Positions 1-64,000 are shown, numbered from the stretch's first letter. The stretch is 64,000 nt of DNA from Truepera sp. (GCA_965218435.1 CBDCKW010000009.1:2240001-2304000); one strand, 5' to 3'. A program made the numbers and translations. The notes: generated by a model not told the origin, from the sequence alone.

Positions 1-1
1 G

Positions 2-379
2 GGCCGCAGCACCTTTTCGGTCACACAGGCGAATTTAGAGACCGGCCTGATTACCGCCGTGCGTAACGAACGCGGCGCGTCAGCCAACGTCCAGTACCGC
101 TACCCCGAAGACGACGCCGACATCGGGAGCCGCTCCGGGTCGTTTTTTCCCGGTCTGGGCCTCGCCCTGACGTTGCCGGTGCAGACCTCGAGCCCCCAAC
201 AAACGATTATTACGATTGTCATTCGCAAAGTCGGCAACCAAGCCTCGCTCATCTACTCGGCGCAAGGCCCCGACGGCACGAGTTCAAACGACGGCACGAG
301 GCTGATGCGAATTGTGGTTATGGACCTCAACGCACAGTTTTTAGCGCCGGAGACGCCGCTCGAGCCCGCCAATCCGTAA
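2..379 (+). CDS. Hypothetical protein, 5'-truncated by the window edge
   Basis: Frame is open from base 2 (GRSTFSVTQANLETGLITAVRNER...) to TAA at 377-379 and is followed by a hairpin. Confidence 0.6.
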   Translation, partial: GRSTFSVTQANLETGLITAVRNERGASANVQYRYPEDDADIGSRSGSFFPGLGLALTLPVQTSSPQQTIITIVIRKVGNQASLIYSAQGPDGTSSNDGTRLMRIVVMDLNAQFLAPETPLEPANP

Positions 380-397
380 AGCTCGTGACAAAAAGAT

Positions 398-425
398 AAG
401 CGACGGGAACCTTGACCCGTCGCTT
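398..425. terminator. Hairpin between convergent genes, probable bidirectional terminator
   Basis: AAGCGACGGG-8 nt loop-CCCGTCGCTT. Confidence 0.7.
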
Positions 426-443
426 GTTCTAGGTTTGAGGCCG

Positions 444-1724
444 TTACTCGAGTCTCTCCTTACCTACAAACGGCCGTAACACCTCCGGCACCGTCACACT
501 GCCGTCTGCCCGTTGATAATTTTCTAAAATCGCCGCGACCATCCGCACCATGCCGAAGGCGCTGCCGTTTAGCGTGTGTACCAGCTCCGTTTTGCCCTTG
601 CCCTGTGCGCCGCCTTCACGGAAGCGGGTGCCGAGCCGCCGCGCCTGAAAATCGGTGATGTTGGAGACGCTACTGACCTCGAGCCACCGCCCCTGCCCCG
701 CGCTCCAGACCTCGAGGTCGTACTTCTTAGCCTGCGTAAAGCCCATGTCGCCCGTACACATCAACAGTCGGCGGTAGGGCAGCCTGAGCATATCGAGCAG
801 ATGTTCAGACAAGGCCGTCATCTCCTCGAGGACTTTGTAACTTTCTTCCGGGCGGACAAACTGCACCATCTCTACTTTGTCAAACTGATGGCTCCGGTTC
901 AGGCCCCGCACATGCGCGCCGTAACTCCCCGCTTCGCGGCGAAAGCAGGCACTCGCAGTCGTATACCGAAGCGGCAGCGCCGCCTCGTCTAAAATTTCGT
1001 CACGGTGCAAGTTCGTCAGCACTAACTCCGACGTCGGGATGAGGTAAAAGCCGTCGGTCACCCGGTACATCTGCCCTTCTTTGTCAGGGAGTTGGCCGGT
1101 GGCGGTGGCGCTGTCGGCGTTGACCATCAGCGGCACCGAAACCTCGGTGTAGCCTGCGTCGGCGAGTGAGTTGAGGCAATACTGAATCAGCCCGCGCAAG
1201 AGCCGCGCGCCGCCGCCCTTAAAGATGGGAAACCCTGCGCCTGTCGTTTTAACGCCCGCCTCGAGGTCAATCCAACCCCGCGCCGCTGCCAGCTCCCAGT
1301 GCGGTTTGGGATCAAAGTCAAAAGCGGGTTTGTCGCCACGCTCAAACATCACCTGATTGTCGTGCTCGGACGCGCCGTAGGGCACGCTTTCGTCGGGCAA
1401 GTTGGGTAGCTCGAGCAGTAGCCCGCCGAGCTGCGCCTCTAGGCTGCGGCTCTTTTCTTCAAGGCGCTTGACCTCGTCACTCACCGCGCCCATCTCACGG
1501 ATAAGCTCGTCGGCACTTTCGCCACGTCGTTTAAGCTGACCGATCTCTTTACTGCTGGCGTTGCGCTCGGCTTGTTTGGCCTCTAAATCGCCTCGCAAAA
1601 GCCGGTGCTCTTCGTCTACTAAGAGGGCCTGATTCAGCGCCTCTAACGCTTCGGGCAGCTGCTTGGCGCGAACCGCGCGCCGCACCGCCTCGGGATGGTC
1701 ACGGATAAGCCGTAAGTCGAGCAT
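444..1724 (-). CDS. serS: Serine--tRNA ligase
   Basis: N-terminal coiled coil MLDLRLIR; class II motifs LIPTSE, FRREAGS, HQFDKVE, EVSSVSN, HTLNGS. Confidence 0.98.
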   Translation of the reverse strand: MLDLRLIRDHPEAVRRAVRAKQLPEALEALNQALLVDEEHRLLRGDLEAKQAERNASSKEIGQLKRRGESADELIREMGAVSDEVKRLEEKSRSLEAQLGGLLLELPNLPDESVPYGASEHDNQVMFERGDKPAFDFDPKPHWELAAARGWIDLEAGVKTTGAGFPIFKGGGARLLRGLIQYCLNSLADAGYTEVSVPLMVNADSATATGQLPDKEGQMYRVTDGFYLIPTSELVLTNLHRDEILDEAALPLRYTTASACFRREAGSYGAHVRGLNRSHQFDKVEMVQFVRPEESYKVLEEMTALSEHLLDMLRLPYRRLLMCTGDMGFTQAKKYDLEVWSAGQGRWLEVSSVSNITDFQARRLGTRFREGGAQGKGKTELVHTLNGSAFGMVRMVAAILENYQRADGSVTVPEVLRPFVGKERLE

Positions 1725-1757
1725 TTTATAAGCCTACCCGAAAGCTTAAGTATTGGG

Positions 1758-2561
1758 CTAAACTCGAGCCTCAAACAGCCCCGTCGCCCTGGTAATTCGC
1801 ACCTCGCCCGTTTCGGCGAGGGCTCGCTCAACCCGTTCCCGTAACGCCGCCATCTTTTTAGCGTCGTTTTTGAGGTCGGCTGGCGTGACTGACAGGATGT
1901 AAGCAAGCAGTGGGTCGGCTTCGGTGACGAGCAGGTCGGGGTCGCCGGGGGGCCGGTGCAGTATGACGGAAGAAAAGTAAGGCTCGAGGTAGCCCACGCC
2001 GGTCTCGAGTTCAAAACTCGTCACGTGATTGTTTTGCAAACCTAGATGAACCGCGCCGTCAGCCGTTAGGTCTTGCGAAAGGTCATCTAGTTCGTGCAGA
2101 TGATCCTTACCGTTCGTCGCCGCAAAGAGCCGCCCGCCGGGTTTGAGGACGCGCCGCACTTCGCTTAGCGCCCTGGGCAAATCGGGTACGTGGTAGAGCA
2201 TGTGGTTAGCGACTACGGCGTCAAACGTCGCGTCGTCAAAGGGTAAGGTCTGTGCGTCAGCCACAGTAAAGGTGAAGTTAGGCGCGCCTTGAAGACAGGT
2301 TTGCGCTTCGGCAATCATCCCGGCTGAGAGGTCGGTCAGCGTGACCTGCCAGTTTTGCGGCAGTCGGTCCAGGTTTTCACGCCAGAGTTTGGCAGGACCA
2401 GCGCCCAGCTCGAGCACCCGTGCCCTGTCCGGCAGCTCGAGGTGGTCAAAGACCCAGCGGTGCCAGTTCACCCCGTTCACGCTAAAACGGCGGTGAAGGG
2501 CGGCTCGAGCGTCTAAGTTCGAGGCGTCTTGGTACTGTTCGGCTAGAGACATGTTGGTCAT
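1758..2561 (-). CDS. Class I SAM-dependent methyltransferase
   Basis: VLELGAGP motif I, ADAQTLPF, FDAVVANHMLYHV, VLKPGG. Confidence 0.9.
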   Translation of the reverse strand: MTNMSLAEQYQDASNLDARAALHRRFSVNGVNWHRWVFDHLELPDRARVLELGAGPAKLWRENLDRLPQNWQVTLTDLSAGMIAEAQTCLQGAPNFTFTVADAQTLPFDDATFDAVVANHMLYHVPDLPRALSEVRRVLKPGGRLFAATNGKDHLHELDDLSQDLTADGAVHLGLQNNHVTSFELETGVGYLEPYFSSVILHRPPGDPDLLVTEADPLLAYILSVTPADLKNDAKKMAALRERVERALAETGEVRITRATGLFEARV

Positions 2562-2647
2562 AGCTTTACCTTACCTAATACACCAGAGGCCGAAGGATAG
2601 GCCGGGCTCCGGCACCGCCAGTTTTTACCCCTGATGCTTGCTTCTTA

Positions 2648-3394
2648 CTACTTATTGACCACATCTTCAAAACGTTTTTCCCAGGCGGTGTAGTTGCCTT
2701 TCGACCCGAGCACGAAGGGCGACAAGCCAATCGCTTTGATCAGTCCCCGGTTCAAGGTCGCCGCTGAGAGCCGCATCGGGCGGATAAAATCCACGAAGAG
2801 CACCACGCGGTCTTCGCCGGTATCGTTCCACGCCTCGTGGTCGTAGGTATCGTCAAAGATTAGGCTTTTGCCCTCTTCCCAGTGCCGGGTTTCGTCGACG
2901 ACGCGGATGCCGCAGGCGCTCGTCGGTTCGGGGATTTTAAGACCCAGGTGATAACGGATCACGCCTCTGTACGGGCCACGGTGCGGCGGCAGGTGCTTGT
3001 GCGGACCCAAAATCGAGAAAAACGCGGTGGTCATCCCCGGAATCTTGTGGAGGAGTTGGGCTGTTTTCGGGCAACGCTCAATCGTCCCGGCTTTAACGCC
3101 GTAAGCGTAAAAAAAGTAGGTCTTCCAGCCGTTGTCTTTGGATAAACTGGCCTGCTCCGGTGAGATGTCTTGAAAGTTGGGCAGCTCGTCACGGTAGGCC
3201 ATCACGCCGTCGAGTTCTTTACGGATAACTGTCCAGTTAGCCTCGAGTTCTTCGGCCCAGGGAAACACCTCGACGTCAAAAAACGCCGGGTTCCCAACCT
3301 TTGACGAGGCGGTGTAAAGGCGGTCCATCCCCTCGACACCCCCTTTAAGTACGTCAAAGGCTCTGTCCCTCGCGTTTGTCTGCCAGCTTGCCAT
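2648..3394 (-). CDS. Aspartyl/asparaginyl beta-hydroxylase-domain Fe(II)/2-oxoglutarate dioxygenase
   Basis: AFFSILGP..HLPPHRGP, RYHLGL, WEEGKSLIFDDTYDHEAWN, RVVLFVD. Confidence 0.9.
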   Translation of the reverse strand: MASWQTNARDRAFDVLKGGVEGMDRLYTASSKVGNPAFFDVEVFPWAEELEANWTVIRKELDGVMAYRDELPNFQDISPEQASLSKDNGWKTYFFYAYGVKAGTIERCPKTAQLLHKIPGMTTAFFSILGPHKHLPPHRGPYRGVIRYHLGLKIPEPTSACGIRVVDETRHWEEGKSLIFDDTYDHEAWNDTGEDRVVLFVDFIRPMRLSAATLNRGLIKAIGLSPFVLGSKGNYTAWEKRFEDVVNK

Positions 3395-3510
3395 GTCGTT
3401 CTCCTCTCACGAGTCCTCGAGACCAGTTATAACAGATTGCAGAAATACGGGTGCGCTCGAGGCTGGGCCTAACGGCAGGGACTTTAGCCAGTTTGCCGCA
3501 CTACCTCGTG

Positions 3511-4818
3511 CTACCTCTCCCGCACCCGCATCTTGATGCCTTCTAGCGGCCCACCCGTCCCCTGATAGACCTGCACGACCTCTTGCCCCGGTTCCGGTGT
3601 GAGGTCGTAACGCCGGAGGATCGCCGCCGCCATCGCCTTGATCTCCACGGTGGCAAAGTTCATCCCGATACAGACCCTCGGCCCACCGCCAAAGCCGACC
3701 AGCGCGTAAGGGTGCTGTTTGTCCTCCTCCCGGGGCGGCGCAAAGCGGTCGGGGTCAAACCGCTCAGGTTCCCGCCAAATGTGCGGGAGCAGATGGCTAG
3801 CAGCAACCGAATAGAGCACCCGCTGGCCCGCCGGGACGGTGTAACCGTGAAAGGTAAACGCTTGCGTGTTGCCCCTAGGTCCGTTTGCGACGGGTGGGTA
3901 GAGGCGTTCGGCTTCGGAGAGGGCGTAGCCCAAGACTTTCATCGCTTTGAGCGCCTCCAAGTGTGGTTCGTTGTCGCCCAATGCTCCGTTAACCTCTTGT
4001 CTCACTCTTGCCAAGTACTCAGGATGCGTGCTGAGTAGATACAAAAGCCACGCACTCAGGCTCGTCGAGGTCTCGTGTCCGGCGACCAGCAAGATGTTGA
4101 GGTGGCCTAAGAGCTGGGCGTCGGTGAGAGCTTTGCCCTCGTCGTCCCTGGCCTGCACCAAAATACCCAAGATGTCGTGGGTGGGTTCTTTTCGGCGGGC
4201 TTCAATTTGTGCTTGTAGCAAAGGCATCAAGGTATCGCGGGCAGCACGTGACGAGGCGAAGAATTCTTCTTCTGATCTAGCCTTGGGGTCGCCCTGCAGC
4301 AAGGTCACGAACAGCTCCCGAAAGCGGTCAACCTGCGGGCCAGCCGAGAAGCCTACCAGCGCCTCGGCTGCTACATCAAAGGTGATCTTACGGGCTTCGT
4401 CGTAGAGGTCAACGACGCCCCGCTCGCCCCAGTCGGCGATGCGTGCGCCGATCACCCGGTTCATAATGGGTAAATAGCGGTCCATATAGCGGGTGGCAAA
4501 GGCTGGGTTCATCATTTTACGCTGGCTGTCGTGGTCGGGGCCGTCCATGTTGAGGAGCCCCCGACCCATGATATGACCGATCATCGGCGTCCAACCGAGG
4601 TCGTGTGAGAACAGCTCGCGGTGACTTAAGAGCATAAAGCGGTTAGCTTCGGGGCCGACCATATAGACGACTCGGTAGCCGGGCCAGTCAGCCGTAAAGA
4701 TGGGGCCGTACTTTTCATAACAGTCAGCCAGAAAAGGGCCGACCCTAAAGGGATAATCGTCGGGAATCGTGACGTGGGGCAGCTCGTCAAGCCCCTTGGT
4801 AGGCGTTTCAGTCGTCAT
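3511..4818 (-). CDS. Cytochrome P450
   Basis: I-helix AGHETS, ExxR (EAER), PERFDPDRF, heme ligand FGGGPRVCIG; AAGGAGG RBS. Confidence 0.97.
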   Translation of the reverse strand: MTTETPTKGLDELPHVTIPDDYPFRVGPFLADCYEKYGPIFTADWPGYRVVYMVGPEANRFMLLSHRELFSHDLGWTPMIGHIMGRGLLNMDGPDHDSQRKMMNPAFATRYMDRYLPIMNRVIGARIADWGERGVVDLYDEARKITFDVAAEALVGFSAGPQVDRFRELFVTLLQGDPKARSEEEFFASSRAARDTLMPLLQAQIEARRKEPTHDILGILVQARDDEGKALTDAQLLGHLNILLVAGHETSTSLSAWLLYLLSTHPEYLARVRQEVNGALGDNEPHLEALKAMKVLGYALSEAERLYPPVANGPRGNTQAFTFHGYTVPAGQRVLYSVAASHLLPHIWREPERFDPDRFAPPREEDKQHPYALVGFGGGPRVCIGMNFATVEIKAMAAAILRRYDLTPEPGQEVVQVYQGTGGPLEGIKMRVRER

Positions 4819-5010
4819 CGGTACCTCCTTACCCTTTACGGTACAGCGAGAAGGCGAAAAGCGTGTAGGGCCGACGGCAAAGCCCGTACCCGGTAGGGCT
4901 ACGGTGATAGACCTTCGCGTCTAGGGCAGCGTGCGTTATTCATTTCGCCACCACAATATTGTCTTAAAGGAGTTGAGGGCTACTAGGCAGATAGGTTGCA
5001 ACGCCAAACG

Positions 5011-5036
5011 AGCCCCTCTTGTAACTAAAAGGGGCT
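5011..5036. terminator. Hairpin, possible terminator downstream of the SDR gene
   Basis: AGCCCCTCTT-GTAACT-AAAAGGGGCT. Confidence 0.4.
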
Positions 5037-5296
5037 GGCTGGGCGCATATAGCGGTTCGTACTGAGTGCAAATCCCGCAGGAATCATCTCAGAATGTGCG
5101 TGTCAAACTGTGTATAAATCTCTTAGAGCGTTTCAAACCAGCTGATGTGCCTGCCTGTGCCCTACGAGGGTATGCCCCGCAAAGGTATATCCCCAGGGTA
5201 TACCTGCTGCAACGGTTTCAAATCAGAAACGCTCTACATCTCTATGGTCGTCAGTTCTATCACCGTATGGGTCAACAAGGTCGCTGCGTGCTCGTA

Positions 5297-6058
5297 TTAT
5301 CCTTGAGCACTCACAGCATCGTTAAACTGTTTGAAAAAGGCGTCATAGCCCCCACTAATCTCGGCAAAACGTAGCGGCTTTACCCGCTCTACTAAGACCT
5401 CGGTTACATCAGGTGACGTTTCTAGAATGTTCATTGTCTCGGCGATAAAGTCCTCTAGCGGCAGGTAGTCGGGGTTGGTGGCCTGCTCAGGGCCCATCAG
5501 TTCTGTTTGCACGGCGGGGGGAACGAGTTCGATGACTTGTACCTGCGTGTCTCTAAGTTGGTAACGCAGCGACTGCGTATACGAATGGATGGCGGCTTTC
5601 GTAGCGTTATAGGTCGGAGTCAGCGCCATCGGCATAAAAGCCAGGCCCGATGAGACGGTCATCACCGTCGCTTGGGGCTGAGTTTCTAACAGGGGCAACA
5701 GCGCCGCCGTCAAGCGGATCGGGCCGAGCAAGTTGGTCATGATCGTCGCCTCGGCGTCCCCTAACGCACCCTCTTGTAGGGATTCTGCTCGCATAATGCC
5801 CGCATTGTTAATGAGCACGTTGAGCGCCGGATACTCAGCCCCTAGCTGTTCAGCAAAGCTTCTGATGGCGTCGGCGTCTTGCACGTCGAGCACCGCCGAC
5901 TTCATTCCCGGATTTGCGGCGGTGACCTCCTCGAGCGCCCCCTTCCGGCGGCCGGTAATAATGACCTGATTGCCGAGGGCGTGAAACTGTTCAGCTAGAG
6001 CGCGGCCGATGCCGGAGCTCCCGCCCGTGATCAGCACCATGTTGTTTTTTACGTTCAT
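5297..6058 (-). CDS. Short-chain dehydrogenase/reductase (DltE-like)
   Basis: TGGSSGIG, NNAGI, YNATKAA; start set at ATG 6058 behind GGAGG. Confidence 0.93.
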   Translation of the reverse strand: MNVKNNMVLITGGSSGIGRALAEQFHALGNQVIITGRRKGALEEVTAANPGMKSAVLDVQDADAIRSFAEQLGAEYPALNVLINNAGIMRAESLQEGALGDAEATIMTNLLGPIRLTAALLPLLETQPQATVMTVSSGLAFMPMALTPTYNATKAAIHSYTQSLRYQLRDTQVQVIELVPPAVQTELMGPEQATNPDYLPLEDFIAETMNILETSPDVTEVLVERVKPLRFAEISGGYDAFFKQFNDAVSAQG

Positions 6059-6144
6059 TTTGTGACCTCCTAGGTTGTACTGTAAGATAAGTACGAACCG
6101 ATAGGAAGTAGGCACCGCAAAGTTCTATACTTACCCAGGAGATA

Positions 6145-6582
6145 GTGAAAATGACCGACGGACTTAAAAGCTACGAAAAAGCTTTACATGGCGACGTCCC
6201 ACTTTCGGAGTTAGGAAGAGACGACCCTGAACTTGAGGCGCTCGTCAGGGAAATTATCGGACGCGTCGCCGATAAATGGACGATGCTTGCCTTGGAGGTT
6301 TTAGAAGAGTACGGACGGTTGCGGTTTACACGGCTCGGTGAGCTTATCGGCGGCGTCAGTCAAAAGATGCTGACCAAAACGCTGCGGCAAATGGAAGCAG
6401 ACGGTCTCTTGGTGCGCACGGTTTATCCGGTCGTACCGCCCCGAGTCGAATATGAGCTGACCGACATGGGTCACAGCTTGGGAGCTGCTTTTTGCGGTGT
6501 GTGGGTGTGGGCCGACGAGAACCGAGAGGCCGTCGCACGGTCGCGGAGAGCGTTTCAGACGCAGGCAGAACAGGCGCGGTGA
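6145..6582 (+). CDS. HxlR-family winged-helix regulator, divergent from the SDR
   Basis: DKWTML..RFTRL..GVSQKMLTKTLRQMEADGL..PPRVEYELT. Confidence 0.95.
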   Translation: MKMTDGLKSYEKALHGDVPLSELGRDDPELEALVREIIGRVADKWTMLALEVLEEYGRLRFTRLGELIGGVSQKMLTKTLRQMEADGLLVRTVYPVVPPRVEYELTDMGHSLGAAFCGVWVWADENREAVARSRRAFQTQAEQAR

Positions 6583-6584
6583 CC

Positions 6585-8060
6585 CTACTTATTCCCGCGA
6601 AGCTGCGTAATTTGCCCCAACCAGCGGTCAAACAGCGGCACCACCGGGTTTTCACGCGCTGTGACGATATCTATGTGGGTAAACCCGGGGATCACGTAGC
6701 TCGAGAACAGCGCACTCGCCCGCAGGTTGCTGTACGCCGAAAACCCGTCGAGGTCGGTGACCAGGCCGCGTCCCGCACCAATGGCCAGCGTCGGCGCGGT
6801 CACCTCGCTGTGCGCGGCAAAGTCGGCGCGGCTAGAGAGGTCGAGGGGCAGCTCGCTCATGTCTACCAAAAGCCGGAGCGGAAAGTACCACTCGTTAAAG
6901 TCGCTTTGCAGCGTCACGCGGGCGCGCAAATAGGCGGCCATGTCGGTGTATTCATGCACCGGGTCGCCGGGGCTCCAGCTCACCTTGGCAGAGCCGGGCG
7001 CAACTCCGGCGACGGTACGGCTCGAGCTGCTACCGAGGCCGTCAAGCAAAAACGCGATCACGTTGCCGCCGTAACGTGCGCCGACCGCCTCACCGAGCGA
7101 GGCACCAAACGTCGCCGAAGGTGCGTAATCTTCGTCGGCGCGAACACCGACATAGGCCAGATTCGTAATTGGAAAGGCAGTATCGGGGGCGAGGGCGTCA
7201 GGCTTAAAGCGGGCCAGCAGCGCCCGCGACTCTTGTTGTCCGTAAAACCCCGGTCCGAGGCCGAAAGCTAAAAACGGAGAACCGTGTCCGGCGTCAAACC
7301 CGGTGGCGGCGGGAATCAGCTCGAGGTTCCCGAGTGACAGTCCCGCAGTCAGACCAAACGCCCCGGTACGCCCGAGTGTTCCGTCAAGGAGTAAAAGCCC
7401 GTCGAGTTGCGCGTCTCCCAACCCGTTGGCAAACCGGTACGCCGCGTAAAAACTTACCAGGCTCGCGCCGAGCGAGTGACCCCCCAAAACGACGGTCTCA
7501 GCCTTTGCGTTCGCCTCTTCGACGACCGCGTGTAGGTCGCGCAGGTGCGTCACAAGCCCCCAGCGGCGCATAAACCCGGCATCTTTTACGGGAACCGCGT
7601 TAAACCCGGCGGGTGTTCCGGCGTCCTCACCGTAGTAGCGGTAGGCGGTCTCCGGATTGTGGCTGCGGAGGCTTTGACGCAGGGCGCTGGGGTCTTCTAA
7701 CGCGTTCGCGCGGCGGTCTATCGCCCAAACCTCGAGCCCCGCACGGCTGGCGACGAGTTGCCGCGCCAAGATGTCAAAACTCGCCGCGCCGCCGAAGATT
7801 CCCGGCATCAAGATTAAAACGGTATTGGGGTCTTCCCCACCGAGCGCGTAGTAGCGCAGGTAAAAGGTGCGGTTAAGGCGTTCGGGCGTCCCTACGGTGT
7901 TTTCACCGGGAAGCGAGACGTACTGCGTCCCAACGCGCCGGGGCTCGAGGCGCTGCGGCGCGGTCGGGAGCTTCAGGTCGGCGCGCAGGTTAGGGATCGG
8001 CAGACACCCTGCGAGCAAAGCGCCCAGAACCAGCACGGCAACCAAAACCCTACGCCTCAT
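6585..8060 (-). CDS. Alpha/beta-hydrolase lipoprotein
   Basis: Lipobox LLAGC, nucleophile elbow GHSLG, C-terminal GFTHID. Confidence 0.85.
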   Translation of the reverse strand: MRRRVLVAVLVLGALLAGCLPIPNLRADLKLPTAPQRLEPRRVGTQYVSLPGENTVGTPERLNRTFYLRYYALGGEDPNTVLILMPGIFGGAASFDILARQLVASRAGLEVWAIDRRANALEDPSALRQSLRSHNPETAYRYYGEDAGTPAGFNAVPVKDAGFMRRWGLVTHLRDLHAVVEEANAKAETVVLGGHSLGASLVSFYAAYRFANGLGDAQLDGLLLLDGTLGRTGAFGLTAGLSLGNLELIPAATGFDAGHGSPFLAFGLGPGFYGQQESRALLARFKPDALAPDTAFPITNLAYVGVRADEDYAPSATFGASLGEAVGARYGGNVIAFLLDGLGSSSSRTVAGVAPGSAKVSWSPGDPVHEYTDMAAYLRARVTLQSDFNEWYFPLRLLVDMSELPLDLSSRADFAAHSEVTAPTLAIGAGRGLVTDLDGFSAYSNLRASALFSSYVIPGFTHIDIVTARENPVVPLFDRWLGQITQLRGNK

Positions 8061-8416
8061 CTCAGAAGTTTATAGAATTGCCGCCCGCAAGGTGGTAACC
8101 GAACAAATTGCTCGGTGAGGCGCACTAAAAAACGCTTTGTGCCGACGACCGGAGCAGCTGACACGCGGGCGCGGTGAAGTCTTGCTAGCTGAATAAAAAG
8201 TTCTGGTAGAACCAGCTTGGCGTATGCTCCGCGCTTACCACAACGTAGCGCCAAAATCTTTCTGCACTTCTGAGATGATCCTCTAGACGCTGCTTGATTT
8301 GTCCAAGGAGCTGGACCAAGCAGGGTCGGACAGAACAGTATGTTTTGAGTGGTTACCAAGGAAACGTAAGTCGGGAGGCTGTCAAAGAGGCGGATTGTCC
8401 TTCTGGCCGTGCGGTC

Positions 8417-9448
8417 TCAGCGTCGGCGGAGTGAGGCTTGTAGCGACGGTGTCCCGTAGTTCCACGCGTTGTCGGCAACGCTAACCGTTGTTCCAGGCGG
8501 GACGATCTGGTCGATGCGGTCGAGAATGTCGTCGGACAGTTCGACACCGTCGGCGGCCAGGTAGCCGTCAAGGTGCTCCATGGTGCGCGGGCCAATAATA
8601 GCGGACGTAACCGCAGGGTGGCGGACGGCGAACGCGGTCGCCATCTGGACGAGCGTGAGCCCGGCTTCGTCAGCCAAAGCGCCAAGGGCGTCAGCAGCCT
8701 CAAACTTCGCGGCGTTAGCCGGGTTGGTGGCGTCGAGCGCGCCGCTCCTTGCGCGCACGGCGGTGCTCGGCCCGCTGATCTCCTGACCCTTTCTATACTT
8801 GCCTGACAGCCACCCGCCGTTCAGCGGACTAAAAGCTAATACGCCCATCCCAAGGCGGTGGCAGGTCGGTAGCAGGTCGTACTCGGTGGCGCGGGTAAGC
8901 ATAGAGTACGGCGGTTCCTCACTGCGGACATACCCGTAGCCGCGACGCTCAGCGACCCAGCGGGCTTCAACGAGCTGCGAGGCAGGCATTTTTGACGTTC
9001 CGAAAGAGCGAATCTTGCCTGCGCGTACGAGGTCGGTCAGCGCGCCAAGGGTTTCGTCCATGTCGGTGTCCGGGTCGGGGACGCCTACCTCATAGAGGTC
9101 GATCCAGTCCGTCTTAAGACGGCGTAGCGAGCCTTCGACCGCCTGCATGATCCATCGCCGCGACGCTCCGCCATGATTGGGGTTACCGTCGAACCGGACA
9201 CCGAATTTAACGGACACTACGACGTCCTTACGACGTCCATTCGCTAGCGCCTTGCCCAGAATCTCCTCGGATTCGCCAGCGGAGTAGCCGTCGGCGGTAT
9301 TGACGAAATTGATGCCAGCGTCCAGTGCTTTATGAATAATGCGAATAGACTCGTCGTGGTCACGGTTGCCGAAGGCACCAAACATCATCGCGCCCAGGCA
9401 CAGTTGGCTGACCGAAATGCCGGTACGCCCCAGAGGTCGGTATTCCAT
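8417..9448 (-). CDS. Aldo/keto reductase
   Basis: LGRTGISVSQLCLGAMMFG, SLRRLKTDWIDLY, GKIRSFGTS, SPLNGGWL. Confidence 0.95.
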   Translation of the reverse strand: MEYRPLGRTGISVSQLCLGAMMFGAFGNRDHDESIRIIHKALDAGINFVNTADGYSAGESEEILGKALANGRRKDVVVSVKFGVRFDGNPNHGGASRRWIMQAVEGSLRRLKTDWIDLYEVGVPDPDTDMDETLGALTDLVRAGKIRSFGTSKMPASQLVEARWVAERRGYGYVRSEEPPYSMLTRATEYDLLPTCHRLGMGVLAFSPLNGGWLSGKYRKGQEISGPSTAVRARSGALDATNPANAAKFEAADALGALADEAGLTLVQMATAFAVRHPAVTSAIIGPRTMEHLDGYLAADGVELSDDILDRIDQIVPPGTTVSVADNAWNYGTPSLQASLRRR

Positions 9449-9489
9449 ACAAAAACTCCTTATAGCTCACAAGCAAGCTTGCACCTAGT

Positions 9490-10535
9490 AAATCATCTGC
9501 GAAATAGCGCCGAAGGAGTCAAAGGACTAAACTAGCAGGATGAAAGCGAGCCGCTTAAAGAGAAAGCCCAAGCATCTGTATAACTTCACAGGTTTAAGCG
9601 TCGAGCAGTTCAAGTTGCTTAGTAAAGCGGTCGAAGTACGCCTTGCCGAACCAAAAGGCACCCAGGGCAAATTACGTCAACGTGCAGTAGGCGGGGGACG
9701 CAAGGCAGAACTAGGGGTAGAGGATCAGGTTTTAGGGGTGCTGCTGTATTACCGTTTGTACCTGACCCAGCTGCTACTAGGCTACTTATTCAACTTGGAT
9801 GATAGTAACGTCAGCCGTTTGATCAGCAAACTTCGACCTGTACTACTTGAGGTTCTCCCCTTACCAGCGCACGAGACAGTTCTTTTTGGTCAAGCTAAAA
9901 GAAAGCGTATCGCAAGCCTAGAAGAACTGCTTGAGCAGCATCCTGAGTTCAAGGAAGTCTTGGTTGATGCTACCGAGCAAGAAATCCAGAAACCCAAAGA
10001 CAAGCAAGAACGCAGAGACAAGTATTCAGGTAAGAAAAAGCGACATACGCTCAAGACCCAAATCACTGCCACCAACACAAAGCTTATCCTTCATGTGACA
10101 CGTTCTTTACCAGGCAAATTCAGCGACGTCAACGTCCTTAGAGGTACCGGGGTGTTACGAGCTTTACCTACGGCTACCGAGGTCCGAGTGGACAAAGGAT
10201 ATGACGGTATTGATAAGGATTTTCCCCATAGAACCTTCCATCAGCCCAGCAAAGCTAGAAGAAACAAACCCCTGGACTTCATCCAGAAATGCCTCAACAA
10301 AGTTCAAAACAGCCTGCGTTTTCCTGTCGAGCACACACTGGCTCACTTGAAACGCTTTAAGCTCTTAGCGGGTATCTACCGAGGCCCAAAAGCTGTTTAT
10401 GATGACACTTTCTTAGCTATCGCGGGGCTTCATAACTTCAGAAAGTTAGATGCTCTGGCTTGGTAAGCCGACTTAAACCCTTTCTCTAAGCCTAGCTACT
10501 TTATTCTGATCGTGTACTTATTTCGCAGATGATTT
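9490..10535 (+). mobile_element. Insertion sequence, IS5-like (ISL2/IS702-type), about 1046 bp
   Basis: Perfect 17-bp terminal inverted repeats AAATCATCTGCGAAATA (9490-9506; 10519-10535); AGT direct repeat at 9487-9489 and 10536-10538 (a TA duplication with 16-bp IRs is also compatible); lower GC than flanks. Confidence 0.92.
9540..10466 (+). CDS. DDE transposase (N-terminal HTH plus DDE_Tnp_4-like domain)
   Basis: FTGLSVEQF, VDATEQEIQKP, YSGKKKRHTLK, DKGYDG, VEHTLAHLK. Confidence 0.95.
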   Translation: MKASRLKRKPKHLYNFTGLSVEQFKLLSKAVEVRLAEPKGTQGKLRQRAVGGGRKAELGVEDQVLGVLLYYRLYLTQLLLGYLFNLDDSNVSRLISKLRPVLLEVLPLPAHETVLFGQAKRKRIASLEELLEQHPEFKEVLVDATEQEIQKPKDKQERRDKYSGKKKRHTLKTQITATNTKLILHVTRSLPGKFSDVNVLRGTGVLRALPTATEVRVDKGYDGIDKDFPHRTFHQPSKARRNKPLDFIQKCLNKVQNSLRFPVEHTLAHLKRFKLLAGIYRGPKAVYDDTFLAIAGLHNFRKLDALAW

Positions 10536-10562
10536 AGTGATAGAATTGGTTACGTTAATAAC

Positions 10563-10611
10563 CGGACAGCCTGTCCACTCAACTATACCCCTTAACGGAG
10601 ACCCTGTCCAC
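10563..10611. promoter_or_regulatory. Two putative TetR operator sites
   Basis: CGGACAGCCTGTCCAC (10563-10578, containing the perfect IR GGACAG-C-CTGTCC) and CGGAGACCCTGTCCAC (10596-10611), 14/16 identical, directly upstream of tetR. Confidence 0.7.
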
Positions 10612-10619
10612 TTAATACA

Positions 10620-11189
10620 ATGTGCGCTGACCAGTCCCCATCTTCTGCCAGACGAGCTGACGCCGAGCGCAACCGTGACAAGATTCTCGTGACCGCCCGC
10701 ACCGCGTTCGCGGCCTCAGACGCTGAGCTTTCGATGGCTGAGATTTCGCGACGCGCAGGCGTCGGTATGGCGACGCTCTACCGCAACTTCCCCAGCCGCC
10801 AAGCACTCCTCGAGACCCTGTATCAAGAGGAAGTCGAGGCCATTTGCCAAGCCGCCGAGACAGTCACTGGCGAGACACCCGGTCAAGAGTTGATCTCATG
10901 GTTGCGCCGTTTTGCTGCCTTTCTTAGCAGCAAACATTCCATCGCCGCCGAGCTGCTCAAGCACACAGATACGAGCGATCCTGTTTTTGGTAGCAGCCGC
11001 GCTAGGGTGCTCACGGCCGCTCAGCCGCTTCTTACCGCTGCCCAGCGCACCCACGCTATCCGTGGCGACCTCACGCTCGAGCAGATCATCGACCTCATCG
11101 TAGCTATCACTCGGATTCGGGGTGACACCCAGTATTTCGCGCCGATCCTTCAAACGGTGCTCGACGGCCTGCGTCCCTCACCTAGCTAG
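10620..11189 (+). CDS. TetR/AcrR-family regulator
   Basis: RRADAERNR..SMAEISRRAGVGMATLYRNFPSR. Confidence 0.95.
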   Translation: MCADQSPSSARRADAERNRDKILVTARTAFAASDAELSMAEISRRAGVGMATLYRNFPSRQALLETLYQEEVEAICQAAETVTGETPGQELISWLRRFAAFLSSKHSIAAELLKHTDTSDPVFGSSRARVLTAAQPLLTAAQRTHAIRGDLTLEQIIDLIVAITRIRGDTQYFAPILQTVLDGLRPSPS

Positions 11190-11639
11190 TAGTTTGCTCG
11201 AACGTGACCTTCTCCGAGGTAGCAAAATAGCATTTGACAACCCGTCAACCTTGAACGACACCTCATACTGCCTGACAACCCTTCTGCCTTCTACCAACTT
11301 TCTTCAGTGTGACAGTTGGCAAAATTGGACAAGGTTACGCGCGCCACCACCAAACGAAATCAAAGTTGCGAAAAATATTCTTGGCCCAAGCTCTGCAACT
11401 GAGACACTTTCCAGCAGCGCAGCGAGGAGCAGCCCTATAAGACCAGCCCAACCGACGATAACGGCTTGTTGCAACGTCACGGCAGCTTATAAGAACAAGA
11501 AGCCAACCTTGTCATGAGCGCCCCAACAAAGATGGTGACAGCAAGATTGTGGCACTCAGCTCTGTAACACGGCCTTAAACCGGCTTACTTTAGGGAGTCA
11601 GCTGTTTTAGAGACGCACATCAGTACCGGGGGGTACGCC

Positions 11640-12512
11640 ATGAAACGACTTGAAGGCAAAGCAGCTATCATAACCGGCGCGGGTACCGGGATCGGCGAGG
11701 CCATCGCGCATAAGTTCGCCAGTGAGGGAGCACACGTTCTCGTCAACGGTCTGCCCGGCGACCCGGTTGAAGAGGTGGCTAGAGCCATTCGCGAGCAGTA
11801 TCCGGACGTCAAGGTTGAAGCTTACGTCGCCGACATCGCCGAGCAAGACAACGCCGAGGCGTGCGTTCGGCAGGCCGTCGCAGCGTTTGGCAAGCTCGAT
11901 GTTTTAGTCAACGACGCGGGTACCTTGCCCGAAACCGGCGAAACCCAGGAATATTCCATCAACGCTTTTGACAAGCTCGTTCACAACAACATCCGCAGCG
12001 CCTTTATGATGACCCGCGCGGCGCTGCCCGAGCTGCAAAAGACGCGCGGCAACATCGTCGCGGCCGGTAGCGAGGCCGGATTTAACGGGACCCCGATGTT
12101 CACCCCTTACGGCGCGACAAAGGGATGGATGCACGCCTTTATCAAGGGTGTCGCGATGGAGCAGGCTAAACATGGCGTCCGCGCCAACTGCTTTTGCCCT
12201 GGGCCTATCGAGACCATGTTTACGGACCCCGAGGTCGGCCCGATGGGTGACGACCTCGCCGAGATGACGGTGACGGCAACGGCGATGGGGCGGCTTGGCA
12301 CGCCTGAGGAGATGGCCAACGTCGCGGCTTTTTTAGCCTCTGATGAGGCGAGCTACGTCACCGGGGCGCTCTTTTTAGCCGACGGCGGCGTGACGCCCGC
12401 GCACGGCACCTTAGGCGCACAGGTTCCCGACGAGCTTAAAAAAGAGCCGCAGGGCCAGCTCAAACTGTCCCATGAACTCGCCGGTTCCGTCTCTGAAAAA
12501 CCTACCGGCTAG
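11640..12512 (+). CDS. SDR-family oxidoreductase
   Basis: [24 protein letters not shown]. Confidence 0.93.
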
Positions 12513-12520
12513 GGGGAAAG

Positions 12521-13546
12521 ATGAAAAAAGATACTGCTAATACTCATAAGGTCTCGAGACGCCGCGTGCTTGGGGGGATGACGACCGGTTTGGTTGCCGC
12601 TCTGACGCCTGCTGCGCTCGCACAAACAAAACAGACCGATACTAAAGAACAAGTCCCGCCGCAAGCCGTCAAGCAAAATCCGCTGACGCAGTACCCGGAA
12701 CCGCCTTTTAAGCGACAGCCCCAAGATCCACCCGGTCTGGCGAGCAAGATGACGCCGCGCCCCGATCACGGGGAGACGAGTTATCAGGGTTCAGGCCGTC
12801 TCTTGGGCCGTAAGGCGCTCGTCACCGGCGGCGATTCGGGCATCGGCCGCGCCGCAGTTATCGCCTTCGCGCGCGAAGGGGCGGACGTCGCCTTCGGTTA
12901 CCTTCCCGAGGAAGAACCCGATGCACGCGAGGTCGTCGCGCTGATCCGCAAAGCGGGGCGGAAGGCCGTGGCCCTGCCGGGTGACATCAGGAGCGAAGAC
13001 TTTTGTAAACAGCTCGTCGCCGACGCAGTACGCGAACTCGGCGGGCTCGACATCTTGGTCAACAACGCGGCTAAACAGCACTCGGTCGCGTCTATCCTCG
13101 ACCTCAGCAGCGACCAGCTCGACGCGACGTTTAAGACAAATCTTTACGCGCTGTTCTGGATTACCAAAGCGGCGCTGCCGCACCTCAAGGCCGGGGCCAG
13201 CATCATCACCACTGCCTCAATTGAGGCGTACGACCCATCTGAAAACCTGCTCGACTACGCGCAGACCAAAGCGGCGCAGGTCGCCTTTACCAAATCGTTG
13301 GCAAGGCAGGTGGCTGAACGGGGCATCCGGGTCAACGCCGTCGCGCCCGGACCTTTTTGGACGCCCCTCCAAGTCAGCGGGGGTCAACCGCAAAGTGCCC
13401 TCGAGACCTTTGGCGGCGACACCCCGATGGGGCGTCCCGGCCAGCCGGCAGAGCTTGCGCCGATCTATGTGCTCTTGGCGTCGCAAGAATCGAGCTACAC
13501 GACCGGTCAGGTGTACGGCGCGACGGGCGGGAGTGGTGCACCGTGA
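12521..13546 (+). CDS. SDR oxidoreductase (YghA/YdaD-like) with N-terminal twin-arginine-like signal
   Basis: SRRRVL, hydrophobic stretch and [42 protein letters not shown]. Confidence 0.92.
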
Positions 13547-13884
13547 GCTACAGCCAAGGCTTCTGACGCGGGTCGGGAACCTTGTTACCTCAACATTTTC
13601 TTAAATCTCTGTTCTAGCAGTCGGCGTAAAAGCTTAATTTGAGTTGAGGTCGGCAAAAGAAAGCTAATATGTCAGCTATTCGGTTGAGGTTTCGTGCAAC
13701 TCGTTAGCTGAGCAGGAATTCCTTATCGCTCACACTGAGCCGCTCTCCCGGCACGTTGCAGCGGTCCGGTCTGTCAACTGCGTAAGCCGACCTTTCCGGT
13801 TATGAAGGGCAAACCGTCAAGCCTACGCATCAGGCTACGTCAGCATTTGAGCCTCATCCCAAAGGCAGTGCTACACTTAAACCT

Positions 13885-14265
13885 ATGGAACCAACCTGGG
13901 TACGCGGCATTCGCGGCGCAACGACGGTCGAGCGGGACGAACCCGAGCTGATTTTGGCGGCGACCGGGGAGCTGTTAGAGACGATGCTCCGCGAAAACGA
14001 CATCCGTAACTTTGAGGCCATCGCCGCGATTTTCTTTACCACCACGCCCGACCTGACGAGCACCTTTCCGGCAGAGGCGGCGAGAGCCCTCGGGATGGAT
14101 TTGGTTCCGCTGATGTGTAATCAGGAGATTCCGGTACCCAACCGTTTAGCAAAAGCCGTACGGGTGATGCTGCAGGTCAACACGACGAAAACGCAGCGCG
14201 AGATGCGGCATATCTATCTGCGCGAAGCTGTCCGGTTACGCCCCGATTTGGTAAGCGCCCAGTAG
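13885..14265 (+). CDS. aroH: AroH-type chorismate mutase
   Basis: VRGIRGATTV, FTTTPDL, FPAEAAR, HIYLREAVRLRPD. Confidence 0.96.
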   Translation: MEPTWVRGIRGATTVERDEPELILAATGELLETMLRENDIRNFEAIAAIFFTTTPDLTSTFPAEAARALGMDLVPLMCNQEIPVPNRLAKAVRVMLQVNTTKTQREMRHIYLREAVRLRPDLVSAQ

Positions 14266-14300
14266 CTAGCCTCCACTTATTGCCGCTTAGTTTTAGTTGA

Positions 14301-15272
14301 CTAAGGCAGCAGCTTATTCGTAAACAGCGTCTTAGACTGAACTGCGTCACGAACCCTTTGCGTCGCGTCCCCGAAAACATCCGCGTCTAAGAGGAGCGTG
14401 GGGTAGCCTGTCCACTTTTCTAAGCTTTGTTGTCCCCACGCCTCACCTTGAGCGAGGTAAAAGCTCGAGACCAACGCTTGCGACTCACGCACCAAACCGG
14501 GGTCGGGAAAGCTACCTGCGGGCGCAGCTTGGAGGAGAAGTTCGGCAGCCTCTTCAGGGTTGTTTGCAGCGAACGTATAACCCCTGGCCGTCGCCGCTAA
14601 AAACGCCTTGAGCGCGGCGGCATTGTTCTCAATCCCGTCCGGACTAGCAACCAAAACCGGCGTGTAATAGTCGGGCACGCCGTAGTCGTTAAAGGTAAAC
14701 AAGGTCAGGTCAACGCCTTCGCGCTCCGCCTGCACGCCCTGCCAGCCCCGAAAAATCCAGACGAAATCGGCGCGACCCGCCAGCAGCGCGTCAAAACCGG
14801 CAACGTTTAAGAGCGCACTCCGAAAATCGCCGGTACCACTGTCATGCCGGATGACCGCAGCGATGGTCGGGTCTTCATAGGTGCTGCCGAAAGCCGCGTA
14901 GATTTTGCCGTCCAGGTCTTTGGGTCGGGTAATCCCGCTCTTTGTAAGGACTGCCAGCGCCGCCGTATTGGTGGACAGCATCGCCGCTACCGAGACGACG
15001 GGCTCCCCGGCAGCAACCGAACCCAGTACGCCTTCGGTGCTCGAGACCCCCACATCGGCCTGGTTATTGGCAACGAGCGCCTCGGGCGCAACGCTGCCGT
15101 AGGGCAACACCTGCAGCTTGATACCCGCTTCTTCGTACCAACCCTTCGCGAGCGCGACGTAAATCCCGGTGTGGTTGGTGTTCGGTACCCAGTCGAGGGC
15201 CAGCCGGACCGTTGGGGTTTGAGCTGAGGCGAATGTAAGCAGGGTAATGAGTAGCGCAAAAAAAACTTTCAC
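14301..15272 (-). CDS. thiY: NMT1/THI5-like ABC substrate-binding protein (ThiY-like)
   Basis: Signal peptide; LDWVPNTNHTGIYVA; in a TPP-riboswitch operon. Confidence 0.88.
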   Translation of the reverse strand: MKVFFALLITLLTFASAQTPTVRLALDWVPNTNHTGIYVALAKGWYEEAGIKLQVLPYGSVAPEALVANNQADVGVSSTEGVLGSVAAGEPVVSVAAMLSTNTAALAVLTKSGITRPKDLDGKIYAAFGSTYEDPTIAAVIRHDSGTGDFRSALLNVAGFDALLAGRADFVWIFRGWQGVQAEREGVDLTLFTFNDYGVPDYYTPVLVASPDGIENNAAALKAFLAATARGYTFAANNPEEAAELLLQAAPAGSFPDPGLVRESQALVSSFYLAQGEAWGQQSLEKWTGYPTLLLDADVFGDATQRVRDAVQSKTLFTNKLLP

Positions 15273-16012
15273 TGAAACCTCCAGGGCATGGTGAGGCGCT
15301 CGAGCAGCCGCACACCGGCGACGAGCAGCGAGCTTAAGAGGGCGATAACGATAATTGTGGCGAAAACGAGCGGGGTCGCGCGGGAATTCGCAGCGGTTTG
15401 CAGCAAAATCCCGAGCCCCGAAAAGCCGCCGACGTATTCGGCAAAAATTGCGCCGGTGACGCTGTAGGTCAGCGTAATCCGCAAGCCCGAAAAAAAGCTG
15501 GGGAGCGCACCGGGCCAGCGCAGCAAGCGAAAGGTCTGCCAGGGCGAGGCAGCCAAGGAGCGCATCAGGTCGTGGCGGTCGGCGGGCGTCTGTGCGAGGC
15601 CCGCAAGCGTCGAGAGAACGATGGGGAAAAAGGCAAAGAGTGCGACGAGCAGCACTTTAGGCAACAGGCCGAAGCCGAACCAGAGGAGCATTAAAGGGGC
15701 CAAGACGATAATTGGGACCGTCTGCGAGGCGACAAGATACGGCAACAACGCCCGCCGCAGCAGCTCGGATCGGTCGAGTAAAAGTGCCCAGACGAGCGCG
15801 GCGATGACTGCCAGCAGCACCCCTAACGCCGTTTCTGACAGGGTCGTCAGGCTGTTGTCCCACAACAGCCCGCGCTGCTCGAGCAACGTCATAAAAACAA
15901 CCTGAGGCGACGGTAAAAAGCTCGCCGGAACCCCGCTCAGGGATACCCCGAGCTGCCACGCGCCTAAAATCAGCACGCCCGCAGCGAGTGGCGCGAGGAC
16001 GCCGACTTTCAT
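15269..16012 (-). CDS. thiX: ABC permease (ThiX/SsuC-like)
   Basis: LPSP, SQTVPIIVLAPL, FFSGLRI, AEYVGG; overlaps both neighbours. Confidence 0.88.
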   Translation of the reverse strand: MKVGVLAPLAAGVLILGAWQLGVSLSGVPASFLPSPQVVFMTLLEQRGLLWDNSLTTLSETALGVLLAVIAALVWALLLDRSELLRRALLPYLVASQTVPIIVLAPLMLLWFGFGLLPKVLLVALFAFFPIVLSTLAGLAQTPADRHDLMRSLAASPWQTFRLLRWPGALPSFFSGLRITLTYSVTGAIFAEYVGGFSGLGILLQTAANSRATPLVFATIIVIALLSSLLVAGVRLLERLTMPWRFQ

Positions 16013-16698
16013 CCCGCTGAAACCGCGTCGTAAAACATCTTTTCAAAGTCGTAGCAGAGTTCGGCGGCGCGGGTGACGGCTTCTTTTTCCGCATCAGTCG
16101 TCACCAAGGGGCGAAGCATCTCGGTGGTAGCGCGTTCAGCGGGCTCCAAGGCTTCGTGAAAGCTGAAAAACTCCGTCGCCTCATCCGAAAAACCGTACTG
16201 CCGAAGCGGAGCGTCAATACGGCCACAGATTTCCAGAAAAATCGTTTCACTTGCGCCCAGACACGCGACCGTTTCAGCAAACGAACTCCGCGCCAGGTGA
16301 TAGTAAAACTGCGCCGTCAGCGCGAGACACGGCGCCAGGGGCCGAGCAGCGGCAAAGTCTTCCGGTGTTAAACCGACCGCTTTACCAAACCGTAACAGCG
16401 TGTCTGCCGCACCCATTTTAGGCGTGAGCTTGGCAATCAGCGCGTCCGCCGCCTCAGCTGTGGGCGCTTTGGCAATGGTGAGGCTGTCTAACCGGTACAC
16501 CTCGCGGATGAGGAAAATATCTTGGAGCGCAAAGCGGGCGAGCTGTTCGCGGGTTGTCGTTTGGTTTTCGACACCTGTCCAGAGTGGATGCTCTAAGAGA
16601 GCCGTTTGTTTTAGGCGCAGGTCTCGAGTCGTCAACCCGGCTAAAAATCCCGTCCCGACGCCCTGCCCGTAAGTCGGATTTACGCTGGTTTTGGTCAC
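16009..16698 (-). CDS. TenA/THI-4/PqqC-like protein
   Basis: LEHPLW..EQLARFALQD..ELCYDFEKMFYD; GTG start at 16698 behind GGAGG; first gene after the TPP riboswitch. Confidence 0.8.
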   Translation of the reverse strand: MTKTSVNPTYGQGVGTGFLAGLTTRDLRLKQTALLEHPLWTGVENQTTTREQLARFALQDIFLIREVYRLDSLTIAKAPTAEAADALIAKLTPKMGAADTLLRFGKAVGLTPEDFAAARPLAPCLALTAQFYYHLARSSFAETVACLGASETIFLEICGRIDAPLRQYGFSDEATEFFSFHEALEPAERATTEMLRPLVTTDAEKEAVTRAAELCYDFEKMFYDAVSAG

Positions 16699-16705
16699 CA
16701 AAAAA

Positions 16706-16726
16706 CCTCCTGATTTCACCAGGAGG
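16706..16726 (-). promoter_or_regulatory. RBS-sequestering hairpin (riboswitch expression platform)
   Basis: CCTCCTG-7 nt-CAGGAGG includes the GGAGG Shine-Dalgarno of the tenA-like gene. Confidence 0.65.
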
Positions 16727-16750
16727 CGCAAGCCGTAAGCTGAGAGCGCG

Positions 16751-16840
16751 TCACACTTCCTCCGCCGGTATGATCCGGGTCAGGTTCTAGGGTTGAGCTT
16801 GCTCGCGCAGACTCTCTCAGCCTTTCGGCACCCCTGGTGA
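16751..16840 (-). ncRNA. TPP riboswitch
   Basis: Minus strand CACCAGGGGTGCCGAAAGGCTGAGA...ACCCTAGAACCTGACCCGGATCATACCGGCGGAGGAAGTG matches the THI-box consensus; upstream of thiamine-salvage genes. Confidence 0.96.
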
Positions 16841-16921
16841 GAGGGCTAGTATACAGCGGCAACGGGTCGAAAGTGTAGGCTCGAGCCAACCTCGCTCACC
16901 CAAAGAGCTAAAAGGAGACGC

Positions 16922-17929
16922 ATGACCTTTAGCCGCACCTACACCACTGTTGACGCGCACACGGCGGGCGAACCGCTGCGAATTGTAACCGCCGGGATTC
17001 CGCGTATTCCCGGCCGCACGATTCTAGACAAGCGCCGCTGGGTCAAAGAAAATCTGGACGACGTGCGTAAGGCGCTCATGTGGGAGCCTCGGGGCCACGC
17101 CGATATGTACGGGGCTTACCTCACCGAACCGGTGACAGAGGACGCCGACCTGGGCGTGATCTTTATGCACAACGAAGGCTACTCGGATATGTGCGGGCAC
17201 GGCATTATTGCGCTCGCCACAGTTGCCACCGCGCAGGGTTTGGTCAGAGTGACAGAACCGGAAACCCGCATCGGCATAGATTCGCCGGCAGGCTTTATCG
17301 AGGCGTTTGCCAAGTGGGACGGCCGAAAAGTTGGGCGGGTCCGGTTTAACAACGTACCGTCGTTTCTCTACCGGCGAGACTTGGAGGTTCACACCCCTTC
17401 GTTCGGTGGCGTCACGGTAGACCTCGCCTTCGGCGGCGCGTTTTACGCTTACTTGAGCGGCGCACAGGTTGGGCTTACGGTCACGCCGGAAAACTACCGT
17501 CCGCTGATCCTCTTAGGCGACGAGGTTAAAAAAGCTGTCAGTGCCGAGGTTAAGGTGCAGCATCCGCTCGAGCCTGAACTCAACCAGCTTTACGGCACCA
17601 TCATCCACGGACCGCCGCAGCATGAGGGGTCAACCCAGGCGAACGTCTGCGTCTTTGCCGACCGCGAGATAGACCGTTCACCGACCGGCACCGGCACTGC
17701 CGGACGCGTCGCGCAGCTTTACGCCAGGGGTCAGCTCCGAGAAGATGAAACGCTCGTCAACGAGAGCATCATCGGTACGACCTTTACGGGCCGGGTTGTC
17801 GGCCACACGAAGGTCGGCGAGTTCGACGCCGTAATCCCTGAAGTCGGTGGCAGAGCGGCCATCACCGGCTTTAATCAGTGGGTCGTTGACCCAGACGACC
17901 CGGTAGGGGCAGGATTTTTTCTCCGGTAG
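16922..17929 (+). CDS. Proline racemase-family protein, probable trans-3-hydroxy-L-proline dehydratase
   Basis: DAHTAGEPLR, EPRGHADMYGA, MCGHG and DRSPTGTG (Cys/Thr catalytic pair). Confidence 0.88.
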   Translation: MTFSRTYTTVDAHTAGEPLRIVTAGIPRIPGRTILDKRRWVKENLDDVRKALMWEPRGHADMYGAYLTEPVTEDADLGVIFMHNEGYSDMCGHGIIALATVATAQGLVRVTEPETRIGIDSPAGFIEAFAKWDGRKVGRVRFNNVPSFLYRRDLEVHTPSFGGVTVDLAFGGAFYAYLSGAQVGLTVTPENYRPLILLGDEVKKAVSAEVKVQHPLEPELNQLYGTIIHGPPQHEGSTQANVCVFADREIDRSPTGTGTAGRVAQLYARGQLREDETLVNESIIGTTFTGRVVGHTKVGEFDAVIPEVGGRAAITGFNQWVVDPDDPVGAGFFLR

Positions 17930-17932
17930 AGG

Positions 17933-18838
17933 TTAGATAATGGGAACGCCGAACGCGACGTGTGCAGCGGCAAGATCAAACAGGGCGTGACCGACGCTTT
18001 TGAACACGGTCGGTTGGTCTACCTGGGTGGGGTTAGATAGAAGGGACTCGAGCCCCACCACCGCCGACCACTGCAAACGGCCCGCCGCCACAGCTTGAAT
18101 GAGGTCGCCCGCTTCGGTCTGCGCAGCCGCTAACGTGTCTACCACCACCCGGCTCTGACCGATAATCTCGGCTGAAACTTCGGCCACTTCAGGCTGAAAC
18201 GACCCTACCGCGCAGATAAACGCGTCCTGCCTGACGGGGTCGGTCAGGACAGGCGTCCGGCTCGTCGTGGCGGTGACGATGAGGGACGCGTCGGCAGCAA
18301 CTTCAGCAGGTTCAGCGACGCGAGCGTCCATGCCGAGAGACTGCGCGTAAGTCACCAGCTCAGCAGCTTTTTCTTGCGTCCGAGAGGCGATAAAAACTTG
18401 CTCGATCCCGAGGCCGACGCGGAACGCCTCGAGATGTGCCCGCGCCTGAACCCCGGCTCCAAAGATAAGTAACGGACCGTTCGGCACAGCTGCGAGTGTT
18501 TTTACGGCGAGAAGTGACAATGCCGCCGTCCGCCGTTCGGTGACCACGCCGTCTAACATGCCCAGGCGAACGCCGGTGTCGGTGCGCATCACGACGATCT
18601 CACTCTGAACGCTCGGCAAACCTCGGCCCGGATTGTCCGGGTGGACGGTGACGAGTTTGGTGATGGTCAGGTCGCGGCTCGAGGCGGGCATCAGCAGCAG
18701 ACCATTACCCTCTCCCAAAGCTACGGCGCTGCGTTCCGGCGCGGTCAACTTATCACGGTTTAAGAGCACGGCGGCGATAGCGTCAGCTAACTCCGGGTAC
18801 GGGAGTCGGGCGGCTGTCTCGCGGGCGTCTAACTGCAT
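17933..18838 (-). CDS. Ornithine cyclodeaminase/mu-crystallin family, probable delta1-pyrroline-2-carboxylate reductase
   Basis: LDARETAARLPY, KLVTVHPDN, RRTAA, GAGVQA, FKSVGHALFDLAAA; start at ATG 18838. Confidence 0.85.
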   Translation of the reverse strand: MQLDARETAARLPYPELADAIAAVLLNRDKLTAPERSAVALGEGNGLLLMPASSRDLTITKLVTVHPDNPGRGLPSVQSEIVVMRTDTGVRLGMLDGVVTERRTAALSLLAVKTLAAVPNGPLLIFGAGVQARAHLEAFRVGLGIEQVFIASRTQEKAAELVTYAQSLGMDARVAEPAEVAADASLIVTATTSRTPVLTDPVRQDAFICAVGSFQPEVAEVSAEIIGQSRVVVDTLAAAQTEAGDLIQAVAAGRLQWSAVVGLESLLSNPTQVDQPTVFKSVGHALFDLAAAHVAFGVPII

Positions 18839-19039
18839 CACACCGACTTTCGTCAAAGCTCGAGGGTTTACGGGGATAATGTTGCGCAAACACAAGAATG
18901 TAAATATAAGAACATGAAGGCGGCAATCAGGGGCACACCTTAGCAAAACTCAGGAATGCTCGAGACCCCAACCCGTAAAATCGGCGGCTACCAGCTGAAC
19001 CGCTGCGAAACAAATCCATATGGTAGTTACGCTAGGCGG

Positions 19040-19315
19040 TTACTCCCACTCTTTCACCGGAATCAGCTCGCCGCCGTCTACGGTCGCATTTTTGACCCGG
19101 TGACCCCGGCTCAGCGACACCTCTAACACCGCCTGGTCGAGACTGTTGGAACCGATCAGCGTTTTGCGGACGAAATAGCCGTTCCCTTGCAAACTCATCT
19201 CGCTGGTTTTCGAGAGCCGCACGGGGATAACCTCACCGTTTTTATCGGTACGGACGCGGGCCAGAAGAAAACTGCCTTCCTGCTTGAAGTTGGGGTTGCC
19301 ACGACGAAAAAACAT
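19040..19315 (-). CDS. Small hypothetical protein
   Basis: 91-aa ORF with protein-like composition; TAGAGT 5 nt before ATG. Confidence 0.7.
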   Translation of the reverse strand: MFFRRGNPNFKQEGSFLLARVRTDKNGEVIPVRLSKTSEMSLQGNGYFVRKTLIGSNSLDQAVLEVSLSRGHRVKNATVDGGELIPVKEWE

Positions 19316-19401
19316 GCTCTACTCTAGCACTGCCTCTACGCAGACATCTTATCCAGCTATATTTAGCGTATACCGAAAACGCCACCAACCCTTGACCTTC
19401 T

Positions 19402-20412
19402 TTAATCCGGTAAGGGGCCGGTGCTGCCCCGCACAACCAGCTCGGGAGAAAAGACGAGCGGCCCGCGGCTTTGCCCCTCGAGTCGCCCCAGCAGCAGCTT
19501 CACCGCCCCCAGCCCCAGCTCACGTTTGGAGATATGCAGCGTGCTTAAAGGCGGGTGGAGCCACGCCGACGCCGGAATGTCATCATGTCCGACCACCATC
19601 ACCTCATCCGGAACCCGTACCCCGGCGTCAACAAGCGCCCGCAGCACGCCCGCCGCCATGATGTCGTTAAAGCAGATCAGCGCGTCGAACGGGAGGCCCC
19701 CCCGCGCGAGTTGGGTGATAAAGTCGTAACTCGCACCGGCACTCGAGTCTGTTTTGTAAACCTGAGCACCTTTTCCTACGGCCTCCACGAACGCCGCCTC
19801 ACGGACGCGGCTACTGCCAAAGCGTGACGGCCCCGCCAAAAACGCGAGCCGGGTTCGGCCCGCCGCGATAAGCCGCCGCACCGCCAGCTCAATCCCGGCC
19901 ACGTCGTCGATTACAATGCTCGCAGCCACCTCCGGCGGTACCGTCCGGCCAATGATGACCGCCGCTTTGAACCTCGTCAAAAAGCCAAAAAGCTCCTCGT
20001 CGGGGAGGCTCGGCGTATCTAAAATCACGCCATCCGCACCTCTATCTTGCAGCGACTCGAGCGCCGCCACCTCACGCGCCGCGTCGTGAAAGGCGTTACT
20101 CAAAAATAGGTTGTAGCCCCGCTCCCACGCGGCCCACTCCGCGCCCTGCGCGATTTCAGCGTAGTAGGGATTGTCTAAAATCGGGACGATCAGGCCCAGG
20201 GTCAGGCTCGAGTTCGTCGCCAGACTCCGCGCCACCCCGCTACGCCGGTAGCCGAGTTCACGGATCAGCCGCTCGATGCGGGCGGTGGTCGCCGCGCTCG
20301 TGTGGCCGGTACCGTTTAAGACCCTCGAGACCGTCTGTTTCGAGACGCCCGCCGCCCGCGCCACGTCCGCCATCGTTACTTTAGCTGTTACTTTGGGGGT
20401 CGGTTTGGCCAC
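19402..20412 (-). CDS. LacI-family regulator
   Basis: TMADVARAAGVSKQTVSRVLN; sugar-binding domain with VVGHDD, PPLST. Confidence 0.96.
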   Translation of the reverse strand: MAKPTPKVTAKVTMADVARAAGVSKQTVSRVLNGTGHTSAATTARIERLIRELGYRRSGVARSLATNSSLTLGLIVPILDNPYYAEIAQGAEWAAWERGYNLFLSNAFHDAAREVAALESLQDRGADGVILDTPSLPDEELFGFLTRFKAAVIIGRTVPPEVAASIVIDDVAGIELAVRRLIAAGRTRLAFLAGPSRFGSSRVREAAFVEAVGKGAQVYKTDSSAGASYDFITQLARGGLPFDALICFNDIMAAGVLRALVDAGVRVPDEVMVVGHDDIPASAWLHPPLSTLHISKRELGLGAVKLLLGRLEGQSRGPLVFSPELVVRGSTGPLPD

Positions 20413-20428
20413 AGCGCAGTGTAGCGCA

Positions 20429-20444
20429 GTGAGAGACCGCTCAC
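20429..20444. promoter_or_regulatory. Possible operator between lacI and pfkB
   Basis: GTGAG-AGACCG-CTCAC inverted repeat in the 61-bp divergent spacer. Confidence 0.3.
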
Positions 20445-20473
20445 CCTGACGCAGCTATCTTCTAAACTGGACC

Positions 20474-21367
20474 ATGCCCAAACACCGTGCGCTCGTCGTA
20501 GGTAATATCGGCCTCGAGACTTCGCTCAGGCTCACCTCTCCCCTTCCAGACGCCTCGAGCTACCAACCTCATAAGCTCGAGCTGGGCGTTTCAGGCGTCG
20601 GTTTTAACGTCGCGTACGCTTTACAAACGCTGAGTACCAACGTTCGTCTCGCCTCAGTGGTCGGCGCTGATACGGTCGGTGACTTTTTGCTTACCGAAAT
20701 GAGAAAGCTGGAAATAGACACCTCGTATCTACACATCGGTCAACGAACTGCCCGCTCGTTGGTCGTGTCGGACGCGTCCGGGGCGCGCCATGTGCATACC
20801 GATTTAGGCGGTGTGAAGGGCGCGGACTATCCGCTCGAGCGTTTTGATGCCGCACTTGGGGGGTGTGCGCTGGCGGTGCTGAGCAATATCGGGTACTCAC
20901 GTCCGTTACTCGCTCGCGCACTTTCTGCAGGTATACCGATCTCAACTGATCTGCACGCGATTCGAGACCTAAATAACCCTTACGATCAAGACTTTTTAGC
21001 GGCGGCGACGCTGCTCTTTTTTAGCGGCGAGCATCTTACAAACGCCCATCAAACTGTAGCTGAAGCTCGGCGACGGTTCGACCCGGAAGTCATCGTCGTG
21101 GGGCTCGGCGCTGAGGGCGCACTCTTGTCCGAACGGGGCCGTGACACCTTGCACGTCCCGGCCTTTCTAGCCCCGCAAATTGTCAGCACGGTGGGCGCAG
21201 GGGACGCATTGCACGCTGCTTTTTGTCACTTTTGGCTCCAGGGTGAGGTGCCTGAACAAGCACTTCGTTTCGCGTGCGCCTTTGCTGCACAAAAGATTCG
21301 CTCCGGTCAAGGCGGTCAAGGGTTTGTCAGTGAGGCCGAAGTGCGCTCGGCTGCTCTGTCTGGATGA
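20474..21367 (+). CDS. PfkB-family carbohydrate kinase
   Basis: GVGFNVA, VGADTVG, GLGAEGA, STVGAGDA. Confidence 0.93.
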   Translation: MPKHRALVVGNIGLETSLRLTSPLPDASSYQPHKLELGVSGVGFNVAYALQTLSTNVRLASVVGADTVGDFLLTEMRKLEIDTSYLHIGQRTARSLVVSDASGARHVHTDLGGVKGADYPLERFDAALGGCALAVLSNIGYSRPLLARALSAGIPISTDLHAIRDLNNPYDQDFLAAATLLFFSGEHLTNAHQTVAEARRRFDPEVIVVGLGAEGALLSERGRDTLHVPAFLAPQIVSTVGAGDALHAAFCHFWLQGEVPEQALRFACAFAAQKIRSGQGGQGFVSEAEVRSAALSG

Positions 21368-21548
21368 GCCGCTATTTGCTCGAGCCGCTAGAACAGAAGT
21401 GCGCAGATACGCACAGCCAACTAAAAGCAGGGTAGTGCCAGCTTTCCTTGCTCCAAAGCGTTTTACAATCAACCAAGACATTTGGGGGAGTAACTAGAAC
21501 GGATAGACACGCCCTAGTGTCAAGCTGAAGAATTCAGGGGGTAAAAAG

Positions 21549-22535
21549 GTGAATTATCGGTATCTGGGTCACACCGGCCTTAAGGTCAGTGAACTCTGTT
21601 TGGGCGCGATGACCTTCGGGCGCGAGTCGAGCGAGGAAGAAAGCCACGCGATGCTGGGGCGCTTTACCGAAGCCGGTGGCAACTTCGTTGACACCGCCGA
21701 CGTGTACAGCCGGGGCACCTCTGAGGAGATTTTAGGCCGCTGGCTGAAAGACCAAGAACGTGACGCGCTGGTTGTTGCGACCAAAGTGCGCTTTCCCATG
21801 AGCGACGACCCGAACGAAGCCGGTCTCGGCCGCAAACACATCATGCGCTCGGTCGAGCGGAGTTTGCGCCGTTTGCAAACCGACTACTTAGACCTCTATC
21901 AGGTTCACGCCTGGGACCCGAATGTCCCCTTAGAGGAAACTTTATCAACGCTCGATGAGCTTGTGCGGCGCGGGTGGGTGCGCTACTTGGGCGTGAGCAA
22001 CTTTACCGGTTGGCAGCTGCAAAAGGCGCTCGACCTATCCAGAACACACGGTTGGGAAACGTTTAGGTGTTTACAGCCGCAGTACAACCTCTTGTGCCGC
22101 TCGACCGAGTGGGAACTTATTCCGGTGACGCTAAACGAGGGCTTGGGCGTGATCCCTTGGAGTCCGCTGCGGGGCGGTTGGCTCTCGGGCAAGTTTCGCC
22201 GGGGGATGGAAACTCCACTCGGGGGTAGCCGCATCGAAAAGGCCGAACAAGAGGGCTGGGGCGAGTCGTGGAGTGCGTATAACAACGAACACACTTGGGG
22301 GGTCATTGACACACTCTTTGAGGTCACGGAAGAAATCGGCAAAAAACCCGCACAGGTGGCGATCAACTGGCTTTTGCAGCGCCCCGGCGTAACCGCGCCG
22401 ATTATCGGTACCCGGACGATGGCGCAGTTGGAGAGCAACCTGGGCGCGGTCGGCTGGGCTTTAGCCCCTGAGCATGTGGATAAGCTCAACCAGGCGAGTG
22501 CAGTGCAACTCCCTTATCCCTACGACGCTGTTTAG
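21549..22535 (+). CDS. Aldo/keto reductase
   Basis: [44 protein letters not shown]. Confidence 0.96.
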
Positions 22536-22587
22536 TACTCAAAAATGATTCTTTAGCTCGAGGGTACTTTACGCTTCCAGCTCGCCT

Positions 22588-22623
22588 AAACCCTTGACAG
22601 CCGGTAGACCGTCAAGGGTTTTT
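22588..22623 (+). terminator. Rho-independent terminator
   Basis: AAACCCTTGAC...GTCAAGGGTTTTT. Confidence 0.75.
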
Positions 22624-22756
22624 GAAATGATTTCTAGAAAACTCGAGTTCGCAGAGGTTTAAGCTGTGCCTATTCGGTCTAGCTTTACGGTTTTACCAAA
22701 ATACTGGCGTTACCGTAGCGACCGTCTGGACACCCGACAAACCGACAGCACGTTCG

Positions 22757-23605
22757 TCAGCCGAATGCCAGAAAGATAACCCCGACCACCATGCCACTCG
22801 CGGCTAACAGCCGCCGCCGAACGTCCCCTTCGGCCAGCAAACGTGCGCCCAACAGAGCGCCGATCAGGATACTGATCTCACGAGTCGGCGCGACGTAACT
22901 CACGGGTGTGAAAGTGAGCGCAGTAAGCACCAAGATATAAGCCGACGGACTGAGCACCGCAATGACGAGGGCCTCGAGCCTGTGACGCCGCCACGTGTCC
23001 CGGAGCTCTCGAGGGTTTTTGAGTACGCTGGGCGAGAGGAGCAGCGCCCGAAAGCACTCGGAGAGCCACATAAAAATCAGCGGCGGCGCAGCCAGACGGC
23101 TAACCGCGTAGCCGTCCCACACGGTATAGATAGCGATACACACGCCGGTTGCCAAACCGTACAGGACAGCCGGGCCGCGTCCATACCGAGGTCCACCCGT
23201 CAGCACAACCACGCTGACGACAATGAGCAGCGTGCCGGTCAGCGCCAGCGCCGTGGGGCGCTCGCCCAAAAACAAAACTGCGCCGAGCGTGGCGAGCAGC
23301 GGGCCGGAACCTCTCGCCAACGGGTAGACGAGCGACAAGTCACCGGTACGGTACCCACGCTGCAACAGTAAAAAGTAGGCGATGTGAATGACGGCGCTGC
23401 CGACGATAAAAAGTAGCGTCAGGGAGTCTAGTCTCACGTTTTGCCACCGCCAATACAAGATACCGACAGGCGCGTAAATCACGGCGGTAAGGGCCGCGAA
23501 AAGCCAGGTAAAGACCACGCCGCCCCCGGCGCGTTTGGCAAAAAAGTTCCAGCCCGCGTGCATGAACGCTGAAGTGACGACGAGAGCAAGGGCCAGCAAG
23601 GTCAT
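22757..23605 (-). CDS. DMT/EamA-family transporter
   Basis: SAFMHAGWN, GDLSLVYPLARG, YVAPTREISI; about 10 hydrophobic segments. Confidence 0.9.
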   Translation of the reverse strand: MTLLALALVVTSAFMHAGWNFFAKRAGGGVVFTWLFAALTAVIYAPVGILYWRWQNVRLDSLTLLFIVGSAVIHIAYFLLLQRGYRTGDLSLVYPLARGSGPLLATLGAVLFLGERPTALALTGTLLIVVSVVVLTGGPRYGRGPAVLYGLATGVCIAIYTVWDGYAVSRLAAPPLIFMWLSECFRALLLSPSVLKNPRELRDTWRRHRLEALVIAVLSPSAYILVLTALTFTPVSYVAPTREISILIGALLGARLLAEGDVRRRLLAASGMVVGVIFLAFG

Positions 23606-23716
23606 ATTATTTCTCCAAACGAAATACAGCCGTCCAGATAATAAACTACCCCGCCGCAAGCTGCAGAGAATCAGACTCTTATCAGCTTGAAAGGGATTGA
23701 GATGGTGTGTCAGCGT

Positions 23717-25015
23717 TTAGACCGGGGCGAGCAGCTCGGTTTTAAGGGCCTCAAGTGTTGGTGGCAAGGTCGGCACGTCGGTCGTAGCGTTGAGGGACCC
23801 CAGCGCCGTCACCGGGGGTAGGGTAATTCCCAACGCCGCCTCGACGGTGGGCTCGAACTTCGCAGGGTGCGCCGTTGCCAAAACGATCACAGGCGCGTCG
23901 TCGCCGGTTTCCTCGCGGTAACGCGCCGCCGCTTCAAAGCCGACCGCCGTGTGCGGACAGGCGATATACCCGTCATGCTCGTAAACCTGCCGGAGCCGCG
24001 TCTTCGTCACCTCGTCTGACACCGACGTGCTCCAGAGGCCCCCACCTTTTAGAGCACCTTCGCCCAGAAGCGCGTAAAGACGTTCAAAATTACTCGGTGC
24101 GCCGACGTCCATCGCATTAGAGAGTGTCGAAACAGTATCTCGAAAACCGCCGTGCGCGTAACGCGACGCCAAAAAGCCGGGGAAAAAGTCGTTCGCGTTG
24201 TGCGCCGCGATAAAGCCGGGTGCGTCAACACCCGCCTTACTCGCCAACATACCCGCTGTCAGATTACCCAGGTTACCGCTGGGAACGCAGAAAACAGCGT
24301 CTCCCAAACCTAAAGTTTTAGCTTGCAGCGCGGCCCAAAAATAATAGCTCGATTGCGGCAGGAGTCTGCCTAAATTGATCGAATTGGCCGACGATAAACC
24401 CAACTCGCGCAGCTCCGGGTCGGTAAACGCGGCTTTGACGAGCCGCTGGCACGCGTCGAAATCACCCTCGACGGCGTAGGTCCGTACCCCCGGACGCGAG
24501 TGGGTCAGCTGCCGCTCTTGCACCGCGCTCACTTTGCCTTTGGGATAGAGCAGCACCACGCCGAGGTTGTCTTGACCGGCAAAGCCGTCAGCGACTGCGC
24601 TGCCGGTGTCACCCGACGTTGCAACAAGAATCGTGAGATGGTCGCGTTTGTCTTCTAAAAACGCGTTTAGCAGCCGCGCCATGGTGCGTGCGCCGACATC
24701 TTTGAACGACAGAGTAGGGCCGTGAAAGAGCTCGAGCACCCCCAACCCGTCGCCCAACTGAACGAGTGGAACGGGAAACTCGAGCGCATCTTGCGTGATC
24801 GCCAGGAGTTTATCCCGGCTCAGCTCCTCGCCTACCCACGGCGTCAGCACCTGCGCCGCCAACTCGGGAAGGCTCGCTGCTTCTCTCCAAGCGGGTGACA
24901 ACCGCGGAACCTGTTCGGGAATGTAGAGCCCGCCGTCCGGCGCAAGTCCCGTTAAGACCGCGTGACGAAATGAAACCGGGCGTTTTTGAGGGTCCCTGGT
25001 GCTGTAAAAGTTCAT
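23717..25015 (-). CDS. thrC: Threonine synthase
   Basis: GLAPDGGLY, ELFHGPTLSFKD (PLP lysine), ATSGDTGSA, SANSIN, TAHPAKF. Confidence 0.97.
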   Translation of the reverse strand: MNFYSTRDPQKRPVSFRHAVLTGLAPDGGLYIPEQVPRLSPAWREAASLPELAAQVLTPWVGEELSRDKLLAITQDALEFPVPLVQLGDGLGVLELFHGPTLSFKDVGARTMARLLNAFLEDKRDHLTILVATSGDTGSAVADGFAGQDNLGVVLLYPKGKVSAVQERQLTHSRPGVRTYAVEGDFDACQRLVKAAFTDPELRELGLSSANSINLGRLLPQSSYYFWAALQAKTLGLGDAVFCVPSGNLGNLTAGMLASKAGVDAPGFIAAHNANDFFPGFLASRYAHGGFRDTVSTLSNAMDVGAPSNFERLYALLGEGALKGGGLWSTSVSDEVTKTRLRQVYEHDGYIACPHTAVGFEAAARYREETGDDAPVIVLATAHPAKFEPTVEAALGITLPPVTALGSLNATTDVPTLPPTLEALKTELLAPV

Positions 25016-25037
25016 TAAGACAACCTTACCGGTCTTT

Positions 25038-25322
25038 CTACCTTTTCGGGCGTTTGAACTGCATATAGTGCCACGTCACGCCGTTGGCCTGCATATCCTG
25101 GTTGACTACGTGACTGACTTTCCAGCCATCCTCACCGGAAAGCCGTAAAAACTCCGGCAACGTTTTAGCCGTCTCCCTTTTTTCGCTCAGCCAACCCGCC
25201 AAACGCTGACCGTTGACGTCTAGCAAGTTAAATTCTTGCGTGATACCTCGGCCCCGGTAGTCAAAACGAACTGAGAGACACTTCCGTACCGTCAGCCAAA
25301 CGGTTCTTGCGGGCACGTTCAA
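25038..25322 (-). CDS. Small hypothetical protein (DUF4177-like C-terminus)
   Basis: ATGA overlap with hom stop; GEDGWKV...FKRPK ending. Confidence 0.6.
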   Translation of the reverse strand: MNVPARTVWLTVRKCLSVRFDYRGRGITQEFNLLDVNGQRLAGWLSEKRETAKTLPEFLRLSGEDGWKVSHVVNQDMQANGVTWHYMQFKRPKR

Positions 25323-26362
25323 ACCCGCCCACCAACCATCAGGACTTCACCGAGCGGTTGGGTGCGGTAGTCTTGTGGAACCGCCGCCGCCCGCGCCAAC
25401 AAGCCGGGACCGGCGCGACCGGAAAGGGCGCTCATCAGGTCGGCTAACACGGCGCTCGCCGTCGGCGCTGCGCCCGCACCTGCGCCGGTTATCAGCACTT
25501 CACCTACGGCGTCGCCGCGAAAGAGCAAGCCGTTGCGGTTACTCGCCGACCCCGCCAGCGGGTGTTCGGGTGGCAGGTAGACCGGGCGCACCGTCCCGCG
25601 CCACGCGCCGTCTTCGGGGTAGATGCTACCGACCAAGCGGAGCCGCCCGCCGTCTTCCATCGCTTCTTTGACAATCGCCGGGGTCAGGTGCCGGATGCCG
25701 TGCGTATGCGCCTGGACATCCTCCCACGAAAAATCCGGGTCGAAAGCCAAACGACCTAAAATGGTGAGTTTATGCCCTGCGTCGGTGCCGTCTACGTCAA
25801 CGCTCGAGTCGGCCTCGGCGTAGCCCAAAGCTTGCGCCTCTTTTAAGGCGTCGTCAAAGTCCGCGCCGCCCTCTAACTCGCCTAAAATATAGTTACACGT
25901 CCCGTTCAAAATCGCGTGCAGCTCTAGAGGTCTCGAGCCGCGCAGCACCCCCGCGAGCGGCTCGACCGCGGGTGTCCCGGCCATCACCGCCGCTTCAAAG
26001 TAGAGCGTACCGGCTTCAATAAACGGCCTAAACTCGTTCCACCTTTCGGCGAGCACCGCTTTGTTGGCCGTAATCACCCGTTTGCCCTTATTAAGTGCCC
26101 GGAGCATCAGGTCGCCCGCGTAGCCCGTGCCGCCGAGCAGCTCGATGATGATGTCGTTCTCTAAAACTACGTCGGCGTCGGTCGTGAGCGCCGAATGCGG
26201 TACGCAGCCGGGACGCGCCTTGTCGGGGTCGCGCACGAGTACCCGGCTGATTTCCGCCCTCAAACCCGCCTTACTAAAAAGGTCACAAAAACTGCTACCG
26301 ACTGTTCCTGCACCCAAAAGTCCAATCCGTGTCGTTTCGCCCGTCAGGGTGCCCCGTGTCAT
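25319..26362 (-). CDS. hom: Homoserine dehydrogenase
   Basis: GAGTVG, VITANKA, FEAAVMAG, ILNGTCNYIL, GYAEAD. Confidence 0.96.
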   Translation of the reverse strand: MTRGTLTGETTRIGLLGAGTVGSSFCDLFSKAGLRAEISRVLVRDPDKARPGCVPHSALTTDADVVLENDIIIELLGGTGYAGDLMLRALNKGKRVITANKAVLAERWNEFRPFIEAGTLYFEAAVMAGTPAVEPLAGVLRGSRPLELHAILNGTCNYILGELEGGADFDDALKEAQALGYAEADSSVDVDGTDAGHKLTILGRLAFDPDFSWEDVQAHTHGIRHLTPAIVKEAMEDGGRLRLVGSIYPEDGAWRGTVRPVYLPPEHPLAGSASNRNGLLFRGDAVGEVLITGAGAGAAPTASAVLADLMSALSGRAGPGLLARAAAVPQDYRTQPLGEVLMVGGRV

Positions 26363-26404
26363 AAAGCCGAGGATATCACGGGGCGCAAGTTTAAGGTTAA
26401 AGGC

Positions 26405-26992
26405 GTGAAGCCTTCCCTAAAGATTACGGCGATCTCCTCGAGCCTTGACCCCGAAAGCCGCAGCAGACAAATCGCTGAACTTTGCACTGAAAAATTGCGG
26501 GCACGGCAGGTTGACACTATGCTTATAGACCTACGCGAGACAAAACTCGGACGCTTCGACAACGATACGGTTTACGGGACACCTGAATACCTCGAGCTGC
26601 ACGCGCAGATTGCCCAGGCTGACGGACTGCTCTTATGCACCCCAATCTACAACTGGTCGGTCAGCAGTGAACTTAAAAAACTGATTGAGGTCACGGGCTC
26701 AACCCCGCCGGACGGCTCAATGCGCGGCGCTTGGTTCGACAAAGTGATCACCTTTGCGGGTACTGCTGGCTTGCCGCATAGTTACATGGCCTTCAGCACC
26801 CTCGCCACCACGCTGATGCTCGACTTTAAGTGCGTCATTAACCCTTATCAGATTTATCTCCATAACCGGCACTGGACGGAAACCGGTTTGAGCGAGGAGG
26901 CGCAAGCGCGGATAGATAAAACTTTGGGGGTGATGCTCGAGCTGACCACTCTCTTACAGCCCCGCACTTATACCTCTGACTGGGAGCTTTAG
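26405..26992 (+). CDS. NADPH-dependent FMN reductase family
   Basis: ISSSLDPESRS, ADGLLLCTPIYNWS; GTG start 7 nt after TAAGGT. Confidence 0.88.
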   Translation: MKPSLKITAISSSLDPESRSRQIAELCTEKLRARQVDTMLIDLRETKLGRFDNDTVYGTPEYLELHAQIAQADGLLLCTPIYNWSVSSELKKLIEVTGSTPPDGSMRGAWFDKVITFAGTAGLPHSYMAFSTLATTLMLDFKCVINPYQIYLHNRHWTETGLSEEAQARIDKTLGVMLELTTLLQPRTYTSDWEL

Positions 26993-27085
26993 GAAAGCTT
27001 GATATACTTCAAGGTTGAGACGCGCCATCAGTGAGCAGTTAGGCGCACATTAGCTGGACACACAAGTACGACCTTGAGGAGTTTC

Positions 27086-28168
27086 ATGTTAGGAATCGGC
27101 ATCGTCGGCTTACCCAATGTCGGCAAATCTACCTTGTTTAACGCCATCACCAAAGCGAGCGTCGAAGCGGCCAACTATCCGTTTGCCACAATTGACAAAA
27201 ACGTCGGCGTCGTCGCCGTGCCTGACGAACGGCTCGACGCTTTGCGCGATTTATATACCAAATCACGTGTGCCGCCCGTTGTCCCGACCACCGTCGAGTT
27301 TGTAGACATCGCCGGACTGGTCAAAGGTGCCAGCCAGGGTGAGGGTTTGGGCAATCAGTTTTTAGCCAATATCCGCGAGGTTTCGGCGGTTGCGCATGTG
27401 GTGCGCTGCTTTGAAGACGAGAACATCTTGCACGTCGCTGGGGCGGTTGACCCTTTGAGTGACATCGAAACGATTCACACCGAGCTGGCGTTAGCTGACC
27501 TGAGCAGCCTCGAGAAACGCCATGACAAACTTCGGCGGAGCGCGAAAAGTAACAAAGACGACGCTGAGCTTTTAGCCGCAGCCGACGCGCTGATTGCCAA
27601 ACTTTCGGACGGCGTTCCGGCGCGGCAGAGCGGGTTGGAAGTTCCCAAAGACTTCAATCTGCTCACGGCCAAACCTGTAATCTATGTGTGCAACGTCGCG
27701 GAGGACGAAGCGGGCACGGGCAACGCTTTCTCAGAGAAAGTCCGTGCCTACGCCGAGGCCGAGGGCTCGGAGACGGTGATTATTTCAGCCAAGCTCGAGG
27801 GTGAACTCGGCGAACTCCCGGAGGACGAAGCGGGCGAGTTTTTAGCTGATTACGGCCTCGCCGAACCGGGCTTAAACCGCCTGATTCACAGCGGTTACGA
27901 CGCGCTCGGGCTCCTAACCTTTTTAACTGCCGGTGAAAAAGAGGTGCGGGCGTGGACAGTCACCAAAGGCAGCAAAGCGCCGCAAGCGGCAGGCGAAATC
28001 CACACCGACTTTGAACGGGGCTTTATCCGCGCCGAAGTGATCGGTTGGGACAAACTCGTCGAGGCGGGCGGGACGGTCGCCGCCAAAAGTAAGGGTTGGG
28101 TACGAACCGAAGGGAAAGAGTACGTCGTGCGAGACGGCGATGTGATGAACTTTTTGTTCAACGTCTAA
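27086..28168 (+). CDS. ychF: Redox-regulated ATPase YchF
   Basis: GIVGLPNVGKSTLFN, DIAGLVKGAS, TGS domain IHTDFERGFIRAE. Confidence 0.98.
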   Translation: MLGIGIVGLPNVGKSTLFNAITKASVEAANYPFATIDKNVGVVAVPDERLDALRDLYTKSRVPPVVPTTVEFVDIAGLVKGASQGEGLGNQFLANIREVSAVAHVVRCFEDENILHVAGAVDPLSDIETIHTELALADLSSLEKRHDKLRRSAKSNKDDAELLAAADALIAKLSDGVPARQSGLEVPKDFNLLTAKPVIYVCNVAEDEAGTGNAFSEKVRAYAEAEGSETVIISAKLEGELGELPEDEAGEFLADYGLAEPGLNRLIHSGYDALGLLTFLTAGEKEVRAWTVTKGSKAPQAAGEIHTDFERGFIRAEVIGWDKLVEAGGTVAAKSKGWVRTEGKEYVVRDGDVMNFLFNV

Positions 28169-28213
28169 GCTCTAGGTCCGTGTGTTAGCGCGGCGAATGT
28201 AAATATCAAAGCA

Positions 28214-28696
28214 CTACGTTTCGCTAGAGGGCTCGAGCCCAAGCTTTAATCCTTCATGCGTCCCCCTAAACCCCAGCCGCTCATAAAACCTGAGCGCGTC
28301 GGGGCGTGCTTTGTCGGTCGTTAGCTGCACCACGCGGCAGTCCCTGGCCTTCGCCCGGTTTATGGCCCACTCGAACAATTGCTGCCCTATCTTTTGCGAA
28401 CGGTAGCCGTCCGCCACGCGCACGCCTTCGATAAGCGCACGCCAGCTGCCCCGATAGGTCAAGTAAGGGATAAAGGTCAGTTGCAAAACGCCTACGATTT
28501 CTCTACCGAGACAAGCGACGATGAGTTCGTTGTTCGGGTCGTCGGCGATAGCTTCAAACGCAGTGCCATAGGTTTCGGGTAAGGGGTCAGAGAACCGTTC
28601 TCTTCCCTTTCCGAGGGAGTCTGCCGCCAACATCTCTACAATTCGGGGCAAATCGTCCTTTACTGCCTGTCGAAATAAGAGCGCAGAATTGGTCAC
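28214..28696 (-). CDS. GNAT-family N-acetyltransferase
   Basis: IEGVRVADGYRSQKIG, VQLTTDKAR, FYERLGF. Confidence 0.93.
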   Translation of the reverse strand: MTNSALLFRQAVKDDLPRIVEMLAADSLGKGRERFSDPLPETYGTAFEAIADDPNNELIVACLGREIVGVLQLTFIPYLTYRGSWRALIEGVRVADGYRSQKIGQQLFEWAINRAKARDCRVVQLTTDKARPDALRFYERLGFRGTHEGLKLGLEPSSET

Positions 28697-29316
28697 GGAG
28701 TTTGCTCGAGCCCCGCTTGAGCCTCGGGCACCCGTAAATTTTGCCGACGCACCTTAGCCCACATGAGTAGCCCGAACCCCGCCGCCAGTAGCAGCATCGT
28801 CACGACGCCCACCGGAAAATAGATATGCGAACTCAGAAACGGCACGGCTGCGCCGCAGAGTAAAAGCGCACCGGGCAGCGCAAACCGGCCTACTCACTGG
28901 ATCAGTACGGCGCTCGTCAAGACGCACGCCAGTAAAAACGCCCACACCCCGATAAGCGAAAGTTCGTTGCCTTGAATAAAGAGCGCACGCACTGCCCCGC
29001 TCAGCTCAGGAGTGTTTGCGGTGGGGGCGTTTATGACCAAAGTACCCGTACCAATACCGCCTAAAACGTCGAGTGCGCTGTAAAAGGTGATGTACAAGAA
29101 GGCCATAACCCTGGCCGTCCACGCGGCCCAGCCGGAAAACCCGGCCAACAGCCACCACAAGTTGACGCCTAACAGGGGAAAGAGCGCGAGCAAGACGAGG
29201 TGCAGTGCATGCCAGTAAGACGCTGTTTCGGCGGTGAGAACGTGGGGATGCGTAGCGCCGAGCGCGGCCAGTAGCAGCGGAGCCGCGACGATGCCAAACG
29301 CTTTAGGGGTGTGCAT
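28693..29316 (-). pseudogene. Membrane protein gene interrupted by an in-frame TGA at 28894-28896
   Basis: Frame continues past the stop with two more hydrophobic segments (VGRFALPGALLLCGAAVPFLSSHIYFPVGVVTMLLLAAGFGLLMWAK...) to a TGA at 28693 that overlaps the GNAT start (GTGA). Confidence 0.8.
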
Positions 29317-29380
29317 AGCTCTAAGCTTAACGGTTTACGGTAAGATTAGCTTAAAGTAGCAAAAGTCGGACCTTACTCGC

Positions 29381-29914
29381 CTAGCGACACCATTTGGACT
29401 CAAGCCGTGGTTCAGCCAGCTCTCGGTAGTCCACGCCCTGCTCAGGTTGCGCTTCTAAAGGTGGGGCCGTAAAGGGTGCCCAACGGCAGTGACTGTCTTC
29501 AGCGGCGAGCATCAGATTAAGCCGCTCAGCTTGGGCGCGGGTCATCTGTTTATACGCTTTAACCGTCCCGTTGACCCGGCACTGCAGCTGAAAATTTTGA
29601 TTCGGCTCATGGGCGTTCTGCTTTAAGATGTCGGTCCAAAGTAACTGTTTTTTTAACAGATACTTGAGCGACGCCTCGAGACGCTGCAAGCTCAGCTCGG
29701 TGCTCAGCTGTGCCCCCAGCCGCTTTAGCTCGACCTTTTCCCGGTTATATAAGCGCCGACTCACGCAAACGCGGTAACGCGGCAACAGCCCCTCGAGCTC
29801 CTCTATCACCCTGTCAAGTTCAGTCTGACAGAGCTCTTTAAGGCGCTCTAAAACAATCTCTTTAGGATACTCCTGTGGAAGTTTAGTAACGACCTCTTTA
29901 CTCCGAACCATCAT
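29381..29914 (-). CDS. Hypothetical protein
   Basis: 177-aa charged, helical-looking ORF divergent from the Crp-family gene. Confidence 0.6.
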   Translation of the reverse strand: MMVRSKEVVTKLPQEYPKEIVLERLKELCQTELDRVIEELEGLLPRYRVCVSRRLYNREKVELKRLGAQLSTELSLQRLEASLKYLLKKQLLWTDILKQNAHEPNQNFQLQCRVNGTVKAYKQMTRAQAERLNLMLAAEDSHCRWAPFTAPPLEAQPEQGVDYRELAEPRLESKWCR

Positions 29915-30195
29915 CCATACCCCATACCGAAATGATGAAGCTCCGGCTGTCCGGCACGCTTATCCCTTGACCAAACAGCAGGCTTTTTGCAGACTTCCAT
30001 CTGGTTTTATTACTCTAAAAAAGACGAAGATGCGAGGCTAGACTCGTGAGCCCCGGCTTTTTAGTATCCAGGTATCGGCGGCTCGGCAGGGTTTTCGTAA
30101 TGTAGGCGTTTATTCGTCTCGGACGGCACCCGTATACTTTTGGTAGACATGTTTAGACGGTCTTTCAGATACTCCAGCCGAAAGGAGGGCACCTT

Positions 30196-30819
30196 ATGAG
30201 CCGCGCGTTGCAACTTCAGCTCTTACCCGAAGGCGGGTATACCGACCTGTTAAATGTCGAAGCAGGTGAGGTGACTCTGTTTCCTGGAGAACCCGATAAC
30301 CTCTACCGCGTCCAAGAAGGTCTAGTACGTATTCATACGGTAGACGATGAAGGCAACGGTCTGACGCTGCGCTACGTGAAACCGGGGGGCTACTTCGGCG
30401 AGGAGGCGCTCGTCGGGTTGCAGCGCCGCTACTTTGCTGAGGCCGTCACCCAGAGCAGCATCGAAGTGATGAGTCCGGCAACGCTGGGGCCGCAGGAAAA
30501 CCTGACCCTGACGACGCACCTCGTCGAGGCGATGGAGCGGCTGTACCGGGCGCTCTACCGGCTTTCGGGCAAACGCCTCAAAGCGCGGATCGCCGCAGAA
30601 CTGCTGGATTTGCAAGACAGCGCGTTAGCGACCCCCGGTAAGAACGGGGAGCCGGTCGTCCATATTACGCACGACGACCTCGCGGCCGCTGTTGGTTCCG
30701 TTCGGGAAACGGTCACCAAGGTCGTCGGCGAACTCTCGAGACAAGGTGCCATTCACGCCGGTTACGGCAAAATCGCGCTCACCAACCTCGAGACGCTCCG
30801 CAAAATTGCCGGTGAATAA
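30196..30819 (+). CDS. ddrI: Crp/Fnr-family regulator, DdrI-like
   Basis: LYRVQEGLVRIHTVDDEGNGLTLRYVKPG..FGEEAL and HTH THDDLAAAVGSVRETVTKVVGELSR closely resemble Deinococcus DdrI (from memory); AAGGAGG RBS. Confidence 0.85.
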   Translation: MSRALQLQLLPEGGYTDLLNVEAGEVTLFPGEPDNLYRVQEGLVRIHTVDDEGNGLTLRYVKPGGYFGEEALVGLQRRYFAEAVTQSSIEVMSPATLGPQENLTLTTHLVEAMERLYRALYRLSGKRLKARIAAELLDLQDSALATPGKNGEPVVHITHDDLAAAVGSVRETVTKVVGELSRQGAIHAGYGKIALTNLETLRKIAGE

Positions 30820-30971
30820 GTTGCTCAACTAGAGAGCAGTTTGGAATTCGGTTTTTATTTTCGTGTGCCCACTCTGACGGCTGAGTTTTCAAAAACGCGT
30901 ACACGGTCTCTTTTAGACGTTATAGACGAAGCAACCCAAACTGTAAAAGGTAGCTGTAGTGCGTTCAGATA

Positions 30972-32747
30972 CTAGCACCTAGTCTGATTTCTCCCGCTCC
31001 GTTTGGCGTGGTAGAGGTTTTTGTCGGCTAGAGAGCAAGGTTTCGTAGCTGTCTACCCCGAGATTGTCTGAAATCCCGATGCCGGCGGTGACTTGTAAAC
31101 CCGGTTGTAGTTCACGCCAGGGATAAGCCTCGAGCGCCCGCCTGAATCTTTCGCAGACAAGGGTGGCCACTCGCGCTGACGTTTGTGGCAATAACAAGAC
31201 GAACTCTTCGCCGCCGTAGCGGGCGGCAGTGTCAACCTCCCGAAAGTGCGCCTTAAAAAGCTGCGCGGTAACCCTGAGCACCGCGTCACCGAGCGCGTGT
31301 GAAAAGGTGTCGTTGATCCTTTTGAAGTCGTCGAGGTCGCAGAGCGCCACGCTCAGAGGTTGCCCGAAGCGGCGCGCCCTGGCGAACTCCCGGCTAAGCT
31401 GAACGTCAACATAGCGGCGGTTGTAGAGCCCGGTCAGCGGGTCTTCGCTGGCTTGACGCTCGAGAGCGAACGTTCCCGGTCGGCCTGCTGTAGGGACCGG
31501 GTAAGGCTTTCTAGCTCCGCGTTAGCTTGGGTTAATTCTATATTTTTTAAGCGGTAAAGCTCTTTTTCACGTTCTCGGCGTTCAGTTTCAAAGCTCACCC
31601 GCAAGCTCTGCAGTTTTTGGCTCGAGGCTTCGTTAAAGACTTCCTCTTTAACCTGCGCGTAGCGTTCATAATGGGCGAGTGCTTCGCCGAACTGCTCTTT
31701 TTGCTTGTAGAGTTCGGAAAGCGCGAGGTGCGCCCCGTAGACGCTCTCTTTGACGTTCACCGCGTCGGCGCTCACCAGCGCCGCTGTTAGGACGGTGTGC
31801 GCCTCGGTAAACTTGCGCTGCTCTGTCAGCAGCTGGCCCAACTTGAGCGAAACCGCCGCGCCGCCGCGTTTATCGCCAAGTTTTTGCTTGAGCGCGGCGC
31901 TCTCTCTCAACGCACGCTCGGCTCCTCCAAAGTCGCTTAACCCGGCGTAAACCGTGCCTAGGTTGCCTAAAGCCTCGCTTACCCCCTGCTGATCGTCAAT
32001 CTCTTGCCTAAGTGACAAACTGCTTTGATGATAGCCCAGCGCCGCGTGAACGAGGCCCAAATTATCTAAGGTGAGCGCGTAAGCGTGTCTGTCTTGCAAG
32101 CTTTCCAGCAGCTCTAAACTCTGCTGCAGATAACCGAGCGCCGCTTTATAGTCGCCCAACTTGTAGAGGGTCAGCCCGATGTTGTTAAGTGAACGCGCCC
32201 GGCCCAACTCGTCTGGCAAGGTCTCGAGTAGCTCCGCCGCCCGCAGATGACAAGACAGCGCGTTGGGGTAGTCGCTCAGGTAAAAGTAGACCGCCCCGAT
32301 ATTGTTAAGCGCACTGACCTGGCGTTCTTGGTCACCGAGTTCTTGGCACAGCCCCTGCATCACGTGAAAGTGTTGCAGTCCCAAGATGAGGTCGCCCAAC
32401 ATGAGGTGAATCACGCCGAGCGTGTTGTGCGTGCCCTCTAAACCCTGTTTGTCTGCTAAAGCGGTAAACAGCTCGAGCGCCGCTTGTGCGTTCGTCAGGG
32501 CCTGGGTGTAGTGAGAGAGACGGTACTGACAAAAGCTCCGGGCACGTAAACTGTAGGCTAACCTGCGGCGGTCCCTAAGGGCGAGCGCCAGGTCGTGAGC
32601 TTCTTCACTGAGCAGCAAGCCCCGCCGGTAGTCGGTATATCTGAGCTCCCAAGCAAGCGTGTTAAGCTCGTCAACCTCTGCGCCGATCAAGGCTTTACGG
32701 TGCTCAGCCGACCCTCCGTGTCCGCTCGAGCTGTTTGAACCGGCCAT
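30972..32747 (-). pseudogene. TPR-repeat diguanylate cyclase (GGEEF), frameshifted
   Basis: TPR repeats in 31434-32747; frameshift near 31463 before LERQASEDPLTGLYNRR; RYGGEEF; second frameshift near 31030 before ADKNLYHAKRSGRN. Confidence 0.9.
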
Positions 32748-33034
32748 ACGCCATTATTTAAGATAACGTCTTGCAAAATTACAGCGGCTTACCAAAGCTG
32801 CCGAACCGAAGCTGTTAACTAGGTCACTCGGAGAGTCGCCGTTAAGCGCCTGACCTGAGTGCGAAGTTTCAAAGAAGTTTCAACAAAGAAAGCGCGTGAC
32901 CTACGCAATCGTTGTTACGGTAGCGGAGCCTAGTTGCGCCTGTTCAAGCTTCATTTTCTCGAGCCCCAACAAGATGAGTAGATATCACCGAGTGTCTTGT
33001 CCAAACCAACTGCGCTTGCCGCCTCAGTGCCGGA

Positions 33035-33637
33035 CTAACGCCTGCCACTTAACAACCGTTCGGCCAGCGGTAACAGCGCCGCCGCCGCAACAAGCTTGAG
33101 CAGGTCGCCCGGAATAAACGGGACCAGGCCCGCGTTTAGCGTCCACGACCAGGGCGACATACCGGCAGGCGCGTACTTCGCCGCAAAAGTTCCTAACCAC
33201 GCCAGCCCCGGCAGATAGATGAGCACGTTACCTAAGAGCATCACCCACGCAGCCCCGGAAAAGGTGCGGGTATGACCGCGCTGCGCCAGGTAACCCACCA
33301 GCGCCGCCGCAAACGGAAAGCTGACGAGGTAGCCCGCCGTCGTGCCAGTAAACTGCGCCCAGCCCGCGCCGCCACCGGAAAAGATGCTGAGGCCGAAACC
33401 CCCGACGAGCAGGTAGGCGAGCAGTGTCAAGCCGCCCAAACTACCGCCGTAGGCTGCGCCGAGCAGCAAGACGCCGAACGTCTGTCCGGTGATGGGAACA
33501 GGGCCGATATTGAACTCGAGCCGTGTCAAGAGCGCCATCACCACGACGCCCAGCGCAATCTGTAAGGGCACACGCAGCGCCGCTGAACGTACCGGAACAA
33601 GCGTGTCAATCAGGGGGCGAGCTAGGGTATTGGTCAT
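33035..33637 (-). CDS. bioY: Biotin transporter BioY
   Basis: PVPITGQTFGVLL, GYLVSF, PFIPGDLLK. Confidence 0.95.
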   Translation of the reverse strand: MTNTLARPLIDTLVPVRSAALRVPLQIALGVVVMALLTRLEFNIGPVPITGQTFGVLLLGAAYGGSLGGLTLLAYLLVGGFGLSIFSGGGAGWAQFTGTTAGYLVSFPFAAALVGYLAQRGHTRTFSGAAWVMLLGNVLIYLPGLAWLGTFAAKYAPAGMSPWSWTLNAGLVPFIPGDLLKLVAAAALLPLAERLLSGRR

Positions 33638-33706
33638 AAAAGTCTCCTTGAAAGTCGCAATAACGCCGTCAGTATAGCAACCTGTTTACTCAAAAATAGC
33701 TTGGTG

Positions 33707-34624
33707 CTAGTGACACACACCGCGCCCAGCGTCTTGAAAGGTACTGCCGGGAACTGCCTCAAACTGCCAACTGTAACTATCCGGTGCCAGCGTCAGAAAG
33801 AGCACCCCGAAATCTTTGGTGGTGATGGTTTGGCGGTTGGGGGCCGGAAGGAGCGCCGGGTAGTGGCTGGCACCGCCGGTCCCGACGACGAACTCACGAA
33901 TCCCCGATGGGCTCGGCTGTGCGTCGTTGGTCTGCGGCCCTAACCGTTCGTAGAGGTGGTCATGGGCGTTTAAGACGATTTCAGCACCGGCGTCTTCCAA
34001 TATCCCCCAGAGGTCACCGAGTTCCGGGTGCGAACCGTGTGGCCCGGAGCTAAAACGCGCCGCGTGCCAAAACGCCAGCGTGCAGCGCACCGGATGGTTC
34101 CACAGGTCTTCTTTGAGCCACCGCCCCTGCGGAGAACGCTTGCCGCACCCGCCAACTGCGTCACAGTTTGAATTGAGCGCCACAAGATGCCACGCGCCGA
34201 GGTCGAAGCTGTAGTAACCCTTTTGGGGATCGCCCGCCTGGTCACCAAAATAAGCGAAGTACCCCGCCGCGCCCGCCGTGTAGTATTCGTGGTTGCCCGG
34301 GACCGGATAGGTGATGGCCTTAAAGCGGCCCCAAGTTGCGTCATACGACGTGTTGAAATCTTGCGACGTACCTTTCGGATATTGCAGGTCGCCCAAAGCC
34401 AGCACCGCATCAACTTTTGCCGCTCCGATCAGCTCGGCAGTGGCGGCCATCTGACAATAGGTCGGTACCACCGGGTCGGCGGCAGGACAAGCGATGTCCC
34501 CGGCAGCAGCGACGGTGACGGTGGCAGTAGATATTGGCGTAGAGGCGGCCCAGCTCCAGCAGCCCCAGCAGCAAAGTAACGCCGTAAAAATCCTTATCTC
34601 CGGAGAGCTTCTTTTAACGTTCAT
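33707..34624 (-). CDS. Secreted calcineurin-like metallophosphoesterase
   Basis: AAGDIA, LGDLQY, PGNHEY, NAHDHLYER, VVGTGG; N-terminal signal-like segment. Confidence 0.9.
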   Translation of the reverse strand: MNVKRSSPEIRIFTALLCCWGCWSWAASTPISTATVTVAAAGDIACPAADPVVPTYCQMAATAELIGAAKVDAVLALGDLQYPKGTSQDFNTSYDATWGRFKAITYPVPGNHEYYTAGAAGYFAYFGDQAGDPQKGYYSFDLGAWHLVALNSNCDAVGGCGKRSPQGRWLKEDLWNHPVRCTLAFWHAARFSSGPHGSHPELGDLWGILEDAGAEIVLNAHDHLYERLGPQTNDAQPSPSGIREFVVGTGGASHYPALLPAPNRQTITTKDFGVLFLTLAPDSYSWQFEAVPGSTFQDAGRGVCH

Positions 34625-34796
34625 GCTTACCCTTTTCTCGTTGGTAACTGGAGCAGTGTGACACCACATATTTGCAAACGTAGTCGAGCAGTCAAAACGT
34701 CTCTCAGCTTAGCGCCCCGGCCCTCCTCAAAGATGAGGTCAGGCGCTCGAGCTGAGGCTTAGAGCCGTTTTTATACCGTTCTTTATACTGTCCCCT

Positions 34797-35267
34797 ATGG
34801 CTGAACGCATTTCTGAGTGGATTACCACCTTTGATACCGTATTTCCCAATCAGGTCAACCCGCTCGGCACGCTGTTTGGCGGGCGCGTCTTGGAGCTGAT
34901 GGACGTGAACGCTTCGATCGCTTGCTGGCGTTTCTCTCGGTTGCCCGCCGTGACTGCCTCGACCGAACCGGTGGACTTTCGCGCACCCATCTACGTCGGT
35001 GAAATTATCGAGCTTAAAAGCCGGGTCGCTTTTGCCGGACGCACCAGCATGATTGTCCGCTGTGAAGTTTACGGCGAAAATCCCGGTAGCGGCGAAAGGC
35101 GGCTTTGCACCGTCGGACACATGAACTTCGTCGCGTTAGGTCCTGACATGAAACCGACCGAAGTTCCGGCGCTGCGGGTAGAGAGCGACTTAGAGCGTCA
35201 ACACTTTGAGGTCGCTAAAAAGGTCAAAGAGGGCATCGCCGCCCGCCGCGCTCAGCCGCTCATATAG
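34797..35267 (+). CDS. Hotdog-fold acyl-CoA thioesterase
   Basis: VFPNQVNPLGTLFGGRVLELMD, VDFRAPI, GRTSM. Confidence 0.93.
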   Translation: MAERISEWITTFDTVFPNQVNPLGTLFGGRVLELMDVNASIACWRFSRLPAVTASTEPVDFRAPIYVGEIIELKSRVAFAGRTSMIVRCEVYGENPGSGERRLCTVGHMNFVALGPDMKPTEVPALRVESDLERQHFEVAKKVKEGIAARRAQPLI

Positions 35268-35370
35268 AACTCCGTACCCAGACGGTAGGACTTCACCCAG
35301 ACCCCCGGTCTGCCAGCTTCTAAAATAGCCGCGCGGCTCTGTTATGCTGCGTGAGATATAGGAGGAGAAG

Positions 35371-37350
35371 ATGACACAGACGCAAACCCGCCAATCCCTC
35401 GAGCAACGCTCAATTAACGCGATTCGCGCCCTAACGATTGACGCGCTGGGAGCGGCCGGGAGCGGCCACCCTGGAATGCCGCTGGGCGCGGCTCCAGTGG
35501 GGTACACGCTCTATACCAAATTTATGAAGTTTAATCCGGCTAACGACCGCTGGGTTGACCGCGACCGCTACATCCAGTCCGCCGGTCACGGCTCAATGCT
35601 GCAGTACAGCCTCGCGCACTTAGTCGGGTACGACCTGCCGATGGAGGAACTCAAACGCTACCGGCAGTGGAAGAGCAAAACGCCCGGTCACCCCGAACAT
35701 TTCATGACGCCCGGCGTCGAGATCACCACCGGGCCGCTCGGTCAGGGCATCAGTACCGCCGTCGGGATTGCGTTAGGTGAGGCGCACTTAGCCGCAGTCT
35801 ATAACCGCCCCGATTTTGAGATTGTGGACCACTACACCTATGTGATTGCCGGGGACGGCGACCTGATGGAAGGGGTCTCGAGCGAAGCCTCGTCCCTGGC
35901 CGGAGAGTGGGGCTTAGGCAAACTGATCGTGTTATATGATGACAACAACGTCACGATTGATACTAAGACCACCGCGACCTTTACCGAAGACGTGTTGGAG
36001 CGTTACGACGCCTATCATTGGCACACCCAGATGGTCGAAGACGGCAACGACGTCGAAGCGATCACCCGGGCGATTGAAACGGCCAAGGGCGTGACCGATA
36101 AACCCAGCTTGATCGCAGTGCGCAGCATTATCGGCTACGGCTCGAAGGTTGAAGGGACGCCCAAGGCGCACGGCTCGATGCCCGACCCCGAAGAGACCAA
36201 GAAAAACTTGGGCATTGATTGGCCGGCGTTTACGGTGCCCGATGACGTCTTGGCGCATTACCGCGAAGCGACCGAGCGCGGTAAAAAAGCTGAACAGCAA
36301 TGGCAAGAAAAGTTTGATGCCTACGAGCGGGAGTTTCCAGACCTGGCCAAGCAGTTTGAAACCGTACAAAAAGGTGAAGCTGAGGATGACCTCGAGGCCC
36401 TACTCCCGACCTATGAGGTCGGCGGCAAAGCGGCGACTCGGGCCACCTCGGGCGAAGTCTTAAACGTGTTGGCCAAGCACTTTCCGCAGCTGATCGGCGG
36501 CTCGGCGGACCTTGCCGGCTCGAACAACACGACTTTAGAAGACAGCCCGTTTATCGCCAAGGGCGACTACACGGGCCGCAACATCCACTTCGGCGTCCGG
36601 GAACACGGGATGGCCGCGATTACCAACGGTTTGTCACTTCACGGCGGGATGAAGCCCTACGCTGGCACCTTTTTAATCTTTTCAGACTACCTGCGCCCCG
36701 CGCTGCGCCTCGGCGCACTGATGGATCAGCCGGTGGTCTGGGTGTTTACCCACGACAGCATCGGTTTAGGCGGCGACGGCCCCACGCACCAACCGGTCGC
36801 GTCACTCACCGCGCTGCGCGCGATTCCTCAGCTCAAGGTCATCCGCCCCGCCGACGCGAACGAAACCGCGCAAGCTTGGGCCTACGCCATGACCAGCAAA
36901 GACCCGGTAGCTTTCGCGCTTTCGCGCCAGGACTTGCCGCATCTGAGTGTTCCCAAAGGCAGCGTCAAACGCGGCGCGTATATCCACGCCGATTCGGACG
37001 GGACGCCTGAGCTGATCTTGATCGGGACGGGTTCGGAGGTGTCTTTATGCCTCGAGGCTCAAAAAGAACTGACGCAAGGCGGCGCGAAGGTGCGCGTGGT
37101 CAGTATGCCCTCGCAAGAACTCTTTGACGAACAAGACGAGGCGTACCGCGAGTCGGTCTTACCCAACAGTGTGCGGGCGCGGGTCGCGGTCGAAGCGGGC
37201 GCGTCGCTCGGCTGGTTTAAGTACGTCGGACTCGACGGCCTGACCGTCTGCTTAGACCGTTTCGGCGAGTCCGCCGACGGCGACGTGGTGATGGACAAGC
37301 TCGGCTTTAACGTGCAAAACGTGGTTGAAACGGCGAGAAAGCTGCTCTAG
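35371..37350 (+). CDS. tkt: Transketolase
   Basis: SGHPGMPLG, TTGPLGQG, GDGDLMEG, FGVREHGM, THDSIGLGGDGPTHQ. Confidence 0.98.
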   Translation: MTQTQTRQSLEQRSINAIRALTIDALGAAGSGHPGMPLGAAPVGYTLYTKFMKFNPANDRWVDRDRYIQSAGHGSMLQYSLAHLVGYDLPMEELKRYRQWKSKTPGHPEHFMTPGVEITTGPLGQGISTAVGIALGEAHLAAVYNRPDFEIVDHYTYVIAGDGDLMEGVSSEASSLAGEWGLGKLIVLYDDNNVTIDTKTTATFTEDVLERYDAYHWHTQMVEDGNDVEAITRAIETAKGVTDKPSLIAVRSIIGYGSKVEGTPKAHGSMPDPEETKKNLGIDWPAFTVPDDVLAHYREATERGKKAEQQWQEKFDAYEREFPDLAKQFETVQKGEAEDDLEALLPTYEVGGKAATRATSGEVLNVLAKHFPQLIGGSADLAGSNNTTLEDSPFIAKGDYTGRNIHFGVREHGMAAITNGLSLHGGMKPYAGTFLIFSDYLRPALRLGALMDQPVVWVFTHDSIGLGGDGPTHQPVASLTALRAIPQLKVIRPADANETAQAWAYAMTSKDPVAFALSRQDLPHLSVPKGSVKRGAYIHADSDGTPELILIGTGSEVSLCLEAQKELTQGGAKVRVVSMPSQELFDEQDEAYRESVLPNSVRARVAVEAGASLGWFKYVGLDGLTVCLDRFGESADGDVVMDKLGFNVQNVVETARKLL

Positions 37351-37374
37351 CGGTCTTGTGTCTTATTAACTTCG

Positions 37375-37406
37375 TAGGCCGGTCACTAGTGACCGGCCTA
37401 TTTTTT
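37375..37406 (+). terminator. Rho-independent terminator of tkt
   Basis: 26-bp perfect palindrome TAGGCCGGTCACTAGTGACCGGCCTA followed by TTTTTT. Confidence 0.85.
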
Positions 37407-37874
37407 AGGTGCTTTGACCGTACCGCAGCGTGGAGCGTTCTCCTAGCACCCGAGTACATCCGTGCGCGTCGGGAAAACTCGAGCAAAGCAAGTTGCGCTG
37501 CGTAACCGTCAGAAGTCAGCTACGACAGCAGTTTAAGTAAAGCCCTACCGGGCACGCACCGCTAAGCTGCGACGGCAACAGTACCGCCAACAGCGCCACC
37601 AACAGTGCCGCCGTACCAATTCGGCGAAGTCTCATCTGATGCGGCGGCGTACCGTTTAGGCACTTGGCCGCCGCCCTGTGCGCCGTTCAGGTTGAAGCCG
37701 TTGACGCTGAACCCGCGCTCATAAGCACCGTTTAGCGGGTATACCCTGGGGCAGTGCGAAGCCGCCCGCAGGACATGTCAGCTGGTCGGCAATGGTCTCG
37801 GTCTAAGCTTTCTCGGCCAGCACGCACATTTTGAGATGATGCTGGCAGCAAGCTTTGCTTAGCAGTGCTAGAAG

Positions 37875-37906
37875 AAACCCTTTTTGGCTAAAGCCAAAAA
37901 GGGTTT
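37875..37906 (-). terminator. Terminator downstream of the acyltransferase
   Basis: AAACCCTTTTTGGCT-AA-AGCCAAAAAGGGTTT. Confidence 0.75.
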
Positions 37907-37972
37907 GACCGAGCTAGGCGAGTAAGATAGGATGCTCTCGGTCTAAGAGATCATGTTTGAGATAGGTTCTAG

Positions 37973-39133
37973 TTAAAAACCAACGGGTTTCCGCCCTGGA
38001 ATAGGGTTTTCGCCCTTGACCGGCTCCGCCTTTTTAGTCGGCAAGCTCAAGCCCATCAGCGGTCTTTCGATATAGGTGTATAACCCAACCGAAAGGATAA
38101 AGGTCAGCACAAGGGCCAAGAGTCCTCCTGTATGATCCCAAATAAAACCGGAGAAGGGAAGCTTTCTAACGACGCGCAGGGTGGGCAGATGGGTCAGATA
38201 AAAGCTAAAACTCACCACGCCGATAAGCCGTAAGGGAGCCCAGCATAACACTCGCTTCAGCCAGCCAGTGCCGTGAAGGTGGGTAACGATAATAACGCTC
38301 CAGAGCACACCAAACAGGGTATGCAGGTCGTGAAACCTGTTATACCTAAACGGCTGACCGCTCCACGCGCTAAAGATGCTTGGTGTGAGCACGATAACGA
38401 GAGCAGCGCAGGCGAGGGAAACAACCTCGAGCCCGAGACGAACCGCTTTAGAAAGCTCGAGTTGCAAAAGTCGGTAGTGAACGAGAGCGGCAAATGAACC
38501 TGAAAGGAAGATCGGCAGGTAAAAACCCAAATTGGTAGAATTGGGCGGGGCGTCGAGCGGATTCCAGACGATGCGGGACATACCTATCAAGCCGAGGGTA
38601 ACTACCCCGACGATCACCAGGTTACGGCGCAATACGAAAGAACAGAGCAAAACGAGAACCGGCAACACGGCGTAGTAGGTTACTTCAACAGGAATACTCC
38701 ACAAAACGCCCTCCCCTTTTCGCAACATGAGGTGCTGCCAAAAATCGTGTACAGAGATGTTAAAGGGCAGAGGAATGCCGACACTCGTAAGCACCACACT
38801 GGCCACCAGGAAGATGAGAAAAAGCGGGAAGATACGGGTAAATCTCCGGAATGCGTAATTCGTCCAAGTCTGCGCCGTCAACTCGTGAACCGAACGTTTG
38901 TAAAAAGGAACGGTCAGTAAAAACGCGCTGAGCGTAAAAAACAGGTAGACACCAAATTTACCCAGCCCCGCAAAATTAAAGGGAATAAGCACCTTCATAT
39001 GCATGTGGCTCATATGACTTAGGGCAACACATAAGACGGCGATCCCGCGAAGGCCGTCAAGCGAATTCATAAGCTGACCACTGCTGACTTTTTTGGCGGA
39101 TAGGGGTGCGCGAAACCAACGTAGAAGGAACAT
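37973..39133 (-). CDS. Acyltransferase-3 (OafA-like) membrane O-acyltransferase
   Basis: LDGLRGIA, GVYLFFTLSAFL, RRFTRIFP, WSIPVEV, SFSFYLTH, YIERP. Confidence 0.93.
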   Translation of the reverse strand: MFLLRWFRAPLSAKKVSSGQLMNSLDGLRGIAVLCVALSHMSHMHMKVLIPFNFAGLGKFGVYLFFTLSAFLLTVPFYKRSVHELTAQTWTNYAFRRFTRIFPLFLIFLVASVVLTSVGIPLPFNISVHDFWQHLMLRKGEGVLWSIPVEVTYYAVLPVLVLLCSFVLRRNLVIVGVVTLGLIGMSRIVWNPLDAPPNSTNLGFYLPIFLSGSFAALVHYRLLQLELSKAVRLGLEVVSLACAALVIVLTPSIFSAWSGQPFRYNRFHDLHTLFGVLWSVIIVTHLHGTGWLKRVLCWAPLRLIGVVSFSFYLTHLPTLRVVRKLPFSGFIWDHTGGLLALVLTFILSVGLYTYIERPLMGLSLPTKKAEPVKGENPIPGRKPVGF

Positions 39134-39140
39134 AGCTAAG

Positions 39141-39194
39141 AATCTAAGCGCGGCAGTTGCGGTGTCATTACGGCAAGGTTGCGGCAAGGTTGCG
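39141..39194 (-). promoter_or_regulatory. 11-bp-period direct repeats plus -10 element upstream of the acyltransferase
   Basis: Minus strand CGCAACC-TTGC-CGCAACC-TTGC-CGTAATG-ACAC-CGCAACT-N8-TAGATT-N7-ATG. Confidence 0.55.
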
Positions 39195-39489
39195 TTGTGG
39201 GCGCGGCAAGCGCCTTAGACACGCCTGGGACACCATGGTTTCTATCACCGGTGAGCTGACGCAGACACACCCCGGTGGCCTGGGTCCGCTTGGAACACAC
39301 GTGCTGAACGCTGCTTTACTCGCTTACTTAAACAGACTTGAACCCCACGCCACTCGCCGAAGCGTAACTTAACCGAATATTTTTGTAAGGGCTTTACAGT
39401 TACCTAGCTCTCGCAGGGGCATAACCGGAGGAGATTTCTCAGGCATGACCCCTGTACACTAACAGCAGATGCCAAATCCGGGAGGCTGT

Positions 39490-41265
39490 ATGTTTTACAA
39501 GTTTTTTTGTAAGTTTATCGTACCGACGCTGCTCCTAACCTTGGGCGGACTTGCCGCCGCACAAGACCTTACTAAGCTGCTCCCTGAAGAGACCTTTTTA
39601 GCTTTAGGGATGCAAGACCTCGAGGGCGCGTCAACCAAGTTAGAAGACTTTAGCGCCGAGTTCAAGCGGCTCGATGTGCTGGGCGCATTGACGGCGCTGG
39701 CCGAGAGTAGTGGCCCAAGCAGCGCGTCCGGCGGCGCAGCATCAGGTGGCATGATGTCGGGCGGGGCGATGGCTGCTGCGCAGAACCTAAGCTCAGACGA
39801 AAAGCAAGCCCTCGAGGACTTGACCAGCCTCGACGTGCTCGGGCAAGAGGCGTGGATTGCACTTTCGGCTTCGCCCTACAGCCCACTTCCGGCCCTGACG
39901 TTAGTCACCCGCGTCACCCCCGCCGGAGCCAAAAAAGTCCAGGCCCTGTTAGCTAAAGCGGACACTCAAGGGGTTCAAACGCTCGAAGAGAGTGGCGCGA
40001 CGTTCTATCAGCTCGAGCTTAAAGGCGTCGAACCGCTGCAAGTTCTCGCCTATACCCTGACCGACGATCTGCTCGCGCTCTCGACCAATCCCGATGAGCT
40101 GCGCGGCGTCTTGCGCCGCTATGAAGGCGCAGACGAACCCAACTTTGAAACGGGCAAGCCTTACCAGAGCACCCTCGGCACACTCCGTCAGGGCACCTTT
40201 TACAGCTTTCTCGACTACGCCCGTATCGCTGAGGTGGCCGCGCCCTACGCGCAAAACTTCGGCTTTGATCCGTTAGTTAAACGCCTCAGCCAAGCGTTGA
40301 CGACCGCCGGAGCCGCGGGCGGCGTCGTGACGCTGACCAATGACGGTTTGCTCAGCGAAGGCTTCCAAGCTACGAACCGTGACGGCGGCGACGCGTCACT
40401 ATACGCACTTCTAAACGCAGACACCCCCGCCGCAACTGACGTCACGGTTCCGACCGAGGCGCTCAGCTTTTCGGCGACTGCGTTTAACTTCAGCGGTTGG
40501 TACGACTACTTAAACGAACTCGCGCACTCCGTGCCCGAACTCGGCGGCGACCTCGACAGCCTCGTCTTATCATTTACCGGCCTCAACTTGCGTGAAAGCG
40601 TCTTTAGCTGGACGGGTGACCAACTCGTCACGGCGACAACCGGCCTCAGCGCCCCGGCCCAACCAGGGGTTCCGAGTGACAACCTGTTAGGTGAAGGGGT
40701 CTACCTGATCAAAACGAAAAATGCGGCGGCGGCAGAGCGTGGGCTCGGCGAGTTGCTACAGAGTATCAGCCAAATGACCAGCAATTTAAGCAGTGCTCAA
40801 GGAAGTGGGGGGCAGCCGCAGCGGAGCCAAGCAACCCTTGCAGGGGCGAACGTCACCCGCTTCGACCTCTCCCCCGGCGCGACGCTCTTTTACACCGTTC
40901 AAAATGGGTACGCTCTGATCGGAACGAGTGAAAAAGCGATGACGGCGGCCCTTAGTGCCCAAACCGGCGAGGGGCAAACCGGCCTCTTTTCGGCTGTCCC
41001 CAAGGGCGCGACGGGTTACGCCTACGCGGACGACCGGGCGACCTACCAAAACCTTGCTCAGACGCTTAGCTCACAGATTCAAACTGCTGCGGGAATGGGC
41101 GGCGGCGCGAACTTAGACTTTGCCGCCGTTGAAAAGGCCAGTAGCGTCGCCGAGAAGTTTTTATCGTTTGTCGCTACGCGCCTGAGCGACAGCACGTCGT
41201 ATACCGAACGTGCGGACGGCGGTATCCAAAGTCACGCGGAAACGGCGGTCAGCTGGCAAGAGTAA
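39490..41265 (+). CDS. Exported hypothetical protein (DUF3352-like)
   Basis: Signal peptide ending AAA-Q, LLPEETFL N-terminus; GGAGG RBS. Confidence 0.75.
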   Translation: MFYKFFCKFIVPTLLLTLGGLAAAQDLTKLLPEETFLALGMQDLEGASTKLEDFSAEFKRLDVLGALTALAESSGPSSASGGAASGGMMSGGAMAAAQNLSSDEKQALEDLTSLDVLGQEAWIALSASPYSPLPALTLVTRVTPAGAKKVQALLAKADTQGVQTLEESGATFYQLELKGVEPLQVLAYTLTDDLLALSTNPDELRGVLRRYEGADEPNFETGKPYQSTLGTLRQGTFYSFLDYARIAEVAAPYAQNFGFDPLVKRLSQALTTAGAAGGVVTLTNDGLLSEGFQATNRDGGDASLYALLNADTPAATDVTVPTEALSFSATAFNFSGWYDYLNELAHSVPELGGDLDSLVLSFTGLNLRESVFSWTGDQLVTATTGLSAPAQPGVPSDNLLGEGVYLIKTKNAAAAERGLGELLQSISQMTSNLSSAQGSGGQPQRSQATLAGANVTRFDLSPGATLFYTVQNGYALIGTSEKAMTAALSAQTGEGQTGLFSAVPKGATGYAYADDRATYQNLAQTLSSQIQTAAGMGGGANLDFAAVEKASSVAEKFLSFVATRLSDSTSYTERADGGIQSHAETAVSWQE

Positions 41266-41386
41266 GGCGGTTACAGCGGGCTATAAAGAAGTCGGCAGAT
41301 AGAGTTCAGTGGTCGGTAGCCTGGTCAAATTGGCGTCTCTCACGCACTTGGGACATGGGAACAGAAGCGAACGTCAAGACGACTGG

Positions 41387-41416
41387 AAGGGGACTCGAGC
41401 TCGAGTTCCCCTTTTT
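41387..41416 (+). terminator. Terminator built on tandem CTCGAG sites
   Basis: AAGGGGACTCGAG-CTCGAGTTCCCCTTTTT. Confidence 0.75.
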
Positions 41417-41431
41417 ATGTAAATTCAGACG

Positions 41432-42031
41432 CTAGAGTCGCCAGTACGCGCCCCCGCCGCCCTCACGGGCCATCAGGCCGTGCTCGACCAGACTGCGGCG
41501 AAGCCGTGCTGTATCGGCGCTAAAGCGCCTCAGCCGTTCGTTGACCTCACGTTCGGGGTAACGGACGCCGGGTTCAAACGCGCTGAGGACGTGCCGGAGC
41601 AGGACTAGATATTTTTTCTGCTGGACCGGAAACGCGGTGATGGCCCCGGTTTCGTCGGTAAAGGTCCCTAAAACTTTATGGTCGAAGGCGGACAGGTCAA
41701 CCGACTCAGCGAGGTCACCGAGGCCGTTTTCACCGAGAAGCAGCTTAGCCTGCTCTTGCAACTTATCTATCCGGAGCGAATAGACGCTGTAATAGCCCTC
41801 AGCTTTCGCCTCGACGAGGCCGACCTTAGCAAGTTTGCGTAGGTGATGCGACACGGTGGGGCTGCCAACGTCTAACAGGGCGGCCAACTGCTCGACGGTG
41901 TAAGGTTGCTGCGCGAGGAGTCCCACGATTTTGAGGCGGTTGGGGTCGGCGAGAGCTTTGAAAAAGGCGACGAGGGTCGCGGTGTGAACGGCGGCTGGCG
42001 TCTCGAGCTCATTTTCTATTTCGTTAGTCAT
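41432..42031 (-). CDS. ArsR-family HTH regulator with C-terminal DUF2087-like domain
   Basis: FKALADPNRLKI, TVSHHLRKL; YPEREVNERL..DTARLRRSLVEHGLM. Confidence 0.9.
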   Translation of the reverse strand: MTNEIENELETPAAVHTATLVAFFKALADPNRLKIVGLLAQQPYTVEQLAALLDVGSPTVSHHLRKLAKVGLVEAKAEGYYSVYSLRIDKLQEQAKLLLGENGLGDLAESVDLSAFDHKVLGTFTDETGAITAFPVQQKKYLVLLRHVLSAFEPGVRYPEREVNERLRRFSADTARLRRSLVEHGLMAREGGGGAYWRL

Positions 42032-42062
42032 AGATTTAGTTTTACAATTATCGAATAGCTTG

Positions 42063-42671
42063 TCAAGTTTTAGCACCCAAGAGCGCCCGCCATACCCTTG
42101 CAACCTGCTCGCTCAGCTCAGCAGGTTCGCCGCTGTTGTCAATGACAAAATCAGCACGTTTAACCTTCTCTTCTAGGGGTAGTTGGGCGGCGTCCCTGGC
42201 ATGAACTTCATCGGGGCTCAGGCCGCTGCGGACGGTAACTCGGGCCACGCGTACCGCCAAAGGCGCGTCAACGACCACGGTGTTGTCCATCTCAGCGTCT
42301 AACCCCACCTCAAAAAGTAGCGGGACGTCGTGAAAGATGACCACGGGAGGCGAGCTTCGAGAGGCGAAAGCGGCAACTTGGGCCTCGCGTTGACGCGCTA
42401 CCCACGGATGGATAATCGCGTTAAGTTTCGCTCTCGCCTCCGGCGCATTGAAGACCACCTCGGCAAGTCCGGCGCGGTCTAACTCGCCCGCTTTGATGAG
42501 CCCGTCACCAAACGTCTCAGCGATTTCTCTCAGCACATCCGGGTCCAGGGTCGCGGCGCGGGCGAGCGCGTCGGCGTCAACCACAGCGGCCCCACGCGCC
42601 GCAAAAAGCTCGGCCACCGTAGATTTTCCCGACCCGATATTGCCGGTCAGCCCGACGTTTAAGGGCGGCAT
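42063..42671 (-). CDS. coaE: Dephospho-CoA kinase
   Basis: GLTGNIGSGKST, DADALAR, LNAIIHP, DVPLLFE, ADFVIDN. Confidence 0.97.
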   Translation of the reverse strand: MPPLNVGLTGNIGSGKSTVAELFAARGAAVVDADALARAATLDPDVLREIAETFGDGLIKAGELDRAGLAEVVFNAPEARAKLNAIIHPWVARQREAQVAAFASRSSPPVVIFHDVPLLFEVGLDAEMDNTVVVDAPLAVRVARVTVRSGLSPDEVHARDAAQLPLEEKVKRADFVIDNSGEPAELSEQVARVWRALLGAKT

Positions 42672-42691
42672 AGCCTCATATACTTCTTTTC

Positions 42692-44038
42692 ATGCGCTGG
42701 TTTTGGGGACAGAGAAAAAATACCGGGATTGACATAGCGCAGTTTACGCCGCAACCGAGCGCCGGGTATCTCGTCGGGGGCGCGGTGCGCGATACGCTGC
42801 TGAGTCGTCCGGTCAGGGACTATGACTGGTTAGTTGAGAAGCCGAGGCTCGAGGCTGAACGTGCCGCCGCAGAACTCGGCGGGCGAGCGTTTTGCTTGGA
42901 CGAACGCCGCGACCACTGGCGGGTGGTTACGGGCGAGCTAACGAGAGATTACACACCGCTCGGGGAGTTGGAACAGGGTGACTTAGAAGAAAATTTACGG
43001 GCTCGAGACTACACCGTCAACGCTATCGCTGCTGGCCCAAACGGAAACCTTACCGATCCGACCGGAGGACTTGCCGACCTCAAAGCCAAACGGCTACGAA
43101 TGGTCAGCGAGGCGAACCTGCAAGCTGACCCGGTACGCGGGTTGCGTGGTGTCAGGCTGGCGGCGACGCTTGCGTTTAACTTGGACGCCGCCACGGAAGC
43201 GGCGGGCAAACGTCACGCAGCCCTGTTAGAGAGTGGTGAGACTCCGCTACCCGCGTGGGAACGCGTTGGCGACGAGCTAACCCAACTTTTGCTCAGTGAC
43301 AACGCCGCACCGGGGTTTGGGCTGCTGCACCGAGTGGGACTGTTGCAGGTCTACTTGCCCGAACTCGCCCAAGCGGACGGCGTGACGCAGGGCGGCTTTC
43401 ATCATTTAGATGTGCTGGGGCATTCTTTAGAGGCGCTCCATCAACTCGTGCAGGGCTTTCCTGACGCTGAGCTTCCTCTCCGCTGGGCGACACTTTTACA
43501 CGACGTCGGCAAACCCGCAACCAAAACTTTTGAGCCGGACGGGACACACTATCACTTTTACGGTCACGACAAACTCGGGGCTGAGCTGACTAGGGGGATA
43601 CTGGGGCGGCTCCGCGTACCCACCGCAGTAACCGAGCGGGCGGCGCAGCTGGTGCGCTACCACATGGTGCAGCTGCCGAAAAATGACCGCGAGGCGCGGC
43701 GCTTCATCCACCGTCGGCGCACCCTCTTGCCCGACCTGCTCAAACTGATGATCGCCGACCGTGAGGCGGCGCGTGGGCCGATGTCGTCCGAGGCGAGCCG
43801 CCGGGGGTACCAGCTGGCGCTGGCCCGCGTGTTGGAAATCATGAACGAAGCGCCGCCGAAAGCGCCCCTGTTAGACGGGCGCGACGTGATGCAACTCTTA
43901 AACCTCTCACCGGGGCCACGCGTCGGCGAGGCGGTGCGCTTTGTCCACGAGGCTGAAGCGGTCGGCGACGTGAAGACCGAAAAAGAGGCTGAAGCTGCCT
44001 TGCTCCACTACGCCGAGGTACAAGGCTGGAGGAAGTAG
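42692..44038 (+). CDS. Class II tRNA nucleotidyltransferase/poly(A) polymerase family with HD domain
   Basis: GGAVRD..DYD, ARDYTVNA, DPVR, LLHDVGK, FYGHD; TATACT 7 nt before ATG. Confidence 0.9.
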   Translation: MRWFWGQRKNTGIDIAQFTPQPSAGYLVGGAVRDTLLSRPVRDYDWLVEKPRLEAERAAAELGGRAFCLDERRDHWRVVTGELTRDYTPLGELEQGDLEENLRARDYTVNAIAAGPNGNLTDPTGGLADLKAKRLRMVSEANLQADPVRGLRGVRLAATLAFNLDAATEAAGKRHAALLESGETPLPAWERVGDELTQLLLSDNAAPGFGLLHRVGLLQVYLPELAQADGVTQGGFHHLDVLGHSLEALHQLVQGFPDAELPLRWATLLHDVGKPATKTFEPDGTHYHFYGHDKLGAELTRGILGRLRVPTAVTERAAQLVRYHMVQLPKNDREARRFIHRRRTLLPDLLKLMIADREAARGPMSSEASRRGYQLALARVLEIMNEAPPKAPLLDGRDVMQLLNLSPGPRVGEAVRFVHEAEAVGDVKTEKEAEAALLHYAEVQGWRK

Positions 44039-44162
44039 GAAGTAGAGTGCAGAAGATGCTGACTCGAGCAAAAAATGGTGTAGTTGTTCCAGAACGCAGC
44101 GATAGGGCGGCTTTCAGCACGTCGTCAATTAGCTTGGGGCTGATTGAGGGGTAAAGTCACCT

Positions 44163-45137
44163 ATGGCTACGCTGATTTTGACGCAAGCAGAAACTGAAAG
44201 GTTACTCGAGCCTCTGTCCCTACTCGAGACTATCCGCAAGGGGTTTATCGCCGCGTCGGGTGCTGAGATTACCCCTCAGCGCACCCGCACCGACCTTCCC
44301 CAAAACGGCGCGGCGGCGACCGTTCTTTTCCCCGGTTTACTCCCCGAGATTCCGGCCTACACCGTCAAAGTTCACGCCAAGTTTCCCGGTAGCACTCCGG
44401 CGATTCGTGGTCTGATTCAGCTTTTTGACCTCCACACGGGTGAACTGCTGGCAGTGATGGGGTCCGGTTACCTTACCGCGCTACGAACCGCGGCGGCGGG
44501 CGCAGTCGCCGCCGACGTGCTTGCCCGCGCCGATGCAAGCCGCGTTGCACTCATCGGCGCGGGCATACAAAATGCGTGGCAGCTTACGTTACTCGCTTAC
44601 GTCCGGCACCTCCGCACCGTGACGGTATACGACAACGTGTCCCTTAAAACCGGCCCCTTCGTCCGGCGCATAGCCGAAAAAACCGACGCCAAGGTCATCC
44701 CGGCAGATTCGCTGACCGAAGCCGTGGCAGACGCCGACATCGTAGTTACGGCGACCTGGGCGAGAGATCCGTTTCTCTACCCTGAGTTTTTAACACCGGG
44801 CGCACACGTCACCACGCTCGGCGCGGACGAACCGGGCAAAGCCGAAGTGTCCGCCGACCTGATTTTGGCGAGTAGATTTTTTTGTGATGATAGAGCGTTG
44901 GCGGTTGGGGGCGGCGCTGTCGGCAACGTCGGTTTAGGAGACGAGGCGATTACCGGAGAGCTGGGCGACGTAGTGGGCGGACGTGTTCCGGGACGGCTGG
45001 GGGACGAGTTGACGGTTTACGGCGGGGTAGGTTTGGCGTGGATGGACCTGGCGGCGGCGTGGTTGGTCTATCAGGAGGCGCTGACAGCAGGCGTGGGGCG
45101 GCGCGTTGACTTTTTAGCAGACGTTTCCACGCGTTGA
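44163..45137 (+). CDS. Ornithine cyclodeaminase/mu-crystallin family protein
   Basis: YLTALRTAAAG, GAGIQ, ADIVVTAT, GLAWMDLAAA. Confidence 0.92.
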   Translation: MATLILTQAETERLLEPLSLLETIRKGFIAASGAEITPQRTRTDLPQNGAAATVLFPGLLPEIPAYTVKVHAKFPGSTPAIRGLIQLFDLHTGELLAVMGSGYLTALRTAAAGAVAADVLARADASRVALIGAGIQNAWQLTLLAYVRHLRTVTVYDNVSLKTGPFVRRIAEKTDAKVIPADSLTEAVADADIVVTATWARDPFLYPEFLTPGAHVTTLGADEPGKAEVSADLILASRFFCDDRALAVGGGAVGNVGLGDEAITGELGDVVGGRVPGRLGDELTVYGGVGLAWMDLAAAWLVYQEALTAGVGRRVDFLADVSTR

Positions 45138-45161
45138 TCAGACCGTTCAAACGCGTAGTTT

Positions 45162-45221
45162 ATTTGCCATATCACAATTTACTATGCCACAATTTACTAC
45201 GCCACAATTTGCCGTGTCACA
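45162..45221. repeat. Tandem repeat, 4 x 15 bp
   Basis: ATTTGCCATATCACA / ATTTACTATGCCACA / ATTTACTACGCCACA / ATTTGCCGTGTCACA. Confidence 0.85.
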
Positions 45222-45335
45222 AAAGGGCTCGGTTGTCTCGAGCGAGCACATCAAGGTCTACAGCTCAAACCTGACAAACTGGAACGTTTAATCTACTTTG
45301 ATTCAATTGACTGGCTCTGCGCAATCCGAACACGC

Positions 45336-45368
45336 TTCAACCTACCTTTAACATTCACCGCGTATTTT
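45336..45368 (+). promoter_or_regulatory. Regulon promoter P1 (direct repeat plus -10)
   Basis: TTCAACC-TACC-TTTAACA-N9-TATTTT. Confidence 0.75.
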
Positions 45369-45516
45369 TTCCCTTGTCCGAGCCGACCGGCCCGGTCATC
45401 TCTTGAGAGGATACCCAGCATTTACCAACTGTAAAACGAGTGAGCGTGCATTCCAGCCCAGCCACCGCCCGCGCTCACCCGAACCCCCAACCGGCGATGA
45501 GAGAGAAAGAAGTCTT

Positions 45517-46335
45517 ATGCAAACAGCCGCGCGTCAACCTGCTTTTGGTAATGTCACTGTGCAAGGGGTACTCAGCCGAGTTCCCGAAGTCACCCTTATC
45601 TTCTGGATTATCAAAATTTTATCTACTACCGTCGGCGAGACCGCCGCCGACTTTTTAGCCGTTACGCTAAACTTCGGTCTAGTAGGTACATCAACCGTGA
45701 TGGGCATTCTGCTCGTCATCGCGCTCGCCAATCAGCTCCGGTTAAAACGCTATGTCCCGGCGAGTTACTGGACGGTCGTGGTGCTGACGAGTATCGTCGG
45801 TACGCTCGTTACCGATTACCTTGTAGACGACCGCGGCGTTACTCTAGTTACTACCACGGTCATCTTTTCAGGAATTTTACTCGCTATCTTCGTTACTTGG
45901 TACGCAAGGGAAAAAACCCTCTCGATGCACTCGATTACGACCTTACCGAGAGAGGCTTTTTACTGGGCCGCGATTCTTTTTACGTTCGCGCTGGGTACGG
46001 CGTCGGGTGACCTGATTGCCGAGAGCTTCGGCTTGGGTTACGCCCTCTCGCTTGTGCTCTTTGCTAGTCTGATTGCGCTGATTGCCGTGGCGCACTTTGC
46101 GTTCAAACTTAACGGCGTATTAGCTTTCTGGCTGGCGTTTATCTTGACCCGCCCACTCGGAGCTTCAACGGGTGACTGGCTCTCGCAACCCGTAGCTGAC
46201 GGGGGACTCGGTTTAGGAACGGTCACGACGAGCTTTATCTTCCTGGCCGTTATCGTCAGTTTAGTAGTTTTTATCACGCTGAGGCAGCGGCGGCAGGGGC
46301 CACCGGTGGCAGAACCGGAACCGGCTCAGGTTTAG
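45517..46335 (+). CDS. COG4705/DUF347-like membrane protein
   Basis: SRVPEVTLIFWIIKILSTTVGETAAD, REAFYW, TFALGTASGD, ILTRPLGAS.GD. Confidence 0.9.
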   Translation: MQTAARQPAFGNVTVQGVLSRVPEVTLIFWIIKILSTTVGETAADFLAVTLNFGLVGTSTVMGILLVIALANQLRLKRYVPASYWTVVVLTSIVGTLVTDYLVDDRGVTLVTTTVIFSGILLAIFVTWYAREKTLSMHSITTLPREAFYWAAILFTFALGTASGDLIAESFGLGYALSLVLFASLIALIAVAHFAFKLNGVLAFWLAFILTRPLGASTGDWLSQPVADGGLGLGTVTTSFIFLAVIVSLVVFITLRQRRQGPPVAEPEPAQV

Positions 46336-46360
46336 CGTAGTAACCTTCTCAGGTTTGCTC

Positions 46361-46392
46361 GACCGACGCGCATTTCGACGCGTCGGTTTTTT
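46361..46392 (+). terminator. Rho-independent terminator
   Basis: GACCGACGCG-8 nt-CGCGTCGGTT followed by T-tract. Confidence 0.8.
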
Positions 46393-46551
46393 ATGGGTTA
46401 TAGCTCGAGGCTGAGGGCACAGCTACGGATTTTGGTGCGTTTTTAGCAGGTTTGGCGCTCGTAACCTTCATCATTAAAGGTTTTGCTGATGAGGACAAAT
46501 CCCAGAAATGAAGCTGATTATTAAGCTAATGACCGGCTCGTGAGCGTTTCT

Positions 46552-46584
46552 CTCCACCCCCCTCCAACATTCACCCGCTACCTT
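46552..46584 (+). promoter_or_regulatory. Regulon promoter P2
   Basis: CTCCACC-CCCC-TCCAACA-N9-TACCTT. Confidence 0.75.
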
Positions 46585-46626
46585 GACCCTAGCCAAGAGG
46601 ATTTCACCTTTGGCGAAAGGAGCAAG

Positions 46627-47145
46627 ATGAAGCAGCACCTCAAAACCCTCGTGCTCGGCGGCACTCTGGTCGTCGGCTCGCTAGGCACAATGGTCGCCCT
46701 GGCTCAAACTTCGGGCGGCGCGGCCACGCAAACGCAGGGTCAGACACAGCAGCCCGCATCTACCGGCTCGATTTCCTTACCTCAGGAAAATCAGGGCGAA
46801 GATGCGGAAGCCGCCGCCTATATGAGCATGGCGAAGGTCACGTTGGGGCAGGCAGTCAAGGCGGCCCAGACTTCTCTAGGCGTAACTACTGCGCCGAGTT
46901 CAGCCCAGCTCGGTAACGAAAACGGCTCGCTCGTCTGGGAAGTCGTGATCGGTCAGCAAAGCGTTGCAGTTGATGCTGGCAACGCTAAGGTACTCCAGAC
47001 TCAGCCGATTAACGCGCCCGAAATGGCCGACAACGGCGAAAATTACGATCAGGGACAAGACGGCGAAAGCTACGATCAGGGCGGGCAGGGCAACGCTCAA
47101 CAAGAACAAGGCGGCGAGTCCAACAACATGGAGGACGGCAACTAG
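46627..47145 (+). CDS. Exported PepSY-like protein with acidic tail
   Basis: Signal peptide ending ALA-Q; AKVTLGQAVKAA..LGNENGSLVWEV..VAVDAGNAKVL; AAGGAG RBS. Confidence 0.82.
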   Translation: MKQHLKTLVLGGTLVVGSLGTMVALAQTSGGAATQTQGQTQQPASTGSISLPQENQGEDAEAAAYMSMAKVTLGQAVKAAQTSLGVTTAPSSAQLGNENGSLVWEVVIGQQSVAVDAGNAKVLQTQPINAPEMADNGENYDQGQDGESYDQGGQGNAQQEQGGESNNMEDGN

Positions 47146-47177
47146 GCCGACCGACAGTCCCTCAGCGTTTGACACCG

Positions 47178-47205
47178 ACCCCCTCTAATCAGGGGGTTTT
47201 TCTTT
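47178..47205 (+). terminator. Rho-independent terminator
   Basis: ACCCCCT-CTAATC-AGGGGGT followed by TTTTCTTT. Confidence 0.75.
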
Positions 47206-47238
47206 GAGCCGCCGTAAAAATGCGCGGACGCGCGACGC

Positions 47239-47271
47239 TTCAACCTCCCTCCAACATTCGGCGCTTAACGT
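47239..47271 (+). promoter_or_regulatory. Regulon promoter P3
   Basis: TTCAACC-TCCC-TCCAACA-N9-TAACGT. Confidence 0.8.
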
Positions 47272-47312
47272 AAGCGTGTTGCCGGGGTCAGACCGGCATA
47301 AAGGAGTTGACG

Positions 47313-47900
47313 ATGAAACGTCCACTAACCGTCTATTTGCTGACCGGCACGCTCACACTCGTCGCAGTGTCGCCCGCCTTAGCCCAAACGAACGCACCTA
47401 TCCCGGCGCAGCAGCAACCCGTAGCGCCAGAGGTTAATCCACCCGGGGATATTCCTGACACGCAAGCGTTTGTGACCTACCGCTCACCTCAAGGGTTTCA
47501 TTTAGAGGTGCCTGAAGGCTGGGCGCGCTCGAGTACAAAACAAGGCGCACACTTTGCCGACAAATACGGCAGCGTGGACGTGCAGGTAAGTACGGCAAAA
47601 AATGCGCCGACTGTCAGCAGTGTTCAGCAAACGCAGGTCGCCGCGCTCATGGCCTCGAACCGCGCCGTTCAGGTAAGTCAGGTGCAAGCCGTGCAGCTTC
47701 CGAGTGGGCAGGCCGTGCGGATTGACTACGCCTCAAACTCGGCCCCAAACCCGGTAACGAACAAGCAGATTCGGCTCGAGAACGCCGACTACCTCTACTA
47801 CCAAAACGGTGAACTCGTCACAGTGACGTTTTCTGCACCTTACGGGGCCGACAACGTTGATCAGTGGCGTTACATGTCCGAAAACTTCGGCTGGAACTGA
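47313..47900 (+). CDS. Exported protein, PsbP/Mog1-like fold predicted
   Basis: Signal peptide; NPPGDIPDTQAFVTY, VPEGW, PYGADNVDQW. Confidence 0.75.
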   Translation: MKRPLTVYLLTGTLTLVAVSPALAQTNAPIPAQQQPVAPEVNPPGDIPDTQAFVTYRSPQGFHLEVPEGWARSSTKQGAHFADKYGSVDVQVSTAKNAPTVSSVQQTQVAALMASNRAVQVSQVQAVQLPSGQAVRIDYASNSAPNPVTNKQIRLENADYLYYQNGELVTVTFSAPYGADNVDQWRYMSENFGWN

Positions 47901-47901
47901 G

Positions 47902-48597
47902 ATGGACACCTCTGCTAGTACGACAGCAGTTTTAGCAGCGCACGACCTCTACCGCTTTTTCCACACCCCTGAAGCGGAAACGCTCGCCCTGCGCGGCGTC
48001 AGCTTAGAGCTTCAGCGAGGCGAAACCGTCGCGGTGATGGGGCCGTCCGGGAGCGGCAAATCTACGCTGCTCGCGTGTCTAGCTGGTCTCGACGAACCTG
48101 ACGGCGGTCACGTCGAGCTCTTAGGTGAGCGGCTAACCCGCCGCCCTGAAACCGTGCGGGCCGGTTTACGGGCCAAGCACATCGGGATTTTGCTCCAGTC
48201 GGGTAACTTGCTCGGGCACCTAAGCGTCGAGGAAAACGTGCAGCTCTCCCTGCAGTTGGCGCACCAACCCAGCCGGGAGCGCATCACCGAACTTTTAGAG
48301 GCGGTCGGATTACGAGAGCGCCGCGCCGCCTACCCCGCCGAACTTTCAGGTGGGGAGACGGCGCGGGCAGGGCTCGCGGTCGCGCTCGCTGCCGACCCCG
48401 CCGTACTGTTAGCCGACGAACCGACCGGCGAAGTAGACGCGGAGACTGAAGGGCTGCTTTTAGAGCTGCTCGAGCACCGCAGACAGCAGGGTTACACCGC
48501 CCTGATTGCCACCCACAGTCCCGCGCTGGCGGCGCACGCCGACCGCACGGTTCACTTAAGAGATGGGAGCATCACCCATGACCAGACCTATAACTAA
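47902..48597 (+). CDS. ABC ATP-binding protein (LolD/MacB-like)
   Basis: GPSGSGKST, LSGGE, LLADEPTG, ATH. Confidence 0.95.
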   Translation: MDTSASTTAVLAAHDLYRFFHTPEAETLALRGVSLELQRGETVAVMGPSGSGKSTLLACLAGLDEPDGGHVELLGERLTRRPETVRAGLRAKHIGILLQSGNLLGHLSVEENVQLSLQLAHQPSRERITELLEAVGLRERRAAYPAELSGGETARAGLAVALAADPAVLLADEPTGEVDAETEGLLLELLEHRRQQGYTALIATHSPALAAHADRTVHLRDGSITHDQTYN

Positions 48598-49279
48598 ATC
48601 TGTGACGAAGCCTCTCGTTTCCGTGCGGCAAGCAGGCCGGGTCTACGATCAGGGCCACAAACCCGTGACCGCCCTCGAGTCCGCCTCGTGTGACGTTTAT
48701 CTGGGGGCGCGGATTGCACTCGTCGGCCCTTCGGGAAGCGGTAAATCTACATTGCTGCACCTGATGGGGGGGCTCGAGTCCCCTACTTCGGGAAGCTTGG
48801 CTTGGCCCGCCCTCGACGCCCGTAAACCGCTCCGCCCCGAACAGGTGGCGTTTGTTTTCCAAACCCCCAGCCTGATTCCATCTTTAAGCGTCGTGGAAAA
48901 TGTCGAACTGCCCCTCTTGCTGGCTGATAAGGGCGACGCTCGCTCGGCAGCTTTGGCGGTGTTGGAACGGCTCGAGCTGGCCGCACTCGCCGACAAACTC
49001 CCTGAAGAACTCTCCGGCGGGCAGGCGCAGCGCGTCGGGGTGGCGCGGGCGCTCGCCTATGCGCCCAAGCTTGTCTTGGCCGATGAACCGACCGGACAGC
49101 TCGACGGGCCGACCGCCGCGCACCTCTTTGATGTGTGGCTGGAGGAACTCGAGGATACAGAAACCGCCCTCGTCGTCGCAACCCACGACCTGCGCGTCGC
49201 CGAAAGACTCGGTGAGGTGTGGCAGATGAAGTTTGGGCGGCTCGAGACTGCGCCCCACTACGAGGAGGCGTTCATATGA
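48578..49279 (+). CDS. ABC ATP-binding protein (second subunit)
   Basis: GPSGSGKST, LSGGQAQR, VLADEPTGQLD, ATHD. Confidence 0.95.
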   Translation: MTRPITKSVTKPLVSVRQAGRVYDQGHKPVTALESASCDVYLGARIALVGPSGSGKSTLLHLMGGLESPTSGSLAWPALDARKPLRPEQVAFVFQTPSLIPSLSVVENVELPLLLADKGDARSAALAVLERLELAALADKLPEELSGGQAQRVGVARALAYAPKLVLADEPTGQLDGPTAAHLFDVWLEELEDTETALVVATHDLRVAERLGEVWQMKFGRLETAPHYEEAFI

Positions 49280-51930
49280 CCCTGCTGTGGCTTAGGGGAC
49301 TCGTTAAACGCCGTCCGGTACGGCTTCTAGGCACCGTCACCGGAATCGCGCTAACGGTCGCGCTACTCATGTCGTTAGCCGCTTTTATCGTCTCCGGCTC
49401 GGCAAGCATGACGCGGCGGGCGGTGGCGACCGTTCCGGTAGACTGGCAGGTTCAGCTCACACCGGGAACTACACCTAAAACAGTTCTCGCGGCGCTTCGT
49501 CAGGCGACGCCCGTACAGACCACAGCGCAAGTTGGCTACGCGCAGACTGCGGGGCTCGAGGCTCAAACCGGTGGGACGGTGCAAACCACCGGGCCGGGTA
49601 AGATTTTAGGCTTGCCGCCCGCTTATTTTTCCAAGTTTCCCGGACAGGTGCGTTCGCTCGTCGGCTCGCTTCAGGGTGTGCTCATCGCGCAGCAGACAGC
49701 GGCGAACCTGCACGCCACGGTCGGTGACACGGTAAAAATCAGGCGTGTAGGACTGCCGCCTGTAGCGGTCAAAGTCGCGGGCGTCGTCGAACTCCCCAAC
49801 GCCGACTCGATGTTTCAGGCCGTCGGTGTGCCACCCGGCAGCGCCCCGCAAGCCCCACCGGACAATGTGGTGCTGCTCCCGGCGGCGCAGTGGCACACCC
49901 TCTTTGACCCGCAAGCCACCGTAAGGCCCGATTCGGTGCGGACACAGCTCCACGTGCGGCTCGGGCACGGCATGCTGCCGAGTGACCCGAACGCGGCCTA
50001 TCTGGAGGTGAGCGGTCGAGCCAGAAACCTCGAGGCCCGCATCGCTGGCAGCGGGTCGGTCGCCGATAACTTAGCAGCCCGCTTGGACGGCGCACGCGGT
50101 GACGCCATCTACGCCCGCGTGTTATTTCTCTTTTTAGGGACGCCGGGGGCGCTGCTCGCGGCTCTCTTGACGTTGGCAGTTACGGCGTCGGGTGCGGCGC
50201 GTAGGCGGCAAGAACAGGCGTTGTTACGGACTCGGGGAGCCTCGAGCCCACAACTTTTACGTTTAGCAGGCTTTGAAGCTCTTGCGGTAGGCGTAATAGG
50301 TGTCATTTTCGGTTTTTTACTCGCGTTTATCGCGTCGCGGGCACTTCTCGGGACGAATCTGTGGACGGCTGCGGGTGTCACTGTTTGGCTCGTCACCGCC
50401 GCGCTTATCGGTTTTTTACTCGCGGCTGCTGCGGTCATGCTCCCGGCGTGGCGAGCCCTTCGCGGCGAAACCGTCACCTCAGCCAGAGCGGTCGTCAGTC
50501 ATGCCCACACACCTCTTTGGGAACGGCTCTACCTCGACGTCATTTTTCTGGCGCTGGCAGGCTTGGTGTTCTGGCAAACCGCGAAGAGTGGCTATCAGGT
50601 CGTGCTGGCCCCTGAAGGGGTCGCGCAGACCTCGGTGAACTACAGCGCCTTTATCGCCCCAGTCTTTTTGTGGCTCGGCGCGGGTTTGCTCACGCTGCGG
50701 TTGTGGAACCTGCTTTTAGGACGAGGCTCGCGTCTCCTTACCAGCTTGTTTCGTCCGGTGGCACATAAGCTCTCTGGTACGGTGGCAGCCTCTTTGGGGC
50801 GGCAACGGCGGCGGCTTGCCGGAGGCGTGGTGCTGGTTGCCCTGGCCTTTTCGTTCGCGGCGTCTACGGCGGTCTTTAATACGACCTATAACGGACAATC
50901 CAGGGTGGACGCCCTGCTCACCAACGGGGCCGATGTCACCGTCACGGGGACAACGGCAGCTCCCGCGGGCACAAAACTCGCGGCCTTCGCTGCACTTCCC
51001 GGCGTCCAAGCCGCCGCACCTATGCAACACCGCTTCGCCTACGTCGGCAACGACCTGCAAGACCTTTACGGTATTAGCCCTACCCACATCGGTGAGGCCA
51101 CAGTGATGTCGAACGCCTACTTTAAGGGCGGCAACGCGCAGGCGACGTTAGGTGCGCTCAGCAGTCATCCTGACGGCGTATTGGTCTCTGAAGAGACCGT
51201 CCGGGACTTTCAATTGCAGGTCGGCGACCGGCTCAATTTGCGCTTGCAAAACGCTAAAGACAACGCCTATCACACGGTTCCCTTTACCTTCGTGGGGGTC
51301 GCCAGAGAGTTTCCGACTGCGCCGAAAGATTCATTTTTGGTGGCGAACGCAGGCTATATCGCGCAGCAGACGGGCCGGGGCGCAGCTGAGGTCGTGCTCT
51401 TAAAAACGCAGGATGCAGCGGGCGTCGTGAAGGCAGCAGGGCCGCTGGTGCGTTCCCTACCCAGCGCGAAGGTCTCGAGTCTCGCTCAAGCGCAGAGTTT
51501 AATCAGCTCGAGCCTCACCGCTGTTGACCTTAAGGGGCTGACGCGGCTCGAGCTGACTTTTGCCTTTATCCTGCTGGCAGGCGCTTCCGGGCTGCTGCTG
51601 GCGTTAGGTCTTGCCGAACGGCGGCGCACCTTTGCCATCCTTAGCGCCCTCGGCGCAAAGTCGGCGCAACTCGGTGCGTTCTTATGGAGTGAAGGGCTGT
51701 TCGTGCTGCTAAGCGGCGCGGTCGTCGGGTTATTAACAGGTTTCGGCGTCGCCGAGATGCTCGTCAAGGTCTTGACCGGCGTGTTCGACCCGCCACCTGA
51801 AGCACTCGCCGTCCCGTGGTCGTATCTGCTCTGGCTGCTCGTCGCCGCAGCTGGCGCAACGGTACTGGCGATCAGCAGCGCCCGCATCACCTCAAGGCAG
51901 CCGGTCGTGCAGGCACTCAGAGATTTCTAG
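49276..51930 (+). CDS. FtsX/MacB-type ABC permease, tandem domain
   Basis: Two TM bundles with large extracytoplasmic loops; RRRQEQALLRTRGAS and ERRRTFAILSALGA motifs. Confidence 0.92.
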   Translation: MTLLWLRGLVKRRPVRLLGTVTGIALTVALLMSLAAFIVSGSASMTRRAVATVPVDWQVQLTPGTTPKTVLAALRQATPVQTTAQVGYAQTAGLEAQTGGTVQTTGPGKILGLPPAYFSKFPGQVRSLVGSLQGVLIAQQTAANLHATVGDTVKIRRVGLPPVAVKVAGVVELPNADSMFQAVGVPPGSAPQAPPDNVVLLPAAQWHTLFDPQATVRPDSVRTQLHVRLGHGMLPSDPNAAYLEVSGRARNLEARIAGSGSVADNLAARLDGARGDAIYARVLFLFLGTPGALLAALLTLAVTASGAARRRQEQALLRTRGASSPQLLRLAGFEALAVGVIGVIFGFLLAFIASRALLGTNLWTAAGVTVWLVTAALIGFLLAAAAVMLPAWRALRGETVTSARAVVSHAHTPLWERLYLDVIFLALAGLVFWQTAKSGYQVVLAPEGVAQTSVNYSAFIAPVFLWLGAGLLTLRLWNLLLGRGSRLLTSLFRPVAHKLSGTVAASLGRQRRRLAGGVVLVALAFSFAASTAVFNTTYNGQSRVDALLTNGADVTVTGTTAAPAGTKLAAFAALPGVQAAAPMQHRFAYVGNDLQDLYGISPTHIGEATVMSNAYFKGGNAQATLGALSSHPDGVLVSEETVRDFQLQVGDRLNLRLQNAKDNAYHTVPFTFVGVAREFPTAPKDSFLVANAGYIAQQTGRGAAEVVLLKTQDAAGVVKAAGPLVRSLPSAKVSSLAQAQSLISSSLTAVDLKGLTRLELTFAFILLAGASGLLLALGLAERRRTFAILSALGAKSAQLGAFLWSEGLFVLLSGAVVGLLTGFGVAEMLVKVLTGVFDPPPEALAVPWSYLLWLLVAAAGATVLAISSARITSRQPVVQALRDF

Positions 51931-52105
51931 GGAGGTTAGAGAGGTTAGGCGCTTGAGAAAGAATTCTGGACGCAGAAGTTGCTGGCGCAAGTAAGAAACC
52001 GGTGTCTGGCGTGCTCGAGCCTTACCGACACAGGCGCAGGTCAGCGCGGCTTAGTCTTGGGGTAACCTTGACGTAAGTTCGTCGCAACAAACTTGGCTCT
52101 CACAT

Positions 52106-52138
52106 CTCAACCTTCGTTTAACTTTGGGGCTGTACGCT
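52106..52138 (+). promoter_or_regulatory. Regulon promoter P4 (upstream of pap2-RR-HK)
   Basis: CTCAACC-TTCG-TTTAACT-N9-TACGCT. Confidence 0.75.
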
Positions 52139-52200
52139 GTCTTTGGGCCGAAAGCCGACTCAGACTTAACCTTGACTTGGCCTCAGAACCGAGGGTTGCC

Positions 52201-52851
52201 GTGACCACCTTACGAAAATATCTTCCTCACCTGAGCGGTTCGCTCCTGATCTACTGGGGTGCGCTACTGGCAGCACTCTTTTTGTTCGGGCAGTTTGCCG
52301 GTGAGGTTTACGAAAAAGAGGGATTTTTCTTCGACACGCCCGTTCTGAACTGGCTGGCGGCTCATCAAACCCCCTGGTTGGTCGGTCTGGCGCAGGCCCT
52401 GAGCACCTTTGGTGGGCCTCCAGTGTTGGGAGGTGTTGCGGCGGTGGCGGTGCTAGGGCTGTGGTTTGGGTTGCGCGAGTCTCGAGCCGCCCTCTTTTTA
52501 GCCGTAAGTTTAGGTGGGGCGATGCTCTTAAACGTGTTGTTCAAGCTTTTTTTCGCCCGTGTCCGCCCCGACCTGTCGCAACACCTCACCCCGGCCCCCG
52601 GTTACTCGTTTCCCAGTGGGCACGCGATGGGGAGTGCGGCGTTCTTTCTGGCCGTCTTTCTGGTGGTCTTTCACCTGTTTCCGCGCTGGCGCATCCTAGC
52701 CGGGGTGCTGGGCGTCCTGTTAACGCTCGGTATCGGGGGCTCGAGGCTCGTGTTGCAAGTTCACTATCCGTCGGATGTGCTGGCGGGGTGGGCGCTCTCG
52801 GCGGCGTGGGTCTTAGGGGTGAACCTCGTTTATGCGCGTACTCGTCGTTGA
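52201..52851 (+). CDS. PAP2-family membrane phosphatase
   Basis: KLFFARVRP, SFPSGHA, SRLVLQVHYPSDV; GTG start behind GAGGG. Confidence 0.95.
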   Translation: MTTLRKYLPHLSGSLLIYWGALLAALFLFGQFAGEVYEKEGFFFDTPVLNWLAAHQTPWLVGLAQALSTFGGPPVLGGVAAVAVLGLWFGLRESRAALFLAVSLGGAMLLNVLFKLFFARVRPDLSQHLTPAPGYSFPSGHAMGSAAFFLAVFLVVFHLFPRWRILAGVLGVLLTLGIGGSRLVLQVHYPSDVLAGWALSAAWVLGVNLVYARTRR

Positions 52852-53488
52852 AGATGACCGGGGTATCGGCGACCTCGTGTGCGACGACCTGCGCGAGCAG
52901 GGCTACGCGGTGGACTGGGCGCAAGATGGCGATGAGGCGTTAGGACTTTTGGCAAGCTTTCCCTATGACCTGGTGGTCTTGGACCTGATGCTGCCCGGTC
53001 ACAACGGCTTTGAGATCGTCGAACGCTTGCGCGGCGGGGGTCAAAAGGTGCCAGTCTTGATGCTGACTGCCCGTGACGGCGTAGACGACCGGGTCAAGGG
53101 GCTCGAGCTGGGCGCGGACGACTACCTGGTCAAACCCTTTCATCTGACTGAGTTGCGAGCACGGGTTCGGGCGCTCCTACGGCGCTCACAAGGTGAAGCG
53201 AGCAACCAGATGAACGTCGGGCGGCTCGCGCTCGACGTGGCGCAAAAACGCATCTGGTTTGCCGGAAATGAGGTGCGGCTTTCAGGCCGAGAGTACACGG
53301 TGCTCGAGTTTTTGGCCCTCAATGCCGGGGGCTACTATACGAGAGACACGCTGTTAGAACACGTCTGGCCGGGAGACACCAGCGTTGACCCGCGCACGGT
53401 AGACACCTACATCCGCTACCTGCGGCGCAAATTAGGTGATGAAGTCATCGAAACCGTGCGCGGTCTGGGCTATAGGTTTAGAGGGTGA
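52832..53488 (+). CDS. OmpR/PhoB-family response regulator
   Basis: LVVEDD, VLDLMLP, GADDYLVKPF, IETVRGLGY. Confidence 0.97.
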   Translation: MRVLVVEDDRGIGDLVCDDLREQGYAVDWAQDGDEALGLLASFPYDLVVLDLMLPGHNGFEIVERLRGGGQKVPVLMLTARDGVDDRVKGLELGADDYLVKPFHLTELRARVRALLRRSQGEASNQMNVGRLALDVAQKRIWFAGNEVRLSGREYTVLEFLALNAGGYYTRDTLLEHVWPGDTSVDPRTVDTYIRYLRRKLGDEVIETVRGLGYRFRG

Positions 53489-54843
53489 CGCTCCGGCTGC
53501 GGCTGACCCTCTTTTATACGCTCTTGGTTGCGTTGGTACTGGCCGTGAGCGGGGTAGGGCTGCACGTGCTGCTCGCCCGTGGTCTCTACCGCAGTCTCGA
53601 CGCCAGTTTGCAACAAGCTGCCAGTTTGCTCTCGGGTTTTATGGAGCAGGAGAACGGCAAACCTCAGCTAAAACCTGAGAGCGAGATCGTCCCACAGCTT
53701 TCCTCGGATTTGGTCGCTGTCTTGGTCGGGTCGAACGGGCAAGTCCTCGATAGCCTGGGGCGCTTGCCGGAGCCCCTACCGCGGGTACAGGCGGGCCTCT
53801 CAACTCAGCGAGGCTGGCGGGTTTGGAGTGAGCCCATTCAGGGGGCAGCCCTGCAAACCTTACAAGATACGCGCAGCATCGCTGAAAGCGTCAGGCGCTT
53901 CGACCTCAGCTTTTTGGTGTTAGCGCCGCTGGCGGTGCTCCTGGCGTTCGGCTTGGGCTACCTCTTTTCCGGTCAGGCGCTCACCCCCGTGCGGCACATG
54001 ACGGACGCGGCGCTCGAGCTGGCCAATCGGCGGGCGTGGGGCGAGCGGTTACCCGAACCCCAAAACCAAGACGAGTTATGGCGCTTGTCGCAGGCGACCA
54101 ATACGCTGCTGGCGGCGCTTGCCGACGTGATCGAGAGCGAACGGCGCTTTACCGCCGACGCCGCCCACGAACTCCGCACGCCCCTGACCGTGTTGCGGGG
54201 CAGGCTCGAGCAGGCGGTCGAAAAGACTAAGGGGAACAGTGCCCAACCCGCTCTCAAAGCGGCTTTAGCTGCCGGTGACGAGCTTTTGGTACTGGTTGAA
54301 AAACTCCTTTTGTTGGCCCGCACCGAAGCGGGGCAGGGCTTTCATTTGGAAACTGTTGCGCTCGACGAAATCGCTTTTGACGTCGCTGAGCTGTTGCGCC
54401 CGCTTTTCGACGCCAAGGGCCTGGGGCTCGAGCTACACCTCCCGGAAGAAGTCCAGGTCGAGGGCGACCGGGTGGCGCTGGGGCTGCTGGTGCGTAATCT
54501 ACTGGAAAATGCGCTTAAATTTACCCCAGCCGGTCATGTTGGCGTACGGGTCGAAAGGCGGCAGGACAAGGCTTATTTGCACGTTTGGGACGGTGGCCCA
54601 GGAGTTCCAGCCGAGGCGCTGGGGCATCTCTTTGAGCGGTTTTACCAGGTAGATGTCCGTCATCGGCAGCTGGGCAACGGGTTGGGGTTGGCCCTCGCCC
54701 AGAGTATCGCATCTTGGCATGGGGGCACGCTTGAGGCTCACAACCGCTCTGAAGGGGGCGCGGTGTTCGTACTCGAGCTACCTGCTGGCAACACCGGTCA
54801 TACCCCCCGACCCGTTTCTAAACTTGTACGCGTACCTTTTTAG
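53485..54843 (+). CDS. Sensor histidine kinase (HAMP-HisKA-HATPase)
   Basis: Two TM segments; ADAAHELRTPL, NLLENALKF, DGGPG, GLGLA. Confidence 0.97.
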   Translation: MTLRLRLTLFYTLLVALVLAVSGVGLHVLLARGLYRSLDASLQQAASLLSGFMEQENGKPQLKPESEIVPQLSSDLVAVLVGSNGQVLDSLGRLPEPLPRVQAGLSTQRGWRVWSEPIQGAALQTLQDTRSIAESVRRFDLSFLVLAPLAVLLAFGLGYLFSGQALTPVRHMTDAALELANRRAWGERLPEPQNQDELWRLSQATNTLLAALADVIESERRFTADAAHELRTPLTVLRGRLEQAVEKTKGNSAQPALKAALAAGDELLVLVEKLLLLARTEAGQGFHLETVALDEIAFDVAELLRPLFDAKGLGLELHLPEEVQVEGDRVALGLLVRNLLENALKFTPAGHVGVRVERRQDKAYLHVWDGGPGVPAEALGHLFERFYQVDVRHRQLGNGLGLALAQSIASWHGGTLEAHNRSEGGAVFVLELPAGNTGHTPRPVSKLVRVPF

Positions 54844-55243
54844 ACCTGTCACCTTGCGTCGGTGACTGTCATAAGGATTGGCCCGCGCCGATTACGCTCG
54901 AGGCTGAGACGTACGCAGGGCGAAACTCTCTAGTCCCGGTATCTGGCAAGGTCGGTGGCGGCTTGTACTGGAATTTGCCACGCGGTTTTTCGTACTTGGA
55001 GACGAGATTACCAGCCTCGGCTGGAGGTCAATGGGTCAAGAAGCAGATTAAAAATCTATCCAAAAACCAGAAAAACTGCGCCGGACGCATCTGTCTCTTA
55101 TAACGCGCTTTTCTGGAAGAGCGTTCCCCACACTTTCTCTACGCTTCGTTCGCCGAAGCTGATTTGGTAGGAAAAGAGTTTTTGTTTTTGGACAAGTTCT
55201 CAACCAACAGGCTTATTAACGCTGTTTCCTGAAGCAGTAGGTG

Positions 55244-55873
55244 TTATTCCAAACCTAAGGGTTCAGGCGTTTTGCCGGTAGCTAGCCAGTCTTGAATCTG
55301 TTTGAGGCGTGTAGCAGTTTCGCCCCTAGCCGCTTCGATCAGGTCAGCGGCAACGAGCAGCGCGTTGCTGCGGCGTCCATAAGCGTCATAACCAGCGGCG
55401 GCGAGCGGCGTCCCATGTTCAAAAAGTGCGATAGCTCCGGCGAGCGGCAGTTCGTAGAGGACGTCAACCTCAGCGGGCTCGAGGCGGTAGCTTTCTAAGG
55501 GTGCGTCGCGTAACAGCAGATACGTTTCTTGCAGTTCATTGTCAAGCATGCCCGGGTAGTGACGTTGGGCGCGCGTAGTGCCTAGATAGATAAGTTCGTG
55601 AGGCGAGGCGTCAAAGCCGAGTTCTTCACGCGTCTCACGAAGAACCTCCCGGAGCGTCTCCCCTGCTCTAAAATGACCACCCACCGCAACGTCGAGTTTA
55701 CCGGGCTCGAGTTTACTTTGGGCGCGCCGCTGCAGCAGCACATAGTGCCGGTCTTTAAGGAGCCACACGTGCAGGGTACGGTGCAAGTCGCCACTTTGGT
55801 GAACCGCGCTCCGGCTCTTACTCCGGCCGGTAGGTAGCCCTGCGGCATTTAGTACGTCTAAAAGCTCGCTCAC
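55244..55873 (-). CDS. NUDIX hydrolase (IDI-like)
   Basis: VHQSGDLHRTLHV, GGHFRAGE....RETREELG Nudix box; GTG 6 nt after TATAGT. Confidence 0.88.
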   Translation of the reverse strand: MSELLDVLNAAGLPTGRSKSRSAVHQSGDLHRTLHVWLLKDRHYVLLQRRAQSKLEPGKLDVAVGGHFRAGETLREVLRETREELGFDASPHELIYLGTTRAQRHYPGMLDNELQETYLLLRDAPLESYRLEPAEVDVLYELPLAGAIALFEHGTPLAAAGYDAYGRRSNALLVAADLIEAARGETATRLKQIQDWLATGKTPEPLGLE

Positions 55874-55889
55874 AGGGGTACTATACCGT

Positions 55890-56774
55890 GTGGCACTCTT
55901 TTTACGCATAACGCAGGGGAGCTACCGGGGAGGGCGACAACTGGGGCTGATACTCGCTGGCTTACTCGCTGGGCTGCTGTTAGGAAGTTGTGAGGTGGCA
56001 GCCGTGCCCGAACGGAGCTTTGGATTGGTCGTTCCGATCTATAATAGCGCGGGGCTAGGGGCGGCGCTAACGACCCTGAAGCCGCACTTACGCGCGAAAG
56101 ACCGCTTTATGCTCGTGTCAGGTAATACTGACGGAGAGATCGACGTCGCTTGGCTTAATGAGGCGGCGCTCGAGTTGCGCAGCGTCTATCAGACGGCCCC
56201 TATCTACGCCGCGACGAGCGGTCTTAAAAATATCGGGGCGGCGGCGCAGGGGGTCTCAAACTTGTTCACCGCCGTTGTCTATATCTATGAACCCAATTTT
56301 CCCAATCAACCGGAGTTTAGCTGGGATTTTGAAACGACGCTCTCACGGTTTGACGACGTCGGTAAGCAGGTGCGGAAAAACGGCTTTCGGGCCGTCGGTA
56401 AACCGACCGGTCGGCCCATCTTACAGTCTAACTTGCAGTCTTACAACTGGAACTACGGCCGACTTGCCGAGAGCGTTGACGAGCTGTTCGTGCAAACCCA
56501 GACCTACTGTAAAGACGGCCCGTCAGCGTTCGCGTCGGCGCTCGACACCTTGAGCGAACAGTTTCAGGGGCACGCTAAAACGTCGTGGGTGCCGCAAGTA
56601 ACGATTGACCCGGACGCCCCCAACGGTACGACCGTGACTCAGGCGCGGGCCTGCTTGGAAGAGGCCAAACGGCGGGGGCGCTCGGGCGCAGTGCTCTGGT
56701 GGTCACCTAACTTTGTGGACAAAGCGGTCGCGTTTATCGCGTCACTGAACGCCGACGCCGCGCTCGCGCACTGA
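55890..56774 (+). CDS. Hypothetical lipoprotein
   Basis: Hydrophobic stretch with LLLGSC lipobox; alternating beta/alpha pattern. Confidence 0.7.
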   Translation: MALFLRITQGSYRGGRQLGLILAGLLAGLLLGSCEVAAVPERSFGLVVPIYNSAGLGAALTTLKPHLRAKDRFMLVSGNTDGEIDVAWLNEAALELRSVYQTAPIYAATSGLKNIGAAAQGVSNLFTAVVYIYEPNFPNQPEFSWDFETTLSRFDDVGKQVRKNGFRAVGKPTGRPILQSNLQSYNWNYGRLAESVDELFVQTQTYCKDGPSAFASALDTLSEQFQGHAKTSWVPQVTIDPDAPNGTTVTQARACLEEAKRRGRSGAVLWWSPNFVDKAVAFIASLNADAALAH

Positions 56775-58608
56775 CCACGCCTAGTTTTTGTTCAACTGCG
56801 CCAAGGGGTTGACCAAAGGGCAAGGTAAAGAGCATCTCGAGGCTGTAATAACTGCGCAGCAGCCGAAAAAGAATATAAAGCGGGAGATAAAGCAGCAGGC
56901 CGAACTGACGGTACGCGGCGATCACGGCTACACTGACCAAAAACGGCAAACCGATCACGACCGAGGCGAGCGCCGCCCCGCCCCGCAGCGCGAGCGCGTC
57001 GGGGGTAAGGAGCAGCGTCACCCCGCCAAAAAGCAGCAGCGGCACCGTTACCGAGCGCCGCGCGACCTGCAAAAGCGCCCACGGCAGGCTGAACACGCCG
57101 CGCACCCCTTGCCGCGTCTGCATCGCCGAGCGGTTACGCGCCGCAACGTGAAAGGTGCTCCGAAACCACCGGAGCCGCTGCTCACGCAAATTAGCCAGAG
57201 TACGTGGGACTTCTGAATAGACGTGCAAGCCGGGGTCGTTGATCAACCGGTAGCCGAGCCGACCGATCCGCAGCACGATGTCGGTGTCCTCGCCGTTAAT
57301 CTCTTCGGCGAAGCCGCCGAGCGTATCGAGGCAGCTCCGGCGGTACGCCGAAAAAACCCCTGACAGGCTCAGTACACCGTCCACCGCGCTCATCCCTAAG
57401 CGGACAAAACCTTGGTTGAGGTAAACTTCGGTCGCACGCATTTTCGCGAGCAGCGGGCGCGGCTCGAGCGGTAGCGGCAGCCCGCTCACTGCGCCGACGC
57501 CGTCATCGGCAAAGTGCGGGATCGTTTTAGCGAGCAAGTTGGGCGAGACCTGTGTGTCGGCGTCTACCCGGACGACGATATCTTCTTTGATATAGCTGAG
57601 ACCCAGGTTGAGCGCCTTGGATTTGCCCGGCTCCAGGCACTCTAAGACGACGCCGTCAAGCGCGGCGCAGCGCCTCAGCTCAACTTCAGCTAGGGCGCGG
57701 GTCAGGTCTTCCGAGCCGTTATCCACGAGATAAAGCCGACATACCCGCCCGTACCGCTGCGCCGCCACGTCGAGGCTACGGATACAGTCGGCGATATTTT
57801 CCGCTTCGTTTAAGGCCGGTACCAGAAATGCGACGGTAAAACGGATGTCGCCGGTTTTGCCGCGTAAAGAGACCAGTTCAGCTGCAACCAATACAGCGAT
57901 AAACACCGGAAAAAAGAGCAGGATGCCCGGGCCGAGGCCACCGAGTAACGCCACGTTTCTGAGAAACTCGAGGGGTGCAGCCAGCAGGTGGTTGGCGGCA
58001 AAAGAGACGACGCCCGCAACGATGAGCGCAAAAGTGAAACGCACGAGGTAACGTTTAGGGCGTCGCCGCTGCTCCCGAACCCGTTCGTCGTCCGGTAAGG
58101 TCGCTTGCCTGAGAATCACCCAGGAGAACGCGCCGAGCAGCGCAAAACCCAGCACGAGGTTGGTCAACGTAAGGGTAAACGAGCTGCCTAAGAGACTCCT
58201 TAGATTGATAAAAAGGGCGTCGAGTAACAGCGTCAAGAGTGTAAAGATAAGGCTCAGGCTCGCCAGCAGCTTGAGCCGCCAGCCCCAGGTTCCGGCAGCA
58301 AAGAGCGCAAAGGTCACAAAAAACGCCAGAAAAAAAGGCCGCAACCGTAACGAGATTTCAGCAGGCGCACCCACAACGTTGAGGTGACCTATCAAACTGC
58401 TGTAAAGCGGTTCAGCGAGCGGCGCAAGCCGCGCAAAAACAGCAAAGACACCCGTCAAGACCAGAAGAAACGCCGGAACCAACCACGGCGAACGCGGCAC
58501 CGAAAAGTGGCGCGGGGCGCTGTCTGCCGTTTGCAAGCTGACAGTTGGCATTTTCCTTAATCTTGGGTCTGCTTCCGGTTTTGCTTCCAACTTCTTTGGT
58601 AGGTTCAT
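56734..58608 (-). CDS. GT2 processive glycosyltransferase with N-terminal membrane domain
   Basis: VPALNEA, VDNGSED, GKSKALN, VDAD, GEDTD, QRLRW; multiple TM helices. Confidence 0.93.
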   Translation of the reverse strand: MNLPKKLEAKPEADPRLRKMPTVSLQTADSAPRHFSVPRSPWLVPAFLLVLTGVFAVFARLAPLAEPLYSSLIGHLNVVGAPAEISLRLRPFFLAFFVTFALFAAGTWGWRLKLLASLSLIFTLLTLLLDALFINLRSLLGSSFTLTLTNLVLGFALLGAFSWVILRQATLPDDERVREQRRRPKRYLVRFTFALIVAGVVSFAANHLLAAPLEFLRNVALLGGLGPGILLFFPVFIAVLVAAELVSLRGKTGDIRFTVAFLVPALNEAENIADCIRSLDVAAQRYGRVCRLYLVDNGSEDLTRALAEVELRRCAALDGVVLECLEPGKSKALNLGLSYIKEDIVVRVDADTQVSPNLLAKTIPHFADDGVGAVSGLPLPLEPRPLLAKMRATEVYLNQGFVRLGMSAVDGVLSLSGVFSAYRRSCLDTLGGFAEEINGEDTDIVLRIGRLGYRLINDPGLHVYSEVPRTLANLREQRLRWFRSTFHVAARNRSAMQTRQGVRGVFSLPWALLQVARRSVTVPLLLFGGVTLLLTPDALALRGGAALASVVIGLPFLVSVAVIAAYRQFGLLLYLPLYILFRLLRSYYSLEMLFTLPFGQPLGAVEQKLGVVSARARRRRSVTR

Positions 58609-58686
58609 GGTGTTCCTCACTTCAACTCGCCAACAGCCCTAACTATACCCTGACTTTTTGCAACTCGGTTTTTGGTTTTTGAAACC

Positions 58687-58715
58687 TTGCAGTGCCCGGG
58701 CAGATTGGATAAACT
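58687..58715 (+). promoter_or_regulatory. Sigma70-type promoter of the tRNA
   Basis: TTGCAG-N17-TAAACT, 8 nt before the tRNA. Confidence 0.65.
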
Positions 58716-58723
58716 AGCCGTAC

Positions 58724-58800
58724 GCGCCCGTAGCTCAGTAGGATAGAGCAGGGGACTCCTAAGCCCAAGGTCATCCGTTCGATTCGGATCGGGCGCACCA
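58724..58800 (+). tRNA. tRNA-Arg (anticodon CCT), CCA encoded
   Basis: GCGCCCG/CGGGCGC acceptor stem, GCTC/GAGC D-stem, loop CTCCTAA, T-arm ATCCG-TTCGATT-CGGAT, ACCA end. Confidence 0.95.
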
Positions 58801-58828
58801 TAAACCGCACGTTATAAACGCAAGCTTA

Positions 58829-58850
58829 AGCCTCGCTGAAGAGCGGGGCT
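58829..58850. terminator. Hairpin after the tRNA
   Basis: AGCCTCGCT-GAAG-AGCGGGGCT. Confidence 0.6.
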
Positions 58851-58867
58851 ATCTCTTAAGTGCCAAG

Positions 58868-60870
58868 CTACCTTACCTGTAACTCAGGTGTGCATGCTAA
58901 AAACCTTTCGGCTTCATGCGCCGGGAGCGGTTTAGAGACGTAAAACCCCTGAAAGGACTCACACAACAGACCTTGTAAACACTCGAGCTGGGCCTCTGTT
59001 TCAACCCCTTCGGCCACGACCTGCAGCTCGAGCGCGTGCGCGACCGAGACGATCACCTGAACGAGCTTGACACTCGCTTCACCGTGGGTCAACTGCTTGA
59101 CAAAGCTGCGGTCAATTTCGAGCGTGTCTACCGGAAACTGCTGCAGATACGCCAGCGACGAATACCCCGTACCAAAGTCGTCCATGTGGAGCTTTAGGCC
59201 GAGAGCTTTAAGTTGTTCCAAGGTCTTTACGACCGCTGCGGAACTCGTCACGATCACCCCTTCGGTAATTTCTAAAGGCAACGCCGCCGCGTCTATGCCG
59301 GTCTTTGAGACGAGCGCAGTGACAAACGCTACCAGGTCGAGTTGAGCAAAACTCCGACTCGATAAGTTCAGGCTGAGCGTCGGGGCCGCCTCCGGGAAGG
59401 CCCGTTGCCAAAGGCTGAGCTGCGCTGCCCCTTCGCGCAGCACCCAGCGGTCAACCTCTAAGATCAGGCCGGTCTCTTCAGCCAGCGGGATAAACTCAGC
59501 CGGGGAAACGGTACCGTGTTTTGGGTGCCGCCACCGCACCAGCGCCTCAAACCCGGTTGTGTGACCGGTCGCCAGCGAGACGATGGGTTGATAGTAAAGC
59601 GTCAATTCGCCCCGTTCAGCCGCGCCCCGCAGGTCACCCTCCAAGGTCATCAAGCTAAGGGCACGTTCGCGCAGCTCGCCTGTGAAGACCTCAAACCCGG
59701 CTGTGCCCTTAGCCTTGGCCCGGTACATAGCGCGAGGTCGGCGTCGCGGAGGACGTCTTCAGGAAACCGGTGACTCACCTCAGAGAGCACGATCCCGGTA
59801 CTCGTCGAGACATGTAGGGTATATGGTCTGCAAGCTCAACAGGGCGCTCGAGCGCCCTGTTGATTCGCCCCGCGAGCGCCTCAGCCGTAGCCAGCGACGA
59901 GACCTCGAGCAAAATGGTAAACTCGTCGCCGAGCCGCGCGTCCGTATCGAGTTCACGGACGCAGCTTTTCAGCCTCTGGCTAAAGGTGACGAGCAGCGCG
60001 TCACCGACGTGATGACCGAGCGAATCGTTGATGACCTTAAAGCGGTTAAGGTCTAAAATAAAACGGCGAAACTCATTTCTGGCTGGCGTTCGCGCCTGAG
60101 CAGGGCCTGCTCGAGCCGGTCGGTTAAGAACGCCCGGTTAGGCAGTCCTGTCAGGCTGTCGTGGAGCGCGTTATAGACCAAGCTTTTACGGCCCCGCGCG
60201 AGGTCACGTTCCAGCGGATAAAAGATCAGCAGCCCCTCGAGCAAAAGCGTAAGCAGCGTCACCGCTAAGACGCCTGTTTCAAACTTAAGGTTGGCAATCT
60301 GCTGATTGGCCTCCCGCTCGTACTGAGCAGCGGCGGTACCGAGCGACGTCAGGAGCCGACCCGGAGCCGTTACCAAGATACGCTGCAGCTCGGGATTTTG
60401 AGGGGTCAGCGCCGCGTCGGGAGCGGCCAACAGACGCCGGACACAGGCGAGATAGTCGCGTACTTGGGTATCTAGCTCGAGCGGCGGGGAGAAGTAGAAA
60501 GCGGCAAGAGCCGGTGAGAGGTCGGCGGGGTCTGCCGCAGTTGCAGTCTGGTTGGTCAGCCCTAGATGCGCACGCTCCATCAGGTTGACCGCCGCTGCAG
60601 TTCGTCTCTCGCAGCTTTTCGCTGGGCACGGTTTTGGGCGAGAACGAGTTCTTGCGCAAAGAGTGCCGTGCGCTGTGAGAGCATCCGCTGACGACCACTC
60701 GTATTGATCACCGCCGCGTTGTTAGCCTGTACGCCTATCACGCAGCCTAAAAGATCGTAGGCGCTCGTGCTGAGAAACGCTACCAGGTAACGCGCCCTAC
60801 CGTGCCGAAGGCAGCCGACCACGCCCTCACGTTTTTCTCGACTTTTTCGCTGACCTGCTCGAGCCCATAC
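58868..60870 (-). pseudogene. Membrane sensor (NarX/PilJ-type) GGDEF-EAL gene, multiply frameshifted; 5' end approximate
   Basis: INTSGRQRMLSQR box; frameshifts near 60595, 60055 and 59730; HDSLTGLPNR; degenerate RLGDEF; EAL fragment 58868-59728 with GFEAL and DDFGTGYSSL. Confidence 0.9.
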
Positions 60871-60946
60871 GCCCAGCGTAAAGGTGCAAGTCTTACGAAA
60901 CATGCACACGCTCAGCCTTCGGACGTTCGAGCGCCCGGCACGCCGT

Positions 60947-61612
60947 CTAAGCGTGAGCCTCCAACCACGTGCGGATCAGCGGATAACTCCGGCTGGGAAC
61001 GCGGTGCCGTCCGGGAAGCTCGAGCCACGTCAGGTTAGGAGCGCAGAGCTCGAGCACCGCCCGAAACTCTTTTACTTTGTCGGACGGATACACTTTATCG
61101 TCTTGCGGTGCGATATGCAGCACCGGCGTCTCTAAACGCACACTACGGTCTAAACTGCTCCAATCCGAAGGAGCTGCGCCCGCTACGGCGATGAGGCCGA
61201 GAACATAGTCGGGGTAGGCGGCAGCAAAACGGTAGTTGAGGCTGATCGACTGCGAAAACCCGAACAAAAACGCGCCGCGCCGCCCCGTCAGCCCCAGCGA
61301 AAACGCCTCGTCAATCACGTGCCGGATAAACTCGTGATGGTTGGCGACGTCTTCAGCCGGTCGGTACGCGCTCACCCAACTAAAGCCCACGTCGGCCCCC
61401 GGTCGCGGTGATAAAAGCTGCGCGTGCGGGGCTTGTAGCGCAACTATCGGCCAGTCTTTACGGATAGATTTGCCAAAATGCAGCGCGGTCTCCTTACGCT
61501 GGCCGTAACCGTGAAGACACACCAAGAGGGGTGGAGCGGCGGCGGTGTCAGTAGGGATGTAGAAATCGTAGTAGTACGAGATGGGTTGCTGAAAACTTTT
61601 GGCGTGCAGCAC
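60947..61612 (-). CDS. Alpha/beta hydrolase (phospholipase/carboxylesterase-like)
   Basis: LVCLHGYG, FGFSQ, DDKVYP, GRHRV. Confidence 0.85.
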   Translation of the reverse strand: MLHAKSFQQPISYYYDFYIPTDTAAAPPLLVCLHGYGQRKETALHFGKSIRKDWPIVALQAPHAQLLSPRPGADVGFSWVSAYRPAEDVANHHEFIRHVIDEAFSLGLTGRRGAFLFGFSQSISLNYRFAAAYPDYVLGLIAVAGAAPSDWSSLDRSVRLETPVLHIAPQDDKVYPSDKVKEFRAVLELCAPNLTWLELPGRHRVPSRSYPLIRTWLEAHA

Positions 61613-61626
61613 GTTAGCGGGACCTA

Positions 61627-62199
61627 CTAGCGGTACACGCCGAGCAGATACGCGGTCACCCCGGCTGCTTCGCGCAGCAGGTACGGGAGGCGGGGGCCGT
61701 GCGTGGTGACCGGTGCGACCGCAGCCTCGAGGCCGAGATGTCGGGCCAAAAGGCTCGTACGGTACGCGTGCAGGTCGTCGGTAACGATAACGATGTGTTG
61801 GCCCCGGAGGAGCGGTTCACTGTTATGCAGGTTCTGGTAGCTCGAGCGGCTCCTGCGTTCACTTAGCAGCGCCGACTCGGGTACCCCATGCTCTGCGAGG
61901 TAACGCACCCCGGCTTCCCCTTCGGTAAATCTGTCACCCTCTCTTTTGCCCCCGGTGACCAAGATACGCGGCGCACACCCAGCCTGGTAAAGCTCAAGCG
62001 CCCGGTCAAGTCGCCGCGCGAAGACCGGCGACGGCACCCCGTCGTACTGCGCTGCGCCCATCACCACCAGCGTGTCGGCGGGGCAGTGGGAGCTGTAGGC
62101 GTGTGCGTCTTGCGCGTGTGACACCCGGCTCGAGCCCGAAAGGTAGACGAGCGCCAGCAAACCGATCCCGACAGCAGAGAGTCGCCGTAACGCCAGCAT
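61627..62199 (-). CDS. YdcF/DUF218 (ElyC/SanA-like) protein
   Basis: VVMGAAQY, RLDRA, VTGG, SRSSYQN, VTDDLHAYR. Confidence 0.9.
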   Translation of the reverse strand: MLALRRLSAVGIGLLALVYLSGSSRVSHAQDAHAYSSHCPADTLVVMGAAQYDGVPSPVFARRLDRALELYQAGCAPRILVTGGKREGDRFTEGEAGVRYLAEHGVPESALLSERRSRSSYQNLHNSEPLLRGQHIVIVTDDLHAYRTSLLARHLGLEAAVAPVTTHGPRLPYLLREAAGVTAYLLGVYR

Positions 62200-63479
62200 C
62201 AGTGGATCGGCTCAGGCTCGAGCCTTGACTCAATCGCGCGGGCGTGGGCCTCGAGCCCCTCCGCTCGCGCGAGCCGCGCCGCGCTCGGTCCAATCTCCCG
62301 GAGCGTCTGTGCGCCGATGTTCACAACCGGAATGACCTTTTGAAAGTCGCGCACGTTGAGCGCCGAGGCGTACCGCGCGGTGCCGCCCGTCGGCATCACG
62401 TGGCTCGGCCCTGCGGCGTAGTCGCCTAAGGCTTCCGTGCTGGGGGCTCCCAAAAAAATCCCGCCCGCGTTTTTGACCTCCGGCACCGCCGCCCACGGGT
62501 CTTGAACGAGTAAACAGAGGTGTTCGGGGGCGTAGAGATTCGCCACCCTCAACCCTTCAGCCAGCGAATTGACGACAACGGCGTAAGCGCGCGTCTCGAG
62601 CGACTCTTTCGCCGCATCTTTCGTAGGCAAATGGAGAAGTTGATGCTCCACTTCTCTCTCTACTTTGGCCAAAAGCGTTTCATCTGTCGTCACGAGCACC
62701 GGCTGCGCAAACGCGTGTTCAGCTTGCGCCAACAGGTCGGCGGCGACGTGTTCGGGGTCGGCGGTTTCGTCCGCTAACACGAGCGTTTCGGTCGGGCCGG
62801 GTAAGGCTTCAATGCCGACTGCGCCGAAAACGAGCTGTTTGGCGAGCACCACATACGCATTACCGGGGCCGACGATTTTGTCCACCCGGGGGATGCTCTC
62901 CGTGCCGTAAGCAAGAGCTGCCACAGCCTGCGCACCTCCAACTCGGTAGACCTCACAAATTCCCAAAAGCCGCGCGGCGACCAAAATTTCAGGTGCGATA
63001 CTGCCGTCTTCCCGAGGCGGCGTCGCCACGACGAGTTCCGGTACACCCGCGACCTGTGCGGGCACAGCGCACATCAAGAGGGTACTAAAGAGCGGCGCAC
63101 TGCCGCCGGGGACGTAGATACCGACGCGCCCCAGCGGACGCACCAACTGCCCGAGCAACCCGCCGTCCGTCTGCTGGAGAAAGCCCTCTTGCGGTTGATG
63201 GCTATAAAACGCCCGAATCCGCGTGGCAGAAAGGCGCATCGCGTCCCTCAGCTCTTTAGGTACTGCACGCTCAGCCGCGGCAAACTCGGCCTCAGGTATT
63301 TTTAAGGACTCGAGCCTCACCCTGTCAAACCGCTCGGTGTATTCCCGAACCGCCGCGTCCCCTCGACTTTTGACCTGCGCCAAGATATCCGCTACGGCGT
63401 CCCGTTGACCGGCGTCCGGCTCAGCGCCACGCCCGGAGAAGACCCGCTCGGCTTCCTTATAGCCACGTAAGACTTGCAT
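62199..63479 (-). CDS. hisD: Histidinol dehydrogenase
   Basis: GIYVPGG, GGAQAVAALAYGT, KIVGPGN, LAQAEH, APEHL, GDYAAGPSHVMPT; start MQV 7 nt after TATGAT. Confidence 0.98.
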   Translation of the reverse strand: MQVLRGYKEAERVFSGRGAEPDAGQRDAVADILAQVKSRGDAAVREYTERFDRVRLESLKIPEAEFAAAERAVPKELRDAMRLSATRIRAFYSHQPQEGFLQQTDGGLLGQLVRPLGRVGIYVPGGSAPLFSTLLMCAVPAQVAGVPELVVATPPREDGSIAPEILVAARLLGICEVYRVGGAQAVAALAYGTESIPRVDKIVGPGNAYVVLAKQLVFGAVGIEALPGPTETLVLADETADPEHVAADLLAQAEHAFAQPVLVTTDETLLAKVEREVEHQLLHLPTKDAAKESLETRAYAVVVNSLAEGLRVANLYAPEHLCLLVQDPWAAVPEVKNAGGIFLGAPSTEALGDYAAGPSHVMPTGGTARYASALNVRDFQKVIPVVNIGAQTLREIGPSAARLARAEGLEAHARAIESRLEPEPIH

Positions 63480-63751
63480 AGAGTGCATCATAACGTCATT
63501 CACCGGGCAAGTGAACTCGGCTATAAAGGGTGACGCAGTAGTTCAGATCATATTCAGTCTTTGAGTCAACCATTGACGCACCGATAAAACTGACCCGCAA
63601 CCAAAGTAGAAGTGTCATAGGTAGCAATATAGTAGGTAGGCTTGTTCTTAGTTCAGTACCGAGTGCTAAGGTAACTAGCTAGTAGGCGCTTGGCCGCAGC
63701 TCAGGCTACCTAAGCGGCGCACCGTAATTACGGCTGGAGGTTTTAAGCCCA

Positions 63752-64000
63752 GTGACTGATTCAACATCTTCTATGGCCAGTACCCTACACCTCGTTGATC
63801 CGGACGCTCGAGGTTTTGTGCAGGGTCCCTCTTTTGATCCTGACCAGCAGACAGTCGCAGAGTTTAGGGCTACTGTTCAGGCCCAGTATGCTCAGCTAGC
63901 ACCGCCTCTACCTTCGGCGCGGGAGGAACGAACCGTACCAGGTTCAGCCGGGGCTCCCGAGGTCCGTGTATTTATCTATCGCCCGGATATGACCAAGGCT
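63752..64000 (+). CDS. HSL-family alpha/beta hydrolase (esterase), 3'-truncated by the window edge
   Basis: Open frame ...STLHLVDPDAR...EERTVPGSAGAPEVRVFIYRP; GGAGG upstream; alternative ATG at 63773. Confidence 0.75.
   Translation, partial: MTDSTSSMASTLHLVDPDARGFVQGPSFDPDQQTVAEFRATVQAQYAQLAPPLPSAREERTVPGSAGAPEVRVFIYRPDMTKA

Follow-up and report, generated by a model that had tools for sequence, protein, structure and literature searches.

Four promoters with one direct-repeat box in an mmf-like gene cluster of Truepera sp. and their probable local regulator

Introduction

In the genome of Truepera sp., a cluster of nine genes coding for envelope proteins and a two-component pair carries the same direct-repeat element before each of its four transcription units. 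This raises the question of whether the encoded response regulator reads all four elements and what job the genes under its control may perform. The cluster was analysed in a window of 64,000 nucleotides (GCA_965218435.1 CBDCKW010000009.1:2240001-2304000), by which the whole stretch is meant; all the features below lie on its + strand. A local autoregulated regulon with an 11-bp repeat is textbook regulatory logic. Part of the gene set is also familiar: the mmf cassette (Tn6048, Cupriavidus metallidurans, pMOL98, pHB44) comprises a PepSY protein (mmfA), a PAP2-type undecaprenyl-pyrophosphate (UPP) phosphatase (mmfB), two DUF347 proteins (mmfC1/C2) and the pair mmfRS (PMC4914505, PMC12029693). 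It is induced by Zn and Pb (PMC12029693), and its function was called unknown (PMC4914505, PMC12029693), as was still the case in a 2025 paper.

Results

The first unit encodes a DUF347 membrane protein of 272 aa (45517..46335) with four repeats and eight long helices, and the second a small, secreted, single-PepSY-like protein (46627..47145) with an acidic tail (18 D/E, 5 K/R). The sequence-only reading had assigned a terminator to each of them, and this is borne out by intrinsic terminator-like hairpins at 46361..46398, with a U tract, and at 47177..47208, with a stem conserved in relatives (the first and third listed of 22 such hits, at 46361-46388 and 47177-47198). The third unit comprises a secreted PsbP/Mog1p-fold protein of 195 aa without a Pfam family (47313..47900), a LolD/MacB-like ABC ATPase 1 (47902..48597; Walker A, signature, Walker B and H-loop intact by eye), a LolD-like ATPase 2 (48578..49279; motifs intact by eye) and a duplicated FtsX/MacB-type permease of 884 aa (49276..51930) with about 10 hydrophobic segments and two extracytoplasmic domains. 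The fourth consists of a PAP2 phosphatase, a candidate UPP phosphatase (52201..52851) that scores below the NCBIfam cut-offs for such enzymes, an OmpR/PhoB-family regulator (52832..53488; receiver plus winged helix, recognition helix at about residues 188-201) and its cognate histidine kinase (53485..54843), a two-helix membrane protein whose external sensor domain of about 110 aa, judged by eye in the alignment, has neither an invariant His nor an invariant ExxE motif. The terminator scan found none between permease and PAP2, and unit 4 may therefore also receive read-through from unit 3. The flanks hold an ornithine-cyclodeaminase-family gene and a NUDIX gene.

Pfam confirmed the earlier gene labels for DUF347 (four times), both ABC ATPases, FtsX and MacB_PCD (twice each), PAP2, the OmpR-type regulator and the kinase. 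The PepSY-like label also held: the protein has no Pfam hit of its own, yet 12 of the 14 aligned sequences match PepSY. The PsbP-like protein likewise has no Pfam PsbP hit, but its predicted model (pLDDT 86) matches structures of the PsbP/Mog1p/DcrB fold (best Foldseek E 5e-7, TM 0.61/0.75, 17% identity). Its gene is followed by an ABC ATPase in 80/80 genome loci, and its family counts more than 2,200 relatives. The transporter belongs to the Type VII (FtsX/MacB) class by its FtsX and MacB_PCD domains and LolD/MacB-like ATPases; the window's ABC proteins stay below the equivalog cut-offs of LolCDE, MacB, FtsEX and ADOP, and the sequence search gave no solved relative of the permease (best E 0.01). 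Structure prediction hints that the PsbP-fold protein and the permease may form a complex (score 0.48 against 0.00 for the best control, at least 93% of contacts shared between runs, partner pLDDT at least 82); of 157 solved pairs 116 attain the mark used, as do 2 of 215 mismatched pairs, but only 18 of those solved pairs, along with both mismatched ones, do so at scores up to 0.60. For the DUF347 fold there was no clear match, which is not proof of a new fold: Foldseek gave none at E 0.001, and the best Z with VIA was 7.6. The DUF347 membrane acids E41, D45, D100, D165 and D220 are invariant.

The four elements proposed earlier are present with the claimed 7-4-7-9-6 spacing, as 7-4-7-9-TAnnnT: promoter 1 (45336..45368; predicted start 45375-45376), promoter 2 (46552..46584; start 46591), promoter 3 (47239..47271; start 47278) and the putatively autoregulatory promoter 4 (52106..52138; start 52145), which stands before the regulator's own operon. 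In each, an 11-bp-period direct repeat covers the -35 region at a fixed distance from the -10, and none of the four sites showed a sigma-70 -35/-10 pair. The conserved unit proved longer than first described (YYCMACH-N4-TYYAACWTT-N7-TAnnnT); six bases after the -10 stands a purine in 33/38 sites, and the base before this position is a pyrimidine in 34/38.

Searched on both strands, the 4.8-Mb genome matches each of three regular expressions (strict, box-only and loose) at just these four places, a uniqueness that is partly circular because the patterns were derived from the sites themselves. A leave-one-out test is free of this circularity: with three-site matrices the score of the left-out site was reached at 3, 5, 3 and 4 genome positions, training sites included, and at most one outside site thus outranks the left-out box. 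With a 20-site matrix, whose training set includes the window's boxes, these score 33.8-42.8 bits, and the scan of the 4.8-Mb genome for a wider regulon gave no further strong site (next best 24.0 bits, C9:60440). A chance or composition artefact was rejected on these scans and on a reversed-pattern control, which gave 1 match in 81 genomes against 19 for the real pattern.

Promoters 2 and 3 are followed by 5' hairpins, of which that of promoter 3 is kept in relatives despite stem changes; those of promoters 1 and 4 are weak (z -0.5 and +0.9). The word ACCTTGAC near promoters 2 and 4 was dropped, since L086 and L001 lack it within the 36 bases that follow the start. A riboswitch search of the 142-nt DUF347 leader with Rfam gave a single sub-threshold match, located inside ATPase 1; the leader stem has a double change in 1/18 pairs (4 sequences), and hence no claim of RNA structure is made.

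In orthologous loci the box is kept in 5/5 close cases while the flanks diverge, genes inserted in L085 and L087 carry a box of their own, and in L166 and L167 a box stands directly before the regulator. Further evidence comes from 20 loci chosen by regulator similarity alone. Where the recognition helix is of the window's type ('TVDxYIRY'), 7/9 loci carry the window box (28.9-35.0 bits), often before unrelated genes, whereas it occurs in 0/11 loci of the variant type 'SLDxYISR' (best 15.8 bits), a contrast that does not amount to 20 trials since the two Deinococcota helix types probably reflect one split. The variant loci carry GCAACC-N4-YGCAAGG instead (9/11, 28.3-36.5 bits). In the two window-helix loci missed by the matrix (L168, L172), repeats showed only on later inspection by eye, and the spacer of one of them is 8 bp long. 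Genome G172 has one locus of each helix type, each with the matching box, and L178 combines the window's cargo with the variant helix and box. In two Thermus plasmids with the window helix type, the repeat is the top site heading the unit (16.8 and 13.0 bits; next-best sites just 1.6 and 4.6 bits).

The same relation appears among distant loci, with patterns derived from the loci in which they were counted and with kin that are not independent: TTAC-N6-GTAW in 28/32 'ETHISR' against 0/27 'SNAxxxLIH' loci, a CTAA repeat in 21/27 'SNAxxxLIH' against 1/32 'ETHISR' loci, and a TCAT repeat in 11/13 'NVIDVYI' loci. Two Deinococcus plasmids with the same cargo and a third regulator carry STATACC-N4-YTTTACC-N9-TAnnnT-like sites at 4 and 3 promoters. 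Across the differing box sequences the distance to the -10 is constant at 9 bp. The idea that the window box marks the cargo everywhere was rejected: 156 distant loci (2.2 Mb) hold 12 matrix matches of at least 15 bits, 0/12 within 400 bases upstream of a module gene. Loci L002-L004, with permease matches of 30-32% and the same order and without PsbP gene and box, were excluded from all counts.

By these sequence comparisons, the box type follows the recognition helix of the regulator and not the cargo. Box conservation, boxed inserted genes and helix tracking lend strong comparative support to the encoded regulator as the reader of all four boxes, and very probably it is.

In the proposed neighbourhood survey, 80 genome loci held DUF347 in 46, regulator plus kinase in 50, PAP2 or BacA in 31 and DedA-PAP2 in 10; DUF347 was not found in 34/80, some of them short, and is reduced to a fragment in the closest genome. 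BacA (inserted in L001), DedA, DedA-PAP2 and GT2-GtrA recur as lipid-carrier neighbours; an OFeT iron/lead permease cluster accompanies 13 loci, and the Deinococcus aetherius copy is flanked by CDF, ArsR and a divalent cation transporter. Judged from these loci, the cargo moves between phyla and has come under a variety of regulators, whose boxes differ but share one geometry. Regulators of several subfamilies (CopR-like, PmrA/QseB-like) serve it, and the inducing signal therefore need not be common.

Discussion

The cluster is probably a two-component regulon of the mmf/PepSY-two-component kind that is self-contained and positively autoregulated, responds to metal or envelope stress and protects undecaprenyl-phosphate recycling. 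The kinase would sense an extracytoplasmic stress, with an excess of divalent metal or damage to the envelope as the likeliest cause. The phosphorylated regulator would bind as a head-to-tail dimer to the repeat at about -39 to -22, which would replace the -35 element, and would recruit the housekeeping sigma factor to the -10 located 9 bp downstream; the geometry of this step is observed, the regulator-box pairing comes from comparison, and activation from knowledge of the PhoB family. The four transcripts would then rise together. PAP2 may regenerate undecaprenyl phosphate from the pyrophosphate, DUF347 may contribute to the same task, lipid-carrier or metal handling, as a membrane transporter, and the acidic PepSY protein may bind metal or feed back on the kinase. 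The two-ATPase FtsX-type ABC with its PsbP-fold partner would act on the outer face of the membrane, where it would extract a hydrophobic or metal-lipid cargo or pass it on. An envelope- or metal-stress signal, which we infer, would fit the neighbours (PAP2, BacA, DedA) and the mmf induction data; Frankia UppP+DUF347 operons also rise under lead (PMC4531530).

The same regulon might serve direct metal detoxification, with DUF347 or the ABC exporting Zn or Pb, PAP2-released phosphate precipitating metal at the surface, the PepSY and PsbP-fold proteins binding metal, and lipid-carrier recycling incidental. No FtsX/MacB-type ABC is known to act as a cation pump, and the recurrent lipid-carrier neighbours speak against this view; the invariant DUF347 membrane acids, the OFeT clusters and the metal genes beside the D. 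aetherius copy speak for it. The same role was proposed for the Frankia operons (PMC4531530), Zn and Pb induce mmf (PMC12029693) and the PepSY protein UipA binds uranyl (review PMC8963506), but mmf presence in C. gilardii did not track with growth under Cd, Co or Zn; as a whole we consider this explanation possible but doubtful. Service in metal (iron) uptake is quite improbable: growth under limiting Fe and V was better with the mmf-bearing plasmid pHB44 (PMC4914505) and OFeT genes are neighbours, but that phenotype belongs to the whole plasmid and was assigned tentatively, and the ABC comes without a solute-binding protein and is of LolD/MacB, not importer, class.

As to the reading of the box, the regulator could bind it and repress, stress lifting the repression, for a protein sitting on the repeat, which spans the -35 region, could keep polymerase out. 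This is very improbable, because a 9-bp spacing fixed across box sequences is expected of polymerase contact; the four promoters also lack a sigma-70 pair, and DbfQRS and UzcRS are activators. That an alternative sigma factor, a global factor or some other protein reads the box in place of the adjacent regulator seems more improbable still. The AAC core of the box resembles ECF-sigma -35 elements, the genome has 15 further regulator hits, and single boxes without a found regulator occur in G103 (one pattern match with no credible gene downstream and no close regulator) and G009 (67% complete; a boxed PepSY gene). Against such a factor, two loci within one genome differ in box type, each tracking its local helix, the genome has no other strong site, 0/15 of the other regulators have the same helix by eye, and the downstream hexamer TAnnnT is of housekeeping type.

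The activated local regulon that we favour is not wholly novel in its parts. The sequence-only reading knew of no characterised system with the full composition, but five of the nine genes (PepSY, PAP2, DUF347, regulator, kinase) are those published as mmf. The novelty thus lies in the ABC/PsbP genes and the promoter code: a secreted protein of PsbP fold goes with an FtsX-type ABC transporter that has two ATPases, and four promoters each have a box of their own. The C. metallidurans locus L186, an unannotated record taken as mmf by gene content, matches the window in DUF347 (54% identity), regulator (46%) and PAP2 (29%) and has the same 7-4-7-9-TAnnnT promoter geometry; the link between the PepSY proteins is weak (hhalign probability 72%, E 3e-5), and no other window protein matched L186 at E 1e-3, so that counterparts of mmfD and eamA are absent. 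In contrast to mmf, which is carried by Tn6048, has two DUF347 genes and combines an MmfR-type helix with a CTAAG-type box, the window genome has one DUF347 gene and another helix and box, and no transposon was seen at the cluster flanks. The mmf class of helix and box serves the same ABC cargo in Proteobacteria.

Literature searches, which covered few subscription journals, found nothing on COG4705 or on PsbP with a periplasmic FtsX ABC transporter system and response regulator, and among titles nothing on the module or on the box, to whose novelty ChIP or motif tables in supplements could be relevant. For the mmf-like family, our analysis supplies exact promoters and a predicted binding site, and it ties two unstudied families, DUF347 and the PsbP-fold ABC partner, to undecaprenyl-phosphate recycling genes. 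The naturally occurring helix-box pairs, all set in the same promoter geometry, are useful for the recognition code of OmpR-type regulators and potentially as orthogonal switches in Deinococcus and Thermus.

A bolder reading, which we hold to be unlikely, sees a mobile kit for lipid-carrier rescue, taken over by at least five regulator-box pairs with one promoter geometry kept. DUF347 would be a third undecaprenyl-phosphate translocase family beside DedA and DUF368 (its sole Pfam hit is DUF347, and the structural Z of 7.6 is at helical-bundle background level), and the PsbP-fold protein with the two-ATPase double permease would be a Type VII ABC machine not yet described, which either releases UPP from bound metal or peptide or passes lipid cargo to a dedicated periplasmic carrier.

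Among known systems, DbfQRS of Vibrio cholerae, which responds to membrane damage, and the PepSY-two-component modules in general resemble the window in that a small secreted PepSY protein is inherited together with an OmpR-type pair under autoregulation, which is putative in the window (PMC12714742). Unlike there, the window's PepSY gene has its own promoter and is separated from the regulator by five genes, which exceeds a four-gene limit from PepSY to kinase or regulator that relatives such as L165, L166 and L173 keep; the regulon is local, with 4 sites, whereas DbfR alters hundreds of genes (PMC12714742). UzcRS (Caulobacter) and UipRS-UipA (Microbacterium) are metal-responsive pairs driving secreted and membrane proteins, and the 'ETHISR' pattern resembles the UzcR site CATTAC-N6-TTAA (review PMC8963506), but UzcR acts genome-wide and differs from the window in box symmetry and regulator class. 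With ColRS, PmrAB and PhoBR the window shares a winged-helix regulator, an 11-bp-period direct repeat and envelope-modifying targets (PMC2689224, PMC3973317); its half-sites differ from those of PmrA (CTTAAT/CCTAAG) and the ColR consensus, and in a search for PmrA, ColR, PhoB and CopR/CusR orthology, where the published boxes differ as well, the regulator stayed below every NCBIfam equivalog cut-off (best scores/cut-offs 208.7/330 PmrA, 208.3/296 PhoB, 200.2/279 CopR).

The transporter has FtsX/MacB permease domains and LolD-like ATPases in common with Type VII ABCs that work with periplasmic partners (LolCDE-LolA, YbbAP-TesA, BceAB), from which it differs in its two distinct ATPases, fused double permease and PsbP-fold partner. 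In some relatives ATPase 2 and ATPase 1 are fused.

Promoters of the module

The module at 45336–54843, whose gene identities were assigned by Pfam and NCBIfam, is a real feature, and the sequence-only reading, which had described it as four transcription units behind one shared regulator box, was correct. The four promoter elements lie at 45336, 46552, 47239 and 52106, and their spacing (7-4-7-9-TAnnnT, with direct repeats of 11-bp period) proved to be identical when checked in the window. The strict, box-only and loose patterns each have 4 matches in the 4.8-Mb genome, all of them inside the module. Since these patterns were built from the sites themselves, leave-one-out scoring is preferable to such counts: the score of the held-out site was reached at 3, 5, 3 and 4 places in the genome, numbers that include the training sites. 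A terminator-like hairpin stands behind each of the first two genes (DUF347 and PepSY-like), as had been proposed; no such hairpin was found in the window upstream of PAP2.

Box conservation in orthologous loci was also borne out. The box stands before the same genes in five close loci, with 3 sites in L001, 4 each in L085, L086 and L087 and 1 in L088, and in the alignments the conserved positions cluster on the box, the -10 element, the ribosome site and the terminator stem. Two inserted genes, one for a secreted acidic peptide (L085) and one for a membrane protein (L087), have boxes of their own. In L001 the DUF347 gene is reduced to its end and has lost its promoter, and a BacA gene lies between permease and PAP2, where no box reaches the threshold. 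L085 has a second DUF347 gene as well, which is divergent; the region upstream of it (267–2425) encodes two secreted proteins, one Dps/ferritin-like and the other long and outside all families tested.

The predicted transcription start, 6 bases past the -10 element, is a purine in 33 of 38 sites and is preceded by a pyrimidine in 34. A hairpin at z < -1.5 (mononucleotide shuffles) opens 24 of the 38 predicted transcripts versus 5 of 37 upstream controls, just two of the window's own four promoters being among those that qualify. Such 5'-terminal hairpins, for example at window 46591–46615 and 47278–47300, lie ahead of the ribosome site and keep their structure, not their sequence, across genera; possibly they stabilise the mRNA. 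The DUF347 leader (window 45375–45517; also L085, L086 and L087) is long and has a conserved stem in which GAGTGAGCG pairs downstream; it has no match in Rfam, and covariation across its 4 sequences is slight.

Probable recognition of the box by the regulator

Of 251 genomes from the phylum searched with the regulator, 26 gave a match at E 1e-75. The regulator's closest named relatives are on Thermus plasmids. Twenty regions around the 32 non-self matches, chiefly the highest-scoring, were scanned with a matrix for which the window and the five loci close to it were the sole training set. Their regulators split into two recognition-helix types, that of the window (TVDxYIRY) and a variant (SLDxYISR). 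The genomes are kin, so the following counts are not independent trials: a site of 28.9–35.0 bits heads a nearby unit in 7 of the 9 window-type regions, while none of the 11 variant regions exceeds 15.8 bits with this matrix. The boxed units in those seven start with PepSY or with unrelated secreted proteins; the best scores in the remaining two regions are 19.1 and 3.6, and only later inspection by eye showed similar repeats there. GCAACC-N4-YGCAAGG, in the same geometry, is present in 9 of the 11 variant regions and in a weaker form in one, and in the last the contig stops short of the promoter. One genome holds both helix types, each with the matching box, and locus L178 joins the window's cargo to a variant regulator and a variant box. 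The changed helix residues appear to correspond in position to PhoB Thr194, Val197 and Arg201. In PhoB these residues contact bases (PMC3973317). Judged from these sequence comparisons, the module's regulator very probably reads the boxes; should it do so, activation is very probable, as originally supposed.

A search of 81 family genomes with the box pattern matched 8, including this one; among the other seven, a close regulator is present in five, another genome is 67% complete, and the last match is apparently stray. In genome G264 boxed genes lie 380 kb away from the regulator, and the regulon can therefore be dispersed. At that distance from it, in locus L188 (contig C14, 1670–8750, minus strand), genes for a different FtsX-type ABC, PepSY and two secreted proteins lie under three window-type boxes.

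Other genes were met at these loci. Under window-type boxes, L167, L171 and L195 have tandem regulator pairs and long secreted proteins that reach the cut-off of no Pfam family, though one is weakly fibronectin-III. Under variant boxes, a YncE-like beta-propeller gene lies between PepSY and PAP2 in L174–L178 and L183, joined in L176 by a polysaccharide deacetylase gene. Genes with their own box follow the kinase in L165 (10440–11450, ApbE-family flavin transferase), L190 (3695–4681) and L196 (2657–3183). The regulator-kinase pair is adjoined by another in L174–L178, L183 and L166; this second pair belongs to the KVVDVYVS helix class, which also drives the Deinococcus plasmid copies.

Inferred function and comparison with known systems

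The protein encoded at 46627 is PepSY-like by way of its relatives (PepSY in 12 of 14 alignment members). For the 47313 protein the predicted model has a PsbP-like fold, and an atlas search returned look-alike clusters without names and one cluster with PsbP in 53%; by eye it has a signal peptide and no lipobox. Its fold relatives include LpqN, DcrB and membrane-helix chaperones. The predicted complex with the permease scored 0.48 versus 0.00 for the best control (runs 0.22–0.49, with no less than 93% of contacts in agreement and a partner pLDDT of 82 or more). Of 157 solved pairs 18 passed at such a low level, as did the only two of 215 mismatched pairs that passed; the model hints weakly that the two proteins may associate.

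The trigger is likely to be metal or envelope stress; as to the module's job, lipid-carrier protection is slightly favoured over direct metal handling. PAP2, BacA and DedA-type families recur as neighbours; PAP2 and BacA enzymes are described as the first step of lipid-carrier recycling, and DedA and DUF368 proteins, of which some are PAP2 fusions, as candidate translocases (PMC9876793). DUF347 has eight long helices, and its residues Lys33, Glu41, Asp45, Asp100, Asp165, Arg212 and Asp220 are invariant; these features would suit secondary transport of a substrate that carries charge, be it lipid phosphate or metal. The kinase sensor region has acidic residues, and the kinase alignment contains no invariant metal motif there. 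The mmf cassette of Tn6048 is described as comprising genes for PepSY and a UPP phosphatase, for two proteins of DUF347 and one that is secreted, and for a two-component pair, and bacitracin tolerance was higher with mmf-bearing plasmids in two of three cases, the gene assignment being tentative (PMC4914505); Pb and Zn are reported to induce the cassette (PMC12029693). A second PAP2 gene of this genome (C9:3143896–3144543) has 71% identity to the module's; the genome-wide search found no box nearby.

The matching C. metallidurans locus shares the 7-4-7-9-TAnnnT geometry with the window. Its box is of the CTAAG type, and its regulator has a helix of the class that in Proteobacteria serves this ABC too. 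In DbfQRS of Vibrio cholerae, as described, a PepSY protein binds the kinase, and the system is autoregulated and responds to membrane damage (PMC12714742). The module resembles mmf and DbfQRS in working but is strictly a member of neither. UzcRS and UipRS-UipA, as covered in a review (PMC8963506), and published ColR and Frankia data were also compared with it.

Spread of the cargo

The cargo moves and its regulator gets replaced. At E 0.001 the search with the PsbP-fold gene gave 2,255 relatives. Among the best 80 of at least 510 genome loci, the ATPase gene lies downstream of it in all 80, with the permease in 75 (all but one of the five misses are contig ends), a regulator-kinase pair in 50, DUF347 in 46, PAP2 or BacA in 31, DedA-PAP2 in 10 and PepSY in 3. 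The rough expectation per 20 kb, estimated from this genome's counts alone (1 DUF347 and 3 PAP2 matches in 4.8 Mb), is about 0.4% for DUF347 and 1% for PAP2. In a set of 83 distant loci whose regulators are distinct, the type of box tracks helix class (28 of 32, 21 of 27 and 11 of 13, with cross-class counts of 0–5), the patterns having been derived from the same loci. A quick tree was built from 60 permease rows, of which L087 is mislabelled owing to a frameshift. It has 15 changes of regulator class, where 5 is the minimum and shuffled labels give a mean of 31.5, so that the labels are clustered on the tree; even so, the starred branches require no fewer than 4 changes for either of the two large classes. 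Two Deinococcus plasmids have a third regulator-box pair, with boxes upstream of PepSY, the PsbP gene, DedA and BacA. The PsbP gene is present on 34 plasmid records, and a close permease in one of five same-genus genomes.

Small secreted-looking proteins are often encoded 3' of the permease in Proteobacteria, in the clusters of L143:7294–7806 (29 loci, no Pfam family) and L015:14680 (19 loci, DUF1344). At L034, L095, L097, L159 and L022 the module adjoins genes judged conjugation-like from their translations, which suggests a putative integrative element. On Deinococcus aquaticus pDATS02 (L187, 10842–14796) a Tn3 transposase gene truncates the permease.
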